Origin: a phage
Sequence record: OP745096.1
Reading direction: 5' to 3' (one strand)
Length of the DNA stretch: 951 nt
The position numbers and the translations under genes were made by a program. The notes beneath the pieces are model-generated. The model did no database searches. It was not told where the DNA came from and saw only the letters and a program-made list of their open reading frames with translations. Positions 1 through 951 of this stretch are shown here, piece by piece (positions within the stretch are counted from its first letter, which is position 1; the number at the start of each line of letters is the position of its first letter).

Positions 1-951
1 ATGACCACCCTGTGGACCGAAAAATATCGCCCGCAGAGCATGGAAGATTATGTGAGCAAAAACGATGCGCTGCGCCAGAAAATGGAAGAATGGATTAAAA
101 CCGGCGATATTCCGCATATTGGCTTTTTTGGCCCGGCGGGCACCGGCAAAACCAGCGCGATTAAAGTGCTGATTAACGGCCTGGTGCAGAACGGCCATCT
201 GGATCCGAGCGATGTGACCACCCTGAACATGAGCGATGAAGGCATTGATGCGGTGCGCGATAAAATTGATGCGGCGGCGAAACTGAGCTGCTTTGGCCGC
301 TATCGCATTTTTGTGCTGGAAGAAATGGAACAGATGAACCATAAAGCGCAGGGCAGCCTGAAACGCGTGATGGAAGATTATCATGAAAACGCGCGCTTTA
401 TTCTGACCAGCAACGAACCGCATAAAATTCAGAAACCGATTATTAGCCGCGTGCAGGTGATTACCATTGAAAAACATGATATGGAACAGTTTATGACCCG
501 CATTTATAACATTCTGCTGGCGGAAGGCGTGGATCTGAGCAGCGATGATAGCGTGGAACAGGTGCAGAAATATATTAACGCGAGCTATCCGGATTTTCGC
601 AAAACCCTGAACGTGCTGCAGAGCAGCGTGGTGGATGGCAAACTGGTGAAACTGGAAGATAGCATTGAAAACAGCGCGGGCTATCGCACCGCGATTGTGG
701 AAGCGCTGAAAGCGGGCAACATTCGCCAGATGCGCGAACAGATTGTGCAGAACATTCCGGATGATGAAATGGATGCGTTTTTTAGCTATCTGTATCGCAA
801 CGCGGAAATGTTTAGCACCGATGAAATTACCCTGATGAAAATTAAAGTGAAAATTCGCGATGCGGTGGTGAAACAGGCGACCGTGAGCGATCGCGAAATG
901 AACCTGAGCGCGCTGCTGTGCGAAATTGATCTGATTTGCAGCGGCAACATG
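1..951 (+). CDS. Sliding-clamp loader AAA+ ATPase subunit (RFC small subunit / phage T4 gp44-like); 3' end open, no stop codon in window
   Basis: Frame 1 is open across all 317 codons from ATG at nt 1. The hand translation begins MTTLWTEKYRPQSMEDYVSK... and contains, in canonical order and spacing, WTEKYRP, GPAGTGKTS (Walker A), LNMSDEGIDAVR (RFC box), IFVLEE (Walker B-like), LTSN (sensor 1), SRV (SRC-like arginine finger) and PDFRKTLNVLQS (sensor 2). The ~317+ aa length matches the ~320 aa typical of gp44 and RFC small subunits. The family assignment rests on remembered motif knowledge, not a database search. Confidence 0.9.
   Translation, partial: MTTLWTEKYRPQSMEDYVSKNDALRQKMEEWIKTGDIPHIGFFGPAGTGKTSAIKVLINGLVQNGHLDPSDVTTLNMSDEGIDAVRDKIDAAAKLSCFGRYRIFVLEEMEQMNHKAQGSLKRVMEDYHENARFILTSNEPHKIQKPIISRVQVITIEKHDMEQFMTRIYNILLAEGVDLSSDDSVEQVQKYINASYPDFRKTLNVLQSSVVDGKLVKLEDSIENSAGYRTAIVEALKAGNIRQMREQIVQNIPDDEMDAFFSYLYRNAEMFSTDEITLMKIKVKIRDAVVKQATVSDREMNLSALLCEIDLICSGNM
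13..33 (+). other. N-terminal W-x-EKYRP clamp-loader signature (residues W5-P11)
   Basis: Translated WTEKYRP. The EKYRP box is the conserved N-terminal motif (RFC box II) of RFC subunits, T4 gp44 and bacterial gamma/tau. Confidence 0.8.
130..153 (+). other. Walker A / P-loop GPAGTGKT (residues G44-T51)
   Basis: Codons ggc ccg gcg ggc acc ggc aaa acc give GPAGTGKT, which fits the GxxxxGK[TS] consensus and closely resembles RFC GPPGTGKT. Confidence 0.9.
223..258 (+). other. RFC box IV-like motif LNMSDEGIDAVR (residues L75-R86)
   Basis: Matches the clamp-loader motif LN-[AG]-SD-x-(R)GID-x-[VI]R located between Walker A and Walker B. Confidence 0.75.
307..324 (+). other. Walker B variant IFVLEE (residues I103-E108), hhhhEE instead of hhhhDE
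   Basis: A hydrophobic beta-strand followed by two acidic residues at the expected distance from Walker A. It aligns to RFC FLDEAD and gp44 VIDEFD, but the first acidic residue is Glu rather than Asp. Confidence 0.7.
403..414 (+). other. Sensor 1 region LTSN (residues L135-N138)
   Basis: The hydrophobic strand FILTSN ending in a polar Thr/Ser-Asn corresponds to the sensor-1 position in RFC (ILSCN) and gp44 (ITANN). Confidence 0.65.
445..453 (+). other. SRC-like motif S-R-V with the putative arginine finger (residues S149-V151)
   Basis: The PIISRVQVI context matches RFC PIQSRCAIF and gp44 PLQSRCRVI. Arg150 is retained and the Cys is replaced by Val. Confidence 0.7.
589..624 (+). other. Sensor 2 helix in the lid domain PDFRKTLNVLQS (residues P197-S208)
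   Basis: Resembles RFC small-subunit GDMRRAxNxLQ and gp44 FPDFRKTIGELD; Arg200 is the likely sensor-2 arginine. Confidence 0.7.

Follow-up and report, generated by a model that had tools for sequence, protein, structure and literature searches.

A 951-nucleotide phage window is very probably an in silico back-translation of gp60, a predicted T4 gp44/RFC-type clamp-loader ATPase of the 121Q jumbo phage group

Reading frame and codon usage of the window

The stretch of phage DNA analyzed here (the window; 951 nucleotides at its full length) is taken up from its first base to its last by a single plus-strand reading frame, and the complete protein that it encodes is known as gp60 in Escherichia phage 121Q. 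Frame 1 opens with ATG and runs through 317 sense codons, with no stop codon either inside it or at its end. Along the encoded protein lie an N-terminal box, the Walker, sensor, and arginine-finger motifs, and a C-terminal domain, all of which are collected in Table 1 together with an open frame on the opposite strand. The conservation of the motifs was assessed by aligning the protein with as many as 43 homologues, reaching down to 39% identity, and with one T4-type gp44.

Table 1. Features of the window, given as nucleotide positions in the window, with residue numbers (aa) of the encoded protein
Feature	Positions	Strand	Remarks
Back-translated coding sequence	1..951	+	317 codons, ATG start, without stop; full-length predicted clamp-loader ATPase gp60, YP_009101654.1
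LWTEKYRP (aa 4-11), N-terminal RFC box II-type motif	10..33	+	L4, W5, R10, and P11 invariant or nearly so
Walker A/P-loop GPAGTGKT (aa 44-51)	130..153	+	G44, G47, G49, and K50 invariant in 43 homologues
Walker B FVLEE (aa 104-108)	310..324	+	Catalytic Glu108 invariant; the usual Asp is Glu107
Sensor 1 LTSN (aa 135-138)	403..414	+	T136 and N138 invariant
ISRVQ (aa 148-152), SRC-type arginine finger, here SRV	442..456	+	S149 and R150 invariant; aligns with SRC of RFC and gp44
Sensor 2 PDFRKTLN (aa 197-204), lid domain	589..612	+	P197, D198, and R200 invariant
C-terminal five-helix bundle (aa ~224-317), predicted collar/oligomerization domain	670..951	+	AF2 model, Foldseek
Antisense open frame, an artefact and not a gene	1..951	-	0 stops over 317 codons

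An earlier note on this DNA had described it as using one codon per amino acid and had read it as a deterministic back-translation made with a table of the most frequent E. coli codons. Tabulation of the codons in frame 1 bears out both parts of that description. Exactly 20 distinct codons occur over the 317 positions, one for each amino acid, and no amino acid has two; the set (GCG, CGC, AAC, GAT, TGC, CAG, GAA, GGC, CAT, ATT, CTG, AAA, ATG, TTT, CCG, AGC, ACC, TGG, TAT, and GTG) is identical to the one listed in the note. All 20 are the top synonymous choice in an approximate codon usage table of E. coli K-12. For a protein of this composition, the probability that each of the 18 degenerate amino acids would be encoded by a single codon is ∼1e-91 if codons are drawn at approximate E. 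coli frequencies and ∼1e-140 if all synonyms are equally likely; the single-codon pattern of the window is far beyond chance.

When the 20-codon table is applied to the native gp60 of 121Q, it gives the window exactly, base for base, and the DNA can thus be regenerated mechanically from a known protein. In having one preferred E. coli codon per amino acid, in ending without a stop codon or flanks, and in being regenerated by a table, the window is the same as a deterministic reverse translation and differs from one in nothing; by every criterion tested it is an artificial sequence of this kind. The table that lies behind it may be, for example, the E. coli default that common "reverse translate" utilities supply.

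The native gene and the origin of the window DNA

A search with the translated protein had been proposed as the route to the native locus, and it recovered that locus at once. With tblastn, the window protein is matched along its whole length (residues 1-317) at 100% identity by 22 phage records, and each of these is a ∼350-kb jumbo myovirus of E. coli or Salmonella that belongs to the 121Q/PBECO4 group (genus Asteriusvirus), with 121Q, PBECO4, phAPEC6, SP27, and Sharanji among them. In the RefSeq genome of 121Q (NC_025447.1), the native gene is PBI_121Q_60, at 45868-46821, and its product (gp60, YP_009101654.1) carries the label [quoted passage not shown] The native coding sequence has 954 nucleotides, that is, 317 codons and a TAA stop, and it encodes a protein identical to that of the window.

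Although the two are the same in all 317 amino acids, they differ in their DNA, in the number of codons they use, in GC content, and in what surrounds the coding sequence. The native gene draws on 53 distinct sense codons against 20 in the window, and it has a GC content of 36.7% against 49.4% and a GC3 of 0.26 against 0.61. The DNA identity between them is 77.7%, with 186 of the 317 codons differing and every difference synonymous. The TAA of the native gene overlaps the ATG of the next gene (TAATG), and a Shine-Dalgarno-like region (AAGGAAAT) lies upstream of it; neither feature is in the window. Since a native gene with normal, AT-rich codon usage exists, only the protein is informative, and the DNA of the window is artificial.

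The view that nucleotide-level signals in this DNA are artefacts likewise held. Frame -1 contains no stop codon in the window, whereas the native gene has 14 in the same frame. It is open in the window because TTA, CTA, and TCA are unused, so that no codon reads as a stop in reverse complement, and the full-length antisense frame is present in the window only. The diversity of k-mers is also lowered, with 656 distinct hexamers in the window against 753 in the native gene. In the window, GC content and codon adaptation are meaningless, as are its repeats, its promoter-like or RBS-like strings, and the 317-codon antisense open reading frame; all of these should be discarded.

We found no native nucleotide match with identical DNA, the result that the earlier note had named as evidence against its reading, in any of the six collections searched. 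Among phages (megablast and blastn), the best match has 77-79% identity and is the native gene itself. Megablast against plasmids and against 5,426 complete E. coli genomes gave no match to the window, nor did an exact 48-mer scan of viral, GTDB-genome, and metagenome contigs.

These results bear on two other accounts of the DNA. It might be a natural gene whose codon bias is extreme, for instance one that is adapted to E. coli and expressed at a very high level, and its intact reading frame and uniformly E. coli-preferred codons are what such a gene could offer. However, even with E. coli codon preferences, single-codon usage of this kind has a probability of ∼1e-91, the phage's own gene for this same protein has 53 codons and a GC3 of 0.26, identical DNA is absent from every collection searched, and the window equals a mechanical back-translation exactly; a natural origin is so improbable that we treat it as negligible.

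The use of one host-preferred codon per residue is also a recognized, if crude, optimization strategy, and the host implied by the codon table is the host of the phage, both of which would suit a physically synthesized, codon-optimized E. coli expression construct of "one amino acid, one codon" design. Against this, the window consists of exactly 317 sense codons and lacks a stop, any tag or linker, a cloning site, and vector flanks, and it has no match among plasmid or vector records. Practical optimizers, moreover, tend to mix synonymous codons so as to keep out repeats and strong secondary structure, and a single codon per amino acid is unlike their usual output. We consider a construct very unlikely, and whether the DNA is a construct or an in silico string, its nucleotide-level signals are artificial either way.

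With high confidence, then, we read the window as an in silico reverse translation of the complete 317-residue gp60, a T4 gp44/RFC-type AAA+ clamp-loader ATPase of the 121Q group. The DNA of the window is without biological meaning, and the protein that it encodes is already known and annotated. The main value of the finding is one of quality control: either its protein or positions 45868-46821 of NC_025447.1 should stand in for the window.

Family, motifs, and predicted fold of gp60

Profile and sequence searches consistently associate gp60 with clamp loaders. The PHROG_168 profile ("clamp loader of DNA polymerase") matches it over its full length at 1.1e-78, the Pfam family DNA_pol3_delta2 (PF13177) scores 48.7 bits against a cutoff of 27, and Pfam AAA is also above its curated cutoff; Pfam Gp44_lid gives a weak match to residues 161-208 (E = 3.6e-4) that falls under the gathering score. 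Sequence matches in the PDB comprise archaeal and eukaryotic RFC small subunits (4e-31), T4 gp44 (4e-19), and bacterial gamma/tau (2e-11). The AF2 model of gp60 (pLDDT 86.9) combines an ATPase domain of alpha/beta type with a helical lid and a C-terminal five-helix bundle, the helices of which are predicted at residues 225-237, 241-251, 254-266, 275-291, and 298-314. In Foldseek searches, this model matches at full length both RFC subunits (E = 3.5e-19; TM 0.70) and T4 gp44 (E = 1.1e-16; TM 0.65).

T4 gp44 (PDB 3u5z and 8uh7) and gp60 share a three-domain AAA+ fold, and the Walker A motif, the catalytic Glu, sensor 1, the Ser-Arg finger, and sensor 2 of the two proteins align. Their identity is, however, only ∼27%, and Walker B reads IDE in T4 and LEE in gp60. 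The best matches of gp60 in both sequence and fold are RFC small subunits (PDB 2chq and 1iqp; yeast Rfc2-5 and human RFC2-5), which have the LWxEKYRP box at the N terminus and an SRC-type motif in common with it. Unlike these subunits, gp60 is phage-encoded, falls under the cutoff of the RFC equivalog, and comes from a phage in which no RFC-large-subunit paralogue is detectable. The equivalog in question, the NCBIfam model of the archaeal RFC small subunit (NF001679), gives gp60 165.4 bits against a cutoff of 303, and because its score is under that cutoff, we do not regard gp60 as an orthologue of archaeal RFC-S.

The form of Walker B varies by group: all homologues with at least 40% identity have LEE, the motif of T4-type gp44 reads IVIDEFD, and that of distant homologues reads LLDEAD. 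Judged from the sequence, the change of the Walker B Asp to Glu107 appears to be conservative. With this caveat, gp60 has the defining features, in its motifs and in its predicted fold, of an AAA+ clamp-loader ATPase of the T4 gp44/RFC-small-subunit type.

Some GenBank records describe the identical protein otherwise, as "dnaX: DNA polymerase III subunit tau" in slurp01 and Sharanji and as "putative peptidase" in CRJP21, and the distant similarity to gamma/tau (2e-11 in the PDB) could be taken to favor a bacterial-type DnaX (DNA polymerase III tau/gamma). The NCBIfam model dnaX_nterm (TIGR02397) nevertheless scores gp60 at 78.6 bits against a cutoff of 250, and the matches to RFC (4e-31), gp44 (4e-19), and PHROG_168 (1e-78) are far stronger than that to gamma/tau. 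The top Foldseek matches are all RFC or gp44 subunits, and no peptidase family was matched in the Pfam search. It is extremely unlikely that gp60 is a DnaX or a peptidase, and the labels "dnaX / tau," "putative peptidase," and "hypothetical protein" on the identical protein are misannotations or under-annotations.

The native locus and candidate partners of gp60

The replication set of 121Q is T4-like and includes a gp43-like polymerase, a gp41-like helicase, a primase, an SSB, UvsX/Y/W-like proteins, RNase H, and topoisomerase II, similar to the T4 set with its gp43, gp41, gp32, UvsX/Y/W, and primase. Whereas T4-type loci have the gene order 45-44-62, gp60 of 121Q lies outside such an operon and is flanked by unrelated genes, and no adjacent gp62-type gene of a 45-44-62 cluster was found at its locus. 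Upstream of it are a truncated Pol III alpha-like protein (gp56), a GroES-like protein (gp58), and small proteins of unknown function. Downstream, the gene for gp61 overlaps that for gp60; we considered gp61 as a gp62-type small subunit and ruled it out, as it is a HAD/NT5C nucleotidase. The products gp55, gp57, gp59, and gp62 to gp65 of 121Q, considered as a clamp or small subunit, gave no Pfam signal and fall in PHROGs of unknown function or of virion proteins.

Wider searches of the 121Q genome were also negative for both partners. Ten hypothetical proteins of the replication module, compared with Pfam at E values up to 1, gave no clamp or gp62 signal, and the sole weak hit among them was a match of gp16 to a Pol III alpha finger. 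T4-type gp45 and gp62, used as phmmer queries against the open reading frames of 1-99 kb and 318-348 kb (129 kb), returned nothing significant, and a clamp-loader family HMM run on the open reading frames of the same regions returned gp60 itself only. No second RFC-like paralogue was found in the 121Q record, where tblastn gives a single RFC-like place. No clamp is annotated in 121Q, and neither Pfam nor phmmer, the latter run over 1-99 kb and 318-348 kb, detected one from sequence. The genome papers of RaK2 (PMC3622015) and CBB (PMC5259590) report that homologues of gp45 and gp62 are not detectable in this phage group. Iyer et al. 2021 (PMC7824862) describe "group 2" jumbo phages as typically carrying an ATPase of the RFC family, a small subunit that is helical, and a clamp of the PCNA superfamily, and they give group 2.2 a minimal Pol III alpha that is split; gp16 and gp56 of 121Q together are consistent with the latter.

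Well outside the window, at 344995-345726, 121Q encodes gp613, a 243-residue "hypothetical protein" of PHROG_12062 (unknown function). Its gene is located two genes downstream of that for the gp43-like polymerase (gp610) and not beside the loader gene. Between the polymerase and gp613 lies gp612, a 98-residue protein with a weak match to RuvB_N, which makes it a first candidate for a possible fifth subunit of the loader. Only 30 homologues of gp613 are detectable, at least 4 of which, to judge from contigs of equal length, appear to share a contig with a gp60 homologue. Sequence searches for a clamp (Pfam, phmmer against the PDB, and BLASTP against gp45) were negative for gp613, with an E value of 5.8 for T4-type gp45. 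A structural model of a 90%-identical family member (pLDDT 92.9; pTM 0.89) has PCNA at all of its top 50 fold matches in the PDB (E = 2.6e-10; TM 0.71-0.75; full length), and its fold matches in BFVD are named phage sliding clamps and viral PCNAs. With its predicted PCNA/gp45-type fold, gp613 is a strong candidate for the clamp loaded by gp60.

In the solved RFC and T4 complexes, subunits joined by a collar form a spiral that holds ATP at its interfaces, opens the clamp, docks onto primer-template DNA, hydrolyzes ATP, and releases. From these complexes we infer how gp60 may assemble, load a clamp, and choose its partner. By analogy, several copies of gp60 would form a spiral held together by their C-terminal collar domains, and this would take up ATP at the subunit interfaces, where Walker A and Walker B of one subunit meet the arginine finger of its neighbor. 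Such a spiral would open a ring-shaped sliding clamp and set it on primer-template DNA, with ATP hydrolysis and then release to follow, and the loaded clamp would potentially confer processivity on the gp43-type DNA polymerase of the phage. The clamp in this scheme would likely be the phage's own gp613, as its modeled fold suggests.

With a single RFC-like gene detected in 121Q and no gp62 homologue found, gp60 might act as a homo-oligomer. A homo-oligomeric loader that dispenses with a gp62/RFC-large fifth subunit, has Glu for Asp in Walker B, and loads a highly divergent PCNA-like gp613 encoded beside the polymerase is a possibility that we regard as unlikely, and if true it would concern the native phage and not the window. 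More likely than such a loader is that one of the 121Q proteins annotated as hypothetical is a small helical subunit of divergent sequence, in line with the helical small subunit that such phages typically possess (PMC7824862). As for the clamp, which the two genome papers reported as missing, the 121Q/RaK2-like jumbo phages probably do encode one, in the form of gp613.

An antisense open frame created by codon choice

The stretch is open from end to end in frame -1, in which the native gene has 14 stops. The sole cause is that the reverse complements of all 20 codons used are non-stop, and the comparison bears out the earlier note in treating antisense reading frames here as artefacts: the codon set by itself accounts for the difference. 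Any ORF caller would output a spurious 317-aa antisense ORF from this sequence.

Labels and motif of the clamp-loader ATPase

GenBank labels disagree among phage records that carry an identical protein (H5, H7, H12, H13 and H14-H17), with "dnaX: DNA polymerase III subunit tau," "putative peptidase," "rfc: ATPase AAA," and "hypothetical protein" all in use. Profile scores lend no support to either the DnaX or the peptidase label. A 98%-identical protein (P0001) is deposited under "AAA family ATPase [Escherichia coli]," an entry that probably reflects jumbo-phage DNA inside a bacterial assembly. The identical protein also occurs in "Escherichia phage IA-38" (PQ691273.1), a record of just 93,967 bp that is therefore probably a partial genome.

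The Glu-for-Asp substitution in Walker B is common to the clamp-loader ATPase and all homologues of at least about 40% identity, and the catalytic Glu108 is invariant. At this site the protein reads LEE, in contrast to the IDE of T4-type gp44 and the LDE seen in more distant relatives.

Candidate partners in the 121Q genome

Features of the window and of Escherichia phage 121Q (L001, L003 and L005 are stretches of NC_025447.1)
Feature	Coordinates	Strand	Remarks
Antisense open frame	window 1-951	minus, frame -1	no stop across 317 codons
Walker B, FVLEE	window 310-324 (aa 104-108)		Glu in place of canonical Asp
gp56, short ORF	L001:4390-4908		NTPase domain match, bacterial DNA polymerase III alpha, 1.9e-9
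HAD/NT5C-type nucleotidase gene	L001:6954-7580	+	overlaps clamp-loader stop (TAATG)
gp16, short ORF	L003:13282-13920		weak match, finger domain of bacterial DNA polymerase III alpha, E 0.045
gp612, 98-aa hypothetical protein	L005:26596-26892	+
gp613 (YP_009102200.1), 243 aa	L005:26995-27726 = NC_025447.1 344995-345726	+	candidate clamp

A single RFC-like gene was detectable in the whole 121Q genome by tblastn, and phmmer and HMM scans of 1-99 kb and 318-348 kb found no gp62-type small clamp-loader subunit. The nucleotidase gene is annotated "phosphoglycolate phosphatase." A candidate accessory or small subunit is gp612, which is encoded between the polymerase and gp613 and matches PHROG_25089 and, weakly, Pfam RuvB_N (AAA+ P-loop domain; E 0.015).

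The gp16 and gp56 ORFs lie far apart and match different parts of DNA polymerase III alpha. This arrangement fits the report by Iyer et al. 2021 (PMC7824862) that group 2.2 jumbo phages have a minimal Pol III alpha in split form.

Two genes downstream of a gp43-like DNA polymerase, gp613 is annotated "hypothetical protein," belongs to PHROG_12062 (unknown function) and matched no Pfam or PDB sequences. Its predicted fold, modeled on a 90%-identical family member, is a PCNA/gp45-type two-domain sliding clamp (pLDDT 92.9, pTM 0.89), and a Foldseek search of the PDB with the predicted structure gave an E value of 2.6e-10 and TM scores up to 0.75. The genome papers on RaK2 (PMC3622015) and CBB (PMC5259590) reported the clamp as missing; on the structural prediction, gp613 is a candidate for that clamp.

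Follow-up and report, generated by a model that had tools for sequence, protein, structure and literature searches.

Gene 60 of the jumbo phage 121Q very probably encodes the sole AAA+ motor subunit of the phage's replication clamp loader

The window, i.e., the entire 951-nucleotide stretch of DNA analyzed here, encodes, with a probability of about 0.9, the single AAA+ motor subunit of a clamp loader for phage replication. This subunit is the product of gene 60 in Escherichia phage 121Q, which belongs to the Asteriusvirus or 'Rak2-like' jumbo phages. The protein was found to be 100% identical over 317 amino acids to that of 121Q gene 60 (YP_009101654.1), which is annotated as "clamp loader subunit, T4-gp44-like." The same protein, again 100% identical, is present in at least 20 further records of Asteriusvirus jumbo phages, and the natural phage genes encoding it were sequenced independently in several countries. 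In the 121Q genome, gene 60 is the single copy of a clamp-loader AAA+ gene. The deposited annotation as a gp44-like clamp-loader subunit dates back to the PBECO4 and 121Q genomes, and the gene is listed in comparative studies as part of the jumbo-phage soft core (PMC11448039). The clamp-loader identity of the protein is already known, and its recognition in the window is correct but ordinary. The window itself adds very little; the useful by-products of the analysis concern the partners of the loader.

Reading frame +1 was open across bases 1–951 of the window, giving 317 codons without an internal stop. The codon usage count revealed one codon only for each amino acid throughout the window, and hence, the DNA is a computer back-translation and not the native sequence. 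It shared only 77.7% of its nucleotides with the native gene, and its GC content was 49.4% as compared to 36.7% in the latter. As the DNA is back-translated, its nucleotide-level features are meaningless and the information resides in the protein only; promoters, skew, antisense ORFs, and DNA searches on the window were therefore set aside. The four short ORFs listed in the window are artifacts of the back-translation.

The initial annotation had proposed a complete and ordered set of clamp-loader motifs. Box II, Walker A, box IV, Walker B, sensor 1, the SRC-type motif, and sensor 2 were all located at the claimed sites (Table 1), and all eight RFC-box motifs were present in the protein. The match to PHROG 168 ('clamp loader of DNA polymerase'; residues 3–314, E 1e-78, 266 bits) places this motif set far above chance. 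Residue conservation was scored across 118 homologues, down to 38% identity, and G44, G47, G49, K50, E108, T136, N138, S149, R150, P197, D198, and R200 were found to be invariant. The elements specific to clamp loaders, i.e., box II (xEKYRP), the SRC arginine finger, and the sensor-2 PDFR in the lid, were all present. The first acidic residue of Walker B was Glu and not the usual Asp. Position 107 was occupied by E in 92 homologues and by D in 26, and judging from this alignment, the exchange is a conservative substitution that is conserved across the family. At position 151 of the SRC-type motif, V was found in 59 homologues and C in 33. The proposed outline of the protein was likewise confirmed: the N-terminus is short, with four residues ahead of the conserved Trp5; the zinc module is missing, as the only cysteines are C97, C307, and C313, with none between Walker A and box IV, so that there is no DnaX-type Cys4; and a long C-terminal extension is missing as well, the native gene being 954 nt including the stop codon, so that 317 amino acids represent the whole protein. 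The segments of T4 gp44 that had been quoted for comparison were accurate, T4 gp44 containing KIPHIILHSPSPGTGKTT and NFPDFRKT.

Table 1. Positions of the coding sequence, domains, and motifs of the gene 60 protein in the window.
Feature	Residues	Window positions	Strand	Evidence
Complete CDS, clamp-loader AAA+ subunit, without stop codon	317 aa	1..951	+	100% protein identity to 121Q gene 60
AAA+ alpha/beta nucleotide-binding module	1-157	1..471	+	AF2 pLDDT mostly 86-96; Pfam AAA and DNA_pol3_delta2 above cutoffs
RFC box II, LWTEKYRP	4-11	10..33	+	W5 kept in 116/118 homologues, P11 in 117/118
Walker A / P-loop, GPAGTGKTS	44-52	130..156	+	G44, G47, G49, K50 invariant
RFC box IV, LNMSDEGID	75-83	223..249	+	N76 invariant; S78 kept in 117/118 homologues
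Walker B, VLEEME	105-110	313..330	+	E108 invariant
Sensor 1 / RFC box VI, RFILTSN	132-138	394..414	+	F133, T136, N138 invariant
SRC-type motif, SRV, with predicted trans-acting arginine finger R150	149-151	445..453	+	S149, R150 invariant
Helical lid domain, holding sensor 2	161-209	481..627	+	AF2 helices 161-174, 182-195, 199-209
Sensor 2, YPDFRKT	196-202	586..606	+	P197, D198, R200 invariant
Flexible lid-collar linker	210-224	628..672	+	Only low-confidence stretch; pLDDT <50 at aa 219-224
C-terminal five-helix collar (oligomerization) domain	225-314	673..942	+	AF2 helices 225-237, 241-251, 254-266, 275-292, 298-314

Profile and pairwise searches placed the protein among the clamp loaders. T4 gp44 also matched PHROG 168, over its full length and with 447 bits. 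The NCBIfam model of the RFC small subunit (NF001679) was matched end to end (residues 2–311) with 165 bits, missing the curated equivalog cutoff of 303, which is expected for a divergent viral member; on this sequence comparison, the protein is considered a homologue, and not an orthologue, of the archaeal RFC small subunit. Pfam AAA was matched with 43 bits (cutoff 21), DNA_pol3_delta2 was likewise above its cutoff, and the match to Gp44_lid was weak (21 bits) and below the cutoff. Comparison by phmmer gave 112 bits to the A. fulgidus RFC small subunit, 72 to T4 gp44, and 47 to E. coli gamma, while BLASTP against T4 gp44 showed 29% identity over 253 amino acids (E 1e-26). The earlier proposal that the protein is a viral clamp-loader ATPase for replication, of the RFC/gp44 and not of the bacterial gamma/tau type, was correct, being supported by the annotated phage gene, the PHROG shared with T4 gp44, and these bit scores.

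The AlphaFold (AF2) model (pLDDT 85) showed an AAA+ module, a lid, and a collar. The best 50 Foldseek matches in the PDB were all clamp-loader subunits, with 320–350 aligned columns and TM up to 0.76. RFC subunits occupied ranks 1–39, and gp44 appeared first at rank 40. The collar was supported by the full-length structural alignment to RFC and gp44 chains.

A native neighborhood without replication genes had been named beforehand as evidence against a clamp loader; the 121Q locus is, on the contrary, rich in them. Gene 60 is present in a replication region together with genes for topoisomerase II, primase, gp41-like helicase, Dda, RNase H, UvsX/Y/W, and SSB, and the synteny of this region around gene 60 is kept in relatives down to 40% identity. 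It is flanked by an NT5C/HAD nucleotidase, a GroES-like gene, and a mini Pol III alpha fragment. Of the genes upstream, g58 is the GroES-like one and g56, four genes from gene 60, is the N-terminal fragment of a split mini Pol III alpha, whereas g59 and g57 gave no matches. Downstream, at the position of T4 gene 62, g61 was considered as a gp62 equivalent and rejected, being the NT5C/HAD nucleotidase. The expectation of a clamp and a gp62-like partner beside the loader, as in the order 45-44-62, did not hold: neither adjoins gene 60, the clamp lying ∼49 kb off and a gp62 homologue not being found.

The PCNA fold was found in the product of gene 613, which is located ∼49 kb from gene 60 and three genes downstream of g610, a gp43-like family-B DNA polymerase. 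Its family is labeled 'hypothetical' in about 70 of 75 GenBank records and sliding clamp in three. No sequence similarity was detected between g613 and gp45, and a sequence homologue of gp45 (PHROG 223) was not found in 121Q. Candidates chosen by size, i.e., g64 (267 aa), g63 (226 aa), and g62 (187 aa), were rejected after three-sequence profiles against the PDB returned nothing relevant; both g62 and g63 carry a virion-protein annotation. When eleven genes without annotation, located within or close to the replication cluster (g2, 3, 11, 12, 13, 14, 26, 30, 64, 65, and 613), were compared with Pfam and PHROG, neither a clamp nor a gp62 match was obtained. The syntenic block of distant relatives is conserved but shows no recognizable clamp adjoining the loader, and regular-expression scans for PIP boxes in the polymerase and other replication proteins yielded no canonical motif. 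The clamp loaded by the gene 60 protein is most likely the phage's own PCNA-fold g613, a pairing to which co-occurrence and fold point. The fold evidence for g613 backs the three sliding-clamp records and completes the clamp, clamp-loader, and polymerase trio of these phages.

An A-position subunit of the loader (equivalent to gp62, RFC-large, or delta) was not found in 121Q. A phmmer search with gp62 covered the 121Q ORFs of at least 50 amino acids in all but a 3.5-kb gap, which harbors structural and NUDIX genes only, and gave no match; an HMM of 43 gp62-family sequences against the 121Q ORFs of at least 50 amino acids also gave none (best E 0.5). Sub-profiles of the collar, lid, and AAA+ parts recovered from the 121Q ORFs only gene 60 itself and a ClpA-like AAA+ protein. 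A gp62-type subunit (PF16790 / PHROG 225) is named in no annotation of the records examined, and published genome descriptions of this phage group report gp45 and gp62 homologues as absent (PMC5259590). A homo-oligomer of the gene 60 protein that loads a PCNA-like g613 trimer without a dedicated A-position subunit in the Asteriusvirus or Rak2-like jumbo phages is conceivable, though unlikely. If true, such a minimal single-gene loader would surpass all known natural clamp loaders in simplicity. Alternatively, the A-subunit may be too divergent for recognition by sequence.

The mechanism of RFC and of T4 gp44/62 has been established by solved structures, and a similar mechanism is proposed for the gene 60 protein, as it is homologous to these loaders. 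Loaders of the RFC/gp44 type form pentamers that place a sliding clamp on primer-template DNA at the expense of ATP; the PCNA-fold gene in the 121Q genome is indirectly in line with such an activity. Several copies of the protein, a stoichiometry that we infer, would assemble into a spiral via the C-terminal collar. ATP would be bound at the subunit interfaces by K50/T51 of Walker A, E107/E108 of Walker B, and N138 of sensor 1. R200 of sensor 2 would act in cis, and R150, the arginine finger, would reach in from the adjacent subunit. The ATP-loaded spiral would bind and open the ring-shaped sliding clamp, with primer-template DNA passing through the central chamber. ATP hydrolysis triggered by DNA would then leave the closed clamp on the DNA, where it would tether the gp43-like family-B DNA polymerase of the phage.

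An RFC-like AAA+ protein could also perform another job, such as RarA/MgsA/WRNIP-like fork maintenance, or act as a RuvB-like motor or a defense or anti-defense ATPase. Such a role would be in line with matches to RuvB_N (21.4 bits), Rad17 (24.6), RarA (PDB 3pvs; 31.9), and PADLOC mad8 (20), as well as with the failure to find a dedicated A-position subunit. However, these weak matches are far below those to clamp loaders, RuvB_N falls under its Pfam cutoff, and mad8, the best match among the PADLOC defense models, covers the generic P-loop region only and is not significant; a best profile match outside the clamp loaders, which the initial annotation had held to be decisive against it, was thus not observed. 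The protein carries, in invariant form, the box II, SRC-type, and sensor-2 motifs that distinguish clamp loaders, its collar and its full-length structure matched clamp-loader subunits only, and the gene lies among replication genes in a genome that also carries a clamp gene, all of which renders another job extremely improbable. Still another view, that the window is an artificial or designed gene without a natural counterpart, could be drawn from the single codon per amino acid, the GC content of 49% vs. 37%, and a best natural nucleotide identity of 77.7%. It deserves practically no credence and is refuted at the protein level, as the protein is 100% identical to those of natural phage genes and only the nucleotide layer is artificial.

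The partner clamp could also be that of the host. Bacterial Pol III alpha pairs with the beta clamp, and the linkage of gene 60 to the mini Pol III alpha N-terminal fragment (g56) is tight and ancient, being kept down to 40% identity; the gene 60 protein might therefore load the host beta clamp (DnaN) for the split mini Pol III alpha-like polymerase, the role of which is described as unknown (Iyer, 2021; PMC7824862). However, linkage by itself is no proof of interaction, the protein is RFC-like and not gamma/tau-like (112 vs. 47 bits), and the phage has its own PCNA-fold clamp near a family-B polymerase. Moreover, the mini Pol III alpha is reported to be devoid of every other bacterial Pol III alpha domain (Iyer, 2021). 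Loading of the host clamp was hence considered very unlikely, and the preferred reading is that of a replication clamp loader acting on the clamp of the phage.

The protein had been suggested to resemble T4 gp44 more than archaeal RFC. This was not supported, as both the phmmer scores and the Foldseek ranks placed RFC ahead of gp44. Over 231 shared columns, 79 residues matched archaeal RFC and 69 matched T4 gp44, and T4 gp44 itself scored 106 bits against archaeal RFC, above its 72 bits with the gene 60 protein. The three-way comparison, with one sequence per outgroup, indicated a star-like relation that so few sequences are insufficient to resolve. The protein is not nearer to T4 gp44 than to archaeal RFC and, if anything, is slightly nearer to RFC: the RFC type is seen in the box II Trp, in the P-loop without insertion, and in RFILxxN, the gp44 type in PDFRKT only.

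Among the known systems, bacterial DnaX (gamma/tau) and HolB (delta prime) share with the gene 60 protein the AAA+ clamp-loader superfamily and the DNA_pol3_delta2 Pfam domain. However, the protein reached only 79 bits with the DnaX model dnaX_nterm (TIGR02397; cutoff 250) and 47 bits with E. coli gamma, and the Cys4 zinc module and tau C-terminal domains of DnaX are absent from its 317 amino acids. T4 gp44 (PDB 3U5Z/3U60/8UH7) is, similar to the gene 60 protein, phage-encoded, ∼317–319 amino acids long, composed of three domains, and a member of PHROG 168; the sensor-2 PDFRKT is identical, Walker A/B, sensor 1, and the SRC arginine are common to both, and each is the sole AAA+ clamp-loader gene of its own genome. 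T4 gp44 differs in the one-residue insertion in its P-loop (SPSPGTGKT) and in its DKIEMMK insert, both of which the gene 60 protein lacks. Box II of both archaeal RFC (IWVEKYRP) and the gene 60 protein contains the Trp, which T4 gp44 (ILEQKYRP) does not have. While T4 has a 45-44-62 operon and a loader made up of four gp44 and one gp62, gene 60 is located outside such an operon with no detectable gp62 partner, and its putative clamp partner, g613, is PCNA-like more than T4 gp45-like. As compared to the RFC small subunits (A. fulgidus RFCS 2CHQ, P. furiosus 1IQP, and yeast/human RFC2-5), the gene 60 protein is viral, carries EE and not DE in Walker B, and has SRV in place of SRC; unlike RFC systems, the 121Q genome contains no RFC-large-type paralogue. 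These RFC small subunits nevertheless gave the top pairwise scores (104–112 bits), and they share with the gene 60 protein the LWxEKYRP, GPxGTGKT, and RFILxxN motifs, the collar, and, presumably, a PCNA-fold clamp as the substrate.

The window contains a single unbroken reading frame of 951 bases (317 codons, without a stop codon), in which every one of the 20 amino acids has one codon only, the commonest in E. coli, whereas as many as six codons for one amino acid occur in the native gene. The nucleotide identity between the window and the native gene was 77.7%, and their GC contents were 49.4% and 36.7%, respectively. It follows that the window DNA was derived from a protein by mechanical back-translation, and the biological information resides solely in the protein, with nothing informative at the nucleotide level. 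Short antisense and out-of-frame ORFs in the window were rejected as artefacts of back-translation. A tblastn search of 50,697 phage records identified 22 records with 100% protein identity over all 317 residues, all belonging to Asteriusvirus-type jumbo phages of ∼350 kb and including Escherichia phages 121Q, PBECO4, SHEFM2K, slurp01, phAPEC6, and Sharanji; 49 more records showed 60-99% identity. In phage 121Q, the protein is gp60, the product of gene 60 (g60). The native gene is 954 nt long, ends in TAA, and is preceded by an AAGGA ribosome-binding site; hence, the window covers the entire protein. As the protein has been deposited, annotated, and named in several papers, it is already known, and the mildly new points lie only outside the window.

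The initial annotation had described a complete and ordered clamp-loader motif set, and every motif listed was found in order. The catalytic residues K50, E108, T136, N138, R150, and R200 were invariant in an alignment with 118 homologues (identity down to 38%). The sole unusual feature of the motif set was Glu instead of the canonical Asp at the first acidic position of Walker B; Glu was present in 92 of the 118 homologues and Asp in the other 26. The reported lack of a DnaX-type zinc module and of a long C-terminal extension was also borne out, the only cysteines being C97, C307, and C313 and no such extension being present in the 317-aa protein.

Features of the window protein (gp60) and of the phage 121Q genes (L-numbers denote genome stretches; L001, L004, and L010 are from 121Q)
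Feature	Sequence or description	Position
Box II	LWTEKYRP	residues 4-11
Walker A	GPAGTGKTS	residues 44-52
Box IV	LNMSDEGID	residues 75-83
Walker B	VLEEME	residues 105-110; window 313-330
Sensor 1	RFILTSN	residues 132-138
SRC-type arginine finger	SRV	residues 149-151
Sensor 2	YPDFRKT	residues 196-202
Alpha/beta AAA+ module	AlphaFold2 model	aa 1-157
Helical lid	AlphaFold2 model	aa 161-209
Flexible linker	AlphaFold2 model	aa 210-224
Five-helix collar	AlphaFold2 model	aa 225-314
g52, g53	topoisomerase II large and medium subunits	
g54	structural protein	
g55	103-aa ORF	
g56	N-terminal fragment of split mini Pol III alpha, 172 aa	
g57	114-aa ORF	
g58	GroES-like gene	L001 11325-11651
g59	89-aa ORF	
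g60	'clamp loader of DNA polymerase / clamp loader subunit (T4-gp44-like)', YP_009101654.1 (RefSeq)	45868-46821 of 121Q, between g59 and g61
g61	NT5C/HAD nucleotidase	downstream of g60; more genes follow
g55-g64 block	also in L011, L012, L014, L015	L001 10119-14922 and L004 48801-49604
g610	gp43-like polymerase	L010 42905-45910
g613	PCNA-fold clamp, 243 aa	three genes downstream of g610
g615	GroES/gp31-like co-chaperonin	L010 47467-47766

PHROG 168 (clamp loader of DNA polymerase), to which T4 gp44 is also assigned, covered residues 3-314 with an E-value of 1e-78. Among Pfam families, DNA_pol3_delta2 and AAA exceeded their cutoffs, and RuvB_N and Gp44_lid fell below theirs. The top NCBIfam model was the archaeal RFC small subunit, matched end-to-end at 165 bits without reaching its equivalog cutoff of 303; dnaX_nterm scored 79 bits, and PADLOC returned generic matches alone (∼20 bits). 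With the AlphaFold2 model (77 sequences; mean pLDDT 85.4) as query, a Foldseek search against PDB gave clamp-loader subunits as all of the best 50 matches, with full-length alignments. The family is large, with E ≤ 1e-3 reached by 20,984 representative clusters and E ≤ 1e-30 by 226, and each of its best 150 representative matches scored at least 133 bits. The representative search also revealed several homologues of 450-678 aa (P0203, P0224, and P0314) in which the query aligned in two pieces, with the break inside the AAA+ module and close to Walker A or Walker B; owing to the presence of Intein_splicing, HINT, or LAGLIDADG domains, these are intein-bearing clamp-loader genes.

It had been expected that a clamp and a gp62-like gene would lie alongside, but the 45-44-62 gene order of T4 is not conserved in 121Q. 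Replication genes are nevertheless plentiful around g60, and the initial proposal is therefore not refuted by a locus devoid of them; the wider region harbors SSB, UvsX/Y/W, a DnaQ-like exonuclease, primase, gp41-like helicase, Dda, RNase H, and ribonucleotide reductase; the gp43-like polymerase is placed at the opposite end of the linear record. The gene features fit 'group 2.2' of Iyer et al. 2021 (PMC7824862). Translational coupling is suggested by the overlap (TAATG) of the g60 stop with the g61 start codon. Most of the ten-gene block g55-g64 is kept in metagenomic relatives with a loader identity of only 40-59%; within the block, g55, g57, and g59 are small ORFs with no function assigned. 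The genome also carries two distinct GroES/gp31-like co-chaperonin genes: g58 is located upstream of the loader gene and g615 downstream of the gene for the PCNA-like clamp, each at a distance of two genes.

In the 121Q record, neither a clamp nor a small subunit is annotated, and T4 gp45 matched none of the 121Q ORFs of at least 50 aa. The g613 family is named 'sliding clamp' in 3 of 75 records (Turkey3, Turkey5, and fEgEco12) and 'hypothetical' in nearly all others. The AlphaFold2 model of a family member 90% identical to g613 (P0121; 29 sequences; pLDDT 92.9, pTM 0.89) showed a duplicated helix/sheet domain, and its best 50 Foldseek matches in PDB were all PCNA (TM 0.61-0.75, identity 10-14%), with no detectable sequence similarity between the family and gp45. 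Structural modeling thus indicates that the phage has a PCNA-fold clamp and that the loader is not an orphan; in the circular Turkey5 record, 49 kb separate the two genes. The related phage CBB was reported to lack gp62, gp45, and gp59 homologues (Buttimer et al. 2017, PMC5259590), an account with which the gp45 and gp62 searches in 121Q agree. It is mildly new that a PCNA-like clamp is confirmed, at the level of fold, for a phage group said to be without one. The C-terminal end of g610, ...STASVNNGFFTW (...NNGFFTW), is hydrophobic and aromatic and is similar to the C-terminal end by which T4 gp43 binds its clamp (...EEKASLDFLFG), a likeness only suggestive of clamp binding; scans of g610 and other replication proteins showed no canonical PIP box.

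In 121Q ORFs of at least 50 aa, phmmer with T4 gp62 gave no match, and g60 was the only gp44 homologue or RFC-like AAA+ gene. The gp62-family HMM had no match in 121Q; the collar, lid, and AAA+ sub-profiles of the window family detected no paralogue, and limited Pfam/PHROG scans and annotation of the genome yielded no gp62, RFC-large, or delta-like subunit for the A position of the loader. Because no gp62 or RFC-large equivalent was found, there is a small chance that the clamp loader of this phage group is a single-gene one. This continued absence is likewise mildly new.

By homology with RFC-PCNA and T4 gp44/62-gp45, gp60 copies would be joined via their collars and bind ATP at subunit interfaces, to which Walker A/B, sensor 1, sensor 2 R200 (acting in cis), and the arginine finger R150 (acting in trans) would contribute. 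Once loaded with ATP, the complex would open the trimeric g613 ring and let in primer-template DNA, and ATP hydrolysis would then leave the clamp closed around DNA for use by the family-B polymerase g610. The results establish what the gene is, its family, motifs, fold, and single copy, and that a clamp gene is present; we infer how many gp60 copies the loader holds, its fifth subunit, and a physical pairing of gp60 with g613. That gp60 instead serves the linked mini Pol III alpha by loading the host beta clamp is possible but disfavoured, as its sequence is RFC-like and the phage has its own PCNA-like clamp. An AAA+ role other than clamp loading is disfavoured by each of the profile and fold comparisons, and the complete identity to natural phage records refutes a purely artificial origin as far as the protein is concerned.

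The phage-encoded protein is clearly of the RFC/gp44 type and not gamma/tau, as initially proposed; the further claim of greater closeness to gp44 than to archaeal RFC failed globally. In phmmer comparisons, the window protein scored 112 bits against the Archaeoglobus (A. fulgidus) RFC small subunit, 74-109 against yeast/human RFC2-5, 72 against T4 gp44, and 47 against E. coli gamma; T4 gp44 scored 106 against the A. fulgidus subunit. Over 231 shared columns, the window protein matched RFC at 79 positions and gp44 at 69, and gp44 matched RFC at 84. RFC subunits occupied Foldseek ranks 1-39, with gp44 at rank 40. These comparisons point to a star-like relation among the three. The T4 gp44 segments given in the initial annotation were correct (KIPHIILHSPSPGTGKTT and NFPDFRKT), and the PDFRKT sensor-2 segment is the sole specifically gp44-like feature of the window protein, which lacks the P-loop insertion and the DKIEMMK insert of T4 gp44 and shares with RFC the Trp in box II.

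Follow-up and report, generated by a model that had tools for sequence, protein, structure and literature searches.

Identity of the protein encoded by the window

The stretch of DNA analysed here, referred to as the window, is 951 nucleotides long and is translated in frame 1 into a protein of 317 amino acids. Across all 317 codons, each amino acid is represented by a single codon, which implies that the DNA is a back-translated protein. The information therefore resides in the protein alone and signals at the DNA level are meaningless, and the DNA-level analysis was dropped for this reason. A tblastn search revealed 100% identity over 317 amino acids between the window protein and the product of gene 60 in phage 121Q, and the counterpart in phage PBECO4 is likewise 100% identical over this length. 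The identical protein is furthermore encoded by about 20 other jumbo phages of the Asteriusvirus type, with sizes of 310-385 kb. Gene 60 is annotated in 121Q as a clamp-loader subunit similar to gp44 of phage T4. Since the annotated CDS is 954 nucleotides long, the window corresponds to the whole gene less its stop codon.

The profile searches placed the protein among the clamp loaders. It matched PHROG 168, “clamp loader of DNA polymerase”, from amino acid 3 to 314 (E=1.1e-78), as well as the Pfam domains PF13177 (DNA_pol3_delta2; 48.7 bits against a cut-off of 27) and PF00004 (AAA; 43.2 bits against a cut-off of 21.2). The match to the Gp44_lid profile, at amino acids 161-208, was under the curated cut-off. 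In a HMMER search of proteins with solved structures, the best sequence matches were the small subunits of RFC (E=4e-31), and the T4 gp44 structure was also recovered (E=4e-19). The structure predicted with AlphaFold2 (mean pLDDT 87.1) has the three-domain fold of the family, with an AAA+ Rossmann domain, a lid and a helical collar, the latter consisting of helices at residues 225-237, 241-251, 254-266, 275-292 and 298-313. All of the top 50 Foldseek matches to this model were clamp-loader subunits, including those of RFC-type complexes, the archaeal RFC small subunit and T4 gp44 (probability 1.00, TM 0.60-0.73). We conclude that the window protein is an ATPase of the gp44/RFC type, namely the clamp loader for the DNA polymerase in the E. 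coli jumbo phage 121Q. The features identified in the protein are listed in Table 1.

Table 1. Features of the clamp-loader ATPase encoded by the window. Coordinates are nucleotide positions in the window.
Feature	Coordinates	Strand	Basis
Complete CDS, gp44/RFC-small-subunit-like clamp-loader AAA+ ATPase, 317 aa, without stop	1..951	+	Identity, profiles, fold
Walker A / P-loop, G44-P-A-G-T-G-K50-T51	130..153	+	Aligns to RFC GPPGTGKT
RFC-type “SDE(r)G” box, S78-D79-E80-G81	232..243	+	Aligns to NASDErGID of archaeal and yeast RFC
Walker B / DExD variant, I103-F-V-L-E107-E108-M-E110	307..330	+	Translation, HMMER, BLASTP, AlphaFold2 strand
Q117, equivalent of T4 Gln118, “central coupler”	349..351	+	BLASTP against T4 gp44
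K121, equivalent of T4 Arg122	361..363	+	BLASTP against T4 gp44
Sensor 1, T136-S137-N138	406..414	+	N138 aligns to T4 N139
SRC-type motif, S149-R150-V151, with R150 as the trans arginine finger	445..453	+	Aligns with RFC and T4 SRC
Sensor 2, P197-D198-F199-R200, lid domain	589..600	+	R200 invariant
C-terminal helical collar, aa ~225-313	673..939	+	AlphaFold2 helices; PHROG 168 span

Two of these residues, S78 of the SDE(r)G box and Q117, were nearly invariant in an alignment of 135 full-length representatives of the family. The glutamine in T4 gp44 that corresponds to Q117, Q118, has been described as a “central coupler” (PMC8121543). The third residue of the SRC-type motif is a valine, not a cysteine, in the window protein. 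Several members of the family contain inteins, which are located at the P-loop or just past the Walker B motif.

Genomic context in phage 121Q

The replication genes of 121Q are located within the first ~50 kb of the genome. The same region contains genes for a gp41-like helicase, a primase, UvsX-, UvsY- and UvsW-like proteins, a topoisomerase II and pieces of a polymerase. One of these genes, gene 56, codes for a 172-amino-acid fragment of Pol III alpha, and this fragment fits the description of a split minimal Pol III alpha in the group 2.2 jumbo phages (PMC7824862).

Immediately downstream, gene 61 overlaps the stop codon of the clamp-loader gene. It was considered as a candidate for an analogue of gp62, but was rejected because its product is similar to HAD/NT5C nucleotidases. 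A phmmer search that covered the first 99 kb of the 121Q genome identified no homologs of T4 gp45 or gp62. Eight small open reading frames in the replication region matched only PHROGs of “unknown function”, and neither a clamp nor a gp62 was recognised among them. Nor was Asteriusvirus present among the best 60 of the 2153 records that matched T4 gp45 in a tblastn search. According to Iyer et al., the group 2 jumbo phages typically have a clamp and gp62-like partners (PMC7824862).

Assignment of the Walker B motif

Codons 103-110 of the window encode the residues IFVLEEME, with E107 at nucleotides 319-321 and E108 at nucleotides 322-324. The natural codons for L106-E110 in the 121Q genome are ctt gaa gaa atg gag. 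In the HMMER alignments, LEEME was placed onto LDEAD of the archaeal and yeast RFC proteins without gaps and with the top mark for posterior confidence, while BLASTP placed E107, E108 and E110 onto D107, E108 and D110 in the VIDEFD segment of T4 gp44. HMMER, BLASTP and MAFFT alike aligned hhhhEE onto hhhhDE without any gap. Moreover, a β-strand in the AlphaFold2 model spans residues 102-107 and terminates at E107, which is the usual seat of the acidic residue in the Walker B motif. The catalytic glutamic acid expected at the second acidic position is present (E108), and the aspartic acid expected at the first position is replaced by Glu107.

The preliminary description of the window had read IFVLEEME as the Walker B motif, with E107-E108 at its acidic positions, and both the translation and the alignments to RFC and T4 gp44 agree with this reading. 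As judged by these alignments, it is confirmed that E107 occupies the position of the Walker B aspartic acid, E108 that of the catalytic glutamic acid and E110 that of the last aspartic acid in the DExD motif.

Frequency of glutamic acid at position 107

The frequency of glutamic acid at this position was strongly dependent on the sample. The best 120 protein clusters, formed at 90% identity, included 94 with EE and 26 with DE. The EE clusters among them had the forms LEEME, LEEFE, LEECE, LEEAD and LEEAE, and the 26 DE clusters were more distant and of the LDEAD type. Every full-length cluster match down to about 40% identity had EE (94/94). Among the best 150 representatives of clusters formed at 50% identity, 48 had EE, 96 had DE, four had N, A, G or K, and two were fragments without an aligned residue. 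The corresponding numbers for the 135 full-length representatives were 47, 84 and four.

Relatives in IMG/VR and in cellular genomes were gathered from an alignment of 50 sequences. EE was found in two and DE in 78 of 80 viral contigs from IMG/VR, which were retrieved with a pattern that permitted either residue at position 107. Another 80 loci in bacterial and archaeal genomes were picked with patterns for Walker A and sensor 2, and they comprised about 21 archaeal-type RFC small subunits, the rest being bacterial. All 80 had DE and none had EE. The 21 sampled archaeal-type RFC-like loci all showed the pattern hhhLDE[AS/C]D, with glutamic acid at the first acidic position in 0/21.

Based on the sequences sampled, Glu107 appears as a minority state that is restricted to phages, yet is widespread in their sequence diversity. 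It is common enough in the phage homologs to be regarded, on the same grounds, as a variant of the family and not as an anomaly. The suggestion in the preliminary description that the substitution marks a divergent lineage is borne out, in that Glu107 characterises the jumbo phages similar to Asteriusvirus, together with their relatives. The description had also proposed that the substitution would lose its significance if glutamic acid were common among active homologs. This applies in part, as glutamic acid is indeed common among the homologs (94/120 and 48/150 in the two sets of clusters). A literature search for glutamic acid instead of aspartic acid in the Walker B motif gave no match.

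Phylogenetic distribution and selection

For 37 of the 47 E sequences, the nearest neighbour was another E sequence, whereas 16 would be expected and no more than 33 were reached in 2000 permutations of the labels. A D sequence was the nearest neighbour of eight of the E sequences, and an E sequence was the nearest neighbour of 16 D sequences. Thus, the E state is phylogenetically clustered and is also interleaved with the D state. Parsimony suggested about 20 changes between D and E on a rough neighbour-joining tree of the 135 representatives, a number that is indicative only since the tree is crude at identities of 30-45%. Several independent switches between the two residues are likely, as suggested by the placement of the sequences.

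Within the clade that includes 121Q, glutamic acid is kept at position 107 in 94 of 94 clusters although aspartic acid is a single nucleotide away from the natural codon, GAA. This pattern in the sequences indicates purifying selection on Glu107 itself.

Mutagenesis in T4 and the sequence context of Glu107

A deep mutagenesis study of T4 gp44 showed that no other residue is accepted in place of Asp107 or Glu108, and that D107E lowers the phage output at least 200-fold, whereas D110E is tolerated (Subramanian et al., eLife 2021; PMC8121543). The same study reported that D110 forms an ion pair in trans with R122 of the neighbouring subunit, that the first residue of the DExD motif is a very highly conserved aspartic acid in a logo of 1000 phage sequences, and it stressed the role of epistasis (PMC8121543). 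The D107E substitution is deleterious in T4 and yet natural proteins with EE exist, which suggests that the tolerance of glutamic acid depends on the sequence context. By analogy with T4, glutamic acid is not generically acceptable or automatically neutral at position 107.

To characterise this context, residues that covary with D/E107 were examined with Fisher tests and in the nearest pairs of D and E sequences, which share just 38-48% identity. No residue covaried in an obligate manner and only tendencies were observed. In counts that are uncorrected for phylogeny, the E group was enriched for Ser51 at the Mg2+-ligating position of Walker A (19/47 versus 13/84 in the D group), Gln46 in a GVQG P-loop (18/47 versus 2/84) and Lys121 (22/47 versus 13/84), and it less often had Ala54 (17/47 versus 66/84). 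Among the 135 representatives, E110 was accompanied by K121 in 14 of 19 sequences and D110 by arginine in 90 of 108 sequences (Fisher p = 1.6e-6, uncorrected for phylogeny), with most of the E-E-K combinations at positions 107, 110 and 121 coming from one clade. The window protein keeps T51, and no single compensating residue is therefore obligatory.

A tentative possibility is that Glu107 belongs to a set of co-adapted residues in the active site and at the subunit interface, with the E110-K121 pair in trans and the tendencies towards T51S and larger side chains at position 54 as further candidate members. If so, this network would allow full function with a residue that is near-lethal in T4, perhaps through a direct contact with Mg2+ in place of a water-mediated one. 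It would then represent a natural and recurrent case of epistasis in a catalytic site, as such a network would have arisen repeatedly in the phage clamp loaders.

A model for the clamp loader with Glu107

Glu107 is a homologous and conserved residue that recurs in other phages together with intact catalytic residues. We think it probable, as judged by the sequence comparisons, that the Asteriusvirus-type clamp-loader ATPase works like T4 gp44 and RFC, with a fixed glutamic acid in place of the aspartic acid that is tolerated because its surroundings differ. According to this model, the window protein would provide the sliding-clamp loader of phages such as 121Q and PBECO4 with its ATPase (large) subunit. 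Several copies would assemble into a ring that binds ATP-Mg2+ at the subunit interfaces, opens the clamp and sets it on primed DNA. ATP would be hydrolysed with E108 as the catalytic base and with R150 as the arginine finger that reaches in from the neighbouring subunit. Glu107 would take the role of the aspartic acid, positioning the Mg2+ ion or its water shell beside T51. It would be a fixed and selectively maintained variant, tolerated since the active site and the subunit interface are unlike those in T4, and the E110-K121 pair would replace the regulatory contact between D110 and R122 in T4. We infer an active enzyme in which E107 is in contact with the Mg2+ ion or its water shell, as well as the existence of compensating changes.

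A different explanation, which we consider unlikely, is that Glu107 represents an adaptive tuning of the kinetics. The longer side chain would alter the geometry around Mg2+, for example from a water-mediated to a direct contact, and hydrolysis would be slowed or re-gated. Such tuning might result in a longer-lived ATP-bound state of the clamp loader, clamp and DNA that is suited to the replication apparatus of jumbo phages. It would be consistent with the non-neutral effect of D107E in T4 (PMC8121543) and with the strict retention of glutamic acid in the 94 clusters of the clade, as well as with the presence in these phages of an extra split Pol III alpha beside a T4-like machinery. The excess of T51S at the Mg2+-ligating position (19/47 versus 13/84) points in the same direction, as does the tendency of Glu107 to co-occur with E110-K121, that is, with the regulatory fourth position of DExD and its partner in trans. 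However, aspartic and glutamic acid have replaced one another several times in closely related proteins, and no other change goes along with the switch consistently. This pattern fits better with near-neutral drift that depends on the context.

Evidence for a probable catalytic competence

The only invariant columns among the 135 representatives were G47, G49, K50, E108, N138, R150 and R200. N138, R150 and R200 were invariant in the 47 E-type as well as in the 84 D-type sequences, and the same was true of K50 and E108. The invariance of N138, R150 and R200 also extended to the relatives in IMG/VR (80/80 for N138). The window protein has a Walker A motif of the form GxxGxGK[TS], the asparagine in sensor 1, the arginine finger in the SRC-type motif and the arginine in sensor 2. 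The preliminary description was thus correct in stating that the arginine finger (R150) and both sensors (N138 and R200) are intact. Among the tblastn matches listed, there was a single place for a clamp-loader AAA+ protein per phage record, and a search with the family HMM, which covered the first 99 kb of the 121Q genome, did not reveal another copy.

The T4 clamp loader consists of four gp44 subunits and one gp62 subunit. If the complex in 121Q is similar to that in T4, the window subunit must be the motor. Since the other catalytic residues are invariant and one gene was detected per genome, the sequences strongly favour an active ATPase over a dead subunit.

The preliminary description had raised the possibility of a non-catalytic subunit, in which case a degenerate protein would bind ATP without hydrolysing it. 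The canonical aspartic acid is indeed absent from its Walker B motif, and D107E acts as a loss of function in T4 (PMC8121543). Yet none of the other catalytic residues is missing or varies within the EE group, there is one clamp-loader AAA+ place per record among the tblastn matches listed, and the change from aspartic to glutamic acid is conservative and maintained by selection. Non-catalytic clamp-loader subunits are known, such as delta' of E. coli and the subunit at the E position of RFC, but these inactive subunits sit in complexes with active paralogs. One study of the bacterial loader attributes its ATPase activity to gamma only (PMC1636414). Subunits of the delta' or Rfc5 type are recognised by the loss of several motifs and by an active paralog in the same genome. 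The window protein retains all motifs apart from the change to glutamic acid, and the phage records listed by tblastn showed no second homologous place, and we regard it as very improbable that it is non-catalytic. Hardly credible at all is the suggestion that the alignment is an artefact and that D79 or E80 in the SDEG segment is the true metal ligand of Walker B, for which nothing speaks except that other acidic residues are nearby, and which is contradicted by the gap-free placement of hhhhEE on hhhhDE in all three types of alignments, by the end of the predicted strand (102-107) at E107 and by the match of SDEG to the distinct SDE(r)G box in RFC.

Implications of the natural variant

To our knowledge, AAA+ clamp loaders are regarded as having an aspartic acid in the Walker B motif that hardly ever varies. 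The presence of a natural glutamic acid in many clamp loaders of phages, among them cultured E. coli jumbo phages, with the other catalytic residues intact, indicates that the requirement for aspartic acid depends on the sequence context. The EE clamp loaders thereby offer natural backgrounds in which the residues that license the exchange may be found, and they serve as a warning that such proteins should not be called inactive from the motif alone. The protein belongs to a known family and Glu107 gives no indication of a novel type of system. The interest of the variant is modest and for the specialist, lying in its contrast to the mutagenesis results in T4.

Comparison with known systems

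T4 gp44 (PDB 3U5Z/3U60/8UH7) is 29% identical to the window protein in the BLASTP alignment. The two proteins are of the same length class (317 versus 319 amino acids) and have the same three-domain architecture. They also share the Walker A motif, Glu108, the glutamine at Q117 (Gln118 in T4), the asparagine of sensor 1, the arginine finger of the SRC motif and the PDFRK segment of sensor 2. They differ in that T4 has DEFD where the 121Q protein has EEME, and in that R122 and the DNA-contacting R111 of T4 are replaced by lysine and glutamine, respectively. Moreover, the clamp-loader gene in 121Q is not adjacent to genes for gp62 or gp45, unlike in T4.

The small subunits of RFC, including A. 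fulgidus RFCS (2CHQ), yeast Rfc2-4 and human RFC2/4/5, provide the best matches to the fold, with TM values of about 0.7. The N-terminal WxEKYRP box, the SDE(r)G box, the SRC motif and sensor 2 are found in both. However, the archaeal-type small subunits have aspartic acid at the first acidic position of Walker B in all of the 21 sampled loci.

Outside the clade of 121Q, the clamp loaders of the cultured jumbo phages RsoM2USA, XacN1, PA5oct and Atu_ph07, which are about 290-490 kb in size, are 31-33% identical to the window protein. The Ralstonia phage RsoM2USA resembles 121Q in having glutamic acid at the first acidic position (RLEEMD). In contrast, aspartic acid is kept in the Xanthomonas phage XacN1 (LLDEAD), the Pseudomonas phage PA5oct (ILDECD) and the Agrobacterium phage Atu_ph07 (ILDEVD), so glutamic acid is not a general trait of jumbo phages.

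Finally, Rep68 and Rep40 of AAV2 are P-loop ATPases of the additional-strand catalytic-Glu (ASCE) class with a Walker B motif of the form hhhhEE, in which both glutamic acids are placed for Mg2+ and the subunits are catalytically competent (PMC11780844). In Rep68, these residues are E378 and E379, which are positioned to coordinate Mg2+ (PMC11780844). The Rep proteins belong to the SF3 helicase superfamily and are not clamp loaders, and the likeness is mechanistic only. As an analogy, the case of Rep68 shows that a glutamic acid can serve in the role of the aspartic acid.

Conservation of the Walker B region

Across the clamp-loader homologues, the fourth residue of the DExD box changes in concert with the position that matches T4 Arg122: aspartate is paired with arginine in 90 of 108 homologues, and glutamate with lysine in 14 of 19, as counted without regard to kinship. 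The window protein carries the latter pair, E110 and K121 (see table). This co-switching between D/R and E/K, with kinship ignored, suggests that side-chain lengths may compensate for each other within an inter-subunit salt bridge. The residue next to E110 differs from its T4 counterpart, in that Arg111, which touches DNA in T4 gp44 and tolerates no substitution there (PMC8121543), is replaced by glutamine. The presence of Gln111 is in line with the remark in the same study that the DNA-contact residues differ in other phage loaders.

Six homologues (P0129, P0150, P0159, P0228, P0240 and P0242), 450-678 amino acids in length, contain inteins with Intein_splicing and LAGLIDADG_3 domains, inserted either after the Walker A motif or immediately after the Walker B box. 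The inteins thus sit inside the catalytic motifs themselves.

A single codon is used per amino acid throughout window positions 1-951 (for example, Leu is always CTG and Ala always GCG), and the nucleotide sequence is not that of the natural 121Q gene. The window DNA is a back-translation, and its nucleotide-level features are therefore artefacts.

Features of the window and of the surrounding 121Q genome (L001, a stretch of that genome)
Feature	Coordinates	Description
E110	window 328-330	fourth DExD residue
Q111	window 331-333	aligned with T4 Arg111
K121	window 361-363	aligned with T4 Arg122, trans partner of the fourth DExD residue
Gene 56	L001 10390-10908	172-aa ORF; Pol III alpha match, NTPase part only (PF07733 positions 16-95)
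Gene 61	L001 12954-13580	directly downstream, start overlapping the clamp-loader stop; annotated 'phosphoglycolate phosphatase'

Replication genes in 121Q

Positions 1-99000 of 121Q hold a clamp loader, yet a recognisable clamp or gp62-like gene is absent: annotation, PHROGs and phmmer revealed neither a gp45/PCNA-like sliding clamp nor a gp62-like gene in this stretch. Candidate ORFs of 223-236 amino acids (genes 3, 14 and 26) belong to PHROGs of unknown function. According to Pfam, the gene 61 product is an NT5C/HAD 5'-nucleotidase-like protein. The gene order next to the clamp loader differs from that in T4, and 121Q is without an adjacent gp62 analogue, because the matching place in T4 is occupied by gene 62, which encodes the small clamp-loader subunit.

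Further small polymerase or exonuclease pieces are encoded by genes 9 and 16. Gene 56 is consistent with the split and minimal Pol III alpha described in the group 2.2 jumbo phages (PMC7824862).
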